In this document: positions 1 through 64,000 of the stretch, piece by piece | How the letters are laid out: every line of letters begins with the position of its first letter | Position numbering within the stretch: position 1 is the stretch's first letter | IMG/VR virus record: IMGVR_UViG_3300045988_175656 | Direction: 5' to 3' (one strand) | Length of the DNA: 64,000 nucleotides | Origin: a virus | The notes under the pieces: generated by a model | Databases searched by the model: none | Seen by the model: the letters and a program-made list of their open reading frames with translations, nothing else | Told to the model about the DNA's origin: nothing | Translations under genes and position numbers: made by a program

Positions 1-34
1 GGTTCTCGTTTTTTATTTCTATATTTGCAGTATA
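1..34 (+). repeat. Terminator-tail plus promoter cassette, copy 1 (cut by the window edge); identical to 30405-30438
   Basis: The 34-nt string ggttctcgttttttatttctatatttgcagtat occurs at both places. It contains the 3' half of a hairpin, a T-run and a tatatttg -7 box (20-27). Confidence 0.8.
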
Positions 35-55
35 ATCAAAAAACGAAATAAATAT

Positions 56-412
56 ATGAATAAAATTATTGCAAGGTATAAAATTACATATTCAGATTAC
101 GCAGATGGGAATGGAATGAGTCAATATAAAAATCTTATTGAATATAATGATTATATTGAAGATATTAAACCTAAATATAATGAAATTGCACTTCTTGAAG
201 CTGAACAAACAAAATACAGTAAAAAAAATGAAAAATATAAAGAATGTGATAGAAAAATTTCTGAACTTAAATCCTATATCAAGAAAAATTATGGTGATGA
301 ATTTTTCACAAATAAAGGACTTCTTTATAATTCCAAAAACAATAATGGCATTATGGTTTTACCTGAATGGCAAGGTGGTGAACATAGGGTTATATTAGAA
401 ATTTATAAATAG
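56..412 (+). CDS. hypothetical protein
   Basis: 118-aa ORF just downstream of the promoter box at 20-27. No motif recognised. Confidence 0.6.
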   Translation: MNKIIARYKITYSDYADGNGMSQYKNLIEYNDYIEDIKPKYNEIALLEAEQTKYSKKNEKYKECDRKISELKSYIKKNYGDEFFTNKGLLYNSKNNNGIMVLPEWQGGEHRVILEIYK

Positions 413-419
413 AAATATT

Positions 420-671
420 ATGATAGAAGAAGGATTTGAAGAATTTGTGGATAATATGTTGAAAAAACAAGAACAACAAATTAAAGAACGACAAGACTGT
501 AATAGAAGATTATTGGAAATTGTTGGTCATATGGTAGAAAAATATCCAGAATTAAGATTTGGACAAATTTTATATGCTCTATCTATATATCAAGCTGGTA
601 GAGATTTTTTTAATGATGAAAGTAGAGTAATGCTTGATAGAGTTGAAGTTAAATTTAAAAAATTTGAATAA
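420..671 (+). CDS. hypothetical protein
   Basis: ORF track only; tightly packed with its neighbours. Confidence 0.55.
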   Translation: MIEEGFEEFVDNMLKKQEQQIKERQDCNRRLLEIVGHMVEKYPELRFGQILYALSIYQAGRDFFNDESRVMLDRVEVKFKKFE

Positions 672-672
672 A

Positions 673-1020
673 ATGAATACAATTGTAGTTAATGGTAAAA
701 GAATGCAGGTAGAAGGTAATAATATTTCCATTAATGGAAACAAAATCTTTGTAGATGGTAAAGAATTGAATTGTGAAGAATTAAAAAATGAAGTTACTAT
801 TAAATGGGAAGGGGATTTAGCAAGCCTTGAATGCCATAATGCAAAAATTAAAGGAAATATACAAGGAAATGTAGATTCTCACAACATTGATATTACAGGT
901 AATGTTGGTGGTAATGTAGATTCTCATAATGTTGAAATGAAAGGCGATGTACATGGGGATGTAAAAGGTCATAACATTGATATATCAGGAAATGTTTATG
1001 GACAGCAAAAGAAAATATAA
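673..1020 (+). CDS. repeat protein with bactofilin-like beta-helical repeats (tentative)
   Basis: ORF 634-1020 trimmed to the first ATG after the upstream stop. Shows reiterated GNVDSHNIDITGNVGGNVDSHNVEMKGDVHGDVKGHNIDISGNV units. Confidence 0.5.
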   Translation: MNTIVVNGKRMQVEGNNISINGNKIFVDGKELNCEELKNEVTIKWEGDLASLECHNAKIKGNIQGNVDSHNIDITGNVGGNVDSHNVEMKGDVHGDVKGHNIDISGNVYGQQKKI

Positions 1021-1297
1021 ATATGAAGTTATTGGTACAGAATGCTCTAATGAAGGAATATTTGAAGGGGTGTCAAGTGAGTTTAATACATTGTCAAGTG
1101 CTAAAGAACATGTAGAAAAACATACCAATAATAAACTTGGTATTGTAACAAAACAATATATTTCATCAAATCTTATTTTCAAGTTTTATATGATAGATGG
1201 TTATGCTAAATATGTTAAAAGGGTGTGGGTTTATAATGATAAAAAATGGTATTCTACGAGAAAAATAAGAAAATATCAAATGTTTATTGAATATTAA
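977..1297 (+). CDS. hypothetical protein (start uncertain, 977-998)
   Basis: ORF track; overlaps the previous ORF by about 20-44 nt. Confidence 0.4.
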   Translation: MIYQEMFMDSKRKYKYEVIGTECSNEGIFEGVSSEFNTLSSAKEHVEKHTNNKLGIVTKQYISSNLIFKFYMIDGYAKYVKRVWVYNDKKWYSTRKIRKYQMFIEY

Positions 1298-1325
1298 CAA
1301 ATAATATTTGGAGAATTGAAATTTT

Positions 1326-1340
1326 AGTTGTATATTTGCA
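1326..1340 (+). promoter_or_regulatory. Bacteroidota-type promoter (-7 box TAnnTTTG)
   Basis: agttgtatatttgca matches the window-wide consensus; it precedes the ORF at 1368. Confidence 0.6.
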
Positions 1341-1367
1341 TTGTAAAATTTAAAAACAGAAAAGAAA

Positions 1368-2204
1368 ATGAAATTAATTAAACTATTGACATTTAGTTTA
1401 TTTAGCTTGATAATACTTACATTATCAAGTTGTTCGGTGGCAACCGTGAATGCAGATGAAGAATTAGTTTTTGTGAAAAAACCTATCATTTTTGGTAGTG
1501 GTGGTGTGGATTCTGAACCATTGACAAGTGGTTCACAATGGCGTTGGTTTTCTACTGATGAAGTAATCTTTAAAGTTTCACCTATTCAATATGAGGAAGA
1601 ATTTAAAGATATATTTACGAGTGATAATACACCAATCAATCTTTCTGCAAATCTTTTGCTTCAAATTGAAAAAGGAAGTACACCTAAGTTATTAACTGAT
1701 TTTGGGGAAAAGTGGTATGATAATAATATTCAAGTACAATTCGTAAAATATGTACGTGATGAAATATCAAAATACCCTATGAAGGAACTGACATCTAAAC
1801 GTGAAATATATGATAATGTAGAGATGGTTGTTAACGAAAAAGTGCAACAAATTATTAAAGATAAAAAGATACCTGTAAATGTTTTGGCTGTTGTAGTTAA
1901 TCGTGCTGTACCTAAAGATGATGTAATGGAAGAATTGACTCGTACTGCAATTCAAATTCAAGCACAAGAAACACAAGAACAACGTGAAAAAACAGAATCG
2001 AAACGTGAAGCTGCTGAAATTAAAAGAGCGCAAGCTGATAAAGCATATCAAAGGGAAATGAGTTTAACAGCAGACCAATATATTAAATTACGTGCTCTTG
2101 AAATTGAAAAAGAAAAGGTTGAAATGATTAAAAACAAACAAAATGTTAAAATTAATATGTTAATGGGTAATGGAGCACAACCCATTTATGATGTAAATTA
2201 TTAA
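1368..2204 (+). CDS. SPFH/band-7 (prohibitin/HflC-like) lipoprotein
   Basis: N-terminal lipobox signal MKLIKLLTFSLFSLIILTLSSC, then a band-7-like core and a charged Q/E/K-rich coiled-coil tail. Confidence 0.75.
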   Translation: MKLIKLLTFSLFSLIILTLSSCSVATVNADEELVFVKKPIIFGSGGVDSEPLTSGSQWRWFSTDEVIFKVSPIQYEEEFKDIFTSDNTPINLSANLLLQIEKGSTPKLLTDFGEKWYDNNIQVQFVKYVRDEISKYPMKELTSKREIYDNVEMVVNEKVQQIIKDKKIPVNVLAVVVNRAVPKDDVMEELTRTAIQIQAQETQEQREKTESKREAAEIKRAQADKAYQREMSLTADQYIKLRALEIEKEKVEMIKNKQNVKINMLMGNGAQPIYDVNY

Positions 2205-2215
2205 TTTTAATGGTT

Positions 2216-2323
2216 TAGAATGCTTGGTGGTAGAAAGTTTACATTTAGATATTTTTATTCATAAAAATAATATGAAATATAACTAAATAATAATCTATGT
2301 GGGTTCGAATCCCATCATTCTAA
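2216..2323 (+). tRNA. tRNA-shaped gene with expanded interior (anticodon not assignable)
   Basis: 7-bp acceptor tagaatg/cattcta and T-arm gtggg-ttcgaat-cccat. The candidate anticodon stem tagat/atcta encloses about 42 nt instead of 7. Confidence 0.4.
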
Positions 2324-2337
2324 CAAAATTATAAAAT

Positions 2338-2655
2338 ATGGATAAGGAAATTTTAAAAAGATTTACTACTAATACTGATGAAACAGGTCGTATGATTGTT
2401 ACATCATTAAAAACAGGTAGAAAGTATTTTATTGAAGCTATTGGAAGTGGATATAATGAAGTGTGGGGTGATGTTGACCCTGCAACAAAGAAAATGACAG
2501 GAAGTTATGGAGATAAATATACAGGGTCAGTTAGACCTGAACAATCTTTGATAACTGAAGAAAATGGATTTAAAAACGTAGTAACATTAAAAGTTGGCGA
2601 ATCTCCTTTTGATGAAATTGATAGACGTGATAAAGAATATGAGAAAAAATCGTGA
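2338..2655 (+). CDS. hypothetical protein
   Basis: ORF track only. Confidence 0.6.
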   Translation: MDKEILKRFTTNTDETGRMIVTSLKTGRKYFIEAIGSGYNEVWGDVDPATKKMTGSYGDKYTGSVRPEQSLITEENGFKNVVTLKVGESPFDEIDRRDKEYEKKS

Positions 2656-2679
2656 TATTATATTTTAAGTAAAAAAAAA

Positions 2680-2799
2680 ACAGTATTAGCTCAGTTGGTT
2701 AGAGCATCAGCCCATAATAGAAATTTTTCAGTATTTGAAAAAACAGCAATATAATCTTAAACACGCAGAGGGTCATTGGTTCGAGTCCAATATACTGTT
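2680..2799 (+). tRNA. tRNA-shaped gene (probably CAU class) interrupted by the conserved hairpin/AGCAA module
   Basis: Acceptor acagtat/atactgt, D-arm gctc-agttggtta-gagc, T-arm attgg-ttcgagt-ccaat. Anticodon stem tcagc/gcaga encloses 53 nt beginning ccataat. The insert carries tttttca-gtatt-tgaaaaa followed by cagcaatataa (2724-2754). Confidence 0.6.
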
Positions 2800-2815
2800 C
2801 TAAAAAATAAAAATT

Positions 2816-3130
2816 ATGGTAAAAGATAAAGTATCATTTTATGAAATGATGAAAACCTTAGATGAAGGTGGATATGCGTTTTTAGCAAATGGGTGTATTT
2901 TGTTTAAACAAATACCTGCTGAGATTATGCCTGATACAATTCCTTTATTGAAGTCAGTACCAGATTTAGTTAAACAAAGAATGCTATCTTTAATTGAAAA
3001 AGATTCAGCTAAAAGTGCTAAGTATGAAAACCAATATATAAAAATGAATCAACAACTAAGAATGACTTATTATATATTTACAGGAGATGATGTAAATAGT
3101 AATGATTGGACTGTTGTTGCTAAAGATTAA
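2816..3130 (+). CDS. hypothetical protein
   Basis: ORF track only. Confidence 0.6.
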   Translation: MVKDKVSFYEMMKTLDEGGYAFLANGCILFKQIPAEIMPDTIPLLKSVPDLVKQRMLSLIEKDSAKSAKYENQYIKMNQQLRMTYYIFTGDDVNSNDWTVVAKD

Positions 3131-3134
3131 TGTT

Positions 3135-3581
3135 ATGGGAATATCAAGAAAACAAATAAAAAAAGCTATTCACAGATTAAGAGTAGATGGTAAAACACCA
3201 CATGATGTAATAGATTTTATTAATAAAAAACTTTGCACAAATAAGGTGGAATTTGAAGAAATACAAAATTGTAGTGAAAATAAAAAACTTTTACCTACAA
3301 GTACCATTTTATCAGATGTTTCAAATTTAAAAGGTATTATGAATGGTGTTACTTTTAATACAGGAAATGGACTTCTTATTAAAAGAACATACAATACGTT
3401 GTGTAATAATTTTAAAAGAATAACTAAGAAACAGTTTCCATTATCATATGAAGAAACTAATGAAGTGATTCAAGCTGTGAAAGATGGAAACAAACTTCAT
3501 GCTGTGAAATTGATAAAAATAAATTCAGGTCTTGGGTTGAGAGAGTCCAAAAATATTTTAGATGCAATGTTTTTTATATAA
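3135..3581 (+). CDS. protein with ribosomal L7/L12 C-terminal-domain-like tail
   Basis: ORF 3102-3581 trimmed to the ATG after the upstream stop. C-terminal AVKLIKINSGLGLRESKNILD resembles the L7/L12 CTD signature VIKxVRxxTGLGLKEAKDLVE. Confidence 0.55.
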   Translation: MGISRKQIKKAIHRLRVDGKTPHDVIDFINKKLCTNKVEFEEIQNCSENKKLLPTSTILSDVSNLKGIMNGVTFNTGNGLLIKRTYNTLCNNFKRITKKQFPLSYEETNEVIQAVKDGNKLHAVKLIKINSGLGLRESKNILDAMFFI

Positions 3582-3592
3582 GTCATTATAAT

Positions 3593-3802
3593 ATGGGAAA
3601 ACAAAAAATAAAACAAGGAATGGTTGTTGTTCTCGATACTGATATTTTTAGTGAAGAATGCGTTATATTATTATCAAGAGTAGGTAATAAGATTAAATCT
3701 TTCTATTTAAGAGAATATGAAATTATTGAAATTGATAAAGATGAAATGTTAGAAAATATTAAAAAAGGTAAATGGTTACTTAGAGTGCCTGATGAACTTT
3801 AA
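3593..3802 (+). CDS. hypothetical protein
   Basis: ORF track only. Confidence 0.55.
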   Translation: MGKQKIKQGMVVVLDTDIFSEECVILLSRVGNKIKSFYLREYEIIEIDKDEMLENIKKGKWLLRVPDEL

Positions 3803-4400
3803 CAATAATAAAATGAAGGGAAGTACTAATACTAAGCAGTTTAAAAATTTTCAGATTAGATGGGCTGAAAAATTAGGGTATGAAGATAATCCATACCTTA
3901 TAAGGTGGACATTTATATTTTTTGGTTATTCAATGAGAATACATCATTGGATTAAATCAGATGATGATAGATATTTTCATGACCATTCAGCTAATTTGCT
4001 TAGTATTGTATTGAAAGGGCATTATTGGAATGTAAAACCAATTGATACTAATAAAAATCCTTCTGATATGGTTAAAGTAATGGTTGATTCATATGTTAGT
4101 GGCTATATACCTGATAACCCTGATGAAGATTATGTTGAAATTGAAAAAGAAAATACAAAGTATTATTATGTAGAAGGTATTTTCAATTCTTTTTGGAATT
4201 TCATTAATATGAGAAAATCTATTTGGTTTTCAAAAGCTGAAGATAAACATTTTCTACGAATACCTGAAGGCGGTGCTTGGACATTGATGTTTGAAGGCAG
4301 ACCAAAACATAAATGGGGATTTTATGTTAATGGTCATAAATGGAGACCACTAAGATATTTTCATAAGTTTGGAATAAGACAAGATAAAAATTATCAATAA
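3792..4400 (+). CDS. hypothetical protein
   Basis: ORF track; its stop overlaps the coaE start (ATAATG). Confidence 0.6.
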   Translation: MNFNNNKMKGSTNTKQFKNFQIRWAEKLGYEDNPYLIRWTFIFFGYSMRIHHWIKSDDDRYFHDHSANLLSIVLKGHYWNVKPIDTNKNPSDMVKVMVDSYVSGYIPDNPDEDYVEIEKENTKYYYVEGIFNSFWNFINMRKSIWFSKAEDKHFLRIPEGGAWTLMFEGRPKHKWGFYVNGHKWRPLRYFHKFGIRQDKNYQ

Positions 4401-4984
4401 TGATATTAGGTATAACAGGTTATATTGGAAGTGGAAAAAGTTATATTTCCAACCTTTTTAGAAAAAATAACATTCCTGTATATGATACAGATAGTAAAGC
4501 AAAAGAAATTTTGAATACTAATCATCAACTTAAACAGGAATTAATTGATTTACTTGGCAATTCTATTTATAAAGATGGTGAATTAAATAAAAAACAATTA
4601 GCATTTTATTTGTTTAGTGACCAAGGTTATACTGATAAGATAAATGCAACTATTCATCCTTATGTAACAGAAGATTTTAAAAAGTGGAGTAAAAAAGAAC
4701 TTGTAACACATAAGATAGTTGCAGTTGAATCAGCTATACTTATTGATAGTGAGTTAGTTAATTGTGTTGATAAAATTGTTTTTGTTGAAGCACCTGTTGA
4801 ATTATGTATTGAAAGAGCCACAAAAAGGGATAACACAAATAAAATTGATATTATTAATAGAATTAATAAACAACCATCGCATTCTGATATAGTTAGATTT
4901 TCTAATTATGTTATATGTAATGATGGAAAAAAAGACAATGATATTGAAATGCAAGTAAAAAATATAATTGATAACATTTTTTAA
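4400..4984 (+). CDS. coaE: dephospho-CoA kinase
   Basis: N-terminal P-loop ILGITGYIGSGKS with the typical CoaE layout (IPVYDTDSKAKEIL; length 194 aa). Confidence 0.85.
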   Translation: MILGITGYIGSGKSYISNLFRKNNIPVYDTDSKAKEILNTNHQLKQELIDLLGNSIYKDGELNKKQLAFYLFSDQGYTDKINATIHPYVTEDFKKWSKKELVTHKIVAVESAILIDSELVNCVDKIVFVEAPVELCIERATKRDNTNKIDIINRINKQPSHSDIVRFSNYVICNDGKKDNDIEMQVKNIIDNIF

Positions 4985-5010
4985 TATTAAAAATTTGTTA
5001 GTTTAAAAAA

Positions 5011-5030
5011 TAAGTTGTATATTTGCAAAG
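5011..5030 (+). promoter_or_regulatory. Bacteroidota-type promoter driving a small structured RNA
   Basis: taagttgtatatttgcaaag consensus copy. Confidence 0.65.
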
Positions 5031-5032
5031 TC

Positions 5033-5170
5033 AAAAATTAATAATAGTCTTAGAACGATATATAAAATGACATAATTTGTTAGTTAGCGAATCTTTAACG
5101 AAACATAGTTGTAGAGTTTCAAACAAATTATTTGGGTGGAGAATCGGGATTCCTAATATTATTAATTTTA
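5033..5170 (+). ncRNA. structured small RNA candidate (unknown class)
   Basis: No ORF. A 13-bp closing helix (5034-5046 aaaattaataata with 5157-5169 tattattaatttt) encloses a nested 10-bp helix (5072-5081 ataatttgtt with 5122-5131 aacaaattat). It lies between two consensus promoters. Confidence 0.5.
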
Positions 5171-5210
5171 AAACATTTTTTAATAATAAATTTTTGGTTT
5201 ATTAAAAAAT

Positions 5211-5229
5211 AAGTTGTATATTTGCAAAG
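5211..5229 (+). promoter_or_regulatory. Bacteroidota-type promoter
   Basis: aagttgtatatttgcaaag, 10 nt upstream of the tRNA-shaped gene at 5239. Confidence 0.65.
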
Positions 5230-5238
5230 TAAAAAGAA

Positions 5239-5435
5239 CAATGGTTAGCTTAATTTGGTAAAGCGTTTCCCAATGATATAATTTCTTGCGCAATTGGAAT
5301 TATGTCATAACGACATGGAAAAGAATGGGTGTTGAAAAAAGAAGGATTTAGTAGAGTTTATTAGAGGTGCGCACCTCTAATAAAGGAAACTTGATTTGGA
5401 ATGAAGTAAAAAAGGTTCGAGTCCCCCACCATTGA
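5239..5435 (+). tRNA. tRNA-shaped gene with a ~110-nt insertion in the anticodon region and a weak T-stem
   Basis: Perfect acceptor caatggt/accattg, D-arm gctt-aatttggta-aagc and T-loop ggttcgagtcc. The stem tttcc (5266-5270)/ggaaa (5385-5389) encloses 114 nt, including the palindromic hairpin tagaggtgcgcacctcta. The T-stem has only 2 clear pairs. Confidence 0.4.
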
Positions 5436-5462
5436 CGATGTTTAATTATAAAATTATATTTC

Positions 5463-5762
5463 ATGAGAATTAAAGAAAAGAAAGTTGGGCAACACTTTCA
5501 ACATAGAAAAAGGATATTAGATACTGTTGCAGTACAACATGATAAAGTAGTTGGAACTGGATGGCATTGTGGGGTTGAAAATGGAAAATGTATGAATTGC
5601 TATTTTAATAATCATCCACCTTACAAATTTGCTTATTCTTATGAAAGAGAAAAAGTTAAAGACTATAATAGTTGTGCATATAAACATAGATGCACAAAAG
5701 TATATAGAACAGATGGAAATAATGTAATTTTTAAATCCATTAAAAATTTAACAAATAATTAA
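5463..5762 (+). CDS. hypothetical Cys/His-rich protein
   Basis: ORF track; several C and H residues (CGVENGKCMNC, CAYKHRC). Confidence 0.5.
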   Translation: MRIKEKKVGQHFQHRKRILDTVAVQHDKVVGTGWHCGVENGKCMNCYFNNHPPYKFAYSYEREKVKDYNSCAYKHRCTKVYRTDGNNVIFKSIKNLTNN

Positions 5763-5789
5763 CATTAAAAATTTGCAAGTTTCAAAAAT

Positions 5790-5808
5790 AAGTCGTATAT
5801 TTGCAAAG
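5790..5808 (+). promoter_or_regulatory. Bacteroidota-type promoter driving the large ORF-free block
   Basis: aagtcgtatatttgcaaag consensus copy. Confidence 0.65.
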
Positions 5809-5809
5809 T

Positions 5810-6786
5810 AAAAAGAAAACAAAGCGTTCTTTGAGAGAATTAAAACGAAATTTTATTAGTTTTTTATTAAAAATGGAAACATTTGGAAATGATAAACTAT
5901 TTAAAATATACAGTTAGCCCTCATAACTGTAAGGATAACGCAGTAATGTAATAAAGCAAACATGTGACAGTGTTTGCGATGCTTAATAAGCATTCCATAG
6001 AAGGGCAATATTGAGTATCATAACAAATGGAGTAAGGACGGGCAGAAATGAAAGTTTGTTATGACAAGGGGGATAAATCCTCTTTGTTGATACAGAAATG
6101 TAAATAAGAAAGTATTGGATAATGGTGCAATTCTTAACCGAGAAACGTGCTATTATAAATCATGTGGCAATTTAGACTTCGTAGCTCCCCCAAAGAGCGA
6201 TTAACGAGTGGTGTCGAATAGTAGAAATACAAAGTCTTTGTTAGAATCAAAAACTAACAGTCAAGTGGTAGTACAAAACATCTCAATTCGGTTAGATGTG
6301 TACAGATTGGTGTTTAAGTGGATTGTACTCAAAAGGTACAAATGCTTTGGGTCGCACCACATCAATCAGTTTTTAGATTAATAAAGGATTATTAGGAATC
6401 AAATTTATGCAGCAAAAGTGTGCGACACTTGTAGGTTAAAATGACCTTATTCCTCTGCAATATGAGGACAATATGAGTACCGCAAGGAAAATATTGAGAA
6501 AGTAAAAGTAATGATTTATCTAAGAGGGGTCGCCTTCTGAAGCCGAAAGCAGTTAGTCAAGAAATGAAATCTATGATACCTATGAGTAAGTGTTTAGTAG
6601 TTTTTCGCAAAACTATTGGTCATGCTATCTACTTAGCAGTAATGTTAAGTGTGAACATTCAGTTCCAACGCTGAAGTAATGATAGTATTAATGGTCATGT
6701 TCTCAGCCATACTTTTAACTCAAAGTGGGGGTCAATGCAGATGATTTTCTGTTGGAATGGTTCAATTCCATTTAAAAGTACTTTAA
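5810..6786 (+). ncRNA. large structured ncRNA candidate (~970 nt; class unknown, GOLLD/ROOL-like context)
   Basis: No ORF of 60 aa or more in any frame between 5762 and 7033. It sits behind its own consensus promoter, is visibly more G/C-rich than the flanks, and has many local helices (e.g. gcaaaca...tgtttgc at ~5957-5978 and tggaat-ggttca-attcca near 6754-6771). A small stem element and tRNA-Leu follow directly. Confidence 0.5.
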
Positions 6787-6850
6787 AGGAAACGTAGCAA
6801 ATATTTTAACTATCGAATTATTAATTTGAACAAAGTAAAAAATGTTTCCT
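6787..6850 (+). repeat. AGGAAAC...GTTTCCT stem element, copy 1 (small RNA or processing element)
   Basis: The 7-bp terminal stem aggaaac/gtttcct encloses gtagcaaatattttaac...aaaaaat. Copies also at 12574, 18556 and 18966. Confidence 0.6.
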
Positions 6851-6858
6851 GTTAAAAT

Positions 6859-6945
6859 GGCTCTGTGGCGAAATTGGTAGTACGCATCAGACTTAAAATC
6901 TGAGGGGCAGAAATGCCCGTGTGGGTTCGACTCCCATCAGAGCTA
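6859..6945 (+). tRNA. tRNA-Leu(UAA), type II
   Basis: Acceptor ggctctg/cagagct (G1-U72), anticodon stem tcaga/tctga, loop cttaaaa, long variable arm, T-arm gtggg-ttcgact-cccat. Confidence 0.9.
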
Positions 6946-7032
6946 CAAAAAAAAAATAAAAAAGTTTTTTAAAAAATTGAATTTTTCAATTTATAAGTTA
7001 TATTTATATTAAAAAGTAAAAAAATTAACATT

Positions 7033-7215
7033 ATGGCAACACTTAGTCAAACATATAATCAAATATCGAATTCAACATTTAAATGTTGGAACGGGTTTGT
7101 TATGCACAATGAACAAGTGAGACCTAATGGTATTGCGTTTTATGATAATAAACATAACAGAAAAAGCGTTCGATTACGACTGAAGGATGATATAGTACAA
7201 GAAATAGACTATTAG
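7033..7215 (+). CDS. hypothetical protein
   Basis: ORF track only; followed by a terminator. Confidence 0.45.
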   Translation: MATLSQTYNQISNSTFKCWNGFVMHNEQVRPNGIAFYDNKHNRKSVRLRLKDDIVQEIDY

Positions 7216-7246
7216 AGTTTAAAATACATAACTCAACATATATCCC

Positions 7247-7294
7247 AAAGCTGTAAGAGAACGATAAAAAGTTTGAATACAGCTTTTTTATTTT
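7247..7294 (+). terminator. rho-independent terminator
   Basis: Stem aaagctgta/tacagcttt followed by a T-run. Confidence 0.55.
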
Positions 7295-7308
7295 ATGTAT
7301 ATTTGAAT
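7294..7308 (+). promoter_or_regulatory. Bacteroidota-type promoter
   Basis: tatgtatatttgaat contains TAtaTTTG; precedes folA. Confidence 0.5.
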
Positions 7309-7329
7309 AAAAATTAAGAAATAAGATAT

Positions 7330-8028
7330 ATGACAGTTAATTTGATTGTTGCAATTAGTGAGAATAATGCAATTGGTAAAAATGGCGATTTGTGTTTTCA
7401 TATTAAAGATGATTTAAGAAGATTCAAAGAACTTACAATAGGCAAACCAGTAATAATGGGATATAATACATATAAATCATTACCAAATGGTGCTTTACCA
7501 AAAAGAAAAAATATTGTTTTATGTGATAATGAAACAACAGTGTTGATTAAAGAAATGGTAACTTTGTTACCTTCATTAGAAGAAGCTATACAATATTGCG
7601 ATGATAACTGTTATGATGATATTTTTATAATTGGTGGTGGAATGCTCTACAAATATGCAATTGAACATGATTTAGTGGATATTTTGTATATTACAAAAAT
7701 ACATGAAATTGTTGAAGATGCAGATACATTTTTTCCAAATATTGATTATAATAAATGGGTAGAAAAAACAAAAGAAGATAAAGAAACTGAAGATGGTATC
7801 AAATATAGTTTTGTTAAATATAAAAGAAATAAAGCAAAATTTATTTTAAATCCTGATTCAATTCATGTTGACAAAATACATAAGGCTATTGAAAAGAAGA
7901 AAGAAAAATTTGGAGAAAGATATTGCCCATGTGTAACAAAATTAGCCCACTGTGAGGACACAATTTGTCCTTGCAAAGAATATAGGACTAATGGGGGAAA
8001 ATGTCACTGTGAGCTTTATATTGAGTGA
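7330..8028 (+). CDS. folA: dihydrofolate reductase fused to a ferredoxin-thioredoxin-reductase catalytic-chain-like Cys domain
   Basis: The N-terminal ~160 aa is DHFR-like (LIVAISENNAIGKNGDL, RFKELT, GYNTYKSLP, IIGGGMLY). The C-terminus has the CPC-x11-CPC-x9-CHC pattern (RYCPCVTKLAHCEDTICPCKEYRTNGGKCHCELY). Confidence 0.85.
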   Translation: MTVNLIVAISENNAIGKNGDLCFHIKDDLRRFKELTIGKPVIMGYNTYKSLPNGALPKRKNIVLCDNETTVLIKEMVTLLPSLEEAIQYCDDNCYDDIFIIGGGMLYKYAIEHDLVDILYITKIHEIVEDADTFFPNIDYNKWVEKTKEDKETEDGIKYSFVKYKRNKAKFILNPDSIHVDKIHKAIEKKKEKFGERYCPCVTKLAHCEDTICPCKEYRTNGGKCHCELYIE

Positions 8029-8039
8029 TAGACATATTT

Positions 8040-8113
8040 TGGGATGAAGCTTAAATGGTATAAGCTACTGCCTGTTAAGCAGAAGATAGTAGGTTCGAGT
8101 CCTATCATCCCAG
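8040..8113 (+). tRNA. tRNA-Asn(GUU)
   Basis: Acceptor tgggatg/catccca, D gctt/aagc, anticodon loop ctgttaa, T-arm gtagg-ttcgagt-cctat. Confidence 0.9.
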
Positions 8114-8126
8114 CAAAATTAAATAT

Positions 8127-8240
8127 GGTGAGATTGAAATGTTGGTTAAATTTTTTCAGTATTGGAAAATTAGCAAATATTTAGAAATTCAGTTTAACAG
8201 TAAATTAAATATAACGTTGGTTCGATTCCAGCTCTCACCG
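8127..8240 (+). tRNA. tRNA-shaped gene carrying the conserved hairpin/TAGCAA module (paralog of 12452-12566)
   Basis: Acceptor ggtgaga/tctcacc and T-arm gttgg-ttcgatt-ccagc. The interior ttttttcagtattggaaaattagcaaatattt... (module 8152-8180) replaces a normal anticodon arm. Confidence 0.55.
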
Positions 8241-8282
8241 CAAAACGTTTTTTAACTTTGAAAAGTTGCATATGTTATTTAA

Positions 8283-8298
8283 ATGTTGTATATTTGCA
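8283..8298 (+). promoter_or_regulatory. Bacteroidota-type promoter
   Basis: atgttgtatatttgca; precedes the lipoprotein gene. Confidence 0.6.
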
Positions 8299-8338
8299 TT
8301 ATAAAAGTATTTATATAATATATAAATTTTAGAAAATA

Positions 8339-9325
8339 ATGAAAAAATTATCGCTTTTAGCCCTAATTTTATTAATTGCAACATCTTGTATTGATAAAGT
8401 TGACTATTCCAAAAAAATGAAGGAATTAGTCTTGAATTGTGAGACTTTTAAGGATTTTAAAGTTCCTGTGGTTGAAAATTGTATAACTGTTATGACATTA
8501 AATGGTGATACAGTAGCTATTACAAATAAACCAATGACAATTAAAGTACCGAAAAATACTCTAATGGCAACCACTCGTAGTAGTGAAAATGATAACTTAT
8601 TAATTTCATATGTTAATAAGGATGATATAAAATATGAAGAGCTTGAAAAACGTACTTATGGAGCATATTGGCAAGCTGTAATGTTTGAAGATTCAAAAAA
8701 TGGTGATTATGATTACAATGATTTAGTTATTCATATTTCAAGCATAATTGAAACTCCTTGGAATACTAATAAAGCATTGCAAACAATAAGATTGCAACCA
8801 ATTGCGTTAGGAAGTAGTAAGAATATTGGATTAGGTTGTGTTTTATCTGATTATAGTGAACATATAATCAGCAATAATGTAAGAGCCGATTTATTTGGCG
8901 GAAATCAAGGGTTTATAAATACTCTTGATGAAAAAGAGCCAATAAGGTTTAAACTTGAACCAACACAAATTCTGAAATATGAATTTCCTTATGATGAAAA
9001 TAAAACATATTGGGTTGCGTGGTTTATTGAAGTAGATGGGATAAGACAATATGCTGTAAGTGGAGATTTTGAATATGTAAATTATAATAATGTAATAAGC
9101 AAGGATTTATTACCATATGGTCTTGTAATTGCAAATGATAATGGTACATTCAAATATCCAAAAGAAACAATTAGTATATTTGATACATATAAATCTTTTA
9201 AAGATTGGGTTTATAATTCAAATGCCAACATAGGTAAATCTGAAAAAGAAAATGTATATAAATATTGTTTTGATAAAAGTATAAATGGTGAGAACAAAAT
9301 ATGGGATTACCAAGATTTAAAGTAA
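8339..9325 (+). CDS. LruC-domain lipoprotein
   Basis: Lipobox MKKLSLLALILLIATSC and the LruC-type motif GDYDYNDLVIHI. Confidence 0.7.
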   Translation: MKKLSLLALILLIATSCIDKVDYSKKMKELVLNCETFKDFKVPVVENCITVMTLNGDTVAITNKPMTIKVPKNTLMATTRSSENDNLLISYVNKDDIKYEELEKRTYGAYWQAVMFEDSKNGDYDYNDLVIHISSIIETPWNTNKALQTIRLQPIALGSSKNIGLGCVLSDYSEHIISNNVRADLFGGNQGFINTLDEKEPIRFKLEPTQILKYEFPYDENKTYWVAWFIEVDGIRQYAVSGDFEYVNYNNVISKDLLPYGLVIANDNGTFKYPKETISIFDTYKSFKDWVYNSNANIGKSEKENVYKYCFDKSINGENKIWDYQDLK

Positions 9326-9418
9326 AAAAGAAAAAAAAAATATGATTATAAAACGAAAACATATAAAACAGGTATAATCACTACATACACCTAACGGGCA
9401 TGGAGTGATTTAATAAAT

Positions 9419-9490
9419 GACTCCGAAGCATTTATGGTGATGCACTAGACTTTTAATCTAGGTAATTGGGTCCAAGTCCCAACGGGGTTA
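9419..9490 (+). tRNA. tRNA-Lys(UUU)
   Basis: Acceptor gactccg/cggggtt (with G-U pairs), D gcat/atgc, anticodon stem ctaga/tctag, loop cttttaa, T-arm ttggg-tccaagt-cccaa. Confidence 0.85.
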
Positions 9491-9510
9491 CTATGTAAGA
9501 GTTATAAGTA

Positions 9511-9999
9511 ATGTTAGAAAAATATATTTTTGAAAAAGGCTATACCATTAATGAAAATGGTATGGTATTTAACAATAGTGGAAAAAGAATTGGTCATTTA
9601 AGGCATAAAGCAAATGCACCTTATGAAATTATAAGATTTAGAATTAATGGTAAAATATGTACAGTATATACTCATAGATTACAAGCTTATAAAAAATTTG
9701 GTGAACAAATTTATAATAAAGGAATATTAGTAAGACATTTAGATGGTAATTCGTTAAATAATTCATGGGATAATATTAGTATTGGTACTAATTCTGATAA
9801 TCAAATGGATATTGAAAAAGATAAAAGAATTATTAGGTCATCTAATTCAAATAAAAAATATAGTGATAATATGGTATTTGAAATTTGTGAATATAAGAAA
9901 AAACATACTTATAAAGAAACGATGGAAAAATACAACATAAATAGTAAAGGAACATTACATTTTATTTTAAACAATAGATTATGTCTAAATAATGTCTGA
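9511..9999 (+). CDS. HNH homing endonuclease (HNH_3 type), free-standing between tRNAs
   Basis: Motif VRHLDGNSLNNSWDNISIGTNSDN; paralog of 14162-14650. Confidence 0.8.
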   Translation: MLEKYIFEKGYTINENGMVFNNSGKRIGHLRHKANAPYEIIRFRINGKICTVYTHRLQAYKKFGEQIYNKGILVRHLDGNSLNNSWDNISIGTNSDNQMDIEKDKRIIRSSNSNKKYSDNMVFEICEYKKKHTYKETMEKYNINSKGTLHFILNNRLCLNNV

Positions 10000-10006
10000 A
10001 AAATAT

Positions 10007-10078
10007 AGGTTGTTGGTGCAATGGTTAGCATAAGTGACTCCAAATCTCTTGATAAGGGTTCGAATCCTTTACAACCTG
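10007..10078 (+). tRNA. tRNA-Trp(CCA)
   Basis: Acceptor aggttgt/acaacct, anticodon loop ctccaaa, T-arm aaggg-ttcgaat-ccttt. Confidence 0.85.
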
Positions 10079-10087
10079 CAAAATTAT

Positions 10088-10179
10088 GGAAGCGTAAGCC
10101 TAATTGGTAAGGCAGTGGTCTTGAAAACCACCAGTAACCATGTAAAAGTGGTGTGTCAGTTCGAGTCTGACCGCTTCCG
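10088..10179 (+). tRNA. tRNA-Ser(UGA), type II
   Basis: Acceptor ggaagcg/cgcttcc, anticodon stem gtggt/accac, loop cttgaaa, long variable arm, T-arm gtcag-ttcgagt-ctgac. Confidence 0.9.
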
Positions 10180-10197
10180 CAATAAAATGTTTAACAT

Positions 10198-10270
10198 GGT
10201 GTTTGTAGTTCAACGGCTAGAATGTCAGATTGTGGTTCTGAAGATGTGGGTTCGATTCCCACCTAACACC
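10198..10270 (+). tRNA. tRNA-His(GUG) with encoded G-1
   Basis: Anticodon stem tcaga/tctga, loop ttgtggt, T-arm gtggg-ttcgatt-cccac. An extra 5' G sits opposite discriminator C. Confidence 0.9.
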
Positions 10271-10292
10271 CTTTAATTTTAAAATATTGTTT

Positions 10293-10478
10293 ATGAAACC
10301 TTATGGAGTTAAACGTAAAGACCAAGGCTGTTGTCCAGGTCATGATAAATTCCCATATGAATCATATGGAAGTCGAGTATCAATGAAATTGAAAAGGAGA
10401 ACTGACCAATTAGCACATAGAAGAACTAGAAGTTGGGAAAGACAAGAAATTTTTAAGGAATTAAATGATATTTTTTAA
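10293..10478 (+). CDS. hypothetical basic protein
   Basis: ORF 10287-10478 trimmed to its first ATG. Confidence 0.4.
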   Translation: MKPYGVKRKDQGCCPGHDKFPYESYGSRVSMKLKRRTDQLAHRRTRSWERQEIFKELNDIF

Positions 10479-10479
10479 T

Positions 10480-10641
10480 ATGGCGAGTATTAATAAGAAA
10501 AAGAAAGCAAGAAATTCATATTGTCATGGTTCTTTAAAAGAGAAAGACATGAAAATGAAACGAGTATTATTTTTTAATTCGTGTGTTAGAAAAAATTTAA
10601 AAAACGATTTAAGAACAATAGATACTGATGAAGGAAGTTAA
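10480..10641 (+). CDS. hypothetical small basic protein (53 aa)
   Basis: Hand-translated ORF MASINKKKKARNSYCHGSLKEK..., below the ORF-track cutoff; packed between neighbours. Confidence 0.3.
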   Translation: MASINKKKKARNSYCHGSLKEKDMKMKRVLFFNSCVRKNLKNDLRTIDTDEGS

Positions 10642-11065
10642 TTTTAATGTTGTTAAAAAGGTAAAAGAATATCCTTGGTATTATTTTAAAAAGAAAGATG
10701 TTTATCATATTTTTCAAATAAAAGATAATTTTGGTTTTACAAGTATTAATTCAACTAATTTAGGTGATTATTTAATTGAGATTGATAATTCTGAACCTTT
10801 TTATGTAAGAACATATCAAGATATAAAACCTGAATATTCATATAAAGTACTAACAAGAGATAGATGTTATATTGAAGATATTCAATTTTTAGAAAATAGT
10901 CTTGATGAATATCAACTTAGAATATCATGTATTATGTATATTATTACTGATTATAATGAATATGGGAGATGGCATATGAAGTGTTCTTATAGAAAAGAAG
11001 TACCATTTGTCAATGAAATGAAGAAATATATAAAAATAAAATTTCTTGAAAAAGATGATAATTGA
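10628..11065 (+). CDS. hypothetical protein
   Basis: ORF track only. Confidence 0.55.
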   Translation: MKEVNFNVVKKVKEYPWYYFKKKDVYHIFQIKDNFGFTSINSTNLGDYLIEIDNSEPFYVRTYQDIKPEYSYKVLTRDRCYIEDIQFLENSLDEYQLRISCIMYIITDYNEYGRWHMKCSYRKEVPFVNEMKKYIKIKFLEKDDN

Positions 11066-11105
11066 TAACAATTTTTAAGATTAAAAATTTGGCAGATATG
11101 AAAAT

Positions 11106-11124
11106 AAGTCGTATATTTGCAAAG
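11106..11124 (+). promoter_or_regulatory. Bacteroidota-type promoter in front of the split tRNA(CAU)
   Basis: aagtcgtatatttgcaaag consensus copy. Confidence 0.65.
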
Positions 11125-11183
11125 TAAAAAATATAAAAATTGCGAGGGAATGAAACGGATATATAAATCATGCAAGGCTCATA

Positions 11184-11930
11184 CCGAATAATGAAAGAGT
11201 TCATTATTTAAGATGATAAATAGTAATCAAAAAGAAAAACGAACTTTTATATTTATTTTTTAGTATGGTTCGAATAATTATATATAAAAATTGATTTTAT
11301 GAAAAAAGATGATTTGATTAAATATATAATTGATGAAGGTTTATCATATAGGGAAATTGGTAAAATTTATAATGTTAGTGATTCTTATATTAGAAAGATA
11401 GCACAAAAGTTAGGTATTATTCTGCCTAAAAGAAGAAAAATATCTAAAAATGAAACATTTAATAAAAATATTACTTTACTTGATAAAGTAAGTGATGATG
11501 ATTTTGTGGAGATAATATCAAAATCGAATAGTTGGATGGAAATAATCAATAATATAGGATATAAGAATATTGGTTCAAAAGTTAAAAAGAACATTTCAGA
11601 TAGGTGTGAAAAGTTAAATTTGAATCTAAATTTTAGTAAACTAACATTAATTGGATGCATAACAAAAGGTGAATTATTTAGTAATAGAAAAAATTGGCAG
11701 TCAGCTAGGAGTTCTATTCAAAAAATGGCTAGAAATATATTTTTCAAGCATAATAAAAAACCTAAATGTTGTATATGTGGTTATGACAAACATGTAGAAG
11801 TTGCACATATTAAACCAGTATCTGATTTTACTGATGAAACTTTAATTAAAGAAATAAATTCTATTGATAATTTGATTGGGTTATGTCCTAATCATCATTG
11901 GGAATATGATAATGGAATTTTAAAAATATA
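11184..11930 (+). mobile_element. intervening sequence inside tRNA(CAU) carrying an HNH endonuclease ORF
   Basis: Bounded by the two tRNA halves. It starts with a 9-bp hairpin aataatgaa-agag-ttcattatt, and the ORF stop codon abuts the 3' exon. Confidence 0.6.
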
Positions 11931-11931
11931 A
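11299..11931 (+). CDS. HNH endonuclease with N-terminal HTH-like region, encoded inside the tRNA intervening sequence
   Basis: C-terminal CCICGYDKHVEVAHIKPVSD...NLIGLCPNHHWEYD is an HNH motif with a zinc-ribbon-like Cys pair. Confidence 0.8.
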   Translation: MKKDDLIKYIIDEGLSYREIGKIYNVSDSYIRKIAQKLGIILPKRRKISKNETFNKNITLLDKVSDDDFVEIISKSNSWMEIINNIGYKNIGSKVKKNISDRCEKLNLNLNFSKLTLIGCITKGELFSNRKNWQSARSSIQKMARNIFFKHNKKPKCCICGYDKHVEVAHIKPVSDFTDETLIKEINSIDNLIGLCPNHHWEYDNGILKI

Positions 11932-11972
11932 CCTTGTTATAGTAAGTTCGACTCTTACACTCGCAACATAAT

Positions 11973-12046
11973 TGGGGGTTAGGTCAGTGGTTTAGACCGC
12001 CACTTTTACACAGTGGATGTCATTGGTTCGATTCCAATATCCCCAA
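11973..12046 (+). tRNA. tRNA-Val(UAC)
   Basis: Acceptor tgggggt/atcccca, D ggtc/gacc, anticodon stem ccact/agtgg, loop tttacac, T-arm attgg-ttcgatt-ccaat. Confidence 0.9.
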
Positions 12047-12163
12047 CACAGAAAGGTGGTTTGATATAACCTCTAAGACATATTAATTAAGTTTTAAGTT
12101 ATATCTTACACCTATGAAATTTAAAACATTTTTTAACAAAAAAGATTTTGTAGTTTGAAAATA

Positions 12164-12182
12164 ATTACTTATCTTTGCAAAG
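12164..12182 (+). promoter_or_regulatory. Bacteroidota-type promoter
   Basis: attacttatctttgcaaag contains TAtcTTTG; followed by an ORF-free stretch of ~180 nt and then tRNAs. Confidence 0.5.
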
Positions 12183-12366
12183 TGTTTTAAAAACAAATAG
12201 TTCTTTGACATGTTGGAAACCAAAAAATATAATTTTTAAAGACTAAAACAGGAGTTTATAAATTTGCGGAGTATAGATAAAACACATGGAAACATGGAGA
12301 TTTTTGAGACAATGCGCTGTATTTAGTCATAAATTAATACTATGTGTTAATGGTATTAATTTATAT

Positions 12367-12438
12367 TTCGATTTAGCTCAATGGCAGAGCACCTTGCTCA
12401 TATCGAGGTGGTTGATGGTTCGAATCCATCAGTCGAAA
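12367..12438 (+). tRNA. tRNA(CAU) (Met/fMet/Ile2 class)
   Basis: Acceptor ttcgatt/agtcgaa, D gctc/gagc, anticodon stem ccttg/cgagg, loop ctcatat, T-arm gatgg-ttcgaat-ccatc. Confidence 0.85.
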
Positions 12439-12451
12439 CAAATTATAAAAT

Positions 12452-12566
12452 AGAGGGGTTGAAATATTGGTCAAAATTTTTTCAGTATTGAAAAATTAGC
12501 AAATATTTAGAAATTCAGTTTAACAGTAAATTAAATATAATGTTGGTTCGATTCCAACCCCCTCTA
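12452..12566 (+). tRNA. tRNA-shaped gene carrying the conserved hairpin/TAGCAA module (paralog of 8127-8240)
   Basis: Acceptor agagggg/cccctct and T-arm gttgg-ttcgatt-ccaac. The interior is nearly identical to 8134-8232, including the module tttttcagtattgaaaaattagcaaatattt (12477-12506). Confidence 0.55.
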
Positions 12567-12573
12567 CAAATTA

Positions 12574-12637
12574 AGGAAACGTAGCAAATATTTTAACTAT
12601 CAAACTTTTAATTTGACGCAGTAAAAAAATGTTTCCT
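12574..12637 (+). repeat. AGGAAAC...GTTTCCT stem element, copy 2
   Basis: aggaaacgtagcaaatattttaactatc...aaaaaaatgtttcct. Sits 9 nt upstream of tRNA-Arg. Confidence 0.6.
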
Positions 12638-12646
12638 GTTTTTTAT

Positions 12647-12719
<73 letters not shown>

Positions 12720-12782
12720 CTCAAAAGTAGTTGTTTGTGAGTTACTCTACGTTTATGATAAATTAAAATGTGGCTTTCAATT

Positions 12783-12857
12783 CGGGGCGTTCCACAGATG
12801 GTTATATGGGCTTGATTTGGAGTCAAGTGTTCGCACGTTCGAATCGTGTCACCCCGA
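12783..12857 (+). tRNA. tRNA-Pro(UGG), one acceptor mismatch
   Basis: Acceptor cggggcg/caccccg, anticodon stem cttga/tcaag, loop tttggag, T-arm gcacg-ttcgaat-cgtgt. Confidence 0.8.
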
Positions 12858-12862
12858 CAAAT

Positions 12863-12935
12863 CTAGGTATGGTGGAGTTGGCAACACGCTACATTTGGGA
12901 TGTAGAGACCGCAAGTTCGAACCTTGCTATCTAGA
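12863..12935 (+). tRNA. tRNA-Pro(UGG)
   Basis: Acceptor ctaggta/tatctag, anticodon stem ctaca/tgtag, loop tttggga (G37), T-arm gcaag-ttcgaac-cttgc. Confidence 0.85.
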
Positions 12936-12972
12936 CAATTAACAAAAGTTTTAATTAAAAAAGGTAAAAATA

Positions 12973-13545
12973 ATGAAGAAATTTATGTTGTTAATTTGTT
13001 TATGTTTATCTTGTATTACTTTGAATGCACAAAAATGGTATTCATCTGTTTCGACAGGATGTGATACATATACAAATTTATACAAAGATTTAAAGTTTGG
13101 GAAAACTTTAGCACCAACCGCAGCGATTGCAGTTGGAAGAGACCACAATCCTTATCTTGGTACAAGATTGGAAGTTAGAGTAGGCAATGCATTATTTTCT
13201 GATGGCGAGAATATTCGAATGAATACACCATTTTTAATGTCATTTGCTGATATGACATGTAATCTTACAAATGTAGTTTGTGGATTAAATAATCGGATTT
13301 ATGATGTAATCATATTTGGTGGTGTTGGTGAGGTTTATAACTTCAAAAACAGTACTTATGATATGAAAAGTTTAAATTGTTTTGCTTTGAGGTATGGTAT
13401 TAGTTGTGATGTATATGTTTACAATAATGATAAACTTACATTATTTGTTGAACCTACTTTTAATGTTAACAATTATCTGATTGATAAAAAGTTTACTTCA
13501 GATTATATCCTTAATTTATCAATTGGTATATTAGTGAAATTATAA
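12973..13545 (+). CDS. outer-membrane beta-barrel protein (OmpA-N/porin-like), signal peptide
   Basis: Signal MKKFMLLICLCLSCITLNAQ with alternating hydrophobic beta-strand pattern. The terminal region IGILVKL is aromatic/hydrophobic. Confidence 0.55.
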   Translation: MKKFMLLICLCLSCITLNAQKWYSSVSTGCDTYTNLYKDLKFGKTLAPTAAIAVGRDHNPYLGTRLEVRVGNALFSDGENIRMNTPFLMSFADMTCNLTNVVCGLNNRIYDVIIFGGVGEVYNFKNSTYDMKSLNCFALRYGISCDVYVYNNDKLTLFVEPTFNVNNYLIDKKFTSDYILNLSIGILVKL

Positions 13546-13705
13546 TGAGAAATATGATTCAAGGCGTAAAAACCTATGGGAACGGCTTCTCGGTTTAAGT
13601 GGCATTGGGTTCGAATCCCCTTGGGAGTTAGGTCGGCACAAGCTCGGAAGGTATATCTATCTTAAACTGTTTCATATATAAAATTATTATAACAATACAA
13701 CTATC

Positions 13706-13914
13706 AGCGATAGAGGGGGACGGTGATTTAAGTTTTGATATGTAAAAATTAGCTACTTTTATATATTTCCTACTTTTAATTGTAGGCAAAACAAGCATTG
13801 TTTTTAGAAAACAGATGTGGCACGTGACATGTTAAATTGAGTTGTAACAATGTTAAATCTAAACTCGCCACTCGCTTAGGGTGGAGAAAACAGGTTCGAC
13901 TCCTGTTATCGCAA
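13706..13914 (+). tRNA. tRNA-shaped locus with very large interior (low confidence)
   Basis: T-arm acagg-ttcgact-cctgt. 6-bp acceptor gcgata/tatcgc with a mismatched terminal pair. About 130 extra nt, and a candidate anticodon-like hairpin ccact-cgcttag-ggtgg. Confidence 0.35.
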
Positions 13915-13921
13915 CAAATAT

Positions 13922-14063
13922 GGTGTAAATAACATTCATTTTTATGTAAATTCTATTTAAGTGTGCATAGAATAGAAACCTTATATAAATGATGAAAGGG
14001 TTTGATATGGAAGAGTAATTAACTTCAATTTAAGTATCGGTGGTTCGAATCCATCTTACATCA
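13922..14063 (+). tRNA. tRNA-shaped locus with ~65-nt extra interior
   Basis: Acceptor ggtgtaa/ttacatc and T-arm ggtgg-ttcgaat-ccatc. Internal hairpins ttctat...atagaa and aaacc...gggttt. No canonical anticodon loop. Confidence 0.4.
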
Positions 14064-14074
14064 CGAAATTAAAT

Positions 14075-14147
14075 GGGGTTCAAGCTAACTTAGTAGAAGC
14101 GTGGGTCTGAAAAACCCAAGGAGTTGGAGCGTAACCAACGTTCCCCA
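14075..14147 (+). tRNA. tRNA-Phe(GAA) with atypical T-loop and two acceptor mismatches
   Basis: Anticodon stem tgggt/accca, loop ctgaaaa, T-arm gttgg-agcgtaa-ccaac, acceptor ggggttc/gttcccc. Confidence 0.7.
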
Positions 14148-14161
14148 CAAAAATATTAAAT

Positions 14162-14650
14162 ATGAATATAAGAAATGTAGTTGGATATGATAATTATATT
14201 GTCTCAGATAATGGTGAAGTTTTTAATAAAAGGAATATAAATAAGCCATTAAAAACTAGAATAAATAAACATGGTTATAAATATTTAAATTTATCAAAAA
14301 ATGGTATAGTTAAAAGTAAATTGATACATAGAATAGTTGCTGAAGCTTTTTTAAACTATCAAGATGGTGATGTTGTAAATCATAAAGATGGAAATAAATT
14401 AAATAATAATATTGATAATTTAGAATTTTGTACTCAAAAGGATAATGTGAAACATGCTTTTGATAATGGTTTAATGCATCCTATTAATGGTGAAGAATGT
14501 CCTTGGTCTAAATTAACTGATGAAGAAGTGTTGAAAATTAGAAATGAGTACATTCCTTTTATATGTTCTTATAATATGTTAGCTAAAAAATATAATGTAT
14601 CTAAATCTGAAATTATACAAATAGTGAATAACAAAATAAGAAAACTTTAA
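14162..14650 (+). CDS. HNH homing endonuclease (HNH_3 type), free-standing between tRNAs
   Basis: Motif VNHKDGNKLNNNIDNLEFCTQKDN; paralog of 9511-9999. Confidence 0.8.
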   Translation: MNIRNVVGYDNYIVSDNGEVFNKRNINKPLKTRINKHGYKYLNLSKNGIVKSKLIHRIVAEAFLNYQDGDVVNHKDGNKLNNNIDNLEFCTQKDNVKHAFDNGLMHPINGEECPWSKLTDEEVLKIRNEYIPFICSYNMLAKKYNVSKSEIIQIVNNKIRKL

Positions 14651-14659
14651 TTTATAAAT

Positions 14660-14733
14660 GGCTGTGTGGCGCAGTTGGTTAGCGCAGGAATCTTATACAT
14701 TCAAGGTCAGGGGTTCAAGTCCCTTCACAGCTA
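14660..14733 (+). tRNA. tRNA-Ile(UAU)
   Basis: Acceptor ggctgtg/cacagct, D gcgc/gcgc-like, anticodon loop cttatac, T-arm agggg-ttcaagt-ccctt. Confidence 0.8.
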
Positions 14734-14822
14734 CAATAATAATGCATTTTTGAATTAATCATTATACTTTTTCACTTGATATACATCAAAAAATATGTTT
14801 TAAAACATATTTTTACCTTATT

Positions 14823-15014
14823 ATGGATATTTATAAGGGTAATAAGATAAAAATAAGTTTAATAAAAATGTTTAAAAAGATGATTAAGAAGTTAAAAAAA
14901 GCTATCGAATGGTATTGTGATAAATGTGCAACAACTAACATTTATGTACCAACAGGTATTATACCTTATAAAATCGTTGAAGATGAAAATAATAAAGTTG
15001 AAAATGAAAAATGA
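14823..15014 (+). CDS. hypothetical small protein (start uncertain)
   Basis: ORF track; CDKC pair; followed by a terminator. Confidence 0.4.
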   Translation: MDIYKGNKIKISLIKMFKKMIKKLKKAIEWYCDKCATTNIYVPTGIIPYKIVEDENNKVENEK

Positions 15015-15084
15015 TAGTTTTATGAAAAGGTTCAAGAATTTGACTATTGAATGTTTAGAAATAGTTGGAAGAAGTATATTATTA

Positions 15085-15123
15085 GGAAATTGGTATTATT
15101 AAGTTACTCAATTTCCTTTTTTT
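15085..15123 (+). terminator. rho-independent terminator
   Basis: Stem ggaaattg/caatttcc followed by tttttttt. Confidence 0.6.
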
Positions 15124-15132
15124 ATTATATAT

Positions 15133-15204
15133 GTTCGGTTCGAATAACGGTTAGTTCGCATCCCTTTCACGGATGAAATACGGGTTCGATTCCCGTACCG
15201 AATG
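15133..15204 (+). tRNA. tRNA-Glu(UUC)
   Basis: Acceptor gttcggt/accgaat, anticodon stem catcc/ggatg, loop ctttcac, T-arm acggg-ttcgatt-cccgt. Confidence 0.9.
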
Positions 15205-15238
15205 CTACAAGGGAACTGTAAGCAATATAATTAACTTT

Positions 15239-15310
15239 AGATTTGTAGTTTAGTGGTAAAATTTCAGGCTCATTACCTGAAGGTCAATGGTTCGAATCCA
15301 TTCAAACCCA
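15239..15310 (+). tRNA. tRNA(CAU)-like with two acceptor mismatches
   Basis: Anticodon stem tcagg/cctga, loop ctcatta, T-arm aatgg-ttcgaat-ccatt. The 3' half is identical to the tRNA at 15471. Acceptor agatttg/caaaccc pairs at only 5 of 7 positions. Confidence 0.6.
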
Positions 15311-15332
15311 AGTGAAGATGTTCTCTGTATAT

Positions 15333-15404
15333 GTACTGTGAACCAAGCGGTTAAGGTGGTGGTCTGCAAAACCTCATGGACAGGTTCGACTCCTGTACAG
15401 TACT
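15333..15404 (+). tRNA. tRNA-Cys(GCA)
   Basis: Perfect acceptor gtactgt/acagtac, anticodon loop ctgcaaa, T-arm acagg-ttcgact-cctgt. Confidence 0.85.
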
Positions 15405-15446
15405 CAAAAAAAAAAATAATGATTTTTATTTGGTAATTATGAATAA

Positions 15447-15465
15447 AAGTTGTATATTTGCAAAG
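15447..15465 (+). promoter_or_regulatory. Bacteroidota-type promoter
   Basis: aagttgtatatttgcaaag, 6 nt upstream of the tRNA at 15471. Confidence 0.65.
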
Positions 15466-15470
15466 TAAAT

Positions 15471-15542
15471 TGCGAGGTGTAGCAGTGGTAGCTAGTCAGG
15501 CTCATAACCTGAAGGTCAATGGTTCGAATCCATTCTTCGCAA
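15471..15542 (+). tRNA. tRNA(CAU) (Met/fMet/Ile2 class)
   Basis: Acceptor tgcgagg/cttcgca, D tagc/gcta, anticodon stem tcagg/cctga, loop ctcataa, T-arm aatgg-ttcgaat-ccatt. Confidence 0.9.
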
Positions 15543-15548
15543 CTTAGT

Positions 15549-15632
15549 CATGTGGGTCTTAACCTGAAATGGTAGTAAGGGGCAGACACTTAATCTGCTT
15601 GACTTAGTGAAGTTCGAATCTTCACCATATGA
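15549..15632 (+). tRNA. type II tRNA-shaped gene with non-canonical anticodon loop (cacttaa); identity unresolved
   Basis: Acceptor catgtgg/ccatatg, D ctta/taag with a large loop, stem gcaga/tctgc, extra arm, T-arm tgaag-ttcgaat-cttca. Followed by an encoded a-cca. Confidence 0.55.
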
Positions 15633-15699
15633 CCAATTATTTTATTAATTCAGATGGATGTTGTTGATTCAAGTTCCACACTATTCACAACTTTTTAAT

Positions 15700-15773
15700 G
15701 GGGGGTTAGTTCAGTTGGCTAGAACGTCTGCTTTGCACGCAGAAGGTCGTGGGTTCGAGTCCCACACTCTCCA
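15700..15773 (+). tRNA. tRNA-Ala(UGC)
   Basis: Acceptor ggggggt/actctcc with G3-U70, anticodon stem tctgc/gcaga, loop tttgcac, T-arm gtggg-ttcgagt-cccac. Confidence 0.9.
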
Positions 15774-15784
15774 CATTATTGTAT

Positions 15785-15869
15785 GTTCGGTTCGACTAGT
15801 GGCTTAGGTCGCTACCCTTTCACGGTAGTACATTGAAAAATGTCAGGGGTTCGAATCCCCTACCGAATA
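15785..15869 (+). tRNA. tRNA-Glu(UUC) paralog with an extra hairpin in the variable region
   Basis: Same acceptor gttcggt/accgaat and loop ctttcac as the tRNA at 15133. The variable region is expanded to tacattgaaaaatgtc (stem acatt/aatgt). Confidence 0.7.
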
Positions 15870-15879
15870 CAAAAAATAA

Positions 15880-16053
15880 ATGAATATTATGAATATTGGC
15901 GATATAGTAGTTTTAAAAAGTGGTGGACCTAATATGACTATTAGTGAAATAACACTTACAGAAATAATGTGTGTATGGTATGACTGTGATAGTCATAGAT
16001 TTTGTTATGATACTTTTAAAAAAGATGTTTTAAATAAAATTAAAGAAAATTAA
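15880..16053 (+). CDS. DUF2158/YodC-like small protein (57 aa)
   Basis: Hand-translated MNIMNIGDIVVLKSGGPNMTISEI..., carrying the GDxVxLKSGGPxMT signature. Confidence 0.55.
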   Translation: MNIMNIGDIVVLKSGGPNMTISEITLTEIMCVWYDCDSHRFCYDTFKKDVLNKIKEN

Positions 16054-16198
16054 CTCTCCTTATATATTTTGATGGGCTTGTTGACTTGGATAGTCAAAGA
16101 ATGAAGCAAGGGTTCATGGAGAATTTAAAACTATCCATTCTCGTGATGAACAACTTAGAAAGGCATTTCATGGTGTAGTTATCAGAAACACCAAATTT

Positions 16199-16272
16199 GC
16201 TGAAGTAGCACAATTGGTAGTTGCACCGCACTTGTAATGCGGATGTTGTGGGTTCGAGTCCCACCTTCAGCT
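16199..16272 (+). tRNA. tRNA-Thr(UGU)
   Basis: Acceptor gctgaag/cttcagc, anticodon stem ccgca/tgcgg, loop cttgtaa, T-arm gtggg-ttcgagt-cccac. Confidence 0.9.
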
Positions 16273-16278
16273 CAATAA

Positions 16279-16357
16279 CACTGTTAATCCAGAGATGGTA
16301 TCAAAGGTGGTTTTCATGTGTGTACAACATGAATGGGTTCGAATCCTATTACAGTGA
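16279..16357 (+). pseudogene. degenerate tRNA-like element
   Basis: Acceptor cactgtt/tacagtg (6 of 7 pairs), hairpin catgt-gtgtaca-acatg, T-arm atggg-ttcgaat-cctat. The D-arm and variable region do not fit a cloverleaf. Confidence 0.35.
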
Positions 16358-16825
16358 CACGGTTGCCTATGTTTGGATGCATACGAACATAGAACGTAGC
16401 TTAGTGAACGGTTCTAGTTTTTATGAAAATTAAAAACAACCGCACCCGTCACTCCAAATCGTTAGGTTGGCACTACCCTTTGTGAAGTAAAAGAAGGGAT
16501 ATTTTTTAAAAAGAAATTAGATGTATCTCAATGGTTATTATTAGTTGATGAATAAGTTGCAGTGGGCTAATTTCAAAGCATTCCAAAATTAGTTAAGATT
16601 TATATGTTGTATTTTGAAGTAAATTTTATTGATAGTTAACAATTAATAGGTTTAACATTAAATATGGTATATAATAGTTATCTAAGAGTAGCAATAAGGT
16701 TTTTCTTGTGAGATTGAAGAATTGTATAGAATGTGAGCGAATTCATTGTGTGAAAGTCACATACCCTTACAGTAGGAGTCTGTATAGATTAGTTTTAATC
16801 AGTCTGATTTCTTTTTAAAATAAAT

Positions 16826-16898
16826 GCCCTGTTAGTTCAGCGAACAGAACACTAAACTACGGATTTAGGGGTCGGGGGTTTGAATCCCTCACAGGGTA
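16826..16898 (+). tRNA. tRNA-Arg(ACG)
   Basis: Acceptor gccctgt/acagggt, D gttc/gaac, anticodon stem ctaaa/tttag, loop ctacgga, T-arm ggggg-tttgaat-ccctc. Confidence 0.9.
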
Positions 16899-16909
16899 CA
16901 AACATAAAT

Positions 16910-17022
16910 GGGGAAGTAGCTCAATTGGTAGAGCAAATGTTAAAAAAATGTTTTTAGTATTAAAAATGTAGCAATTAAATGAGGAAATCATTGTGTCATT
17001 GGTTCGATTCCAATCTTCCCCG
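16910..17022 (+). tRNA. tRNA-shaped gene carrying a covarying copy of the hairpin/TAGCAA module
   Basis: Acceptor ggggaag/cttcccc, D gctc-aattggta-gagc, T-arm attgg-ttcgatt-ccaat. The stem aatg/catt encloses ~49 nt with ttttta-gtat-taaaaa + tgtagcaattaaat (16951-16980). Confidence 0.55.
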
Positions 17023-17068
17023 CTTTTTAACAAAAAATTAACATTGAATATTTGGTATTATAAAAAAT

Positions 17069-17087
17069 AAGTTGTATATTTGCAATG
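17069..17087 (+). promoter_or_regulatory. Bacteroidota-type promoter
   Basis: aagttgtatatttgcaatg consensus copy. Confidence 0.65.
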
Positions 17088-17106
17088 TGAAAAAGATAAA
17101 AATAAT

Positions 17107-17179
17107 GGAGTATAGGTCAAACGGTTAAGATGTCTCCCTGTCACGGAGAACGGAGTGGGTTCGACTCCCATATATTCCG
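17107..17179 (+). tRNA. tRNA-Asp(GUC)
   Basis: Acceptor ggagtat/atattcc, anticodon stem tctcc/ggaga, loop ctgtcac, T-arm gtggg-ttcgact-cccat. Confidence 0.9.
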
Positions 17180-17185
17180 CAAAAT

Positions 17186-17399
17186 GGTGTGGTAGTTAAA
17201 TTGGAAACTTTCTTTTTATGTCAATAACATGTTTCATTCGCCAACAATTAGAATGATAGTGTGAGATATAAAATAGTTTATAAACTAAATGTTGAATAAG
17301 TATTCGAATTAAGTTCAGTAATAAGTTTATAAATGAAACGATAAGATAATGCTCCCAGATTTGAGGGAGTGATTGCAGGTTCGACTCCTGTTCATACCG
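17186..17399 (+). tRNA. tRNA-shaped locus with ~140-nt interior expansion
   Basis: Acceptor ggtgtgg/tcatacc (with G-U pairs), D-arm agtt/aact, T-arm gcagg-ttcgact-cctgt. The hairpin ctccc-agatttga-gggag lies just 5' of the variable region. Confidence 0.4.
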
Positions 17400-17406
17400 C
17401 AATAAT

Positions 17407-17478
17407 GGTCTATTCGTTCAACGGTTAGGATGTGGCACTGTCTATGCCAAGACGAGGGTTCGATTCCCTCATAGACCG
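17407..17478 (+). tRNA. tRNA-Asp(GUC), second copy
   Basis: Acceptor ggtctat/atagacc, anticodon stem tggca/tgcca, loop ctgtcta, T-arm gaggg-ttcgatt-ccctc. Confidence 0.85.
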
Positions 17479-17588
17479 CAAAAAAAGGAATGTGTTATCC
17501 TGAGTGAATTAGTATAGTGCACTATGTTAATCAATCAAACAACTCTTTGCTGTCAGTCGTTTATCAGACTAAAACCAGACTGTCATTT

Positions 17589-17721
17589 CACGGGTTCGTC
17601 TAATGGTTAGGACGCTTAAAATTTTTAAAACTTTTTTCAGTATTGAAAAAATAGCAAAATAACTAATTTAAAATTATGCAATTCTGAAGCAGAAATAGAG
17701 GTTCGAGTCCTCTACCCGTGT
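17589..17721 (+). tRNA. tRNA-shaped gene carrying the conserved hairpin/TAGCAA module
   Basis: Acceptor cacgggt/acccgtg, D gtc-taatggttag-gac, T-arm agagg-ttcgagt-cctct. The stem gctt/aagc encloses ~70 nt with ttttttcagtattgaaaaaatagcaaaataa (17632-17660). Confidence 0.5.
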
Positions 17722-17736
17722 CAAGATGTGTTACAT

Positions 17737-17808
17737 TGGGCTATGGTGTAATGGCAGTCACACAAGATTTTGATTCTTGGAGTCCAGGTTCGAGTCCTGG
17801 TAGCCCAA
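17737..17808 (+). tRNA. tRNA-Gln(UUG)
   Basis: Acceptor tgggcta/tagccca, anticodon stem caaga/tcttg, loop ttttgat, T-arm ccagg-ttcgagt-cctgg. Confidence 0.9.
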
Positions 17809-17821
17809 CAAATATAATAAT

Positions 17822-17905
17822 GGGAGTACGCCACAGTTGGAGAGGTGGGGCAGACTGTAAATCTGTTGCCTTCGGGCTGAGTAGGTTCGAATCCTACTAC
17901 TCCCA
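17822..17905 (+). tRNA. tRNA-Tyr(GUA), type II
   Basis: Acceptor gggagta/tactccc, anticodon stem gcaga/tctgt, loop ctgtaaa, long variable arm, T-arm gtagg-ttcgaat-cctac. Confidence 0.9.
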
Positions 17906-17937
17906 CATATATGAATATTAAATATATTTATTAAAGT

Positions 17938-18471
17938 ATGTGTAAGATTAAATTTTTAGAAGATACATCTGAAGGGTATGGTCATAGAACTTATATAAAT
18001 GCTGCAAGTGCAGATGTAACATTAGCTTTTGCGGTTGATTTTACAACAGGTGGGGAAAAATGTACAAAAGATGCTGCATTGAAAGCAAATAAGTTATATA
18101 TACCAATAAATTTGGATGATTCTAATTGGAAAGTTGACATACCTTATACAGCATGGATGATAAAAGAATTGCATTCTTTGAATATTGCAGGTAATGGTAT
18201 TTATACTTTAAGTAAATATAATATTTCACAGGATAAATGTGATAGAATGATTTATTACTTTATTGAAAGGTTAGTAAACGAATATGGATGTAAGATAACA
18301 AGTATTCGTAGTGGTGGTCAAACAGGCGTTGATGAATCGGGTTTGAAAGCAGGTGCTAAATTAAATGTTGAAACTATCAGCCTTTGTCCAAAAGGATGGA
18401 AATACAGAACACCAAAAAGAGATATTTGTGATGAACAAATGTTTAAAGAAAGGTTTAAAGAATATATTTAA
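17938..18471 (+). CDS. SLOG-superfamily (YpsA / putative molybdenum-carrier-like) protein
   Basis: Motif SIRSGGQTGVDESGLKAGAKL, typical of the YpsA/SLOG nucleotide-binding family. Confidence 0.6.
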   Translation: MCKIKFLEDTSEGYGHRTYINAASADVTLAFAVDFTTGGEKCTKDAALKANKLYIPINLDDSNWKVDIPYTAWMIKELHSLNIAGNGIYTLSKYNISQDKCDRMIYYFIERLVNEYGCKITSIRSGGQTGVDESGLKAGAKLNVETISLCPKGWKYRTPKRDICDEQMFKERFKEYI

Positions 18472-18473
18472 TT

Positions 18474-18549
18474 GCGAGTGTCGCATAGTGGTCGATTGCA
18501 CTAGATTTCCAATCTAGAAATACCGTGGGTTCGAATCCCACTACTCGCT
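18474..18549 (+). tRNA. tRNA-Gly(UCC)
   Basis: Acceptor gcgagtg/tactcgc, anticodon stem ctaga/tctag, loop tttccaa, T-arm gtggg-ttcgaat-cccac. Confidence 0.85.
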
Positions 18550-18555
18550 CAAATA

Positions 18556-18660
18556 AGGAAACGTAGCAAATAATTTAAATTGGATAATAAATTTAAACTC
18601 GAAATTTTAATTTTAGAAGGTTCAAATCCTTTAACTCTTAGGAGTATAAACTTGTTTCCT
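18556..18660 (+). repeat. AGGAAAC...GTTTCCT stem element, copy 3 (longer, with embedded T-arm-like hairpin)
   Basis: aggaaacgtagcaaataatttaaa...gaagg-ttcaaat-ccttt...cttgtttcct. Confidence 0.55.
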
Positions 18661-18856
18661 GTTAACTTATAGAGCCTAATGTATTTCGAACACTGCATAA
18701 GGCAGAAAATAAAGAATAGATTCGAAGATTTGTTAAGTATGAAAATTTTTCATATAAAAACAATACAGCATTTATTGTTGATTAGAATTGATAGTCTTTC
18801 ATGTTACCATTTTCAACCCAATGATGCATTGAGATTGGTTTTTTGGGTAACAAATT

Positions 18857-18928
18857 GCAGGTATAGCACAACGGTTAGTGCATCGGCTTGCCGAGCCGAG
18901 GATGTGAGTTCGATTCTCATTACCTGCT
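18857..18928 (+). tRNA. tRNA-Gly(GCC)
   Basis: Acceptor gcaggta/tacctgc, anticodon stem tcggc/gccga, loop ttgccga, T-arm gtgag-ttcgatt-ctcat. Confidence 0.9.
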
Positions 18929-18965
18929 CAAAAAGAGATTATTGGTTTTTCATCTTTATAAAATA

Positions 18966-19026
18966 AGGAAACGTAGCAAATAATTTAAACATTATTAAAA
19001 GGGTTAATAAATAAAAAATGTTTCCT
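18966..19026 (+). repeat. AGGAAAC...GTTTCCT stem element, copy 4
   Basis: aggaaacgtagcaaataatttaaac...aaaaaatgtttcct. Sits 6 nt upstream of tRNA-Asn. Confidence 0.6.
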
Positions 19027-19032
19027 GTACAT

Positions 19033-19106
19033 TCTCCGTTAGCTCAGCTGGTGGTAGCACCTGACTGTTAATCAGGGGGTCGTAGGTTCAAGTCCTACAC
19101 GGAGAG
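19033..19106 (+). tRNA. tRNA-Asn(GUU), second copy
   Basis: Acceptor tctccgt/acggaga, anticodon stem cctga/tcagg, loop ctgttaa, T-arm gtagg-ttcaagt-cctac. Confidence 0.9.
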
Positions 19107-19114
19107 CAAAATAT

Positions 19115-19187
19115 TGTCCCATCAGCTAATCGGTTAGGCTGCATCTCTGATAAGGATGTAATCTCAGTTCAAATCTGAGTGGGACAA
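19115..19187 (+). tRNA. tRNA-Ile(GAU)
   Basis: Perfect acceptor tgtccca/tgggaca, anticodon stem catct/ggatg, loop ctgataa, T-arm ctcag-ttcaaat-ctgag. Confidence 0.9.
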
Positions 19188-19210
19188 CAATTTAATTAAA
19201 TTATAAAATT

Positions 19211-19297
19211 GGGAATGTGGCGCAATGGTTGAGACGCAACAGACTTAGAATCTGTAAGAGGTAAACTCTTGTGTGGGTTCGACTCCCACCATTCCCA
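19211..19297 (+). tRNA. tRNA-Leu(UAG), type II
   Basis: Acceptor gggaatg/cattccc, anticodon stem acaga/tctgt, loop cttagaa, long variable arm, T-arm gtggg-ttcgact-cccac. Confidence 0.9.
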
Positions 19298-19369
19298 CTA
19301 TTAAAATTATATTTCTTGGGGATGTTGGCTTGAAAGTAGCCATTGCAGAAATGCAAACTAATATCAAAA

Positions 19370-19762
19370 ATGTTTATGGATAGTAAAATTTGTAAAAGGT
19401 GCAATATAGAAAAACCACTTAGTGAGTTTTATAAACAACAACAAAAGGGTAAACAAAATCAAATATGGTATTACTATGATTCATATTGTAAAATATGTAG
19501 AGGGTGTTATGCCACTGAGCGTAGAAGGAAACTCAAAATTCAAGCAATTGAATATAAAGGTGGAAAATGTGCTGATTGTGGTTATGATGATATGAGTCAT
19601 CCAGAAGTGTTTGATTTTCATCATGAAAATCCAGAAGAAAAAGATTTTGCAATTTTTGAAACAGCAAAGAAATTTTCTTCAGTAATATCAGAATTAGATA
19701 AATGCATTTTACTTTGTGCAAATTGTCATAGAATTAGGCATAGAGAAGAAAGAGGATATTAG
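19370..19762 (+). CDS. HNH endonuclease with Cys-rich zinc-binding N-terminus
   Basis: ORF 19343-19762 trimmed to an internal ATG. Motifs CKRCN...CKICRGC and FDFHHENPEEKDF...LLCANCHRIRH. Confidence 0.75.
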   Translation: MFMDSKICKRCNIEKPLSEFYKQQQKGKQNQIWYYYDSYCKICRGCYATERRRKLKIQAIEYKGGKCADCGYDDMSHPEVFDFHHENPEEKDFAIFETAKKFSSVISELDKCILLCANCHRIRHREERGY

Positions 19763-20053
19763 TCGTTTAAAGAGTGTGCAAAAAGTGCCATAAGAGCCTT
19801 AAATGACAATAGAGTTAATAGCTATTGTTGATAGACTGTAATGGGAATATCCACAACATGAATCTGCCCAATACATTTTGATAGAAGTCAATCATTAGAT
19901 AGTATTTGAGTTAACTCCTAATGTTAACGTATATAAGGTAGTGTGGCGAGGGTACGAACTTAATTCTTGGTAAGACATACAAGAATGCTTTGGTGTAATA
20001 ACACACCCAAGAAGATAATTTATTTTTAATCCTCTTGCTTTCTTGTAAGAGTT

Positions 20054-20076
20054 AAGCCATTCTTTAATGGCTTTTT
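20054..20076 (+). terminator. rho-independent terminator
   Basis: Stem aagccat/atggctt followed by ttttt. Confidence 0.6.
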
Positions 20077-20084
20077 AAATTTTT

Positions 20085-20171
20085 GGAGAGTAAACCCTGA
20101 TGGTGATGGGGGCAACCTGCTAAGTTGTTTCGCACTGTAAAAAGTGTCTGGTTCGATTCCAGTGCTCTCCG
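20085..20171 (+). tRNA. tRNA-Ser(GCU), type II
   Basis: Acceptor ggagagt/gctctcc, anticodon stem gcaac/gttgt, loop ctgctaa, variable arm with cact/agtg stem, T-loop ttcgatt. Confidence 0.85.
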
Positions 20172-20198
20172 CATATTAAATTTAAAACAATTAGTTAT

Positions 20199-20396
20199 AT
20201 GGCTATAAAAATAATTTCAAAGGAACCAGATAAATCTGTTGTAAAAAGATGTGTTTGTAAAAATTGTGGTGCAACATTAGAATATACACCAAATGATGTT
20301 GAATATAAAACATACCAAGATTATGGCGGTTATTCTGATACTTATGCTGAGTTTCTTTGTCCTAATTGTGGTAAAAAGCTTCAAATTATACAATAG
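20199..20396 (+). CDS. zinc-ribbon protein
   Basis: Paired CxxC motifs (CKNCG ... CPNCG). Confidence 0.55.
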   Translation: MAIKIISKEPDKSVVKRCVCKNCGATLEYTPNDVEYKTYQDYGGYSDTYAEFLCPNCGKKLQIIQ

Positions 20397-20418
20397 AATA
20401 TTGGTAACTTAATGAATT

Positions 20419-20437
20419 TAGTCGTATATTTGCAAAA
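20419..20437 (+). promoter_or_regulatory. Bacteroidota-type promoter
   Basis: tagtcgtatatttgcaaaa consensus copy. Confidence 0.6.
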
Positions 20438-20448
20438 ATATTCGATTA

Positions 20449-21072
20449 ATGAGTAGAAGTATTTTAAGAGATGGTGATGAACGAGGTGAAAAAATTGTCT
20501 CTGAATTTTTAGATAAACACTTTTATATAGAATGTGAAGATTTTCATAGGGTTGTTGATAAAGTTCAACAAATAAAAGGTGTTGATACTACGTTTGTAAA
20601 GAATGGTTTCCAGTATGTTTGTGATGAAAAGGCTGCATTGAAATATGTTAATAAGAATCTACAAACATTTTCAATGGAGCTTTCTTTTTTTAATGCTGCT
20701 GACAACATTTCAATTGGATGGCTTTTAGATTCTAATAAAATTAACAATTCATTTTTATTTTGTTGGATTGATAGTGCCATTAATGATGTTTTGTCATCAT
20801 CTGATGATATTGTCATGATGGAAGTTGCATTAGTTAGGAGAAATAAAATTATTGATTATTTGTCAGATATAGGATGGACATTAGACAAATTATTTCTTAA
20901 ATGTAAGAAAATAAGAGAAAACCCTTATGAGGAATGCGGTAATTTTTATAAAAATGAAGTAAAGTTTAGTAAATCGTTTCAACTTAAAGAAAAACCTATT
21001 AATCTTTTAATTAAAAGGAGTAAATTATTAGAAATTAGTGATTTTAGTAAAAAAATTAGCAATGGCAAATAA
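20449..21072 (+). CDS. hypothetical protein
   Basis: ORF track only. Confidence 0.6.
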   Translation: MSRSILRDGDERGEKIVSEFLDKHFYIECEDFHRVVDKVQQIKGVDTTFVKNGFQYVCDEKAALKYVNKNLQTFSMELSFFNAADNISIGWLLDSNKINNSFLFCWIDSAINDVLSSSDDIVMMEVALVRRNKIIDYLSDIGWTLDKLFLKCKKIRENPYEECGNFYKNEVKFSKSFQLKEKPINLLIKRSKLLEISDFSKKISNGK

Positions 21073-21505
21073 AAAGAAAAATTCAGATAAAGCCATATAT
21101 CGTTTATATATGGATTTTCGTGGTGGAGAAATTACAGGCATGTTTCTTGCAGATAAGAAATATATTGAATATATGATTGAACATGAAGTTTCAGTTCATT
21201 TTGGTGAAGTTTTAGGAAAACATTCAGATGTTCGTATTACTATTTGTGATGATGACATTGAAATGGTTAGTGATGAAAAAAATGTGATTGATTTTTTCAA
21301 AAAATATAAATTTGAAAATGGTTATAATCCTTTAACTGAACTTTTTGACCCTTATGGAACTGAAGGATTTAATGAACCTGAAGATGGTATTGAGTGGTCA
21401 GATTGTTGTGTTGAGGAATGGATTGAATATAAAATGTATGGTACTCTTCCTGAATATTATGAAAAATGGTTAGCTTCTCAAAATAAAACAAATGAAGAAA
21501 AATAA
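21062..21505 (+). CDS. hypothetical acidic protein
   Basis: ORF 21038-21505 trimmed to the ATG that minimises overlap. Confidence 0.55.
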   Translation: MANKKKNSDKAIYRLYMDFRGGEITGMFLADKKYIEYMIEHEVSVHFGEVLGKHSDVRITICDDDIEMVSDEKNVIDFFKKYKFENGYNPLTELFDPYGTEGFNEPEDGIEWSDCCVEEWIEYKMYGTLPEYYEKWLASQNKTNEEK

Positions 21506-21514
21506 TATAATATT

Positions 21515-21766
21515 ATGGTAGTAAAAGATATTAAAGAAATTGTAAAAGGTAAAGCTACCTTAGCTTATATAAAAGCAGGTGGTTTTGCTGTTTATGATAT
21601 TGCTGCTGTTGATGGTAATTTATATCAGTTAACAATTGATATGAAAGATACAAATGATGTTGGCACAGAAGCCTGTTTTTTACCTGTGTATGAAAAGGCT
21701 ATTACATTAATGCGTTGGATTAGACGTAGCAATGAAGATGGTACATTACTCAAAATAAGTGAATGA
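21515..21766 (+). CDS. hypothetical protein
   Basis: ORF track only. Confidence 0.55.
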   Translation: MVVKDIKEIVKGKATLAYIKAGGFAVYDIAAVDGNLYQLTIDMKDTNDVGTEACFLPVYEKAITLMRWIRRSNEDGTLLKISE

Positions 21767-21806
21767 TGTATTAATTTGAATAATAATAAATAATAAAGAT
21801 AAAAAA

Positions 21807-21983
21807 ATGAAAAAAGCAATTTTTAGTTTAGCAGTTTTTGTTACTATGTGTTGTTTAGCATCTTGTGGTGGTAAAACAACAAGTACAACAGTAACAAATG
21901 ATTCTGTTAGTGTAGATACAATGGTTGTTGATACAGTAACAGTTGATTCAACTGCCATTACTGTTGATTCCATTGCAGAATAA
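21807..21983 (+). CDS. small T/V-rich lipoprotein (58 aa)
   Basis: Hand-translated MKKAIFSLAVFVTMCCLASCGGK... with a lipobox. The antisense ORF 21746-21973 is rejected. Confidence 0.5.
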   Translation: MKKAIFSLAVFVTMCCLASCGGKTTSTTVTNDSVSVDTMVVDTVTVDSTAITVDSIAE

Positions 21984-22013
21984 GTAGTAATGAATTGAAA
22001 GCTTTAAGAAAAA

Positions 22014-22046
22014 ACCGATTAGATAGTTATGTTCTAATCAGTTTTT
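22014..22046 (+). terminator. rho-independent terminator
   Basis: Stem cgattaga/tctaatcag followed by tttttt. Confidence 0.55.
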
Positions 22047-22160
22047 TCAAGAAGTTTTTATTATTTTAAACACATTAACAATGAAAAATCCGTCAATTTT
22101 GGTTTTTAACATGTTTGGACTATTTATTAGGAAATAAATAATAAACTAATAATATAAGAC

Positions 22161-22526
22161 ATGGAAATTTTTAATGAGTTATTGGAACAAATATACAGTA
22201 GCCCATATAAAAAAGTAACATTCAGTATTTTCAATTTTATTGAGAATGATGGTTTTATTGATGAATTGTTTTGTGCAGACAAGACAAGGTATGGGATTGA
22301 CGATTTTGAATATATTAAGTTTTCAATAGATGATAAACAAAAAAGTGGTATAAAATATTCTAAAAGAGAATATACAAGATATTTTAAAGCATTTAAAGAA
22401 TATGTAGAAAAAGACCTTCAAGAAACCGCTATTCCAAGATTAAGAATATATTTAATCAAAGAAAGTGGTTCATTGATTGCAGTTAGATTATCATCATTTA
22501 GATTAGATAAGACCTCAGATAAGTAA
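22161..22526 (+). CDS. hypothetical protein
   Basis: ORF track only. Confidence 0.6.
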   Translation: MEIFNELLEQIYSSPYKKVTFSIFNFIENDGFIDELFCADKTRYGIDDFEYIKFSIDDKQKSGIKYSKREYTRYFKAFKEYVEKDLQETAIPRLRIYLIKESGSLIAVRLSSFRLDKTSDK

Positions 22527-22547
22527 ATCTGAGGTTTTTTGTTTTTT
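22512..22547 (+). terminator. rho-independent terminator
   Basis: Stem acctcaga/tctgaggt followed by ttttttgtttttt; overlaps the stop codon. Confidence 0.7.
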
Positions 22548-22576
22548 AACTGTATTTTTTTGGAAAATACAATAAA

Positions 22577-22595
22577 AAGTCGTTTATTTGCATAA
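22577..22595 (+). promoter_or_regulatory. Bacteroidota-type promoter
   Basis: aagtcgtttatttgcataa (TAttTTTG-like). Confidence 0.5.
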
Positions 22596-22682
22596 AGTTA
22601 ATTTGAAGCGATTTAAGCAACTTTTCTTTATTGTAAAGGAATTATAAATAAAAAGAGTTTAAGCTCAATATTGAGCTTGTAA

Positions 22683-23018
22683 ATGTGTTTAAAACTTATT
22701 TATATGGGCATTAAGAGTGATATGAATAAAATACCATCTTTATTAACAAAAGCGTTAAATTTTCAGAGTAAAATGAAAAGTGTTTTAGGTGGTATTCAAG
22801 AATTAATAGAACCATACATTGATTTAAGTGATTATGATGGCGATAAAGAAGATTTTTTACATAACATTTCAATTGTCGAAACAACAGATGGATTTTGTTT
22901 CTTAATTGAAATGGATGATGGTTATGCACCTCATAATGTCCCTGTTGAAGAAGTTATGAATTTTATTTTACAAAATGGGAAAATAATGTATAGTGATTTT
23001 AATAAAATAAGTATATGA
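22683..23018 (+). CDS. hypothetical protein (start uncertain)
   Basis: ORF track only. Confidence 0.5.
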   Translation: MCLKLIYMGIKSDMNKIPSLLTKALNFQSKMKSVLGGIQELIEPYIDLSDYDGDKEDFLHNISIVETTDGFCFLIEMDDGYAPHNVPVEEVMNFILQNGKIMYSDFNKISI

Positions 23019-23209
23019 AGATAGAAGAAGTAATGGCTTTTTTGAGCCAATTTAATCAAAAAGCTGATTTTAAGGTAGTAATGCCTGATGGAACACCAAT
23101 AGATATTAATAAAAATGATTTTGGATGGAGTTCAGGTGGTGATGGTGGAACTAAGATGGATGTTGTAGAAGTTTGTATAATGTTAAATAATTCTGAAAGT
23201 AGTAATTAA
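23015..23209 (+). CDS. hypothetical protein
   Basis: ORF track; ATGA overlap with the upstream ORF. Confidence 0.5.
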   Translation: MKIEEVMAFLSQFNQKADFKVVMPDGTPIDINKNDFGWSSGGDGGTKMDVVEVCIMLNNSESSN

Positions 23210-23210
23210 T

Positions 23211-23708
23211 ATGAAAGATAATAGATATGAATGGCGTATGTACAGTCTTGTAATGTACAACATATCAAGTATGCAAAAAGGTGTTCAAACGGCTCATGTT
23301 GTTTTAGAATATGCAAACCGATATAAAGATGATAATGATTTAAAAGAATATATTCAACATGATAAAACGTTGATTATTCTTGATGGTGGTACATCACTTG
23401 ATTTAAAACAATTGTTTGATAATTTATGTGAAAATGATATTAAGTTTGCTCATTTTGTTGAGCCTGATTTAAATGATGCAATTTCATCAGTTTGCTTTTT
23501 GGCAGATGAAAGGGTATGGGATAGAAAAAATTACCCTGATTATAACGATTGGCTGTATGTAAATGGTCATGTTATAGAAATTATGACATCATATCCATCA
23601 AAAGAACTTGTTAATGAAAAATTATATAAAGATTGGGTGGAGTTTATTGGTGGTGAAAAAAACGTTTATTTGAGAGAAATAATAACAGGAAAAAGATTAT
23701 CAATGTAA
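23211..23708 (+). CDS. hypothetical protein, weak peptidyl-tRNA hydrolase PTH2-like pattern
   Basis: MQKGVQTAHVVLEYA ... LIILDGGTSLDLKQL ... FVEPDL loosely follows the PTH2 layout. Not verified. Confidence 0.45.
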   Translation: MKDNRYEWRMYSLVMYNISSMQKGVQTAHVVLEYANRYKDDNDLKEYIQHDKTLIILDGGTSLDLKQLFDNLCENDIKFAHFVEPDLNDAISSVCFLADERVWDRKNYPDYNDWLYVNGHVIEIMTSYPSKELVNEKLYKDWVEFIGGEKNVYLREIITGKRLSM

Positions 23709-23965
23709 TGAATGATATAATTCTTTGTGATTTATGGGATGAAGAAGATGGTATTTATGTTCAATTTGATGATGATTTTGATATAACTTCAAATGAATAT
23801 AGAGATATTTTTAATAAATTGATTAATGAATTGGGTTATGATGAAAGTGGAAGTCATGAATTATTTTATTCGTGTAGTGAACCATCTTGGAGTGACCTTT
23901 CAGATGTTAGGGAAGAAGTCACAAAAGCAATAACTGATTTAGGATATAGAATAGAATGGCTGTAA
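23708..23965 (+). CDS. hypothetical acidic protein
   Basis: ORF track only. Confidence 0.5.
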   Translation: MNDIILCDLWDEEDGIYVQFDDDFDITSNEYRDIFNKLINELGYDESGSHELFYSCSEPSWSDLSDVREEVTKAITDLGYRIEWL

Positions 23966-24765
23966 ATATGAATGCTCCAATAAAATATTTTGGTGGAAAA
24001 GGGCAAATGTTCAATAAAATAATTGAACATTTTCCTGATTCGTCAACTTATGATACATACATAGAACCTTTTGGTGGCTCTTTTTCAATTGGATTGAAAA
24101 AGCCTAATGAAACACCTATCGAAATTTATAATGATTTAGAGAAAAATGTTTATTCATTATATAAAGTGTTATCAGATAAAGAATTATTTGAACAATTTAA
24201 AATTAAATGCGATTTATCTTATTATATAGCTGATTTAAGAAATGAATATAGGGATAAACTAAAATCAGATGATTTATCTTTACTTGATAGAGCGTTTTAT
24301 TTCTTTTATGTAAATAGGACTTCTCATAATGGTATTGGTGGCTTATCTGTTAATACTGTTGTTAGACGAAATATGTGTAAGTCTGTATCAGATATGCTTA
24401 GTTGTATTGATAGATTACCTGAATTACATCAGAGATTATCCAAATGTATATTTCTAAATCAAGATGGGATTAACTTGATAGAGAAATATAATAAAGAAAA
24501 TGTGTTTATATACAGTGACCCACCTTATGAATGGTCAACTAGAACATCTGTTAGATATAAGGTTGATATGGATAGAGAAGGTCATTTAAAATTCATAGAT
24601 GCTTGTTTGAATAGTAAAGCTAAAATATTAATTAGTGGATATGATTGCGAAATATATGATGCTTTAACTGATGCTAATTTCACTAAAATTAAATTTGAAG
24701 TGAATACTATTGGTGGAAATATGAAACCTAAAACTAAAGTTGAAACATTGTGGAAAAATTATTAA
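23956..24765 (+). CDS. dam: DNA N6-adenine methyltransferase (Dam/D12 class)
   Basis: N-terminal IKYFGGKGQM and catalytic IYSDPPYEWS (DPPY) motifs. Confidence 0.85.
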   Translation: MAVNMNAPIKYFGGKGQMFNKIIEHFPDSSTYDTYIEPFGGSFSIGLKKPNETPIEIYNDLEKNVYSLYKVLSDKELFEQFKIKCDLSYYIADLRNEYRDKLKSDDLSLLDRAFYFFYVNRTSHNGIGGLSVNTVVRRNMCKSVSDMLSCIDRLPELHQRLSKCIFLNQDGINLIEKYNKENVFIYSDPPYEWSTRTSVRYKVDMDREGHLKFIDACLNSKAKILISGYDCEIYDALTDANFTKIKFEVNTIGGNMKPKTKVETLWKNY

Positions 24766-24768
24766 ATT

Positions 24769-25275
24769 ATGATTAATACTGAGAAAAAACTATATAGAAA
24801 GGTTAATAGAAAATCTTCTTATCAAGTTCGTTGTATTGAAACTAAAAAAGTGCATTATAGATGGTCACGTCACACAAAAAAGAGTAAACAACAAGCTATG
24901 GATGGTGTGACTAAGACTTCAATGAAAAGTGGAAAAAAAGGTAGTATTACAAATGGGTATGATTATACTCCATTATTTCATTATTTATTAAAACAAGTTG
25001 GACGTAAATGGGATAAAGTATATTCAGAAGTAATACCACGTCTTAATACTACTATACCAATATTTTGGATGGTAGATATAAACAATTGTGATGAATCAGA
25101 ATATTGTAGGAGTGGTGAAGGGTCTTATTTTAGTAGATTATATGTTGATAATGATGGTATATTGCGTAAAGTCAATCCGAATTTAAGTAATGTTTCTCCA
25201 AGTTGTGATTGTCATACCCAAACATTTAATGGTAATGTTATTGGTAATAAAAATTATAATAAGACATGGCGGTAA
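24769..25275 (+). CDS. hypothetical protein
   Basis: ORF track only. Confidence 0.55.
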   Translation: MINTEKKLYRKVNRKSSYQVRCIETKKVHYRWSRHTKKSKQQAMDGVTKTSMKSGKKGSITNGYDYTPLFHYLLKQVGRKWDKVYSEVIPRLNTTIPIFWMVDINNCDESEYCRSGEGSYFSRLYVDNDGILRKVNPNLSNVSPSCDCHTQTFNGNVIGNKNYNKTWR

Positions 25276-25640
25276 TTGTTTATAATAAAAATCATGAAGA
25301 ACATTATGGTGATAATGTATTTTATATAGGTCGTGGCAGTGTGTTTGGTAATCCTTTTACGCATATAAAGGATAGAGAAACAAAAGCAGTTTTTGTAGTT
25401 GAAAACAGAGATAAAGCAATTGATTTATATGAACCATTATTTGATAAAATGTACGAATGTGATGAAGAGTTCAAGAATGAATTTGATAAAATGTATGAAA
25501 TGTATAAAGAAGGACAAGATATTTATCTTGGTTGTTATTGTAAGCCATTACGATGTCATGGCGATATTATAGAAAAAAAGCTCATTCAATTTTCAATGAA
25601 AGAGAAAATTAAACGAGCTATGAAAGAAAGAAGAAAATAA
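25266..25640 (+). CDS. DUF4326-domain protein
   Basis: Signature FYIGRGSVFGNPF ... GCYCKPLRCHGDII. Confidence 0.7.
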   Translation: MAVIVYNKNHEEHYGDNVFYIGRGSVFGNPFTHIKDRETKAVFVVENRDKAIDLYEPLFDKMYECDEEFKNEFDKMYEMYKEGQDIYLGCYCKPLRCHGDIIEKKLIQFSMKEKIKRAMKERRK

Positions 25641-25643
25641 CAT

Positions 25644-25952
25644 TTAGAAAAACGGATTATCTTTTAAAGCATTAATAATATTTTCGCATTTTTTGCATTC
25701 ATCAATAAATGACATTGCTTGTTCATCAGTTAATTCAAACCATTCGTTTTTTATATTATCTGAATGAAATCTATGATGTAACATAGATTCAACTTTATAA
25801 GGATTTTCAGTTTCATAATAATTGCAGATATGTAGTTCTGAAGAATTACCTGTCTGCAATTCTTTTTTACGCTTATCTACAATATTTTTAGTAACACCAA
25901 TTTTATATGCATTAACCTTATCTAAATCACAAATTAAATATACGAATCCCAT
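25644..25952 (-). CDS. T5orf172/MUG113 (GIY-YIG-like) domain protein
   Basis: GFVYLI...YKIGVTKN...LQTGN...LHHRF...NEWFELT pattern; one of the few minus-strand genes. Confidence 0.7.
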   Translation of the reverse strand: MGFVYLICDLDKVNAYKIGVTKNIVDKRKKELQTGNSSELHICNYYETENPYKVESMLHHRFHSDNIKNEWFELTDEQAMSFIDECKKCENIINALKDNPFF

Positions 25953-26012
25953 TTCCTTTATTATTATATGTTAATAATATAATATTTATTGTAATAAAAG
26001 TCAATAGGAAAA

Positions 26013-26387
26013 ATGAAGAAAATAAAAGATTTTTTAGTTAATTTATGTGAAAAAATAAAAAATTCTTACAAACATCAAAGATTTCATGTGTTTATTGGGA
26101 TTATTGTACCATTATTTTTATGGATAATTGGTTTTAGTTTCATATTATCATTGTTATGTGGTGCTCTTGCTGGTTTGTTAGAAGAAATTATATATTGTTA
26201 TGCTCCTTTGAAATCTATTAAAGTGTGGAAATGGTGTATAAAAGTTCCAGATTTTAAGAAATGGAAAGAAGAATTTAAAAATGGAAGTATCAAAACTAAA
26301 CATAGTTTTGAAAACGAGAATTATAAATATAATTTTGTTGGTTTGTTTGCTTTTGTTATTATAATAATATTACTTAAATTGTTATAA
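26013..26387 (+). CDS. membrane protein
   Basis: Hydrophobic segments HVFIGIIVPLFLWIIGFSFILSLLCGALAGLL and VGLFAFVIIIILLKLL. Confidence 0.55.
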   Translation: MKKIKDFLVNLCEKIKNSYKHQRFHVFIGIIVPLFLWIIGFSFILSLLCGALAGLLEEIIYCYAPLKSIKVWKWCIKVPDFKKWKEEFKNGSIKTKHSFENENYKYNFVGLFAFVIIIILLKLL

Positions 26388-26391
26388 TGTT

Positions 26392-29300
26392 ATGGATGAT
26401 AAAGTAATTTTATTAAATTCAAATGAGGTTGTTGATACAAACCCAAAATTATTAAATCCTGATAATGTGCAATATGGTGAGTTAGGTGTTAATTACCATA
26501 AAGGCATAGAAACCATTTCAACTAAAAATGATGAAAATGGTATTGCTGAATTTGTACCTTATTCAGTTTATGATGAAGCTATTGATAACATTCAGAATGA
26601 AGTCTTTTATGAAACTGACGAGCCTATTGGAAAAACAGGTGATGTTTGGATTTATAAAATACCACCTATACCTATGATGATAGAGTATAATGTATTGGCT
26701 GATGATTTATCAGTACAATTACCAATATCAGGAAATGTCAACTGTGATATTGAGTGGGGTGATGGCTCTAAAGAAAGTGTAAATAGTAATTATCCAACTC
26801 ATTCATATATAAGGGCAGGTGTATATGTTGTAAAAATAGTAGGCGATTTTAATCGTTTGTATAGGGGTTCTACTAACATTAGTAAAATATTGAATTGGGG
26901 AAATAGTAATATGTCATTAGTTACAGTTGAACAAGCATTTTCTAGCTATGCGAATTTGACTGAAGTTGCTGGTGATGAATTTGGTATTTTATCAAGAGTT
27001 CAAAGTTTTCTTCGTACATTCTTTAATTGTTCAAAATTAACAACAGTATCAGAAGATTTATTTAAATATTGTAATGCTGCAACTAATTTTTCAGGGACGT
27101 TTTTAAATTGTGCATCTTTAAGTGCAATAACTGATAATTTATTTATAAATTGCTATAATGCAACTAATTTTAGTCAAGTTTTTCAAGGCTGCAAATCTTT
27201 AACTAATATTCCAAATAATTTATTTGCCAATTGCATAAATGCAACAAATTTTAATAATATATTTAATGGATGTTCTAATTTAACATCTATTCCTGAAGAT
27301 TTATTCAAAAATAATATAAATGCAAGTACATTTGTTAGTGCATTTGATAGTTGTTCAGGATTAACAAGTTCAATACCTGAAAAGTTATTTGAAACCAATA
27401 TAAATGCAACTAACTTTACTAGAACTTTTTATTCTTGTACTAATTTGACAGGCGTTATTCCTGAAAATTTATTTAGTAATTGCGTAAATGCAAATAATTT
27501 CACATATACTTTTGGTTTATGTAGAAATTTATCAGGTAATATTCCAAATGGATTATTTAAAAATTGCCCTAATGTTACAACATTTAGTCAAACATTTTTT
27601 AATTGTTCAGGGTTAACAGGAATGTTACCATCTGGTTTATTTGTTGATAAGCCAGAAGTTTTGACATTATATCAAACATTTCAAAATTGTGTAAATATTA
27701 ATGGTATTGCTGAAGGATGTTTTGATAGTATGACTAAATTGAATAATTGTCAATCAACATTCAATGGTTGTACAAGTTTAACTTCAATACCAGAAACATT
27801 ATTTAACAATAACAAAGAAATTACCAACTTTACTACAATGTTTCAGGGTTGTACAGGTTTGACAGGTAACACACCAACAACTGATGGTTTACAATTATGG
27901 GAAAGAGCAGGACAAACAGGTTATCCATCAACAATAACAGGTGATGGATGTTTTTGTCGTGACACTAATTTAAATAGATACCATATAATAGACCCAGTTT
28001 GGCGTTGTAATGAAACTTTTCCAATGATATTGGAATATACTACAACTGCTGCAAATGAAACTATTACGTTACCAATATCAGGTAGTGGTGGACTTAGTTG
28101 TACTGTTAATTGGGGAGATGGCTCAACAGAAACAATTACTAGAAGTAGACCAACTCACAGTTATAGTAGTATAGGAGTACATCAAGTTTCAATTTATGGT
28201 AGTTTTCCTCAATTATATAGGAGTTCAGCTAACATAACAAAAGTGATTAGTTGGGGTTATGGCAATCAATATTTACGAAGTTTAGATAGTGCATTTTTAT
28301 CTTGTACTAAATTAGTTTCAATACCAGATGATAAGTATGAACAATTTACTAATGTTACAAGGTTTTATAGTGCATTTAATGGGTGTTCAAATTTAGTTTC
28401 AATACCAGAAAATTTGTTTAAATATGGAATTAACATACAAACTTTTCAAGGGGTATTTGATAGTTGTACAAGTTTAACTTCAATACCAGAAACATTATTT
28501 GATGCTTGTGTGAATGCTGAATTTTTTATAAATGTATTTAGTCGTTGTACTAAAATAAATGAAATACCAGAAAATTTATTTAAACATTGTTCTAATGCTA
28601 CAATGTTTGATAATGTATTCAGTGGTTGTACAAATATAACAAATATACCACCTACATTATTTAGTAATAATATTAAAGCCACTAGATTTTATGCTGCATT
28701 TTATGGCTGTACAAAATTACAGTCAATACCTGAGAATCTATTTGAAACTAATATTGAAGTTACTTCCTTTAGTAATACTTTTTATGGTTGTACAAATATA
28801 TTGAATATACCTGAGAAATTATTTTCAAATAATACTAAAGTTACTGGTTTTAGTGAAACTTTTAGGCAATGTACAAGAATAACAATAATACCTGAAAAAT
28901 TGTTTGTTAACAATGTTGAAGCTACTGATTTTAGTAATACTTTCTATGGGTGTACATATTTAAAATTAATTCCTGAGAATTTGTTTATGAATTGTACAAA
29001 AGTGAGTAAATTTGATGGTGCATTTTATGCATGTTCAAGTTTAACAGGCTCTATTCCTGAAAATTTATTTATGAATTGTAAAGAAGTTACTACATTTGAC
29101 TATACATTTTGGAATTGTTCAGGTTTGACTTCAATACCTGAAAATCTATTTGTTAATTGTCCAAAAGTTACGACATTTGAAAGAACTTTTCATCAATGTA
29201 GGAATATAATAAGTTCGATACCTGAAAATCTATTTAAAAATAATATTAATGTAATAAATTTTGATTCTACTTTTTTGAGTTGTTCAGGATTAACAGGTTC

Positions 29301-30186
29301 AATACCTGAAAATCTATTTGTTAATTGTCCAAATGTAACTACATTTAGTAGTACATTTGCTGGTTGTTCAGGTTTAATTGGTTCAATTCCTGAAAATCTA
29401 TTTATTAATTGTTCAAAAGTTACAACATTTTATAATACATTTAGTAATTGTTCAGGTTTAACAGGGTCTATTCCTGAGAATCTATTTATAAATTGTACAG
29501 GAGTTACTACATTTCAAAGTACGTTTGGCAAATGTTCAGGTTTAACAGGCTCAATACCAGAAAACTTGTTTGCAAGTTGTACAGGAGTCACAACATTTCA
29601 AGAAACATTTAGTGGTTGTTCTAATTTGAATGGAGAAATACCAGGTAGATTATTTAGAAATAATGTAAATGTTACTAGATTTGATGGTACATTTAATGGT
29701 TGTTATAGAATTACATCAATATCAGAAGAATTATTTAAGTATAATACAAATGTGGTAGTCTTTACAAGTACATTTAATGGTTGTTTAGGTTTAACATCAA
29801 TTCCTGGAAATTTGTTTATGAACAACATTAATGTGACAAATTTTGGATTTACGTTTGCTTCTTGTCCTAATATTATTGAAATTCCTGAAAATTTGTTTAA
29901 ATACAATATAAAAGCAACAAACTTTGAACGTGTATTTTATGGTTTAACTAAATTACAAACTATACCAAATAATGTTTTTGATTATAATAAAAATGGGGTA
30001 TCTTTTACAAGAACATTTGAGAATTGTTCAGGTTTGACAGGTAATACACCAACAGGTACAGATGGATTGGAACTTTGGGAAAGAGCAGGACAACCTGGTT
30101 ATCCATCTTCAATTTATGGGACACAATGTTTTTCTAGAGCAACTAGATTAACTAATTATAGTTCTATACCAACTGGATGGAAATAA
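26392..30186 (+). CDS. giant BspA-like leucine-rich-repeat protein (probable receptor-binding or surface protein), internally duplicated
   Basis: Dozens of ~25-aa repeats of the type N(A/V)TNFxxxFxGCxxLTxIPENLF. There are two modules. Each opens with a PKD-like W-G-D-G-S...P-T-H-S-Y stretch and closes with TPT..DGL(Q/E)LWERAGQ(T/P)GYPS. Confidence 0.85.
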   Translation: MDDKVILLNSNEVVDTNPKLLNPDNVQYGELGVNYHKGIETISTKNDENGIAEFVPYSVYDEAIDNIQNEVFYETDEPIGKTGDVWIYKIPPIPMMIEYNVLADDLSVQLPISGNVNCDIEWGDGSKESVNSNYPTHSYIRAGVYVVKIVGDFNRLYRGSTNISKILNWGNSNMSLVTVEQAFSSYANLTEVAGDEFGILSRVQSFLRTFFNCSKLTTVSEDLFKYCNAATNFSGTFLNCASLSAITDNLFINCYNATNFSQVFQGCKSLTNIPNNLFANCINATNFNNIFNGCSNLTSIPEDLFKNNINASTFVSAFDSCSGLTSSIPEKLFETNINATNFTRTFYSCTNLTGVIPENLFSNCVNANNFTYTFGLCRNLSGNIPNGLFKNCPNVTTFSQTFFNCSGLTGMLPSGLFVDKPEVLTLYQTFQNCVNINGIAEGCFDSMTKLNNCQSTFNGCTSLTSIPETLFNNNKEITNFTTMFQGCTGLTGNTPTTDGLQLWERAGQTGYPSTITGDGCFCRDTNLNRYHIIDPVWRCNETFPMILEYTTTAANETITLPISGSGGLSCTVNWGDGSTETITRSRPTHSYSSIGVHQVSIYGSFPQLYRSSANITKVISWGYGNQYLRSLDSAFLSCTKLVSIPDDKYEQFTNVTRFYSAFNGCSNLVSIPENLFKYGINIQTFQGVFDSCTSLTSIPETLFDACVNAEFFINVFSRCTKINEIPENLFKHCSNATMFDNVFSGCTNITNIPPTLFSNNIKATRFYAAFYGCTKLQSIPENLFETNIEVTSFSNTFYGCTNILNIPEKLFSNNTKVTGFSETFRQCTRITIIPEKLFVNNVEATDFSNTFYGCTYLKLIPENLFMNCTKVSKFDGAFYACSSLTGSIPENLFMNCKEVTTFDYTFWNCSGLTSIPENLFVNCPKVTTFERTFHQCRNIISSIPENLFKNNINVINFDSTFLSCSGLTGSIPENLFVNCPNVTTFSSTFAGCSGLIGSIPENLFINCSKVTTFYNTFSNCSGLTGSIPENLFINCTGVTTFQSTFGKCSGLTGSIPENLFASCTGVTTFQETFSGCSNLNGEIPGRLFRNNVNVTRFDGTFNGCYRITSISEELFKYNTNVVVFTSTFNGCLGLTSIPGNLFMNNINVTNFGFTFASCPNIIEIPENLFKYNIKATNFERVFYGLTKLQTIPNNVFDYNKNGVSFTRTFENCSGLTGNTPTGTDGLELWERAGQPGYPSSIYGTQCFSRATRLTNYSSIPTGWK

Positions 30187-30206
30187 AATTTGTTATTATC
30201 AAAAAT

Positions 30207-30225
30207 AAGTTGTATATTTGCAAAA
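30207..30225 (+). promoter_or_regulatory. Bacteroidota-type promoter
   Basis: aagttgtatatttgcaaaa consensus copy. Confidence 0.6.
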
Positions 30226-30236
30226 ACTAACAAAAT

Positions 30237-30380
30237 ATGAAACATTATCTATTAACCAAAATAATACAACTTTCACATAATATCAAATGGTTTATGTATG
30301 ATATAAAGTACAATTCCATGTTATGTATTCAATATTTTGAAAATTTATTATTGATATGTTTAGGAATACATTACTCTTAA
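30237..30380 (+). CDS. possible small ORF (47 aa) between promoter and terminator
   Basis: Hand-translated MKHYLLTKIIQLSHNIKWFMYD... No motif; the transcript could instead be non-coding. Confidence 0.25.
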   Translation: MKHYLLTKIIQLSHNIKWFMYDIKYNSMLCIQYFENLLLICLGIHYS

Positions 30381-30390
30381 CATAAATTAA

Positions 30391-30418
30391 CGAGAATCAT
30401 TTGTGGTTCTCGTTTTTT
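30391..30418 (+). terminator. rho-independent terminator (part of the repeated cassette)
   Basis: Stem cgagaatc/ggttctcg followed by tttttt. Confidence 0.7.
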
Positions 30419-30438
30419 ATTTCTATATTTGCAGTATG
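30405..30438 (+). repeat. Terminator-tail plus promoter cassette, copy 2 (identical to 1-34)
   Basis: Exact 34-nt match to the window start; includes the -7 box tatatttg at 30424-30431. Confidence 0.8.
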
Positions 30439-31335
30439 AAAAATGAAAATAATATTAATAACATTAAATATATGAGACAAGATTTTGAAGCAATAGTTCC
30501 TTTAATTAGAACACTTTGGAGAGAGTATTTAGTAAAACATAATATTAAATCAGTTGTAAATGGTGTTAGTGGTGGCTTGGATAGTGCAATTAATTGTGTG
30601 CTATTGAAGCCTGTGTGTGATGACTTGGGAATCCCTCTTATTGGAAGATATATCCATATCGAAACTAATAAAGAAGAGGAACAAAAACGTGCTGAAGCAA
30701 TTGGCAAATATTTTTGTACCGATTTTCAATCTATTGATATGACCGAAATATATTTAACAATGTTACCTAAAATAGAAGAAACTGGTCACATTATATATGT
30801 GGGTGATAATGCTTCTACAATGGAATATAAGCGTAAAATTAAACGAGGTAATATTAAAGCTCGTTTAAGAATGATTAAATTGCGTGACCTTGTGGCTGAA
30901 AATGATGGCTTATTGGTTGATAATGATAATAGAACTGAACATGAACTTGGTTTTTTTACATTAGATGGCGATGTGGGAGATGTTACTCCATTAGCAGATT
31001 TGTTTAAAACAGAAGTATTTGCTTTATCAAGATTTATATTAACTACTCTTGTATCAGAGGAAGAAAGAAAAGCTTTACAAGATGTAATAGATGCTGTTCC
31101 CACAGATGGTCTTGGTATTACATCATCTGATGTTGAACAGTTTGGTGCAAAGAGTTATGATGAAGTTGATGATATATTAATGAATATGCTTGGATATATT
31201 GAAAATCCTCTTCTTACTTTTGAAGATTTGTATTATAAGATGTTGAATAAATACAATGATGTGTTTATTAAAGTGTGGAGTAGACACTTAAATTCAGAAT
31301 TTAAAAGAAATTACCCATATCGTTTTAAACTTTAA
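30436..31335 (+). CDS. nadE: NH3-dependent NAD+ synthetase
   Basis: PP-loop VSGGLDSA and NadE-like length. The GTG at 30403 is rejected because it lies inside the terminator/promoter. The alternative start ATG 30472 is possible because the -7 box is only ~5 nt upstream of 30436. Confidence 0.8.
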   Translation: MKNENNINNIKYMRQDFEAIVPLIRTLWREYLVKHNIKSVVNGVSGGLDSAINCVLLKPVCDDLGIPLIGRYIHIETNKEEEQKRAEAIGKYFCTDFQSIDMTEIYLTMLPKIEETGHIIYVGDNASTMEYKRKIKRGNIKARLRMIKLRDLVAENDGLLVDNDNRTEHELGFFTLDGDVGDVTPLADLFKTEVFALSRFILTTLVSEEERKALQDVIDAVPTDGLGITSSDVEQFGAKSYDEVDDILMNMLGYIENPLLTFEDLYYKMLNKYNDVFIKVWSRHLNSEFKRNYPYRFKL

Positions 31336-31368
31336 AAATTGTTAATAAAGTTTGTATAATCAATATAT

Positions 31369-31387
31369 TAGTCGTATATTTGCATAA
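31369..31387 (+). promoter_or_regulatory. Bacteroidota-type promoter
   Basis: tagtcgtatatttgcataa consensus copy. Confidence 0.6.
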
Positions 31388-31403
31388 ATAATATGTTTAA
31401 TAT

Positions 31404-32603
31404 ATGATAATGATTGATTATTCAAACTGTGATATGACAATTGATGAATTGTCTGCACAATCCAATGTTAGTAAAGAAGAATTAATTACTGATATTGCTA
31501 AAAAATACAATAAGAGTGTTATAGAAGTTAATAATTGGATTAAGATTGGTAAAGGTAATATAAAAGTTGCCATAGATATTTTAGAAGGGTTATCAAAATA
31601 TAAAAGAAATGATGATACTGACCATGAAATTAAAGCTGTTAATTGGGATAAGTATCATGTTTTAATGAAGAAAAATAAGGAAGAAAAAAATGAATCTGAA
31701 GTTCATGATAATAAATTTGAAAAGGCTAAAGAGGGTGTAATTAATTGGGATAAATACTTAAATCATGACCAAAATGGTGTTAGTGATGAAACCAAAAAAA
31801 TTGCTGAGATGTTAAATTCTAATGCAAAAGTGTGGGAAGATTTTTTTAATCCAAAATATACATCTGATTTAAAAAAAGATATTGCCACAAAAGTATTTGA
31901 AGGTAAATACTCCTATGATGACATTTTAAAGGATGATTTTCAAAAAACAAGTGAGGATGTTAATTCTTTAAAATTTTTAAAAAATAGTAAACAATATTTT
32001 GAACCTGTTGATAACAAATTAGAAGATTCTGAATCAAAAGATATTGTAAGTCAAGTAAAAAGGAAAAAATATGTGATGTCTCAAAAAGATGAAACATCTC
32101 CTGTTTATTTGAAGATGGATAATGGTGAATTAATTGGACCATTTTATCGTAATAAAAATCATGAAAAAACAGCATTAGATGCTTTTTCTAAAGAAATAAT
32201 GTATAGTGAAATAAGAAATTTGATTAAAAAATATCCTAATATTGAAGATATTATCAAAGAAGTTAGAGAAGAATTAACAAAAAAACATCAAGAAAATATT
32301 ATTAATGAGGGAACTGTTTATACAACAGAAGAAGTCTTTAATATGAAGAAAGATAAATCAGCTTTTGATAAAGTAGATTTGAAAAGGTCAAAAGAAATTA
32401 TGGACGCTAATAGTATCAATAAAGGCGTTAAAGTTTATTCAAATGATGAATTATATCAAATGATTGAAAATTTAACAACAGAAGTAAATGCTCTTGCTGC
32501 TGAAATTGGGGTTAAATTAAATCCATATAGTTTTATTAATGAGCAATCTGATACAAAACAAAATTTAAAAGAGATAGTATTGAAAATAATTGAAAAAATA
32601 TGA
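31404..32603 (+). CDS. hypothetical K/E-rich protein
   Basis: ORF track only. Confidence 0.6.
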   Translation: MIMIDYSNCDMTIDELSAQSNVSKEELITDIAKKYNKSVIEVNNWIKIGKGNIKVAIDILEGLSKYKRNDDTDHEIKAVNWDKYHVLMKKNKEEKNESEVHDNKFEKAKEGVINWDKYLNHDQNGVSDETKKIAEMLNSNAKVWEDFFNPKYTSDLKKDIATKVFEGKYSYDDILKDDFQKTSEDVNSLKFLKNSKQYFEPVDNKLEDSESKDIVSQVKRKKYVMSQKDETSPVYLKMDNGELIGPFYRNKNHEKTALDAFSKEIMYSEIRNLIKKYPNIEDIIKEVREELTKKHQENIINEGTVYTTEEVFNMKKDKSAFDKVDLKRSKEIMDANSINKGVKVYSNDELYQMIENLTTEVNALAAEIGVKLNPYSFINEQSDTKQNLKEIVLKIIEKI

Positions 32604-32690
32604 TAGAAAAAGATAATCAAGTTGGAATCACTGAAACATTCTAAATGAAATTTTTAAAATTCATATTATTTATATATAAAATGTGATAAT

Positions 32691-33641
32691 ATGAATTTTA
32701 AATGGAATAAAGAGAAATGTTTAGAATATGCAAAAAAATGCACAACAAAAATGGAATTTAGAACAAAATTTCCCAAAGCTTATAGTGCATGTTGGAGATA
32801 TAAATGGTTTGATGAAATTACATGGTTTGAGCCAACAAATTATTCAATTAATTATTCTTGTAAAGAATATGTAATATATTCCTATGAAATTTCAATTTTG
32901 AAATCAGTATATGTTGGTTTGACTAAAAATATTAAAAGACGAGATAAACAACATAGAAATGGGTCAAAACATAGTAATGGTACTATAAATTATAGTAGTT
33001 TATATACTTTTTGTTACATGAATAAAGTATCAATACCTGTATATAAAATTTTAAATAATAATTTAGATTGTAAGCAGTGCCAAGTTCTTGAAAAAGAATG
33101 GATTGATTATTATAAAAGTAATGGGTGGAATATTATTAATATAGCTCCAACTGGTTTAAATGTTAGTTCTATTGGCTCTATTCCTAAATGGAATTATGAT
33201 ATGTGTTATGAAGAAGCTAAAAAATATAACTCAAAAACAAATTTTAAACATAATTCAAGTGGGGCTTATGCAAGTGCATGTAAAAATGGGTGGATTAATG
33301 ATTATATATGGTTATCCAAAAATTTAAATAATAATACGCATAAAAAAAATTATTGGAATTACGAAACTTGTTTTGAAGAAGCTAAAAAATATAATTCTAA
33401 AAAAGAGTTTGAACAAAAATCAGAAACTTCGTTTAAAGTTGCAGTAAAAAATAAGTGGCTTAATGATTATACATGGTTTGTGAATCCTAAAAAAAATAGA
33501 AATTATTGGAATTATGAAACTTGTTTTGAAGCTTCAAAACAATGTAAAAATAAGAAAGAATTTTCTATTAAATATAATAGGGCATATAAATTAAGTTTAC
33601 AAAATAAATGGTTAAATAAATTTTTTAATGAAAGTAGATAG
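32691..33641 (+). CDS. GIY-YIG nuclease with four ~45-aa flanking repeats
   Basis: GIY-YIG core YVIYSYEISILKSVYVGLTKNIKRRDKQH. Repeated modules of the type W(N)YE(T/M)C(F/Y)EEAKKYNSK.EF......KN.W(L/I)NDY.W. Confidence 0.7.
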   Translation: MNFKWNKEKCLEYAKKCTTKMEFRTKFPKAYSACWRYKWFDEITWFEPTNYSINYSCKEYVIYSYEISILKSVYVGLTKNIKRRDKQHRNGSKHSNGTINYSSLYTFCYMNKVSIPVYKILNNNLDCKQCQVLEKEWIDYYKSNGWNIINIAPTGLNVSSIGSIPKWNYDMCYEEAKKYNSKTNFKHNSSGAYASACKNGWINDYIWLSKNLNNNTHKKNYWNYETCFEEAKKYNSKKEFEQKSETSFKVAVKNKWLNDYTWFVNPKKNRNYWNYETCFEASKQCKNKKEFSIKYNRAYKLSLQNKWLNKFFNESR

Positions 33642-34368
33642 TAGTCAACAAATAGGAACCACCGAAACTGGTGAAATTGCATTTAATTTGGAAGCATTTG
33701 ACAATTTAAAAAAAGCCAACATTATCATAACTAAAAGATTAACTGATAAGTTAATTGATAAATTAATTGAGTTTAAGAGTAAATGTATATTGCATTTAAC
33801 TATAACAGGGATGGGTGGCACTAAATTAGAGCCACTTGTCCCTTCTCTTGAAATGAGTAAGCAGAAGTTTGATTTATTAATTAGTAAAGGCTTTCCTGTT
33901 GAACAAGTTGTGCTTCGTATAGACCCTATCATTCCAACTCCAAAGGGAGTTCAAACTGCTTTGAAAGTATTAAAAACATTTATAAATAGTGGAATAAAAA
34001 GAGTGCGTTGGTCATCTCTTGATATGTATAACCATGTTAAAGAAAGGTTTACAGAAGAACATATCAAAATGCCTTATGAAACTTTTCACGCAAACAAAGT
34101 TTTAATAAATGGTTTATATTCTATATTAGAAAGTGTTTGCTATATTAATGATATGGAGTTAGAAGCGTGTGGAGAACCTGGTTTTGACCCAACTCCTTGC
34201 ATATCTCAAAAAGATATTGATATATTGGGATTGTCTGATGAAATTAAACTTATTGGTAATGCTGAACAAAGACATGGTTGTAGTTGTCCAGCAAATAAAG
34301 TCCAGATATTAAAGCAAAAACCTGCTCAATGTGAAAATAAGTGTCTCTATTGTTTCTGGAAGGATTAA
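33628..34368 (+). CDS. DUF1848-like protein with C-terminal Cys cluster (tentative)
   Basis: LHLTITGMGGTKLEPLVPS ... VVLRIDPIIPT pattern and terminal CSCP...C..KCLYC. Confidence 0.45.
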   Translation: MKVDSSQQIGTTETGEIAFNLEAFDNLKKANIIITKRLTDKLIDKLIEFKSKCILHLTITGMGGTKLEPLVPSLEMSKQKFDLLISKGFPVEQVVLRIDPIIPTPKGVQTALKVLKTFINSGIKRVRWSSLDMYNHVKERFTEEHIKMPYETFHANKVLINGLYSILESVCYINDMELEACGEPGFDPTPCISQKDIDILGLSDEIKLIGNAEQRHGCSCPANKVQILKQKPAQCENKCLYCFWKD

Positions 34369-34403
34369 CTAATTTTAATAATTAAAATTTGGTTAATACA
34401 TAA

Positions 34404-34423
34404 ATTGTTCTTATATTTGCATC
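34404..34423 (+). promoter_or_regulatory. Bacteroidota-type promoter
   Basis: attgttcttatatttgcatc (TAtaTTTG). Confidence 0.55.
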
Positions 34424-34460
34424 ATGAAAAATCAAATAATTAATTTAATAATAAAAAGAA

Positions 34461-35183
34461 ATGGCTAAAAAGAATTTTTTAAACATTGTTAAAGGAGCTT
34501 TCTTAACTGAAGTTCCTGATGAAACAAAAGCCGAAGAAGTTGTTCAACCAGTAACAGTTCAACAAGTAGTTCCGCAAACTGTGGTTCAATCACAACCAAC
34601 AGTTAGTGTTCAACCATCTATTGCTACAACCAATTTAATTCAACCTGTTCAGGGAAATGGACAAGTAGTAGGACAAGTTGATGCAAATATTTTGGAAAAT
34701 TTATGTACTGTTCTTGATGAAAAAAATCTTCCAGGTCCTGATTATTTGGAGTTGAAGAGTGCTGCTAATGATGCTGTTATGCAAAAAGCAATTCCTGATG
34801 AAACAGCACGTTTTACATGTGCATATATTAGCATGAAAGTTAATGCACCACATTTAAACAAAGAAGTAATCATTAACAGTATTGACAAATATGTTGAATA
34901 TTTGGAAGCTGAAAGACAAAGTGGTTTAAATGAACTTGCAATTAAATGGAAAGAAGAAGTTGATGATAAGGAAGCATTAGTTGATACTGCTCAAAAAGAA
35001 CTTCTTGAACTTCAAGAAGCTTTAAATGCAAAGATTAAGTTTATTTCAGAAACGACAGCCGAAATAACAACGTCAAAAAATCAATGTACAGTTAGTAAAG
35101 CTAATTTTAATGCAACTGTTGATTATGTTATCAATAATTTAAATACTGATAAAACAAAGTTAAACGAAATATTAAAAGATTAA
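34461..35183 (+). CDS. hypothetical protein (Q/V-rich N-terminus, coiled-coil C-terminus)
   Basis: ORF track; first gene of the envelope/ABC block. Confidence 0.6.
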   Translation: MAKKNFLNIVKGAFLTEVPDETKAEEVVQPVTVQQVVPQTVVQSQPTVSVQPSIATTNLIQPVQGNGQVVGQVDANILENLCTVLDEKNLPGPDYLELKSAANDAVMQKAIPDETARFTCAYISMKVNAPHLNKEVIINSIDKYVEYLEAERQSGLNELAIKWKEEVDDKEALVDTAQKELLELQEALNAKIKFISETTAEITTSKNQCTVSKANFNATVDYVINNLNTDKTKLNEILKD

Positions 35184-35187
35184 AAAA

Positions 35188-36261
35188 ATGATGAATAATT
35201 TACCTTCAATGGATGAAAATACTAAAGTATCAGCATGGCAAAAACCAGGTGGTACACTTGGTATGATTGTAGCAGGTGTAGCAATTGCTGGTGGTGTAAT
35301 CTTAATCAATAAGATTCTTCCATTTTTAATTGCTTTAACTACCAATATGATTACATTGGCATTTCTTGTCGCAGTATTAGCTGGAATTGCTTTTCTTGTG
35401 ACAAACAAACAATTTAGAAAAGCTTTTTCAATGACTTATTTTATCATTATGAGAAAAATAACAGGACTTATCATTGAAATTGACCCAATTGCCATTGTTG
35501 AGAAAAAAATTGGTGAGATGAATAATAAGATTTTGGAGATTCAAAAACATATGGGAAGTTTGAATGGTCTTATTATTAATAACAAACGTAAGTTAGAAGA
35601 TAAAAAGTCTGATTTTGAAAATCAGTTACGAAGATTAGAAGAATATAAACGGCAAGGGAAAGTAGCTGACGCAAATGTGACAGAAAGACAAGTTGTTCGT
35701 TTGAAAGCAACAATCGAACGCCAAGCAAAACGTTTGGAAGATTCGAAAAAGTGGTATGAGATTCTGAAACAATTGAAACATGCTGCTGAATTAACAGTTC
35801 TTGATACTCAGAATGAAGTTAACGATAGAAAAGAAGAATTTGAATCAATTAAAGCTCAACATAAGGCATTTTCTTCTATAATGTCTATTATGAAAGGCAG
35901 TCCTGATGAAATGGAAGATTTCACCCGTGCTATGGATTTCATGGCTTATGATATTACACAAAAATTGGGAGAAATGTCTAATGTTATTGATGAAACAGGC
36001 GGTTTGTTATCACAAATTGCTGTTGATGAAGGAGTTGCATCTCATAAGGCTGATGAATTGTTGCAACAATATGAAAAATATGGTATTGATGGTTTATTTG
36101 CAACTTTCAAAAAAGTTGAAGAACCAAAAGCAATTGCAAATGATAATGTATCATATGTAAATTTGAATAATTTAAAAAGCCAAAAACCAATTGAGGTAGA
36201 AGCTACACCAATTGGTAGAAGTGAAACGTCATTATCAAAAACTGAAAGAAAATATTTTTAA
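35188..36261 (+). CDS. membrane-anchored coiled-coil protein, PspA/IM30-like (tentative)
   Basis: Two N-terminal hydrophobic helices (GMIVAGVAIAGGVILI, ITLAFLVAVLAGIAFLV), then long heptad-like helices beginning IEIDPIAIVEKKIGEMNNKILEIQ. Confidence 0.5.
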   Translation: MMNNLPSMDENTKVSAWQKPGGTLGMIVAGVAIAGGVILINKILPFLIALTTNMITLAFLVAVLAGIAFLVTNKQFRKAFSMTYFIIMRKITGLIIEIDPIAIVEKKIGEMNNKILEIQKHMGSLNGLIINNKRKLEDKKSDFENQLRRLEEYKRQGKVADANVTERQVVRLKATIERQAKRLEDSKKWYEILKQLKHAAELTVLDTQNEVNDRKEEFESIKAQHKAFSSIMSIMKGSPDEMEDFTRAMDFMAYDITQKLGEMSNVIDETGGLLSQIAVDEGVASHKADELLQQYEKYGIDGLFATFKKVEEPKAIANDNVSYVNLNNLKSQKPIEVEATPIGRSETSLSKTERKYF

Positions 36262-36295
36262 CATTTTTTAAAGAAATAAATTTGGTGATGTGAAA

Positions 36296-36316
36296 TATTT
36301 GTTATATCTTTGCATC
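36296..36316 (+). promoter_or_regulatory. Bacteroidota-type promoter
   Basis: tatttgttatatctttgcatc (TAtcTTTG). Confidence 0.5.
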
Positions 36317-36359
36317 ATCAAATTAAACGAAGAACTAATAATTTAAATTTTAAAAGAAA

Positions 36360-37952
36360 ATGAGTAAAACAGTAGTTAAACCTTGGGTTAAAACAACAGG
36401 GATTATTTTGGCAGTAGCAGCAATCGTTTTTGGATTGTGGTACACAGGTAAAACAACAGGTCTGATTGAAGAATCAAAATCAAACAGTGGCGATTCAAAA
36501 GGCTTCTTTTCAGGATTGTTTAGTGGTGGTGGGAGTGATTATATCACAGTTGGCACTAATACTTATGCAGGGTTTTTGCCTTTCATGTATTTGAATAATG
36601 GTCTTGACCCAACAGAAGATTGTATTCTTTATAAGGAGTATGGTTTGAAGTTAAAAATTGTGGTACAAGATGACTTTCAAGCAGGTCGTTCAGCGTTTAA
36701 AAATGGAGATATTGATATTATCTATTGTACAGCAGATGCATTTCCAGTAGAAATGTCAGAAGGTTCACAAATGGCAGACGCACGATTCTTTAATATTAGT
36801 AACTGGTCACGTGGTGCTGATGCAATTGTTGTTAATAAAAATATCAGAACAGTTGGTGATTTAATTGGTAAAGTGGTTGCTTGTTCTGAAGGTACTGCTT
36901 CACATACACTTTTGTTAAATACTCTTGAAACTAATGGAATTGGTTCAGATAAAGTAAATACTAAATCTAGTATTGATAAATCAAAGGTTAATATTAAGAT
37001 TGTAGGTAGTGGATTGGATGCAGCTTCAATTTTTAAAGCAGGTCAATGTGATGCAGCCGTAGTATTTTCACCCGATGACCAAGATATTGTTGCAAGTATT
37101 GCAGGTTCTAAAGTATTGGTGTCAACAAAACAAGCATCAAATATTATTTGTGATGGTTTGATTGCAAAACAATCTTATTTGGATGCAAATAAAGAAGATG
37201 TAAAGAAACTTATTTCTGCATTGCTTTCAGCTAATGTTAAAATGAACACTGATGATGTAGCCGTAGCACAAGCAGCTAAAGCGTTTGCGAAATCTTATGG
37301 AACTGATGAAACATTTGCAATTAGTGGTTCTAAAAATATTCGTTATATTACATTGGAAGATGCAGCTAATTTCTTTGGCTTGAATAGTTCATATACAGGC
37401 ATTAAGGGAGATGAACTTTATTCCAAGATGGCTCGTACTTATGAAAGCTTGAATTTGTGTAAACGTCCACTTGCATGGAGAAAAGTTTCAGATGCTTCAG
37501 TGATTGAAGAATTGATGGCAGACCCAAGTGCAATTAAGGGAGACCAACATGCAGAAGCTAAAAAAACATTTACAGCTCCAACTAAAGAACTTGAAACGAA
37601 AGCTGAAATGTCTAATAAAAAGCTTACAATTGAATATCCTGTGAATGGTGATTTGCTTGATAATGATGCTAAAGCATTGATTGATAGAGAGTTCGTAAGC
37701 ATTGCTAAACAATTTTCAGGTGCTCGTGTTAGAATTGAGGGTAATACTGATAATACTGGTAATGCAGCATATAATGTTGAATTGTCAAAACGTAGAGCAC
37801 AAAGTGTTGCAAATTACTTGATTAAGGAATATGGTTTTGATACGAACCGATTTATCATTGTTGGTAACGGTCCTAAGAAAGCAGTTGAAGATGGCGTTTC
37901 AGGAAGTAATCAGAGTTACCGAACCACTGATTTCCAACTTGTTAATGAATAA
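36360..37952 (+). CDS. membrane-anchored NitT/TauT-type substrate-binding protein fused to a C-terminal OmpA-like peptidoglycan-binding domain
   Basis: N-terminal TM GIILAVAAIVFGLWY, an NMT1/TauA-like SBP body, and a C-terminal RIEGNTDNTGNAAYNVELSKRRAQSVANYL OmpA_C signature. Confidence 0.7.
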   Translation: MSKTVVKPWVKTTGIILAVAAIVFGLWYTGKTTGLIEESKSNSGDSKGFFSGLFSGGGSDYITVGTNTYAGFLPFMYLNNGLDPTEDCILYKEYGLKLKIVVQDDFQAGRSAFKNGDIDIIYCTADAFPVEMSEGSQMADARFFNISNWSRGADAIVVNKNIRTVGDLIGKVVACSEGTASHTLLLNTLETNGIGSDKVNTKSSIDKSKVNIKIVGSGLDAASIFKAGQCDAAVVFSPDDQDIVASIAGSKVLVSTKQASNIICDGLIAKQSYLDANKEDVKKLISALLSANVKMNTDDVAVAQAAKAFAKSYGTDETFAISGSKNIRYITLEDAANFFGLNSSYTGIKGDELYSKMARTYESLNLCKRPLAWRKVSDASVIEELMADPSAIKGDQHAEAKKTFTAPTKELETKAEMSNKKLTIEYPVNGDLLDNDAKALIDREFVSIAKQFSGARVRIEGNTDNTGNAAYNVELSKRRAQSVANYLIKEYGFDTNRFIIVGNGPKKAVEDGVSGSNQSYRTTDFQLVNE

Positions 37953-37961
37953 TAAGAAAAT

Positions 37962-37992
37962 GGGGATATTAACAAGTGTCCCCTTTTCTTTT
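37962..37992 (+). terminator. weak rho-independent terminator
   Basis: Stem gggga/tcccc followed by ttttctttt. Confidence 0.4.
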
Positions 37993-38009
37993 AAAAACAA
38001 TCAAAAACT

Positions 38010-38189
38010 ATGAGAAAGATTGTATTATTTTTAGTATTGGTTATTATATTGGCATTTGTCATGCCTAGTTTATTAAATGTAGTATTTACCATTGGAGTTT
38101 TGGTAATTATGACTGTTTTCGGTTATGCTATCTATAAAATAGTAAAGTTTATAGATAACACAAACAAAAAGAAAGAGATGAAACAATAG
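38010..38189 (+). CDS. small membrane protein (59 aa)
   Basis: Hand-translated MRKIVLFLVLVIILAFVMPSLLNVVFTIGVLVIMTVFGYAIYK... Confidence 0.4.
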   Translation: MRKIVLFLVLVIILAFVMPSLLNVVFTIGVLVIMTVFGYAIYKIVKFIDNTNKKKEMKQ

Positions 38190-38215
38190 ATTGTATAATC
38201 TAAAATAAAACAATA

Positions 38216-39082
38216 ATGTTTAAAAAATTATTCAAAATGGGTGGAGATAGTAATTTTAATAAACTATCTTTACTTTTGATAACCATAATAGGTTTCACAT
38301 TAATAATTGGTGCGTGGTATTTTGTAACTTATTTACAAATTATTCCAACCAAAGTACTTCCTAATCCTTTTGATGTAATTGGGAGCTATGGTAAATTGAT
38401 TAGTGAATATAACATGTTTGGTAATGCGTGGTATTCAATTAAATTAAATTTTATGAGTTATTTTTATGCAATTTTGATAGCATTACCAATTGGATTTTTT
38501 ATTGCATTATATCCTATTAATAATATTTTAATTGGTAAATATATTAATTCTGTTAGGTATTTACCAATTCCTGCAATGAGTGGTATTTTTATTGCTATAT
38601 TTGGTTTAACATTTGGCATGAAAGTGTCTTTTTTAACATTTGCGTTATTAATTTATATTTTACCAGCAGTTGCTAATAAAGTTAATGATTTACAAAATCC
38701 AAATAATGATAAAGATTATGTGTATCTTCAAACGATAAGAACATTGGGTGGTAGTAATTGGCAAAAGTTTAAATATGTTTATTTTCCTTATGTAACACGA
38801 AATATTTCAAATGAAATTATTAATTTAACAGGTATTTCATGGTCATATGTTGTTATTTGTGAATTACTTTATAAAGACGGTTCAATTAGTGGTATTGGGG
38901 CGATGATTAATAATATGATGCGCCAATCTTATGTGCCTGAAGCATATGCTTTATTATTTTTAGTAATTCTTATTGGGTTTGGGCAAGATTATTTGTTGAA
39001 AGGATTGGATAAAGTATTATTTCCATCAAAATACAATAAAAAGCCGTTTAAAATTAGTAATTGGTTTGTAACAGAAAAATAA
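38216..39082 (+). CDS. ABC transporter permease (NitT/TauT family)
   Basis: Six hydrophobic segments and a binding-protein-dependent permease layout. Confidence 0.75.
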   Translation: MFKKLFKMGGDSNFNKLSLLLITIIGFTLIIGAWYFVTYLQIIPTKVLPNPFDVIGSYGKLISEYNMFGNAWYSIKLNFMSYFYAILIALPIGFFIALYPINNILIGKYINSVRYLPIPAMSGIFIAIFGLTFGMKVSFLTFALLIYILPAVANKVNDLQNPNNDKDYVYLQTIRTLGGSNWQKFKYVYFPYVTRNISNEIINLTGISWSYVVICELLYKDGSISGIGAMINNMMRQSYVPEAYALLFLVILIGFGQDYLLKGLDKVLFPSKYNKKPFKISNWFVTEK

Positions 39083-39088
39083 TAAAAT

Positions 39089-40147
39089 ATGGCAGGAAGA
39101 TTTACATCACTTTTTTCAAAAAGTGAAAAAAAGCCTGAACAAACAGTTCAGCAAACAATTGAAGTTGTAGAACAAACGACTTCTCCAGAAGTCATTGATA
39201 TTCAACAAACAATTACAGAAACAGCAAAAAAGAGTGCATCATTTTTAAATGGGGTTATGGATATTGTAAAAGAAGAATTATCAATACCACCAGTAACAAA
39301 TATTGTATCTACTCCTATTCAACAAGATACAAATGGAAAATTTGAGTGTGAAGCTGTTGATGTTATTAATTTATCAAATATTTGCCAATCATTTAAAACT
39401 GATAATGGTGAGTTTAAATTATTTGATAATTTTAATTTAGATATTAAAGATTTTAAAGATGTTGGACAATTTGTTTCCATTATGGGGGCTTCAGGTTGTG
39501 GTAAATCACAATTGTTGAAAATTATATCAGGACTAAATAAACCAACATCAGGTTCAATCAAAATATATGGTAAAGAACAAACAGATAAAGATTCTATACC
39601 AATGGTATTTCAGCAATATAGTTCTTATCCTTGGATGACTGTACTTGAAAATGTAGCACTTCCTCTTAAAATGAGAGGTGTCCCTAAAAAAGAACGAGAA
39701 GAACAAGCTCGTAATATGTTAAAAATTGTAGGATTAGAGGGACAAGAAAATAAATGGGCGCAATATCCAATTTTAAGTGGTGGTCAATTACAACGTGTAT
39801 CTCTTGCTCGTAATCTTGTATTTTCATCACAAATTTTGTTATTAGATGAAGCAACTGGGGCATTGGATATTAAGTCTAAAAGAGATATGCAAGATACACT
39901 TTTAGATGTGTTTTATAACGCAAAACTTGACCCAACTATCATTTCAGTAACACATTCAATTGAAGAAGCTGTTTATTTGTCAAATAGAGTTTATATATTG
40001 ACTGCTAATCCATGTACAATTCATTCTGTAATTGATATTGATTTTGGAAGCCAATATGCAAGAAGAACTTCTGAAGTTAGACAAACAGCTAAATTTGCTG
40101 AATATGTTAAACAAATTGAGACTATAATGGATGAAATAAACAAATAA
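39089..40147 (+). CDS. ABC transporter ATP-binding protein with ~95-aa N-terminal extension
   Basis: Walker A GASGCGKSQ, signature LSGGQLQRVSLAR, Walker B LLLDEATGALD. Confidence 0.85.
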   Translation: MAGRFTSLFSKSEKKPEQTVQQTIEVVEQTTSPEVIDIQQTITETAKKSASFLNGVMDIVKEELSIPPVTNIVSTPIQQDTNGKFECEAVDVINLSNICQSFKTDNGEFKLFDNFNLDIKDFKDVGQFVSIMGASGCGKSQLLKIISGLNKPTSGSIKIYGKEQTDKDSIPMVFQQYSSYPWMTVLENVALPLKMRGVPKKEREEQARNMLKIVGLEGQENKWAQYPILSGGQLQRVSLARNLVFSSQILLLDEATGALDIKSKRDMQDTLLDVFYNAKLDPTIISVTHSIEEAVYLSNRVYILTANPCTIHSVIDIDFGSQYARRTSEVRQTAKFAEYVKQIETIMDEINK

Positions 40148-40175
40148 AACTGTCATTTTGACAGTTTTATTTTGT
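40147..40175 (+). terminator. rho-independent terminator
   Basis: Stem aaactgtc/gacagttt followed by tattttg. Confidence 0.6.
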
Positions 40176-40219
40176 GGCATATAATTTGAGAATAAAAAGA
40201 TAAAAATTAGAAAGTAAAA

Positions 40220-42142
40220 ATGAAAAGAATTTTAGGTATTGATTTAGGCTCTACAAACTCAGCAGTGAGTGTGATTGAGAGTGGAAAAGCAATAATTGTA
40301 GTTAATGAGGAAGGTAGAAGAACTACCCCATCTGTGATTGCATTAAAGAATGGGGAAAGAAAAGTTGGAGAAGCTGCAAAAAGACAACGTGTTGTTAATC
40401 CTAAAGAAACTGTATCAATAATTAAAAGATTTATGGGGGCTGATTTTAATTCTTCTGAATGTCAAGAAGCTATTAAAAAAGTACCTTATGAAATTATTAA
40501 TAAGGATGGTAAAGCAAGAGTTCTAATTGAAAACAGAGAATATTCTCCTGAAGAATTATCTTCTTATATCATTTCTAAACTTAAAAAATGTGCCGAAGAT
40601 TATGTAGGTGGGGAAATTAAAGATGCTGTTATTACAGTTCCAGCATATTTTAATGATTCACAACGTACAGCAACTAAAGTCGCAGGTGAACTAGCTGGTT
40701 TGAATGTGTTAAGAATTATTAATGAACCAACAGCAGCTATTCTTTCTTCTGATATTGATATTAAACATGGTGAGAAAAATATTATGGTGTGTGACTTTGG
40801 TGGTGCAACAACTGATTTTTCTGTATGTAATTTGTCAGAAGGATTAACAGAAGTATTATCAACTTATGGTGATGTATTCCTAGGTGGTAGTGATATTGAT
40901 AATGCTATTGCAGAATGGATTATAAGCTCATTTAATGAAGAAAATGGTGTGGATTTAAAGAGTGATGCCCAAGCATTACAACGTGTCGTAGAAGCGGCTG
41001 AAACTGCTAAAATAGAGCTATCATCTTCTAGTTCTGCTGAAATTAATTTGCCTTATATTTGTAGTAAAGATAATACACCATTACATTTACAATATACATT
41101 AACAAGAGCTAAGTTTAATCAATTAACACAACCATTGATTGATAAACTGATTAAATGTGGTAAAGAGTCTTTGAAAAAAGCAAATCTTAAAGCAAATGAA
41201 CTTAATGGTATTTTGCTTGTTGGTGGGTCTTGTCGTTGTTTGAATGTACAAGATGCTTTAACCAAAGAATTTGGTGTAGAACTATTGAAATCAGCTAATT
41301 TGGATGAAGCTGTTTCATTAGGTGCAGCTATTCAAGCTAATATTATAGTTGGTGGAGAAGGAAGTTCTGATATGGTATTACTTGATGTAACTCCACTTTC
41401 AATGGGTATTGAAACAATGGGTAATGTGATGACAAAACTTATTGATGCAAATACAACAATTCCATGCAAAAAAAGCCAAATTTTCACAACTGCTGTGGAT
41501 AATCAGCCATCTGTTGATATTCATGTATTACAAGGTGAAAGACCAATGGCTAAAGATAATAAAACAATTGGTATGTTCCAATTAACTGATATTTTACCAG
41601 CAAGACGTGGTGTGCCACAAATTGAAGTAACATTTGATATTGATGCTAATGGTATTTTGAATGTTTCTGCAAAAGATAAAGGTACAGGAAAAGAACAGTC
41701 AATTAGAATTGAAGCAAGTAATGGTCTTTCTGATGCTGAAATTGAAAAAATCAAGCAAGAAGCAAAAGAACATGAAGCAGCAGATAAGAAATTGAAAGAA
41801 GAAGCTGATATAATTAATAATGGAGATGCTATGGTTTTTCAAACTGAAAAACAGATTGAAGAATATGGTGATAAAATTTCTTCAGATAGTAAGAAATCTT
41901 TAGAAGAACTAATTGAAAAGTTAAAAAATTCTTTAAAAGATAGAAATATATCTGATATTAAAGAAAACACTGATAAAATCACATCACAATGGCAAAAAAT
42001 TACTTCTGAAATGTATGCAACAGGTACTAATGGTGGTACATCTAATTTTGAAGATATTTTAAGAGGTGCAGCAAATGGTAATACAAAAACAGATACCAAA
42101 GAAGATAATGTAACTGATGCTGATTTTGAAGAAGTTAAATAA
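40220..42142 (+). CDS. dnaK: Hsp70 chaperone DnaK
   Basis: [19 protein letters not shown] and [14 protein letters not shown] signatures; 640 aa. Confidence 0.95.
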
Positions 42143-42188
42143 TATTTAAGGTAAATTAACATTAATAATGGTGCAGATTACGAATTAA

Positions 42189-42205
42189 TTTTGTATATTT
42201 GTACC
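42189..42205 (+). promoter_or_regulatory. promoter-like box enclosed in a 9-bp stem
   Basis: ttttgtatatttgtacc lies inside the helix aataatggt (42166-42174) / accattatt (42202-42210). Confidence 0.4.
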
Positions 42206-42239
42206 ATTATTGGTTTAATAACACATTAAAGAAAGATAT

Positions 42240-43331
42240 ATGGCAGAAAAAAGAGATTATTATGAAGTGCTAGGAGTTGATAGAAATTCATCAAATGATG
42301 ATATTAAAAAGGCATATCGTAAGAAAGCAATTGTATTACATCCTGATAAACAACAAGGAAAAACAGATGAAGAAAAGAAAATAGCAGAAGAAGAGTTTAA
42401 AGAAGTTGCTGAAGCATATGAAGTTTTATCAAACCCTCAAAAAAGAACTGAATATGACCAATTTGGTTTTGCTGGACGTAATGGTCAAGGATTTGATATT
42501 AACATGCAAGACATCATGGAAGAAATGATGCGTATGAATCCATTTGGCAATCCATTTCATAGAAATCAATCACGCCAATATATGAAAGGTAGTGATATAA
42601 GAATACCACTTGTTTTATCATTAGAAGATATATTTAATGGGGTGCATAAAACAGGCAAATATAAAAGAAAAATAAAATGTCCTGATTGTAATGGTCTAGG
42701 TGCAAAAAATAAAGATGATATAACAGAATGTCCTCATTGTCATGGTACAGGTGTGTATGTTGAAACTGTAATGCAAGGAAATATGATTTTTCAGAATCAA
42801 ACAACATGCCCATATTGTTATGGTAAAGGTAAAATAGTTTCCAAACCATGTGATAGATGTCATGGAGAAGGTCTTATCACAGTTGAAGAGACTATTGAGA
42901 TTGATGTACCAAAAGGGGTAGAAGAAAATATGGCAATAACATTTAATGGTATGGGAAACTTCCCACAAGGAGAAGGTGTTCCTGGGGATTTAATTGTCAT
43001 TATTAAACTTAAACCTCATGGTAGATTTGATAAACAAGGTGCAACAATTTATGCAATGAAAGAAGTGTCAGTTATTGATTGTATTCTGGGTGTTAATTCT
43101 ACAATTCAGGGGATTGATGGAAATATTTACAAATTTAGAATACGTCAAGGTACAATGAATGGTGAACAATATAGGATTGCAGGAAAAGGTTTGCCAATAC
43201 TTCATACTGATAAACGTGGTGATTTGATTGTTATGATTAAACAAGATATGCCAAAAAATCTTACATCAGAAGAAATTGAATTGCTAAAAAAGTTAAGAGA
43301 AATGCCACATTTTAAAACTGAAGAAGAATGA
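42240..43331 (+). CDS. dnaJ: co-chaperone DnaJ
   Basis: J domain DYYEVLGV...HPD and four CxxCxGxG zinc-finger repeats. Confidence 0.95.
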
Positions 43332-52609: not shown

Positions 52610-53200
52610 ATGAACAAAATTAAAATTGTGTTTGCTTCACATAACAAACACAAAATAGATGAAATTAAGCAAATTCTTGGTGATAGATTTGAAATTACCA
52701 GTTTGACTGATTTAGGTGTAACAGAAGAAATTCCAGAAACAGGAAACAGTTATTTTGAAAACGCAAATATAAAAGCAAGTTATGTTTACAATAAATTTGG
52801 TTTAAATTGTTTTGCTGATGATAGTGGTATTGAATTTTCAGGTTTATTAGGCGAACCAGGCATATTTTCAGCTCGCTGGGCAGGCGAAAATGCCACAGGC
52901 GAGGATTTGGTTGAAAAGTCGTTAAAATTGCTTGGTGACTCTTTAAATAGGTCTGCAATACAACTTACAACGATAGTAGTTTATATTGATGGAGAAATGC
53001 ATATGTTTAATGGAAGTTTAAGTGGGTTTATCACTTATCAACCATTTGGCTGTAATGGGTTTGCTTATGATAAAATATTTGTACCTAATAACTGTGAAAA
53101 GACTTTAGCTGAAATGACAAATGAAGAAAAGAATGTTATTTCTCATAGAGGTATAGCAGTTAGAAAATTAAAAGAGTTTCTTTTGAATAAAATATGTTAA
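52610..53200 (+). CDS. rdgB: non-canonical purine NTP pyrophosphatase (RdgB/HAM1)
   Basis: KIVFASHNKHKIDEI, ETGNSYFENANIKA, FADDSGIE and GIFSARWAG motifs. Confidence 0.9.
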   Translation: MNKIKIVFASHNKHKIDEIKQILGDRFEITSLTDLGVTEEIPETGNSYFENANIKASYVYNKFGLNCFADDSGIEFSGLLGEPGIFSARWAGENATGEDLVEKSLKLLGDSLNRSAIQLTTIVVYIDGEMHMFNGSLSGFITYQPFGCNGFAYDKIFVPNNCEKTLAEMTNEEKNVISHRGIAVRKLKEFLLNKIC

Positions 53201-53313
53201 AAAAGATTAGAAAATTCATTCAAAGTGAGGATTTTGCAATTTATTTTAGTATATTTGCATTACTGATTACATTTGCACTTGTTTACATAACATATATTAA
53301 ACCAACATTATGA
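53194..53313 (+). CDS. small membrane protein (39 aa), translationally coupled on both sides
   Basis: Hand-translated MLKKIRKFIQSEDFAIYFSIFALLITFALVYITYIKPTL. It overlaps the rdgB stop and the next start (ATGA). Confidence 0.4.
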   Translation: MLKKIRKFIQSEDFAIYFSIFALLITFALVYITYIKPTL

Positions 53314-53696
53314 AACGTAGAATCGAAAAAAAGAAAGACCCTAAGTATTTAGGAATTCCAAATATAAATTTTTCTTTATCAAAATCATCAGATAAAAGAG
53401 AAGGAAAATATATGAATCAAAGAAAGTTAAGAGGGTTTGATGATACAGAACTGTGGTCATTGGATTGTACAATATGTCGTTTTATTGCACCTCGTTTAAA
53501 AGTTTTTATTGAAAATACAATGAGTTCTTGCCCTGGTAAATTTATGGATAATCCTGATGAATGGGTTGAAATTTTAAATAAAATGTTATATGCATTTGAA
53601 CATTATGAAGTGAATTATAAGATGGATGAAAATGCAGATAAAATAGAAGAAGGGTTAAATTTGTTTCATGAATATTTTAATATGTTATGGGATTAA
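53310..53696 (+). CDS. hypothetical protein
   Basis: ORF track only. Confidence 0.55.
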   Translation: MKRRIEKKKDPKYLGIPNINFSLSKSSDKREGKYMNQRKLRGFDDTELWSLDCTICRFIAPRLKVFIENTMSSCPGKFMDNPDEWVEILNKMLYAFEHYEVNYKMDENADKIEEGLNLFHEYFNMLWD

Positions 53697-53863
53697 AAGA
53701 GAATGAATTTATTATATGTCCTAATTGTAAAGGTAGAAAATATGTATATGACCATATGTTAGGTTGTTTTACATTAGGAATTGGATATTTGATGGGCAGA
53801 GATGATAAATGCCCTACTTGTGATGGTAAAGGATTTATAAAAGTTACAGATGGTAAAAAATAA
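53687..53863 (+). CDS. small zinc-ribbon protein (58 aa)
   Basis: Hand-translated MGLKENEFIICPNCKGRKY...KCPTCDGKGF. The antisense ORF 53677-53973 is rejected. Confidence 0.5.
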   Translation: MGLKENEFIICPNCKGRKYVYDHMLGCFTLGIGYLMGRDDKCPTCDGKGFIKVTDGKK

Positions 53864-53875
53864 AACAGAAGTATT

Positions 53876-54343
53876 ATGATTAGTGATAAATTAGACAATT
53901 TGATTGCAGAAGCAATGAAAAACCATGAAACTGAAAAGTTAGAAGTTTTAAGATTAATTAAGACTAAGTTCATGGAGTATAAAACAGCTAAAGCTGGAAA
54001 TGTATTGGATGAACAGACTGAAGCAAGTATATTAATTAAGATGATTTCTCAAAGAGAAGATTCGATTAAACAATATACCAATGCAAAACGTCCTGAATTA
54101 GCTGAACAAGAAGCAAAAGAAATTAATATTATTCAAGAGTTTGCACCAAAACAAGCAACAGATGAAGAAATTGAAAATTTCACAAGTTCTACAATTACAG
54201 CTTATAAATTAACAAAAGAAGAAGGTTATATAATTTCTATGAGAGATATGAAACCAATTATGGAGCTTGTTAAAGCTGAATATCCTATGGCTAATGGGAA
54301 AGTTGTGTCTAAAGTAATGAATAACTATATTAATGGTAAGTAA
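53876..54343 (+). CDS. GatB/YqeY-domain protein
   Basis: Collinear with YqeY: L..LIAEAMK....EKLEVLRLIK......K ... QREDSIKQY..A.RPELAEQE..EI.II. Confidence 0.8.
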   Translation: MISDKLDNLIAEAMKNHETEKLEVLRLIKTKFMEYKTAKAGNVLDEQTEASILIKMISQREDSIKQYTNAKRPELAEQEAKEINIIQEFAPKQATDEEIENFTSSTITAYKLTKEEGYIISMRDMKPIMELVKAEYPMANGKVVSKVMNNYINGK

Positions 54344-54576
54344 TGGCTAAATTTATAGTAGGTAGTATAGGAACAATACTTAGTGTATTGATTATATTGT
54401 TTGGAAGTTCTTTATTAGAAGGTATTATATTATGGGTATCATATCCATCATTAATAAAATTATTTCCAATTTTAGGATGTTATTTACCATTAAGTATATC
54501 ATATTGGAATAGTGCTATGATAATGGCATTATTGAATTTAATAATTGGAACTATTAGTAAATTATGGAAGAAATAA
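54343..54576 (+). CDS. small membrane protein
   Basis: Two hydrophobic helices. Confidence 0.5.
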   Translation: MAKFIVGSIGTILSVLIILFGSSLLEGIILWVSYPSLIKLFPILGCYLPLSISYWNSAMIMALLNLIIGTISKLWKK

Positions 54577-54788
54577 GTAAATATCCTTATCTTGGAAAGT
54601 TTAGTTTTCCAAATAATGAGGAAATGGCATATGTTGTATTGTTCAATCGTCCTAAAACTGGTATGATTGTTTCAAGTAACATAGTTGGTAATACATTATT
54701 AGAAATTGGTAGCTATTCTGAAGAATGGGATGAAAATTCATTCACTTATTTACCAAAAGAAATTGATGTAAGATTGAATAATGATTAA
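54564..54788 (+). CDS. hypothetical protein
   Basis: ORF track only. Confidence 0.5.
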   Translation: MEEISKYPYLGKFSFPNNEEMAYVVLFNRPKTGMIVSSNIVGNTLLEIGSYSEEWDENSFTYLPKEIDVRLNND

Positions 54789-54799
54789 ATAAAAATAAA

Positions 54800-55336
54800 A
54801 TGAATATGAATTGTTGTAGTAATGAAAGCAAAGCAACTTTGGCTTATGTAAATGATTGTGGTTCAAGTGAAATTTTAACCAAAGAAGTGGACTTGTCAAG
54901 TAAAGAAAGTGTTTTGAAAAGACATAAAGAATTAGAACAAGTACAAAGAAATTTGTATGATAAAATGGAGAATCTAGGAAAGAAATATACAGAATTGTTT
55001 AAGACAGAATTAATTAATAGAAATATTAAAGGCAAATGTTTTGTCTCTGATAAAAATATTAATAGTTGTTATGGTCCAATAAACGATGTTAAGTCCAAAT
55101 ATGTTGAATATTTTAGAGTGACAGAAATTAAATATGTATATTATAATTCAATTACATTAGTTTGCGATTTTTTTAATAAATATGAAGATGAAAATTCAAA
55201 GAAAGCGTATCATTTTGGTCATGGTGTAATTGAAGTACTTCATTCAGCTCTTGATGAAAAGAATGAAATTACACTTCAAGAATTTAAGCAAAAACGTGAA
55301 GAATATTTTAATGAATATAAAGAATATGTTCAATGA
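54800..55336 (+). CDS. hypothetical protein
   Basis: ORF track only. Confidence 0.55.
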   Translation: MNMNCCSNESKATLAYVNDCGSSEILTKEVDLSSKESVLKRHKELEQVQRNLYDKMENLGKKYTELFKTELINRNIKGKCFVSDKNINSCYGPINDVKSKYVEYFRVTEIKYVYYNSITLVCDFFNKYEDENSKKAYHFGHGVIEVLHSALDEKNEITLQEFKQKREEYFNEYKEYVQ

Positions 55337-55809
55337 GAGTAAATAAAGATTATGTATTTTTCTGGGGAAGCGAATTTTCTAATTGGTTTCCCTCAGAATT
55401 TCAGTTAGAAGGAAAGAAGTTCTATAATGCAGAACAATATTTCATGTATAAAAAAGCTAAATTTTTTAACGATGAAGAAATGGCTATGGCTATTTTGTGT
55501 ACTGATGACCCTAAAGTAGCTAAGAAATTAGGACGTAAAGTTAAAAATTTTAAAGATATTGCTTGGTCAAAAGTTCGTAAAGAATATATGAAAGAAGCTT
55601 GTAGAGCTAAATTTACACAAAATTTAGATTTAAAAGAGAAACTTCTTAGTCATAAAACACAAACTTATGTTGAAGCTTCTCCTTATGATATTATTTGGGG
55701 TGTTGGATTAAGTGAGGACAATCCACAAATAAATAATAAGGAGAATTGGTTAGGAAAAAATCTTTTAGGAGAAGTTTTAACTGAATTAAGAGATGAACTT
55801 AGTAAATAA
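55333..55809 (+). CDS. NADAR (YbiA/DUF1768) family protein
   Basis: FFWGSEFSNWFPSEF..EGKKFYNAEQYFMYKKAKFF and IWGVGL motifs. Confidence 0.85.
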   Translation: MRVNKDYVFFWGSEFSNWFPSEFQLEGKKFYNAEQYFMYKKAKFFNDEEMAMAILCTDDPKVAKKLGRKVKNFKDIAWSKVRKEYMKEACRAKFTQNLDLKEKLLSHKTQTYVEASPYDIIWGVGLSEDNPQINNKENWLGKNLLGEVLTELRDELSK

Positions 55810-55815
55810 AATAAT

Positions 55816-56226
55816 ATGGGTACAGATAGAGTGACTATTGATTTACCATCTTATTTATCAATTGATACTGATGATGGTTTAAAAATTGAAATTGATACTG
55901 ACAAATATCTAAATTCCTTGAAAACTTATGACATTGTATATCATCTTGAAGGTAGGCATGATTATGACCCACTTGACGATGCAGATGATGATGATTTAGT
56001 TGAAGAATTGAGAAACCGTAATTATGACTTTTCAGGCGAATTGGATGACTATGATATAGATTGTGAATATTTCAATAGAGGTCTAGGGGATAATGCAAGT
56101 GTAGTAGATTGCTTAATTCAAGCAGCTAAAATATTAGCACCAAGAAGAATTTTAGATAAAGCCACAATTAAAGAAATAATAAATGATTTTATTGATTCAT
56201 CATTAGATAATAGATGCTATAAGTAA
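55816..56226 (+). CDS. hypothetical acidic protein
   Basis: ORF track only. Confidence 0.55.
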   Translation: MGTDRVTIDLPSYLSIDTDDGLKIEIDTDKYLNSLKTYDIVYHLEGRHDYDPLDDADDDDLVEELRNRNYDFSGELDDYDIDCEYFNRGLGDNASVVDCLIQAAKILAPRRILDKATIKEIINDFIDSSLDNRCYK

Positions 56227-56260
56227 GTGTAATTTTACTTTTTATTATATTTAATATTAA

Positions 56261-56587
56261 ATGATATTACATACAATGAATAAAATTAGTATTAAAGAAT
56301 CGGTATTAATGGATTGTATTATTGAAGCGATACAAGCATCTTTATTTGATGATGGTGTTTCTCCTGAACAAGAAGAATTATATAATAAAAAGAAAATTGC
56401 AAGACAAAATGCAGCAAAGAAAGCAGCCCAAACTCGTTCTGTTAATAAACAGAATAAAGAAAAAGCAATTAACAAAGCACATGTTATAGCAAGAGGGACT
56501 GGAGAAGATTTATTTGGTAATAAGGTATCAGATGATGAACGAAAAGAAGCTGAAAATTATCTTCAGAAAAATGTGAAGAGAAAATAA
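56261..56587 (+). CDS. hypothetical protein
   Basis: ORF track only. Confidence 0.55.
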   Translation: MILHTMNKISIKESVLMDCIIEAIQASLFDDGVSPEQEELYNKKKIARQNAAKKAAQTRSVNKQNKEKAINKAHVIARGTGEDLFGNKVSDDERKEAENYLQKNVKRK

Positions 56588-56617
56588 AAATGGGAACTAA
56601 AAATAGTTCCCATTTTT
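56587..56617. terminator. bidirectional terminator between convergent genes
   Basis: Stem aaaatgggaacta/tagttcccatttt; same GGGAACT core as the terminator at 47558. Confidence 0.7.
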
Positions 56618-56622
56618 GTATA

Positions 56623-57096
56623 TTAAAATTCGTTCCAAGTAAGAACATTTTTACTTATTTTATCATCAACAGTGTTCTTATCATAAAAATTATTATCAAT
56701 ATATTCTTTATCATAAAAGTTATCTATTAATGATGTTAAATCTAAGCTGATGGTTGTTGCATCATTTAATGTGAATACCATAGTATTAGTATCATTATTA
56801 AACAACACATTAGATAAAAATTTATCGACAAGATTTATTGTTTTTGTTGGTTGATTTGAATAAGTAATTTCTAAAGAGTTATTAACTGAATTATATTTTA
56901 TGTCACTAACACCTTGACTCATTCCACCACCATTAACAATCATTTCGTATATTACACGGTAAAATGATACATAATTATCATTTAATTGTATATCATCTCC
57001 ACTAATATCTTTTAGTTGATTTAATGTGCTATTAAGTGGGCTTGGCGTTGTGAATCCCCAGCTAGCAAGTGGATTAGATTTACTTATTTCTCTCAT
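56623..57096 (-). CDS. hypothetical structural protein (tail-fibre module)
   Basis: ORF track; last gene of the minus-strand block. Confidence 0.55.
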   Translation of the reverse strand: MREISKSNPLASWGFTTPSPLNSTLNQLKDISGDDIQLNDNYVSFYRVIYEMIVNGGGMSQGVSDIKYNSVNNSLEITYSNQPTKTINLVDKFLSNVLFNNDTNTMVFTLNDATTISLDLTSLIDNFYDKEYIDNNFYDKNTVDDKISKNVLTWNEF

Positions 57097-57126
57097 TTTT
57101 GTTTTTTAATTTACATTGAAATATTA

Positions 57127-58344
57127 TTAAAATTCACCCCATATCAAAGATGCTGTTAAACCATTAGCTGTTTTTTCTAAAACAACACCACCTGTTGTTT
57201 CGTCAGGTTGTGGTGCTAATTTTACAGATACACCATTTGCACTTGTTTCTAATGAAGGTGTTGTAGAGTTAATTTTAAGAGCCGCTTTTAAGCCATCGCT
57301 TTCTTTAGTTAAAGTTACATCTCCTTGTGTTGCAGTAATTTTAACATCTGCTTGCAATTCATATGCATTATAAGTCAAATCAACTGTGTTTGTATCAAGC
57401 ACAGTCATTTGAGCAGGAGTTGCCACAAATAAACCATCTGATTTTATTTCCAATGCATTGTTACTTTCAGCAGATTTCTTAACATCAGTTGTTATTTTGT
57501 TAGCTGCAACTGTAACATTTGCTGTTGAGGTGGTATCACCACTTAATGATGGTGTTGGTGGTACATACAAACCATCTGTTTTCCCAACTAATATGTTATC
57601 CCCATCAGTTGTTGATAAATTAACATTTGCTGTAACGTTAACAGTATTAGAAGTTTCAACTGCTGTTAATGTAACAGAACTACTTGATTGAAAAGTATAT
57701 GCTTTATATAAATCGTCAGTTGGCACTACAATGGCTTCATAAGTGATACCACTAGTTGATTCTTCTCTCATAATGAAAACAATACTTGGTTCTGAAATTG
57801 TAGCTGTAATACCACTCCATTCTTTACCAACTATCCATGCATTAAATTCAGCTTGATTTTTGACAAATGTTGCTCCAGCTAAAAATGAATCTTGAAGTAA
57901 ATCAACAGCATCTCCAACATTAGCCCATGCAGTTCCATTATAATATTGTAGTTGTAATGAGCCACTTTCATAAATAGCTTTTATTGTTGAATATAATCCA
58001 CTACCATCATTTATCAATATATTATTTCCAGTTGCAACAGCTTTACTTACCACAACATCAACTGTAATATCTCCGTTGTTATCAATAGTCATATTAGTCG
58101 CATCTCCATTAATACCATTTAATAATGTAACAGTTTTAGTTGTACCATCTGTTTTCGTAAAAGTTGCAACAAGTGCATTGTTATTTGTTGTTATAACAAC
58201 ATCAGTAAAATCTTCACCACCTGCATACCATTTTTTATCTAATAATTGTATGATACCACTATCAGTTTTGAAGTATATGTTACCATCAGTTGTAGCATTC
58301 ACAGGGATTGCATTAGTTCCTTTAAAAAATTTTAAATTCGCCAT
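57127..58344 (-). CDS. tail-fibre-like protein (T/N/V-rich)
   Basis: Shared N-terminal motif MANLKFFKGTNAIPVNATTDGNIYFKTDSG; T/V/N-rich beta-type body. Confidence 0.6.
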   Translation of the reverse strand: MANLKFFKGTNAIPVNATTDGNIYFKTDSGIIQLLDKKWYAGGEDFTDVVITTNNNALVATFTKTDGTTKTVTLLNGINGDATNMTIDNNGDITVDVVVSKAVATGNNILINDGSGLYSTIKAIYESGSLQLQYYNGTAWANVGDAVDLLQDSFLAGATFVKNQAEFNAWIVGKEWSGITATISEPSIVFIMREESTSGITYEAIVVPTDDLYKAYTFQSSSSVTLTAVETSNTVNVTANVNLSTTDGDNILVGKTDGLYVPPTPSLSGDTTSTANVTVAANKITTDVKKSAESNNALEIKSDGLFVATPAQMTVLDTNTVDLTYNAYELQADVKITATQGDVTLTKESDGLKAALKINSTTPSLETSANGVSVKLAPQPDETTGGVVLEKTANGLTASLIWGEF

Positions 58345-58369
58345 TAATTTTATTTTTATTATTTATTTA

Positions 58370-59227
58370 TTATTTGAAATACATATCATTAATATACATT
58401 GTGACTGATTCACTTTCTGATGAACTACCATTCATTAATATTCCACTTAATTTTTGTATGTTCATACCTGTTGATATAATATCAGAAATAGGTATAATGA
58501 TATGATTCCAGTTTTTAGATTTTAGTTTATTTGTAAAAGATATTTGGTAGTTATATTCTACATTATCCCAACTAATAAATCTTAATTCAAAACCATATGG
58601 TACTTCACTAAACATTGTTATATAAAAATTGTTTAAACCAGCCATGTTTAATGCCCCATTAGGCTCTCCATTAAAGTTAAAAAATAATTGACCTGCACCA
58701 CTTATTTTTTTGATAATAGTTTGACCACCACTAGCAGGAGTGCCATAATCTTCAACTAAAATCTTTCCAATTGGTTCAAACCAAGGTTCTAACGAATAAT
58801 TAACATTTGAGCCTTGGTTGCTGAATATTACTTTTCCACCATTTAATATATCATCAACAGTATGATAATCTATAACAGGTACTTTTCTACCTATTTCTCC
58901 AATTGCTGTATGATATAATCTAAAAGTTGTGTTATCTGGTACTGGTTGCCCTTGATATTCAATAGCACCTTTAATCCAACTTTTAGTATCTAAAAGATAA
59001 GACAATTTATCTGATGTTGTAGTGCCATAAGATTCACCACTAATTTCATCAAGTTTATTATTGATATTATTAATTATTGAATTAAGTTCATTTTCAGTAA
59101 CCCATAGTTTTTTATCACCTAAAAAGCCTTTTAATGTGTCTTTAGTTATGTAAATACTATTGTCATCTTTTTCAGTAATATTGGTATAATTTTCCTCTAA
59201 TCCTTGTAGAAAATGTAAATCTTTCAT
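58370..59227 (-). CDS. tail-fibre or baseplate-associated protein
   Basis: N-terminal MKDLHFLQGLEENYTNITEKDDNSIYITKDT is paralogous to its neighbours. Confidence 0.55.
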   Translation of the reverse strand: MKDLHFLQGLEENYTNITEKDDNSIYITKDTLKGFLGDKKLWVTENELNSIINNINNKLDEISGESYGTTTSDKLSYLLDTKSWIKGAIEYQGQPVPDNTTFRLYHTAIGEIGRKVPVIDYHTVDDILNGGKVIFSNQGSNVNYSLEPWFEPIGKILVEDYGTPASGGQTIIKKISGAGQLFFNFNGEPNGALNMAGLNNFYITMFSEVPYGFELRFISWDNVEYNYQISFTNKLKSKNWNHIIIPISDIISTGMNIQKLSGILMNGSSSESESVTMYINDMYFK

Positions 59228-59391
59228 ATTGTTCCAGTTTTTGATTCTAAATCATCTTTTGTTATCCATAATTTTTTAGCTCCTAAATAACCATTATTTT
59301 TATCACTGGTTATATATAAAGTGTATTCATCTTTAATAGATAAATTTTGATAATTTTGTTCTGTACATATTTTTAATTTAAATCTATTCAT
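59224..59391 (-). CDS. small protein (55 aa) consisting of the shared fibre N-terminal motif
   Basis: Hand-translated MNRFKLKICTEQNYQNLSIKDEYTLYITSDKNNGYLGAKKLWITKDD...; ATGA overlap with the next gene. Confidence 0.45.
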   Translation of the reverse strand: MNRFKLKICTEQNYQNLSIKDEYTLYITSDKNNGYLGAKKLWITKDDLESKTGTI

Positions 59392-59478
59392 ATAACAAAA
59401 GGCGTTTGAAATAAATAGTAATTAATAAATTTATTTATTAACGTTAAATTTATGAAAATATTTGGAAGTTTTAATTTT

Positions 59479-59497
59479 TAGTTGTATATTTGCAAAA
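59479..59497 (+). promoter_or_regulatory. Bacteroidota-type promoter
   Basis: tagttgtatatttgcaaaa in the divergent intergenic region. Confidence 0.6.
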
Positions 59498-59623
59498 AGT
59501 TTAAAAACAATCCATTATAAATAGTGTGAATGGTATTGTGATGTAATTTATTCTATTTTATAGAAAGCGTAAAATAGAATAACTTTAGCGAAGTTTAGAA
59601 CATTGATAAAAACAAAAATATTT

Positions 59624-60829
59624 ATGAAACTATTAGAGAAAATTATAAATCAAGAAACTTATATGGTTAATTGGGATGAAGTGGCAAAAATACCAGAATT
59701 TGGCGTTTTAAAAAAAACTGAACAGAATCCTAAATGGCATTCAGAAGGAAATGTATGGAATCATACAGTAAATGTGGTAAATGAAATGTATAAATTAGTA
59801 CCATATAACGAATCAGATAAAATATTCTCTGATATGAGACATCAAAGACGTTTAGTTATGGTTGCTGCTGCTTTGTTTCATGATATAGGCAAAGGTGCTA
59901 CAACCAAATGGTCAGATGAAAAGGGTTCATGGACTTCTCCACGTCATGCGCCTGTTGGTGAACAAATCACACGTAGATTGTTATGGGATGAAGATTTTTT
60001 TGTTAGAGAAAAAATATGCTCTTTGGTTAGAAACCATATGAAACCGTTATATATTTATGATTCTGAAACTCCTGTTCGTGATGTAATATTTTTAGCTGAA
60101 GAGCCTATATCTTTTAACAATTTAATTACGTTAAAAATTGCTGATTGTTTAGGCGCAATTCAAACTGAAGAAGATGGATGGAGAGATAAATTAGAATATG
60201 CAAAAGAAATAGCCCAAGACTATAAATGTTTAGAAAATCCTTATAAGTTTTCTAATGAATATAGTCGTTTTGAATTTTTCCATAATCAAAAAATGGAATA
60301 TCCTGTGGATTTGTATAATCCATCTAATGTAGGTAATTTTACAGTATATTTTATGATTGGATTACCTGGTTCAGGCAAAGATACATATATTAAAAACCAT
60401 TTGTCTAATATTCCAACTGTTTGTAGAGACGAAATTCGCACTGAAATTGGTATTAAAGGTGAAAAGCCAATGGGCAATAAAAAGCAAGAAGATGAAGTTA
60501 CTCGTATTCAAAATGAAAGAATTTTGGAATATGCAAGAAAACATCAATCTTTCATTATCAATGCAACTAATTTAAAAAGAATGTATCGTGATGGGTTTAA
60601 ATCAATGTTAGCTCCATACAATGCTCGTATCGAATATGTGTATGTAGAAGCACCTGATTTTAACAAAACACTTGAAAGAAGAAAAGGTACAATACCACAA
60701 GATGTTATTAAAAGAATGAGAGAATATTTTGAATTTCCACGTCCAAATGAAGCTTATGCAATAAGAATTGATGTACAAAGAAATTCAATTTATGGTAAAA
60801 CAACTGATTATGAAGGAAAAGACAAATGA
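59624..60829 (+). CDS. HD phosphohydrolase fused to P-loop polynucleotide-kinase-like domain (RNA end-healing enzyme)
   Basis: ORF trimmed to its first ATG. HD part NPKWHSEGNVWNHT ... AALFHDIGK (like the CCA-enzyme HD domain). Kinase part with Walker A GLPGSGKDT. Confidence 0.75.
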   Translation: MKLLEKIINQETYMVNWDEVAKIPEFGVLKKTEQNPKWHSEGNVWNHTVNVVNEMYKLVPYNESDKIFSDMRHQRRLVMVAAALFHDIGKGATTKWSDEKGSWTSPRHAPVGEQITRRLLWDEDFFVREKICSLVRNHMKPLYIYDSETPVRDVIFLAEEPISFNNLITLKIADCLGAIQTEEDGWRDKLEYAKEIAQDYKCLENPYKFSNEYSRFEFFHNQKMEYPVDLYNPSNVGNFTVYFMIGLPGSGKDTYIKNHLSNIPTVCRDEIRTEIGIKGEKPMGNKKQEDEVTRIQNERILEYARKHQSFIINATNLKRMYRDGFKSMLAPYNARIEYVYVEAPDFNKTLERRKGTIPQDVIKRMREYFEFPRPNEAYAIRIDVQRNSIYGKTTDYEGKDK

Positions 60830-61268
60830 TAAACTTCAAACACCATATGAATTGTTTGGTGTTGAATGTGGAGATGGGTGGAAAGGTTTACTAAAACCCA
60901 TCTTTGATTATATTGAAAAATATAATTCTGAACATACAAAAAATCCAATTGTAATTGAACAAGTTAAAGAAAAATTTGGACAATTAAGATTTTATGTTAA
61001 TTTCGAAACAGAAGAACTTTCAAAATTGATTGAAGATGCTGAATGTGATTCATGGGAAACATGTGAGTTATGTGGTAGTAAAGAACATATTGGTCATACA
61101 ACTGGGTGGGTTATGACTATTTGCCATGATTGTATCAAGAAAAATGCTGTTGGTAGAAAGAATGATAGAATGTGGATTAATTATGCTAATGATAAAAAAT
61201 ATATTATTTCACATGATGAAAATATACCTGATAAAGAAATAGTGAAAAATGAAAGAAATGTGCAATAA
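60810..61268 (+). CDS. hypothetical Cys-containing protein (start uncertain)
   Basis: ORF track; CELCGS...CHDC pairs. Confidence 0.5.
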   Translation: MKEKTNDKLQTPYELFGVECGDGWKGLLKPIFDYIEKYNSEHTKNPIVIEQVKEKFGQLRFYVNFETEELSKLIEDAECDSWETCELCGSKEHIGHTTGWVMTICHDCIKKNAVGRKNDRMWINYANDKKYIISHDENIPDKEIVKNERNVQ

Positions 61269-61407
61269 CAAAATTGAAATATATAAGAAACAAGTAATTG
61301 ATAAATTACATATTCTTATAGGAGCAATGATATTAGATGGTTATGATGAATATGATTCTTGTGTTAAATATGTAAATGAATTGATTAAAGAATTAGAAAA
61401 CGAATGA
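61249..61407 (+). CDS. small hypothetical protein (52 aa)
   Basis: Hand-translated MKEMCNNKIEIYKKQVIDKLH...; followed by a terminator. Confidence 0.4.
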   Translation: MKEMCNNKIEIYKKQVIDKLHILIGAMILDGYDEYDSCVKYVNELIKELENE

Positions 61408-61431
61408 CTTAAATATAGATTAAGAATAATT

Positions 61432-61462
61432 AACGGAACTTATTTGCAAGTTCCGTTTTTTG
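61432..61462 (+). terminator. rho-independent terminator
   Basis: Stem aacggaact/agttccgtt followed by ttttt. Confidence 0.7.
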
Positions 61463-61478
61463 TTTCTATATTTGCATC
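61463..61478 (+). promoter_or_regulatory. Bacteroidota-type promoter
   Basis: tttctatatttgcatc; same TTTCTATATTTGCA variant as at 14-29 and 30420-30433. Confidence 0.55.
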
Positions 61479-61501
61479 ATAATAATAAATCATAAAACAA
61501 A

Positions 61502-62308
61502 ATGGAAGAACAAAGAATTAGTAGTTTTGCATCTTACAATGCTAACATGAAAAAAAGTTTAATGGATAAAATTTATTTCATTGACAAAACTGAAGCAACT
61601 GTTTTTGTAGATTTTGGCTGTGCTGATGGAGAGTTAATTAAATTTATGAATGCATTGTTTCCTGAATATACATATATTGGATATGATATATCAGAAAGTA
61701 TGATTGAAGCTGCTCATATTAATATTGCAGGTAAAGATAATGTTAATCTTCCAAAAAATATACATCTATATAGTGAATGGAATGCATTAGAAAAATTTTT
61801 GAATGAGAACTATATAAATTCTAAAAAAGCTATTATTCTTAATTCAGTTATACATGAAGTATATTCTTATTCGACACTCCTTGCAATTGATACTTTTTGG
61901 GATGTAGTATTTGGTGGAAAGTTTGAATATGTAGTTATTCGTGATATGTTGCCAAGTATGTCAATTAATAAAAAATCCAATATAAATGACATTGCTAAAG
62001 TAAGAAGAAAGGCAAATAAATCACATCTTTCTGATTATGAAAATCATTGGGGGTCTATTAATGAAAATAAGAATTTGATTCATTTTCTACTTAAATATAG
62101 ATGGATTGAAAATTGGGATAGAGAGGTAAAAGAAAATTATTTTCCAATTTATGTGGAAAATTTTATGGAACATATTACTGACAAATATGTAATTGACTAT
62201 TATGAGGAATTTATTTTACCTTATACTAAAAGACAAATATTAAAAGATTTTGATATTGAATTAAAAGATAATACACACATTAAATGTATATTGAGATATG
62301 ATAAATAA
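61502..62308 (+). CDS. SAM-dependent methyltransferase
   Basis: Motif I VFVDFGCADGELI and a class I MTase layout. Confidence 0.7.
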   Translation: MEEQRISSFASYNANMKKSLMDKIYFIDKTEATVFVDFGCADGELIKFMNALFPEYTYIGYDISESMIEAAHINIAGKDNVNLPKNIHLYSEWNALEKFLNENYINSKKAIILNSVIHEVYSYSTLLAIDTFWDVVFGGKFEYVVIRDMLPSMSINKKSNINDIAKVRRKANKSHLSDYENHWGSINENKNLIHFLLKYRWIENWDREVKENYFPIYVENFMEHITDKYVIDYYEEFILPYTKRQILKDFDIELKDNTHIKCILRYDK

Positions 62309-62546
62309 TTTTGAAAAAACAAGACATTCGTTTTCATGGATAACTTTTGGACGTGAAATGAATGAAGAGCCAAGACAGATTCCATTAAAAGATATATCTG
62401 ATAGCCATTTGTTACATATAATTGGTCATATAATGAAAAATGTAGAGATAAAGAATAGTAGTGGAGGGAGAAATATATTAAATGTTATGCACCAAGAAGC
62501 TATATATAGGGCTGAACATAACATTTTTATTAGTGATTATAAATAA
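62298..62546 (+). CDS. hypothetical protein
   Basis: ORF track only. Confidence 0.5.
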   Translation: MINNFEKTRHSFSWITFGREMNEEPRQIPLKDISDSHLLHIIGHIMKNVEIKNSSGGRNILNVMHQEAIYRAEHNIFISDYK

Positions 62547-62554
62547 CAAAGAAT

Positions 62555-62842
62555 ATGAGTTTATATGATTTTGATAAATATAATAAAAACCATATAGGTG
62601 AAGATTATATTTTTGTATGGAATGATAAAAAAGGTAAAAATTATAGTTTTGAAGCCTATTTTATGAAATGGAATGGTTATAGTCATGAAGTGCTTGCTGA
62701 TGGTTATGGTGAAGATGAAAGAGATGCATTATATAACCTATTAGAAGATATTGAATCTAGAGTAAAAGAATTATCTAAAATAAATTTAATGATTCAAGAA
62801 GTTTTTGAAAATTGTGATAAAAAATCTTTACTTGTTGACTAA
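62555..62842 (+). CDS. hypothetical protein
   Basis: ORF track only. Confidence 0.5.
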   Translation: MSLYDFDKYNKNHIGEDYIFVWNDKKGKNYSFEAYFMKWNGYSHEVLADGYGEDERDALYNLLEDIESRVKELSKINLMIQEVFENCDKKSLLVD

Positions 62843-63015
62843 TGAGAAAACGTTTTCATAATACATCACTTTCTAAACCTATGATAATTAAATTGACTGA
62901 TGTGGAAAAAGATAATATAAATTGTCGAATTATTGGAAAAGTGGGCTTATGTGGAAGTAGATGTTATCTATTTCAACAAAATAAATGCAAGCACTGTAAG
63001 GTTAACATTTATTAA
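62842..63015 (+). CDS. small Cys-rich protein (57 aa)
   Basis: Hand-translated MRKRFHNTSLSKPMIIKL...CGSRCYLFQQNKCKHCKVNIY; TAATG overlap with the upstream gene. Confidence 0.4.
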   Translation: MRKRFHNTSLSKPMIIKLTDVEKDNINCRIIGKVGLCGSRCYLFQQNKCKHCKVNIY

Positions 63016-63042
63016 TATTATTAAATACCATATATCAAATTT

Positions 63043-63060
63043 AAATTGTATATTTGCAAT
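63043..63060 (+). promoter_or_regulatory. Bacteroidota-type promoter
   Basis: aaattgtatatttgcaat consensus copy. Confidence 0.6.
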
Positions 63061-63081
63061 AAGAAAATAATATAAATAGAT

Positions 63082-63645
63082 ATGAATCAAAGTAGACAAG
63101 ATAAATATGGTCATATTATGTTTGACCTTGAAACATTGGATAATAAAAATACATCAAGTATATTATCAATTGGTGCTGTTGAATTTAATTTACATACAGG
63201 AGAAATTGGTGAAACATTATATGTAAGAGTTGATTTGCAATCTTGTATTGATGAAGGATTAACTATTAGTGCTGATACTATTATGTGGTGGTTACGTCAA
63301 TCAGATGAAGCTAGAGCACATATTTATGGTACAAGTGGAATTCAATTAGAAGAAGCTTTAGACAAAGTTTTCAATTTTGTTGAAAGTTGTGGTGAGGATG
63401 TTGTGGTATGGGGAAATGGCTCAACGTTTGATATTTCAATTTTAGAATATGCATTTTATAAATTTTATACAACACTTCCGTGGAAATTTTATAATGTGAG
63501 TGATTTGAGAACAATTGTTAATATAAATCCTAAGATAAAGAAAAATTGTCCTTTTGATGGTATCAAACATGATGCAATAGCTGATTGTAAGCATCAAATA
63601 AAATATTTGTGTGATACATATAAGACAATAAAAGTTATTGACTAA
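63082..63645 (+). CDS. DEDDh 3'-5' exonuclease (DnaQ-like / exoribonuclease-like)
   Basis: Exo motifs MFDLETLD, WGNGSTFDISIL and HDAIADC. Confidence 0.8.
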   Translation: MNQSRQDKYGHIMFDLETLDNKNTSSILSIGAVEFNLHTGEIGETLYVRVDLQSCIDEGLTISADTIMWWLRQSDEARAHIYGTSGIQLEEALDKVFNFVESCGEDVVVWGNGSTFDISILEYAFYKFYTTLPWKFYNVSDLRTIVNINPKIKKNCPFDGIKHDAIADCKHQIKYLCDTYKTIKVID

Positions 63646-64000
63646 TGAAAAAATTATCAAATAAGAGAATTTCTGAATTAATTGATAAAGCAATAAATGA
63701 TATGAATGAATGGAATAATTCTCATACCATAGATGAATATGTTATTAATTCTATTAGAAATATTAATTTAATTGATGATGAAAAGAAACTTAAAGATGAA
63801 TTAAAATATTGGTCATGTTCAAGTAATTATTGGATTGGTGTATCAGCTTTAATGACCGCATATGAAGAACGATTAGATAATAAAGATGAAGAATATGCAA
63901 TAATTGAAGCTATCACTAGTAGTAATCCTACAAATGATTTATTAAGGCAAGGACAATCAGCTATAATATTAGATAAAAACAATACAGATGTTTGCCAAAT
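63645..64000 (+). CDS. hypothetical protein, 3'-truncated by the window end
   Basis: Open frame from ATG 63645 (TAATG overlap) to the window edge: MKKLSNKRISELIDKAINDMNEW... Confidence 0.5.
   Translation, partial: MKKLSNKRISELIDKAINDMNEWNNSHTIDEYVINSIRNINLIDDEKKLKDELKYWSCSSNYWIGVSALMTAYEERLDNKDEEYAIIEAITSSNPTNDLLRQGQSAIILDKNNTDVCQ

What the first reader, a model, noticed from the sequence alone, without database searches (positions are those of the whole stretch)
8127..8240. Two module-bearing tRNA-shaped paralogs share a near-identical body but have completely different, fully compensated acceptor stems
8134-8232 and 12459-12558 are almost identical over ~100 nt, differing at about six positions (five substitutions plus one 1-nt indel). 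The 7-bp acceptor stems are unrelated in sequence: ggtgaga/tctcacc versus agagggg/cccctct. Both are perfectly paired, so all seven pairs changed on both strands. The one difference inside the T-stem converts a U-G pair into U-A.

This preserves helices while changing sequence, which is the signature of selection on a folded RNA rather than a decaying duplicate. It suggests the acceptor helix carries the specificity, for an aminoacyl-tRNA synthetase, a processing enzyme or a partner protein.
Basis: seen in the sequence. Interest (0 to 1): 0.65.

Follow-up and report, generated by a model that had tools for sequence, protein, structure and literature searches.

The report
tRNA-shaped partners of phage Ro-like protein
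The two look-alike tRNA-shaped genes are real structured RNAs carrying a small conserved hairpin-plus-AGCAA module that, across many phages, sits inside or beside tRNA genes next to a divergent Ro60-like protein gene, so they are most likely Y-RNA-like partner RNAs and not ordinary decoding tRNAs.

Summary
Copies A (8127-8239) and B (12452-12565) differ by 5 substitutions plus 1 indel over about 99 nt. Both have perfect 7-bp acceptor stems, but in register only 4 of 7 pairs differ (all compensated); G2, G4 and G6 are unchanged.

Neither copy is a canonical tRNA. Both score below the Rfam threshold, have A33 and lack a normal D stem.

Both carry a module: a helix, then (Y)AGCAA, then a second helix. 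It occurs 5 times in this window. About 40 covarying hairpin variants occur in other phages and MAGs.

In those relatives the module usually sits after nt 28/29 of a tRNA anticodon stem, and deleting it restores a perfect anticodon arm. It lies next to a DUF2828 gene in 8 of 11 module loci versus 0 of 109 others (p=2e-10). That protein's model matches phage Ro60/TROVE structures. The window encodes it at 48199-49851, followed by an RNA ligase.

Best reading: Y-RNA-like, tRNA-scaffolded partners of a phage Ro-like RNP. The acceptor contrast probably reflects paralog divergence plus gene conversion of the body. Main rival: a new protein-spliced tRNA intron. No RNA or binding data exist.

The parts
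8127..8240 (+). Copy A: tRNA-shaped RNA gene. Acceptor 8127-8133/8233-8239, discriminator G8240.
   Evidence: Rfam best hit is tRNA-Sec at only 16.9 bits. Orthologs in L238, L239, L240 and L302.
12452..12566 (+). Copy B: paralog of A. Acceptor 12452-12458/12559-12565, discriminator A12566. Inserted between tRNA-Met and a leader hairpin.
   Evidence: Rfam tRNA 19.2 bits, below the threshold of 29, with a 43-nt insertion placed in the D loop. Absent from L240 at the orthologous site.
8137..8182 (+). Module arm of A. P1 is 8137-8143/8176-8182. GG-containing D-loop remnant at 8144-8150. P2 hairpin is 8151-8157/8164-8169 with loop AGUAUU at 8158-8163. AGCAA motif at 8172-8176.
12462..12508 (+). Module arm of B. 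P1 is 12462-12468/12502-12508. P2 is 12477-12483/12490-12495 with loop AGUAUU at 12484-12489. AGCAA at 12498-12502.
   Evidence: Covariance-model hit at 12478-12502, weak at 7.3 bits.
8193..8209 (+). Anticodon-arm-like hairpin of A: UUUAA-CAGUAAA-UUAAA. The 7-nt loop has A at position 33. The identical hairpin in B is at 12519-12535.
8216..8232 (+). T arm of A: GUUGG-UUCGAUU-CCAGC. In B it is 12542-12558 with CCAAC.
2680..2799 (+). Module-bearing tRNA X1. The body resembles a tRNA-Met type. The module, with ACAGCAA at 2743-2749, lies in the anticodon region.
   Evidence: Rfam tRNA 46.9 bits with a 52-nt insertion..
16910..17022 (+). Module-bearing tRNA X2. Hairpin loop AGUAUU at 16956-16961, UAGCAA ending at 16974.
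   Evidence: Rfam tRNA 52.3 bits with a 49-nt insertion. It is the top hit of a covariance model built only from modules of other phage groups (13.9 bits).
17589..17720 (+). Module-bearing tRNA-like X3. AGUAUU at 17639-17644, UAGCAA ending at 17657.
12574..12637 (+). Stand-alone stem-bulge element directly 3' of B: stem AGGAAACG/UGUUUCCU with GUAGCAAAUA after the 5' strand. Copies begin at 6787, 18556 and 18966. Each of the three complete copies (6787, 12574, 18966) lies just 5' of a tRNA.
48199..49851 (+). DUF2828/DUF7788-vWA protein, a divergent Ro60/TROVE homolog and the candidate protein partner.
   Evidence: Pfam and PHROG matches. AF2 model pLDDT 86. Top PDB fold matches are the phage phiLo Ro60/TROVE structures, E 5e-7 and 1.5e-5.
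50618..52177 (+). RNA ligase (PHA02142 OB fold plus RNA_ligase domain) in the same gene string as the Ro-like gene.
   Evidence: The same neighbourhood (RlaP, HAD_SAK_2, ligase) occurs in homologous loci.
52193..52254 (+). 62-nt tRNA-like minihelix lacking an anticodon arm, directly after the ligase gene. It contains GUAGCGAAUG, which includes a CGAA motif.
   Evidence: Rfam tRNA 27.1 bits. Fold z=-3.1.

Best explanation
A and B are paralogous tRNA-derived non-coding RNAs in the tRNA array of a huge AT-rich phage, probably of Bacteroidota. They are most likely not decoders.

Each keeps three tRNA features: the acceptor stem, the T arm, and a GG-containing D-loop remnant that could form the tRNA elbow. 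These features would allow RNase P/Z processing and give a stable L-shaped scaffold.

The D arm is replaced by a long arm carrying a conserved module: helix, then (Y)AGCAA in a bulge, then a second helix.

This module is the common denominator of a wider family of phage RNAs. The family has three architectures: stand-alone stem-bulge RNAs, modules embedded in tRNA anticodon stems, and tRNA-like scaffolds such as A and B. Family members are encoded beside, or in the same genome as, a divergent Ro60/TROVE-vWA protein (DUF2828). That gene usually travels with RNA ligase and end-healing genes.

Inferred mechanism. The module docks the Ro-like ring, as the stem-bulge(CGAA)-stem of Y RNAs docks Ro60. 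The tRNA-shaped part provides processing and stability, and tethers tRNA-recognising enzymes or substrates. The resulting RNP would serve RNA repair or anti-defence during infection.

Inferred history. The near-identical bodies with different, compensated acceptor stems are best explained by two paralogs that each keep a paired acceptor helix, with the central roughly 90 nt recently homogenised by gene conversion or recombination.

Shown: sequence anatomy, covariation, genomic linkage, and the Ro-like fold of the protein model. Inferred: binding, function, and the conversion history.
For: - **Anatomy of A and B.** They fold as acceptor, module arm, hairpin and T arm. All differences between them are compensated or helix-neutral.
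- **The module recurs in the window.** Pattern AGTATT-N7-10-AGCAA gives 5 matches versus 0.29 expected. All five lie in tRNA or tRNA-like bodies.
- **The module occurs elsewhere with different hairpin sequences.** About 40 distinct P2 stems are all paired and each is followed by (A)CAGCAA. In a 17-sequence alignment, 6 of 7 pairs have changes on both sides. The covariation score is 0.83, against 0.36 for shuffles and 0.25 or less for slid registers. G-U pairs place the RNA on the sense strand.
- **Linkage to DUF2828.** In an unbiased genome scan, 8 of 11 loci with a module-bearing tRNA encode a DUF2828 homolog within 8 kb. The tRNA usually lies about 150-250 nt upstream on the same strand. None of 109 other loci has one (Fisher p=2e-10). 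The same holds in viral contigs.
- **Cultured phage.** In Felixounavirus Alf5, three stem+UACAGCAA elements sit in the tRNA array directly after the DUF2828 gene.
- **The protein has a Ro-like fold.** The DUF2828 model (pLDDT 86) matches the phage phiLo Ro60/TROVE structures over its full length. tblastn also reaches a mycobacteriophage 'Ro-like RNA binding protein'.
- **The known Ro system is analogous.** Y RNAs are stem-bulge-stem RNAs with a CGAA/GNCGAA motif. They are encoded next to Ro60, and bacterial YrlA contains a tRNA-like domain (PMC4201824; PMC12135203).
- **Intermediate topology.** L256 7939-8056, directly 3' of its DUF2828 gene, has a terminal stem, ACAGCAA and a T-arm domain. 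This is the circular permutation of the embedded module.
- **Model-based link to the window.** A covariance model built only from modules outside this lineage ranks X2 first in the window. It recovers 4 of the 5 module sites among 33 hits (Poisson p about 3e-7).
- **Published precedent.** A preprint reports that the Ro60-like gp130 of phage Bas63 lies upstream of its tRNA genes and counters the ppl defence. The authors suggest that some of those tRNA genes are Y RNAs (PMC11482910).
- **Conversion history.** Differences are graded from the ends to the centre. L238-A shares two B-type states. B and another module-bearing gene are presence/absence polymorphisms among close relatives.
Against: - There are no transcript, processing or binding data.
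- In this window A and B lie 36-40 kb from the Ro-like gene, not beside it.
- The 62-nt tRNA-like RNA at 52193-52254, which has a true CGAA motif, is a better-placed candidate partner.
- The motif in A and B is UUAGCAA, not ACAGCAA. The covariance model scores B at only 7.3 bits and does not list A at E<=10.
- No Rfam Y RNA or YrlA match was found.
- In most relatives the RNA around the module is a perfect tRNA with U33 and R37. That fits a spliced intron as well as a scaffold.
- Hairpin pairing in the alignment is partly guaranteed by how the sequences were collected.
- A-type and B-type genes were found only in one narrow phage lineage. Their own structure is therefore supported by few independent changes.
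Confidence: 0.5

Rival explanations
1. The module is a new kind of protein-dependent intervening sequence (intron) in phage tRNA genes. It would be cut out and the halves rejoined by a phage kit comprising the Ro-like protein as platform, an unknown endonuclease, end-healing enzymes and RNA ligase. A and B would then be intron-bearing tRNA genes, with the module in the D loop, or degenerate derivatives of such genes.
For: - Deleting the module after nt 28/29 restores perfect 5-bp anticodon stems and 7-nt loops with U33 and R37 in many independent genes. The restored anticodons include Asn GUU, Thr UGU/GGU, Ile GAU/UAU, Lys UUU and Arg CCU.
- An arm at that position should clash with ribosomal contacts to the anticodon stem (established knowledge, not tested here).
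- DUF2828 neighbours are RlaP, HAD_SAK_2 and RNA ligase genes.
- Relatives show presence/absence of other intervening sequences, for example a 117-nt insert inside the anticodon of the tRNA-Arg ortholog in L302.
Against: - For the five window copies, no deletion restores a canonical arm. A and B keep a loop CAGUAAA with A33 whatever is removed.
- The same motif occurs in stand-alone stem-bulge RNAs that interrupt nothing.
- No endonuclease candidate was identified.
- No bulge-helix-bulge can be drawn at the inferred junctions, judged by inspection of L396 and L042.
- The module is far too small for self-splicing introns, and Rfam finds no group I intron.
- Anticodons switch between close relatives, which is unusual for tRNAs a phage depends on.
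Confidence: 0.22
2. One reading: the acceptor helix is the specificity determinant. The two paralogs were selected to present different acceptor identities, to a synthetase, a processing enzyme or a partner protein, on one common body.
For: - Substitutions are strongly concentrated in the acceptor stem (p=6e-6).
- All four changed pairs are compensated.
- The discriminator base also differs: G or A in A-type copies, A in B.
Against: - Three of the seven pairs are unchanged.
- The gradient of differences and the shared states between L238-A and B fit recombination or gene conversion.
- B is dispensable in close relatives.
- Across the wider family the acceptor stem simply follows whichever tRNA hosts the module, while the module is the conserved, protein-linked part.
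- There is no canonical anticodon loop or D stem for a synthetase to use.
Confidence: 0.12
3. A and B are non-functional relics: pseudogenes of module-bearing tRNAs produced by the high gene turnover of the tRNA array.
For: - Both score below the Rfam tRNA threshold. They have a degenerate D arm and A33.
- B is absent from a close relative.
- The array holds many other aberrant tRNA-like elements.
- All 20 amino acids are already covered by canonical tRNAs.
Against: - Both copies keep perfect acceptor, T, P2 and hairpin helices.
- Every difference between the copies and among the orthologs of A is pair-preserving or in a loop, except the outer two P1 pairs in L239.
- The module loop and the AGCAA motif are identical in all five window copies.
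Confidence: 0.1
4. The module acts at the DNA level, as a promoter, recombination site or miniature mobile element, not as RNA.
For: - Whole module-bearing genes come and go between close relatives.
- The motif is shared between different contexts.
Against: - G-T 'pairs' in the hairpins work only as G-U on the sense strand.
- Hairpin stems covary while the sequence changes.
- The module always has the orientation of the tRNA.
- It does not resemble the Bacteroidota-type promoter boxes seen nearby (TTG...TATATTTG).
Confidence: 0.04

Closest known systems
Bacterial and phage Y RNAs (YrlA, Yrl1/Yrl2) bound by Ro60/Rsr
   Same: - Small RNAs encoded next to a Ro60-family gene.
- A stem-bulge-stem element carries a short conserved purine-rich motif: CGAA/GNCGAA there, (Y)AGCAA/ACAGCAA here.
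- A tRNA-like domain with T arm, D-loop features and an acceptor-like stem.
- Occurrence in RNA repair contexts.

Sources: PMC4201824, PMC12135203.
   Different: - The protein is the DUF2828 branch, not a recognised TROVE protein. No sequence-level PDB hit was found.
- The motif differs.
- The topology is permuted. Here the RNA ends are the tRNA acceptor stem and the Ro-type module is an internal side arm closed by a tetraloop. In YrlA the ends form the Ro-binding stem.
- In many relatives the host RNA is otherwise a complete tRNA with a proper anticodon loop.
- There is no Rfam match.
Ro60-like gp130 of Escherichia phage Bas63 (Felixounavirus), PhageMaP preprint PMC11482910
   Same: A phage Ro60-like protein is encoded directly upstream of the tRNA array. 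The authors speculate that some of those 'tRNA genes' are Y RNAs, and they report an anti-defence role against ppl. Felixounavirus Alf5 has a DUF2828 homolog in the same position, with ACAGCAA elements in its array.
   Different: The passages retrieved from the preprint describe no RNA motif or structure. Whether gp130 is orthologous to the Alf5 DUF2828 protein was not checked directly. The window's phage is unrelated at the nucleotide level.
Archaeal and eukaryotic protein-spliced tRNA introns, including non-canonical positions such as 29/30
   Same: Short (about 40-55 nt) intervening sequences in tRNA genes. Removing them restores a canonical anticodon arm. RNA ligase genes are nearby.
   Different: - No bulge-helix-bulge motif can be drawn at the junctions.
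- The setting is bacteria and phages, where no splicing endonuclease is known.
- The insert carries its own conserved hairpin and motif, which also occur outside tRNAs.
- In A and B removal does not give a canonical tRNA.
Engineered tRNA scaffolds and viral tRNA-linked small RNAs (own knowledge: Ponchon and Dardel tRNA scaffold; MHV68 tRNA-miRNA units)
   Same: A tRNA body provides processing signals and stability for an inserted functional RNA arm.
   Different: Those are artificial or eukaryotic-virus cases. This comparison is an analogy recalled from memory, not a tested relationship.

Membership tests
Canonical tRNA (Rfam RF00005) | Covariance-model score at or above the gathering threshold of 29 bits | tested here: not met
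   A has no tRNA hit; its best hit is tRNA-Sec at 16.9 bits versus a threshold of 47. B scores 19.2 bits with a 43-nt D-loop insertion. ARAGORN calls neither.
Canonical tRNA (Rfam RF00005) | 7-bp acceptor stem and a 5-bp T stem with a GUUCGAUUC-type T loop | tested here: met
Canonical tRNA (Rfam RF00005) | Anticodon loop of 7 nt with U33 and purine 37, and a 3-4 bp D stem | tested here: not met
   The loop is CAGUAAA with A33. The D stem is replaced by the long P1/P2 arm. No deletion restores a canonical arm.
Y RNA / YrlA (Ro60 partner RNAs) | Encoded adjacent to a Ro60-family gene | tested here: inconclusive
   For the module family this is met: 8 of 11 versus 0 of 109 loci (p=2e-10), plus L109, L256, L396 and Alf5. 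For A and B themselves the Ro-like gene is in the same genome but 36-40 kb away.
Y RNA / YrlA (Ro60 partner RNAs) | Partner protein is a Ro60/TROVE ring with a vWA domain | tested here: met
   The AF2 model (pLDDT 86, pTM 0.87) has its best PDB fold matches to 9kop and 9l5y_B, the phiLo Ro60/TROVE structures (TM 0.43-0.52; E 5e-7 and 1.5e-5). This rests on the fold of a predicted model; no solved-structure sequence hit was found.
Y RNA / YrlA (Ro60 partner RNAs) | Stem-bulge-stem with a CGAA / GNCGAA motif | tested here: not met
   The architecture is present (helix, bulge, helix), but the motif is (Y)AGCAA/ACAGCAA, not CGAA. Only the separate RNA at 52193-52254 has CGAA.
Y RNA / YrlA (Ro60 partner RNAs) | Match to the Rfam Y RNA or YrlA models | tested here: not met
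   No such hit at the gathering threshold in the whole window, nor at E<=10 on A or B.
Y RNA / YrlA (Ro60 partner RNAs) | Physical binding to the Ro protein | not testable with these tools
   Needs RIP/CLIP or EMSA.
Hairpin-ACAGCAA module family (defined here) | Hairpin of 6-9 bp with a G-initiated tetraloop or short loop, followed within 0-3 nt by (A)CAGCAA/YAGCAA and flanked by an outer helix | tested here: met
   A has P2 UUUUUUC/GGAAAA, then UU, then AGCAA, with P1 flanks. B is the same. The loop AGUAUU is also found in modules of unrelated phages, L042 and L108.
Hairpin-ACAGCAA module family (defined here) | Recognition by a covariance model built only from modules of other lineages | tested here: inconclusive
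   X2 ranks first (13.9 bits, E 0.27). X3, X1 and B are listed at 7-8 bits, and A is not listed at E<=10. Four of five sites among 33 hits is unlikely by chance (p about 3e-7), but the individual scores are not significant.
Group I intron in tRNA | Intron of about 200 nt or more with a P1-P9 core; Rfam Intron_gpI match | tested here: not met
   The module is 41-52 nt. Rfam reports only tRNA hits in the window.
Archaeal-type BHB tRNA intron | Two 3-nt bulges separated by a 4-bp helix spanning both splice sites | tested here: not met
   By inspection of family members with defined junctions (L396 Lys, L042 Asn), the intron start cannot form the 4-bp helix with the start of the 3' exon. This was not tested with a dedicated program.

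The most novel reading that the evidence does not exclude
The hairpin-ACAGCAA module is the first protein-dependent, non-self-splicing tRNA intron class in bacteria and phages. It is inserted after nt 28/29 of the anticodon stem and keeps the tRNA masked. It is then recognised by the Ro-like DUF2828 protein and removed or re-sealed by the co-encoded end-healing and ligase enzymes. This would give phages a switchable or nuclease-resistant tRNA reserve. A and B would be derivatives that have become pure regulatory or decoy RNAs.
Probability: 0.2. Interest if true: 0.92.

Novelty: new variant of a known kind. Interest (0 to 1): 0.7.

Why it matters
Ro60-Y RNA particles are known from animals, some bacteria and a few phages. 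The large DUF2828 branch occurs in 586 cultured phage records, including FelixO1-like, Listeria, Staphylococcus, Campylobacter and Vibrio phages. It has no described RNA partner.

This work provides a concrete candidate: a short helix-ACAGCAA-helix element that appears in three architectures. That makes the biology of the branch directly testable in cultured phages, for example by RIP-seq of the Ro60-like gp130 of Bas63 or the DUF2828 protein of Alf5.

It would also explain many 'aberrant' or uncalled tRNA genes in phage tRNA arrays.

If the module turns out to be spliced, it would be a new intron class in bacteria and phages. If it is not spliced, it is a natural tRNA scaffold displaying a protein-binding arm, linking phage tRNA arrays to RNA repair and anti-defence.

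Tried and rejected
- **Protein-coding reading.** A 38-codon ORF starts at ATG 8139 and runs through A. It is broken in B by the 1-nt indel and ATA, and in L239 by TGA. Rejected.
- **Hairpin loop as an anticodon or codon mimic.** The loops (AGUAUU, AGUUGAC, AGCAUUC and others) lack U33, and the same loop occurs on different tRNA bodies. Rejected.
- **Pseudoknot between the P2 loop and the tail after AGCAA.** It is possible in A, B and X1 (GUAUU with AAUAU) but not conserved in other members. Rejected by inspection.
- **Promoter, CRISPR-repeat mimic, small ribozyme, box C/D.** Considered from memory; no defining motif is present and Rfam gives no hit.
- **First viral pattern scans.** These returned mostly chance matches; only a few loci were real.
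- **ARAGORN intron mode.** It gave implausible anticodon and intron calls for the window copies.
- **Nucleotide search against GenBank phages.** No related genome was found.
- **Literature searches.** Searches for a small phage tRNA intron or for DUF2828 found nothing specific. The Burroughs and Aravind 2016 RNA-repair paper could not be opened.
- **DUF2828 loci at 55-69% identity (L385, L387, L389).** No module was seen within 10 kb in these. Linkage is therefore not universal at that distance.
Full report
**Setting**

The window is AT-rich (27-34% GC), with nearly all long ORFs on the + strand. It encodes phage-type and 'huge phage'-type functions, including DnaK, DnaJ, a sigma-70 factor and an RNA ligase.

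A tRNA array spans about 6.8-20.2 kb. ARAGORN tRNAs there, covering all 20 amino acids.

No GenBank phage is similar at the nucleotide level. Close relatives are IMG/VR and ENA contigs of 220-381 kb. Promoter-like boxes of the TTG...TATATTTG type suggest a Bacteroidota host; this is an inference from known promoter consensus.

**The observation**

Copy A (8127-8239) and copy B (12452-12565) align over their whole length.

- Both acceptor stems are perfect 7-bp helices.
- In register, only pairs 1, 3, 5 and 7 differ, each on both strands. G2-C, G4-C and G6-C are shared. 'Completely different' is therefore an overstatement.
- The clustering of change in the acceptor is real: 8 of 14 nt versus 5 of 99 nt (p=6e-6).
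- The T-stem change is U-G to U-A, as stated.
- Two more body substitutions also turn G-U into A-U in predicted helices.

**What A and B are not**

- Neither reaches the Rfam tRNA threshold, and ARAGORN does not call them.
- The anticodon-like hairpin has the loop CAGUAAA, with A33.
- There is no normal D stem. Rfam's best alignment of B puts a 43-nt insertion in the D loop.
- A 38-codon ORF through A is not conserved in B or in orthologs.

**The module**

Both copies carry a hairpin with loop AGUAUU, followed by UU-AGCAA.

- The same arrangement occurs 5 times in the window, against 0.29 expected. The other three copies lie in the anticodon region of otherwise good tRNA bodies: 2680-2799, 16910-17022 and 17589-17720.
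- Unrelated IMG/VR phages carry the same loop and motif on different, compensated stems, such as GUGUCU/AGACAC and GUGCCU/AGGCAU. Some pairs work only as G-U on the sense strand.
- Pooling all loci gave about 40 distinct hairpins, each followed within 0-3 nt by (A)CAGCAA.
- A 17-sequence alignment has changes on both sides at 6 of 7 pairs and clearly beats shuffled and slid controls.
- Caveat: full pairing was partly a selection criterion in my scripts. However, the genome scan pattern did not require a hairpin, and every tRNA-context hit had one.

**Position in tRNAs**

In relatives the module usually interrupts the 5' strand of the anticodon stem after nt 28/29.

- Deleting it restores perfect arms with U33 and R37. 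Examples are Asn GUU, Thr UGU/GGU, Ile GAU/UAU, Lys UUU and Arg CCU.
- Close relatives sometimes differ in the anticodon of the same gene: GUU versus GUC, and UGU versus UAU.
- For the five window copies, no deletion restores a canonical arm.
- In A and B the module sits in what was the D loop. A GG remnant (UUGGUU) is retained, and an outer helix P1 (AAAUGUU/AAUAUUU) takes the place of the D stem.

**Linkage to a Ro-like protein**

- In phage group L109 the module-bearing array ends directly upstream of a 519-aa protein. That protein is homologous to window ORF 48199-49851 (24% identity, E 2e-30).
- Both proteins are DUF2828/DUF7788-vWA proteins.
- The AlphaFold model of the window protein (pLDDT 86) has its two best PDB matches, over its full length, to the Ro60/TROVE structures of Thermus phage phiLo.
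- Homologous loci carry RlaP, HAD_SAK_2 and RNA ligase genes. In the window the gene is followed by an RNA ligase.
- In the scan of bacterial and archaeal genomes, 11 of 120 pattern hits are true module-bearing tRNAs. Eight of these have a DUF2828 gene within the 8-kb locus, usually 150-250 nt downstream on the same strand. None of the other 109 loci has one (p=2e-10).
- Among 357 chance loci from earlier scans, only module loci have DUF2828.
- Loci fetched through DUF2828 homology (40-55% identity) yielded further module-bearing tRNAs: L396 and the L412 group.
- DUF2828 homologs occur in 586 cultured phage records.
- In Felixounavirus Alf5 the gene precedes the tRNA array. Three unannotated stem+UACAGCAA elements lie in that array.

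**Relation to Y RNAs**

Published Y RNAs are stem-bulge-stem RNAs with a CGAA/GNCGAA motif. They are encoded next to Ro60, and bacterial YrlA contains a tRNA-like domain (PMC4201824; PMC12135203).

The present module has the same architecture with a different motif. Three forms are seen:

- **Stand-alone stem-bulge RNAs.** These include the Alf5 elements and the window's four 'leader' elements at 6788, 12575, 18557 and 18967 (GGAAAC-GUAGCAAAUA...; three close with GUUUCC, the 18557 copy lacks that 3' strand).
- **A terminal-stem form with a T-arm domain.** This is L256 7939-8056, directly 3' of its DUF2828 gene.
- **The embedded form.** This is the circular permutation of the terminal-stem form: helix X, motif, helix Y.

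A preprint reports that the Ro60-like gp130 of Bas63 counters the ppl defence. It speculates that some adjacent tRNA genes are Y RNAs (PMC11482910). I found no description of the motif or of the embedded architecture in the searchable library.

**Do A and B belong to this family?**

A covariance model built only from modules outside this lineage puts X2 first in the window. It lists X3, X1 and B among 33 hits, which is unlikely by chance (p about 3e-7). The individual scores are weak, and A itself is not listed. Membership therefore rests mainly on shared anatomy and on the Ro-like gene in the same genome.

**History of the pair**

- Orthologs of A in L238, L239, L240 and L302 keep the same acceptor stem.
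- B is present in L238 but absent from L240, where tRNA-Met is followed directly by the leader element.
- Another module-bearing gene, present in L261, is absent from the window.
- The tRNA-Arg ortholog in L302 carries a different 117-nt insert. Gene turnover in the array is therefore high.
- A/B differences are dense at the ends and nearly absent in the centre.
- L238-A shares two B-type states.

I infer divergence of two functional paralogs followed by recent homogenisation of the centre by gene conversion. This inference is not tested.

**Verdict**

The finding is real and interesting, though less for the acceptor stems than for the module it points to.

- Best explanation (about 0.5): tRNA-scaffolded, Y-RNA-like partners of a phage Ro-like RNP.
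- Main rival (about 0.2): a new protein-spliced tRNA intron.
- Not shown: expression, processing, binding and function.

Noticed in passing
window 6787-6850, 12574-12637, 18556-18612, 18966-19030: Four copies of a repeated element AAGGAAACGUAGCAAAUAWUUUAA. In three of them (6787, 12574, 18966) it closes as AAUGUUUCCUGU, forming a 9-bp stem with the motif right after the 5' strand, and these three lie just 5' of a tRNA. The 18556 copy lacks the closing strand. They resemble stand-alone Y-RNA-type stem-bulge RNAs and the ACAGCAA elements of Felixounavirus.
   Followed up: partly
window 52193-52254: A 62-nt tRNA-like RNA (acceptor, hairpin and T arm, with no anticodon arm) lies directly after the RNA ligase gene. 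It contains GUAGCGAAUG, which includes the CGAA motif of Y RNAs. It may be the cognate partner of the Ro-like protein.
   Followed up: partly
L302 (minus strand, from 7046), compared with window 12647-12720: In a 381-kb relative, the ortholog of the window's tRNA-Arg(UCU) is interrupted inside the anticodon (CUUC|...|UAAGG) by a 117-nt insert. The insert contains a 12-bp acceptor/T-arm-like minihelix. This is a second kind of intervening sequence and is polymorphic between relatives.
   Followed up: no
window 2216-2322, 5239-5436, 13814-14062, 16244-16356, 17186-17398: Further long tRNA-like elements have a perfect acceptor stem and T arm but other inserts of 30-140 nt. No tool calls them as tRNAs. 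Eleven T-loop motifs in the window have no ARAGORN tRNA call.
   Followed up: no
L261 8971-9084 vs L264 8767; L412 20809 vs L418 21320; L042 6533 vs L173 995 / L210 6168: The same module-bearing tRNA gene has different anticodons in closely related phages: GUU vs GUC, UGU vs UAU, and UCA vs GCC vs GUC. The loop architecture is kept. This may reflect diversifying selection on the anticodon.
   Followed up: partly
L569 (Escherichia phage Alf5, NC_031082.1) 6725, 6891, 7432: Three unannotated AGACCNNUUACAGCAA stem elements, and several unannotated tRNA-like genes, lie in the tRNA array directly after the DUF2828 'RNA-binding protein' gene of a cultured Felixounavirus.
   Followed up: partly
L389 9088-9375: A tRNA-like RNA of about 290 nt lies just upstream of a DUF2828 gene in a 390-kb phage contig. 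Its acceptor is GCCCGUU/AACGGGC, it has a T arm, and it contains UCAGCAAU. Its nature (tmRNA-like, or intron-containing) was not determined.
   Followed up: no
window 8270-8296, 17068-17088, 48110-48135: A recurrent GTTGTATATTTGCA(A/T)T motif occurs upstream of genes. It matches the Bacteroidota -7 box TAnnTTTG, pointing to a Bacteroidota host.
   Followed up: no
window 38216-47553: A block of cellular-type genes unusual for phages. Genes scanned here: ABC transporter ATPase, DnaK (40220-42142), DnaJ (42240-43331) and a sigma-70 family factor (46663-47553). An IF3-like gene is inferred only by synteny with L385 and was not scanned in the window.
   Followed up: no

Follow-up and report, generated by a model that had tools for sequence, protein, structure and literature searches.

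The stretch of viral DNA analysed here (IMG/VR record IMGVR_UViG_3300045988_175656; 64,000 nucleotides, referred to as the window) belongs to a giant gut phage and contains a tRNA(CAU) gene that is interrupted within its anticodon by a 747-nt sequence encoding an HNH endonuclease. Comparison with homologous loci makes it highly probable that the insert is a mobile homing-endonuclease cassette, composed of a two-hairpin leader of ~100 nt and the HNH gene, that occupies the C34/A35 position of phage tRNA(CAU) and represents a large family, and that this family lives inside or directly beside the tRNA(CAU) genes of gut and rumen phages. The tRNA exons, the promoter-like motif, the insert with its parts and the ligase and kinase genes described below are all located on the plus strand.

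The interrupted tRNA(CAU) gene

The 5' exon (11141-11180, tRNA positions 1-34) comprises the acceptor strand TGCGAGG, the D arm with a 14-nt loop, the anticodon stem CAAGG and C32 U33 C34, and reads TGCGAGGGAATGAAACGGATATATAAATCATGCAAGGCTC(ATA) in the window. The 3' exon (11928-11966, positions 35-73) reads (ATA)ACCTTGTTATAGTAAGTTCGACTCTTACACTCGCAA and consists of A35 U36 A37 A38, the stem strand CCTTG, the variable loop TTATA, the T arm GTAAG-TTCGACT-CTTAC, the acceptor strand ACTCGCA and the discriminator A. All sequence features that the earlier note had listed for two tRNA(CAU) halves separated by a 747-nt HNH-encoding sequence were found in the window, and its proposal that the joined halves form a 79-nt tRNA(CAU) is substantiated by the IMG/VR contigs L004 and L005, whose intact genes have the same two exons and thus exactly the joined sequence. 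In a third uninterrupted contig, L258, three bases differ from the joined 79-nt tRNA. The tRNA class is intact in 29 distinct versions, which exhibit compensatory changes in three stems (acceptor, anticodon and T) and conservation of the D arm and the loop CTCATAA, i.e. the covarying stems and conserved loops expected of a cloverleaf. The interrupted gene is the sole copy of its class within the window, which has three further tRNA(CAU) genes.

ARAGORN called neither the joined nor the intact tRNA, its intron option gave no result for the window either, and the Rfam tRNA model reached 24.9 bits (threshold 29). These misses result from the 14-nt D loop and a G7-A66 mismatch; we rejected the absence of a tRNA as the cause of the ARAGORN failure, the odd D arm being responsible. 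The lack of a call by both programs at default thresholds could also be taken as a sign that the halves do not belong to one gene, the interruption being an assembly artefact or a chance resemblance. This explanation has a negligible probability and is refuted by the uninterrupted copies, which contain the exact joined sequence, and by a junction common to 25 distinct homologous inserts; moreover, two independent assemblies have this insert at the same site, L140 (ODLT01000230.1) with 99.9% and L006 (sample PETE21-1) with 84% identity.

The window sequence alone allows four placements of the junction, as ATA is present on both sides. Comparison of the homologous inserts (25 distinct sequences, 739-781 nt, one truncated at 693 nt) places the break between C34 and A35, within the anticodon. 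All 25 read CTC/WYAM.../ATAA (slashes marking the junctions), and in homologues with inserts starting with TTA or ACA instead of ATA the CAU anticodon is restored only by a C34/A35 junction. Uninterrupted tRNAs with the same anticodon arm invariably read CAT (107/107), and upon joining at C34/A35 ARAGORN calls tRNA-Met(cat) in 19 of the 25 cases, the six misses being five genes with the odd D arm and one 5'-truncated locus. The assignment of the break to the archaeal/eukaryal 37/38 site, as made in the earlier note, is thus refuted. As the initial rule for insert detection demanded ATAA we also ran a relaxed scan, which contributed only L152 and the aberrant L197. A transposon-like target-site duplication was rejected as an explanation for the flanking ATA...ATA because the left triplet travels with the element, TTA being common to L007 and L142, which involve different tRNAs. 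The left triplet varies and the right ATAA does not, but we rejected this asymmetry as evidence of function: it is non-discriminating, since recipient-derived exons predict the identical pattern.

A promoter had been suggested upstream of the tRNA, and a promoter-like motif, TATATTTGCAAAG, is indeed present at 11112-11124, with a Bacteroidetes-type TAnnTTTG -7 box and its end 16 nt before the tRNA start. The window contains 18 matches to the motif where 4.7 would be expected, and most of them precede plus-strand genes; a sigma-70-like TTGGCA-17-TATATT is located at 11089-11117. Within the insert no copy of the motif was found at one mismatch, suggesting that the HNH ORF and the tRNA are probably contained in one transcript.

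A mobile cassette with a two-hairpin leader and an HNH gene

The intervening sequence (11181-11927; boundaries taken from the 25 homologous inserts) starts with ATAC, ends with AAT and consists of a 118-nt leader and the HNH ORF; the noncoding leaders of in-tRNA copies range from 37 to 118 nt. Hairpin 1 (11187-11208), which the earlier note had recognised near the 5' junction, starts 6 nt past this junction and has a 9-bp stem, AATAATGAA/TTCATTATT, and the loop AGAG. It is kept at the same place in all homologues despite differing sequences, G-U pairs included, and is followed by a conserved single-stranded box, TAAGATGA (11209-11216), which corresponds to TAAGAYGR in all type-A leaders. Hairpin 2 (11240-11272) has a nearly invariant base helix, CGAAC...GTTCG, that is 100% paired among the homologues, with U-G variants occurring, and its 3' strand, GGTTCGAAT, resembles a T loop. 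Type-B leaders, of which L146 is an example, have a U run behind hairpin 2 and then GTTCG-N16/17-TATTTAT directly before the ATG. The hairpins covary and make use of G-U pairs. Hairpin 2 is present in 23/24 distinct in-tRNA elements, in 2/92 free-standing relatives and in 3.7% of background windows; the two-hairpin leader is specific to the in-tRNA copies. The leader box UCGAAC might pair with the T loop in the 3' exon, but L145, L027 and L148 reveal no covariation between the two, and the idea was discarded.

The ORF (11299-11931; 210 codons) matches Pfam HNH_2 (E=1e-10) and HNH families of PHROG, and contains an N-terminal helix-turn-helix region and a C-terminal CxxC...H-N-H motif of the zinc type. 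Its stop codon TAA (11929-11931) is formed by the exon bases U36-A37-A38, confirming that the reading frame reaches the 3' exon, and in most copies the ORF ends exactly at the exon. Among 33 homologues, C157, C160, H165, N191, N198 and H200 do not vary and C196 and H199 hardly do, in agreement with a beta-beta-alpha-metal nuclease motif. Comparison of the window and L006 copies yielded a dN/dS of 0.15 at a dS of 0.7, indicating that the endonuclease evolves under purifying selection. The L006 copy has lost a zinc-ligand Cys of its HNH motif to a substitution (LYPNHH) and may therefore no longer home. A scan of synonymous sites along the ORF revealed mild rises at both ends (0.7 vs. a mean of 0.56) and no convincing excess that would point to an embedded RNA element. 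Nucleotide and protein searches of cultured-phage records returned only unrelated tRNA matches and distant HNH fragments, so there is no annotated relative among them, and a PDB sequence search gave no informative relative, the best matches being an unrelated chain (E about 0.002) and the TagI HNH domain (E about 0.05).

The earlier note had proposed a comparison with intron-less homologues, and near-identical contigs do have an uninterrupted tRNA with identical exons: in L004, which is without the insert, the flanks are identical to those of the window at 397/400 and 394/400 positions. Between the window and L006 the exons are identical at 79/79 positions, though the inserts differ by 16%. 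Conversely, L007 and L142 have 98.7% identical inserts in tRNA(CAU) exons that are just 69% identical, and the interrupted allele of L009 has intact counterparts in L224 and L235. The element is thus present or absent at one exact site in near-identical genomes and has spread laterally between targets. An intact allele was found for the anticodon arm of L023; the same search found none for the L007 tRNA.

We found 809 homologues of the HNH protein. Among 159 phage or metagenome loci with a relative, 34 have it inside a tRNA(CAU) gene and 68 within 300 nt of one, and many free-standing relatives directly adjoin an intact tRNA(CAU) gene. Some occupy decayed or rearranged tRNA halves (L038, L089, L090, L197 and L032, the latter having a 5' half followed by the cassette and a complete tRNA). 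Within the family the proteins diverge to about 50% identity while the exact site in tRNA(CAU) is kept. Judging from this behaviour, the endonuclease would cut uninterrupted tRNA(CAU) genes during co-infection and repair would copy the cassette in, and precise insertion would require no more than the short stretches of identity at the junctions, GGCTC(ATA) and ATAACC.

Comparison with known introns and endonucleases

The earlier note had seen no hallmarks of group I or group II introns in the insert, and this is borne out, now with a positive control. The last exon position is C34 instead of U in 25/25 distinct inserts, no internal guide sequence is conserved among the inserts, and the inserts terminate in T, or in two cases (L028 and L157) in A, but never in the terminal G of group I introns; the window insert has its nearest G 19 nt before the 3' end. 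The covariance search for a group I core proposed earlier gave nothing in 14 loci: Rfam Intron_gpI had no match at E<=10 in the window (10900-12200) and none at E<=1 in 13 homologous loci, yet it recognised the control L096 with 42.9 bits (E=1.8e-9) across a 470-nt ORF insertion. Group II introns start with GUGYG, end with AY, form a six-domain RNA that includes domain V and usually contain a reverse-transcriptase ORF; the insert starts with AUAC, encodes an HNH protein and has 118 nt of noncoding sequence, and the Rfam group II models had no match in the window. Two 3-nt bulges flanking a 4-bp helix across the junctions, as in bulge-helix-bulge introns, were not found, nor is the break at 37/38, and a position-anchored scan of 21 inserts for helices that connect the 5' junction region to the last 70 nt found none to be conserved except the anticodon stem. 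No splicing endonuclease (EndA/Sen) was recognised when 40 ORFs of the window, which represents 64 kb of a genome of probably >200 kb, were compared with Pfam. Models of small self-cleaving ribozymes (hammerhead, HDV-like, twister, hatchet, pistol) gave no match at E<=10 in the window and at E<=1 in the 13 loci. Both leader types were also inspected by eye: a hammerhead fold was rejected as the G8 position is an A in the CUGANGA-like box, and an HDV-like fold because the topology of the leader is wrong for it. By these sequence features the insert is neither a group I, a group II nor a bulge-helix-bulge intron.

Group I introns bearing endonuclease genes are known from the anticodon loops of bacterial tRNA genes, including CAU ones, examples being cyanobacterial tRNA-fMet(CAU) with I-Ssp6803I, Azoarcus tRNA-Ile(CAU) and Agrobacterium tRNA-Arg(CCU) (cited in PMC3984707), and we found tRNA-Arg(CCU) group I introns with an antisense HNH ORF in cyanobacteria, Chloroflexi and Bacteroidota. 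The phage element resembles them in being a mobile endonuclease-coding sequence in an anticodon loop, likewise of a CAU tRNA, that is polymorphic for presence at one exact site, and its C-terminal HNH domain is homologous to that of the tRNA-Arg introns. The occurrence of this domain in genuine IC3 group I introns might suggest that the insert is a cryptic or degenerate group I intron which self-splices conventionally, its catalytic core overlapping the ORF. We consider this very improbable: in contrast to the bacterial introns the element has no catalytic core recognised by a model that detects the control, no U at -1 and no terminal G, its 37-118 nt of noncoding sequence (~100 nt in the typical element) leave little beside an ORF without strong synonymous-conservation excess, it is located at 34/35 and not at 36/37 as the IC3 introns found here, its ORF is in sense orientation and extends up to the 3' junction, and it resides in a phage genome.

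Similar to the free-standing endonucleases of T4-like phages, the cassette is an intron-less endonuclease gene in or beside its target and would be inherited preferentially in co-infection. An example is mobE, which splits nrdA in Aeromonas phage Aeh1; a split protein gene, however, can work as two polypeptides, whereas a tRNA cut in its anticodon needs rejoining in order to decode. We know of no tRNA gene that is split by an intron-less endonuclease gene. SegB is a free-standing homing endonuclease of the T4 tRNA cluster (PMC13096335), and according to a review all phage introns known by 2014 were in protein-coding genes (PMC3984707).

The phage element further shares the interruption of the anticodon loop and the lack of a ribozyme with archaeal and eukaryal tRNA introns and with the split tRNAs of Nanoarchaeum. 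The former are excised at bulge-helix-bulge motifs by EndA/Sen and joined by RtcB or Trl1, and here, too, the genome encodes an end-healing kinase/phosphoesterase together with an RNA ligase. The phage insert differs in having no bulge-helix-bulge pairing, in its position (34/35, not 37/38), in its length of 747 nt with a translated ORF and in its bacterial host (it belongs to a Prevotella-type phage), with no EndA recognised.

Finally, 'enigmatic' introns have been reported in tRNAs of Lak megaphages (Devoto et al. 2019, PMC6784885); those named there are in tRNA Phe, Gly, Thr and Tyr and appear to be short and ORF-less, one example having 93 nt. The window derives from the same phage group, with 27% GC and a DnaK-like protein about 50% identical to those of Lak and other >540-kb phages. 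The Lak tRNA interruptions are likewise reported to be Rfam-unclassifiable and variably present among related genomes, and differ from the 747-nt element of the window with its active-looking endonuclease, its 34/35 site in tRNA(CAU) and its mobility between tRNA genes. Two short, ORF-less tRNA inserts of what appears to be the Lak kind are present in the window as well; the one at 16910-17022 has been kept, though not unchanged, in the L005/L258 lineage (11% diverged), and the near-identical L004 has the one at 2680-2799 in identical form.

Possible fates of the precursor RNA

The chances that the insert is removed from the RNA by a non-canonical route other than classical self-splicing appear about even to us. 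Transcribed from the tRNA promoter, the precursor would adopt the normal cloverleaf fold, from whose anticodon loop the 747 nt would be looped out. In the likelier version of this route, which we propose tentatively, an endonuclease would cut beside the intact anticodon stem, and RNA-repair enzymes of the phage would heal and seal the ends. The window encodes both enzymes pointed out in the earlier note, which are candidates only: an ATP-dependent RNA ligase (50618-52177; phrog_968; PF09414, PF21189) for sealing and an HD phosphoesterase with a P-loop polynucleotide-kinase-like part (the HD-kinase; 59603-60829; phrog_505; PF01966, PF13671) for end healing. In the other version, which we regard as unlikely, the conserved leader would contain a small unrecognised ribozyme. 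The broader notion that the cassette is a new kind of mobile phage tRNA intron, i.e. one without a group I or II ribozyme that is located at 34/35, encodes its own homing endonuclease and is removed by proteins or a novel ribozyme, seems to us a serious possibility just short of an even chance.

A selfish insertion without any splicing, in which the tRNA gene, being accessory and partly redundant, served as a homing target that the cassette simply breaks, is a considerable possibility too, somewhat further below even. The element would then persist via super-Mendelian inheritance in co-infection, perfect exons would mean that each interrupted allele recently invaded an intact gene, and the leader hairpins would regulate expression of the endonuclease and have no role in splicing. 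It is consistent with this that neither a ribozyme, a bulge-helix-bulge motif nor a splicing endonuclease was found; the latter also counts against removal, as do the lack of any junction-linking pairing but the anticodon stem and of a strong hidden RNA in the ORF. Self-sufficient introns usually leave ORF-less derivatives, but degenerate pattern scans for an ORF-less leader gave mostly chance matches, and the filtered set consisted of ORF-bearing inserts of 739-781 nt. The decayed or rearranged tRNA halves point in the same direction, and in type-B leaders the U run and the elements before the ATG resemble expression signals. Under laboratory conditions phages can generally do without their tRNA genes, and the three other tRNA(CAU) genes of the window may render loss of the interrupted one tolerable. 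Moreover, the L007/L142 pair demonstrates transfer with essentially no co-conversion, so exons can always be recipient-derived, and recurrent homing into fresh, intact alleles, with co-conversion tracts that are very short, offers another explanation for their conservation.

Other observations are difficult to reconcile with a broken gene and hint that the tRNA still matters. Keeping one exact in-gene site over ~50% protein divergence is unusual unless the insertion is neutralised, and the exons are identical at 79/79 positions in two insert-bearing lineages separated by a dS of 0.7, one of which, L006, has a copy that may not home. The covarying leader hairpins are confined almost entirely to in-tRNA copies, and an ORF flush with the exon in most copies represents a compaction that a dead gene would not select. 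The short ORF-less inserts in two other tRNAs of the same phage, which are kept in related contigs, the status of the interrupted gene as sole copy of its class in the window, and the nearby ligase and HD-kinase are further hints of this kind.

The window element belongs to a large family of mobile elements that have specialised in tRNA(CAU) genes. Homing-endonuclease genes are not known to survive within genes except on a self-splicing intron or an intein, which makes the insertion harmless; here, an exact anticodon site has been kept while the protein diverged to about 50% identity, with no ribozyme detectable. Either the phage has a novel tRNA-repair route or it gives that tRNA up, and the question is directly testable, given a short element with defined boundaries and the availability of intron-less alleles. 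If the tRNA is restored, there would be a route of tRNA splicing other than self-splicing in viruses infecting bacteria, the first protein-dependent (or new-ribozyme) pathway of this kind in a bacterial system, and phage RNA ligase/kinase systems, which to our knowledge have so far been seen only as repair against anticodon nucleases, would gain a second role. If it is not restored, the family would clearly illustrate how an endonuclease gene can persist through drive alone, with the host gene paying. Either outcome bears on the tRNA introns of Lak megaphages, called enigmatic in 2019 (PMC6784885), and a splicing pathway would probably also explain these short introns.

An interrupted tRNA(CAU) gene and its intact counterparts

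With 27% GC and dense coding, the window is an AT-rich piece of phage DNA in which >30 tRNA genes lie at 2.7-20 kb. Its DnaK-like protein (40220-42139) shows ~50% identity to versions from Lak megaphages and other uncultured phages of >540 kb, and the Bacteroidetes-type promoter box TATATTTGCAAAG occurs 18 times vs 4.7 expected. As the earlier note had described, the two halves of a tRNA(CAU) gene at 11141-11966 surround 747 nt with a 9-bp hairpin and a 210-codon HNH ORF (11299-11931); a tRNA-Val follows the 3' piece 6 nt downstream. Scanning IMG/VR for the joined anticodon arm yielded two loci, L004 and L005, where exactly the 79 nt of the joined sequence run without a break amid the same neighbouring genes. 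The flanks of L004 match those of the window at 397/400 and 394/400 positions, the 747 nt being absent. This comparison with intron-less homologues, which the earlier note had proposed, demonstrates that the halves are one gene and that the insert is discrete and precisely bounded.

The interrupted gene belongs to a real and common phage tRNA class, with 29 distinct intact versions on 46 IMG/VR contigs. They have an almost invariant D arm (TGAAACGGATATAYARATCAY), the anticodon loop CTCATAA, the T loop TTCGACT and numerous compensatory changes in the acceptor, anticodon and T stems. The intact version of the window tRNA is not called by ARAGORN and scores 24.9 bits in Rfam vs a threshold of 29, owing to its 14-nt D loop and a G7-A66 mismatch. 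The class is widespread (L220-L263, L004, L005, L091 and L172 in IMG/VR), its 14-nt D loop AACGGATATAYARA is almost invariant, and it escapes standard tRNA finders; many of the 29 versions lie on contigs of ~95-100 kb (crAss-like size). The window contains three other CAU tRNAs and no second copy of this class. Rfam also recognises a tRNA (37 bits) at 13991-14063, unreported by ARAGORN, directly upstream of tRNA-Phe(GAA) at 14075.

Junction position and known intron classes

ATA occurs on either side of the window insert (CTC ATA CCG ... AAT ATA ACC), so that the window alone permits any junction from 34/35 to 37/38. In IMG/VR, JGI/ENA metagenomes and Logan contigs we gathered 25 distinct homologues of the insert, 24 of them 739-781 nt long and one truncated (693 nt), and all 25 follow the pattern stem-CTC / WYAM...(W)T / ATAA-stem. 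The insert starts with TTA in four lineages (L007/L142, L023, L146) and with ACA in one (L024), the 3' side being ATAA throughout. The tRNA bodies hosting these inserts are ordinary initiator-like tRNA(CAU) genes, and the anticodon arm of L023 carries CAT in 107 of 107 uninterrupted IMG/VR tRNAs and CTT in none. Together, these findings imply that bases 1-3 of the insert are intronic and that the break lies between anticodon bases 1 and 2 (C34/A35), which revises the earlier placement at the archaeal/eukaryal 37/38 site. The exons thus comprise 11141-11180 and 11928-11966, and the ORF stop TAA (11929-11931) coincides with exon positions U36-A37-A38. Joined at C34/A35, 19 of the 25 genes are called tRNA-Met(cat) by ARAGORN, the remaining six being five odd-D-arm genes and the truncated locus.

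Every tested hallmark of known intron classes is absent from the element. In all 25 cases the 5' exon ends in C instead of U and the insert in T or A instead of G, and the non-coding part amounts to only 37-118 nt. Rfam gave no match to intron or ribozyme families in window 10900-12200 at E<=10, nor in 13 further interrupted loci at E<=1. As a control we used inserts with the same C-terminal HNH domain, found by genome scan in tRNA-Arg(CCU) genes of cyanobacteria, Chloroflexi and Bacteroidota, which are textbook IC3 group I introns (inserted after U36, terminal G, GTAGAGACTA and AAGGTATAGTCC boxes) with the HNH ORF on the antisense strand. Rfam detected one of these control introns in the same 'evalue' mode (42.9 bits, E=1.8e-9) despite a 470-nt ORF insertion, rendering the negative result on the insert informative. 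The lack of group I/II hallmarks noted earlier is thus borne out by the bases, the Rfam searches and the control. A position-anchored scan of 21 inserts for conserved helices pairing the region of the 5' junction with the final 70 nt yielded the anticodon stem alone; neither a bulge-helix-bulge nor a P1/P10-like guide was present. Synonymous-site conservation across the ORF is flat (mean 0.56), rising mildly to ~0.7 at either end. We rejected group I, group II and bulge-helix-bulge introns on the C at -1, the missing terminal G, the lack of an Rfam core and the lack of junction-linking pairing; a cryptic group I intron is very improbable.

The tRNA-Arg introns (L096-L135, bacterial genomes; e.g. 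L096 1117-1870, minus strand) are IC3 group I introns of 640-714 nt in tRNA-Arg(CCU) or tRNA-Arg(UCU) genes of cyanobacteria, Chloroflexi/Anaerolineales and Bacteroidota. Each carries an antisense HNH ORF of the same C-terminal family, and the Rfam gathering threshold overlooks them (42.9 vs 50 bits).

An HNH cassette that moves among tRNA(CAU) genes

ORF 11299-11931 encodes an HNH_2 endonuclease (Pfam E=1e-10; PHROG HNH families) with 809 protein homologues at E<=1e-3. Of 159 phage and metagenome loci encoding a relative, 34 carry it within a tRNA(CAU) gene; in 68 a tRNA(CAU) gene lies no more than 300 nt away, mostly directly 3' of the ORF (L030, L040, L050, L051, L058), and in 30 a different tRNA is nearby. 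Insert-plus (window and the 99.9% identical L140) and insert-minus (L004) alleles share near-identical flanks, and the L009 tRNA has an intact allele in >10 other contigs. L007 and L142 share almost the same insert (98.7% identity; 2 substitutions plus an 8-nt indel), whereas their exons are only 69% identical, with differences as close as 5 nt or less to either junction. This demonstrates transfer of the element from one tRNA(CAU) gene to a different one, with exact boundaries and next to no co-conversion. Purifying selection acts on the endonuclease (dN/dS 0.15, dS 0.7, window vs L006, a locus with the same insert). The element is a homing-endonuclease element in a tRNA gene, and the data show a mobile cassette specialised on tRNA(CAU) genes. 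Judging from family behaviour, the endonuclease would cut intact tRNA(CAU) genes and repair would then spread the element. The intronic ATA at the 5' end lengthens the target identity to GGCTCATA, which may be why most copies retain it.

Several related loci differ in arrangement or coding. L032 (~1380-2200) contains a tRNA(CAU) 5' half ending in CTC, an HNH cassette with a third leader type (GGTTCGAATAATTCG) and then a complete different tRNA(CAU), an arrangement that may represent a step between free-standing and in-tRNA copies; in L030 the cassette is the same but the 5' half is missing. The HNH ORFs of L029, L031, L072 and L050 have an in-frame TGA at the conserved Trp of the HHWEYD motif found in all other homologues, suggesting TGA-to-Trp recoding in these phages. 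In L054 a tRNA directly follows a GOLLD RNA (2526-2998; 176 bits, above threshold), itself located ~430 nt 3' of a distantly related HNH gene. Further homing-endonuclease-like ORFs of the window (9511-9999, 14162-14650, 32691-33641) are two free-standing HNH_3 genes lying among tRNA genes (one of the two has a NUMOD4 motif) and a GIY-YIG protein.

Leader RNA and fate of the transcript

Two leader types are found in the non-coding part of in-tRNA inserts. Type A (window, L006, L007, L142, L009, L143, L029/L031) consists of WTAMCG, a hairpin of variable sequence, TAAGAYGR and CGAAC-loop-GTTCG. Type B (13 sequences, alignment A2) consists of WYAC, a hairpin CRGU...ACYG, GAAAnAUAUU and CGAAC...GUUCG-UUUUU, followed ~17 nt later by TATTTAT and then ATG. 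Both type-B helices are 100% paired, hairpin 1 showing A-U/G-C as well as U-A/U-G/G-U exchanges and hairpin 2 showing C-G/U-G; the occurrence of G-U pairs points to a structure read at the RNA level. Of the distinct in-tRNA elements 23/24 contain the YGAAC...GTTCG box, against 2/92 of the distinct relatives that are free-standing and 3.7% of background windows, an enrichment that may partly stem from common descent of the in-tRNA elements.

Whether the tRNA is restored is evenly balanced in our estimate: removal of the insert by a non-canonical route has about an even chance. In its favour, the exons of window and L006 are identical (79/79) while inserts differ by 16% (dS 0.7) and flanks by 11%, and the interrupted gene is the sole window copy of its class. 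Conservation of the structured leader, which is specific to in-tRNA copies, points the same way, as does the flush fit between ORF and exon. The L006 endonuclease (3001-3672) reads LYPNHH instead of the LCPNHH of other homologues, replacing a zinc-ligand Cys; by its sequence it may be a decaying endonuclease within an insert whose exons are still intact, and homing by this copy may have ceased.

Other interrupted tRNAs are retained in the same phage group, with short ORF-less inserts at 16910-17022 and 2680-2799. The former, a tRNA(GAA)-like gene (Rfam tRNA, 52 bits; missed by ARAGORN), has a ~42-nt insert with the hairpin AUGUUUUUA-GUAU-UAAAAAUGU, kept with small changes in the L005/L258 lineage (11% diverged). 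In that lineage the 3' end is AAATG-ATGAAGT-CATTG, a complete canonical anticodon arm, so that the extra piece may sit between D arm and anticodon arm and not in the loop. The latter has a ~46-nt insert (hairpin UUUUUCA-GUAUU-UGAAAAA), identical in L004. Both inserts share the motif UUUUU(C)AGUAU with the HNH leader (~11255-11267).

Candidate heal-and-seal enzymes are encoded nearby: the RNA ligase (ATP-dependent, 50618-52177) and HD-kinase (HD + P-loop, 59603-60829) named in the earlier note are indeed present. Their genes cluster with that of a Ro60-like protein (DUF2828 + VWA, 48199-49851) within ~12 kb. A YrlA (Y-RNA-like) match below threshold (36 bits, E=2e-4) lies in the tRNA array of a related phage (L031, 3157-3264). 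Of the two non-canonical versions, protein-dependent cutting and ligation is the likelier, with well under an even chance; a new small ribozyme in the leader is unlikely.

Against restoration, no catalyst was identified (40 window ORFs vs Pfam, where no splicing endonuclease was recognised; Rfam), no ORF-less derivative with this leader was left after filtering pattern matches, and decayed or rearranged cases exist (L038, L089, L090, L197, L032). Moreover, L007/L142 show that exons can always come fresh from the recipient, which weakens every exon-conservation argument. A selfish insertion that stays unspliced is a substantial possibility, somewhat short of an even chance.

The element fails the defining tests of two close systems, the endonuclease-bearing group I introns known from anticodon loops of bacterial tRNA genes and the protein-spliced introns of archaea. 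It resembles free-standing endonuclease genes that interrupt or border phage genes, yet the type of gene it interrupts cannot work in two pieces. According to a review, all phage introns known by 2014 were in protein-coding genes (PMC3984707), and 'enigmatic introns' in Lak phage tRNAs were described by Devoto et al. 2019, who were unable to classify them (PMC6784885). The element might mark a new splicing route, a prospect just below even, and it extends the set of Lak tRNA introns with a large, coding and demonstrably mobile member.
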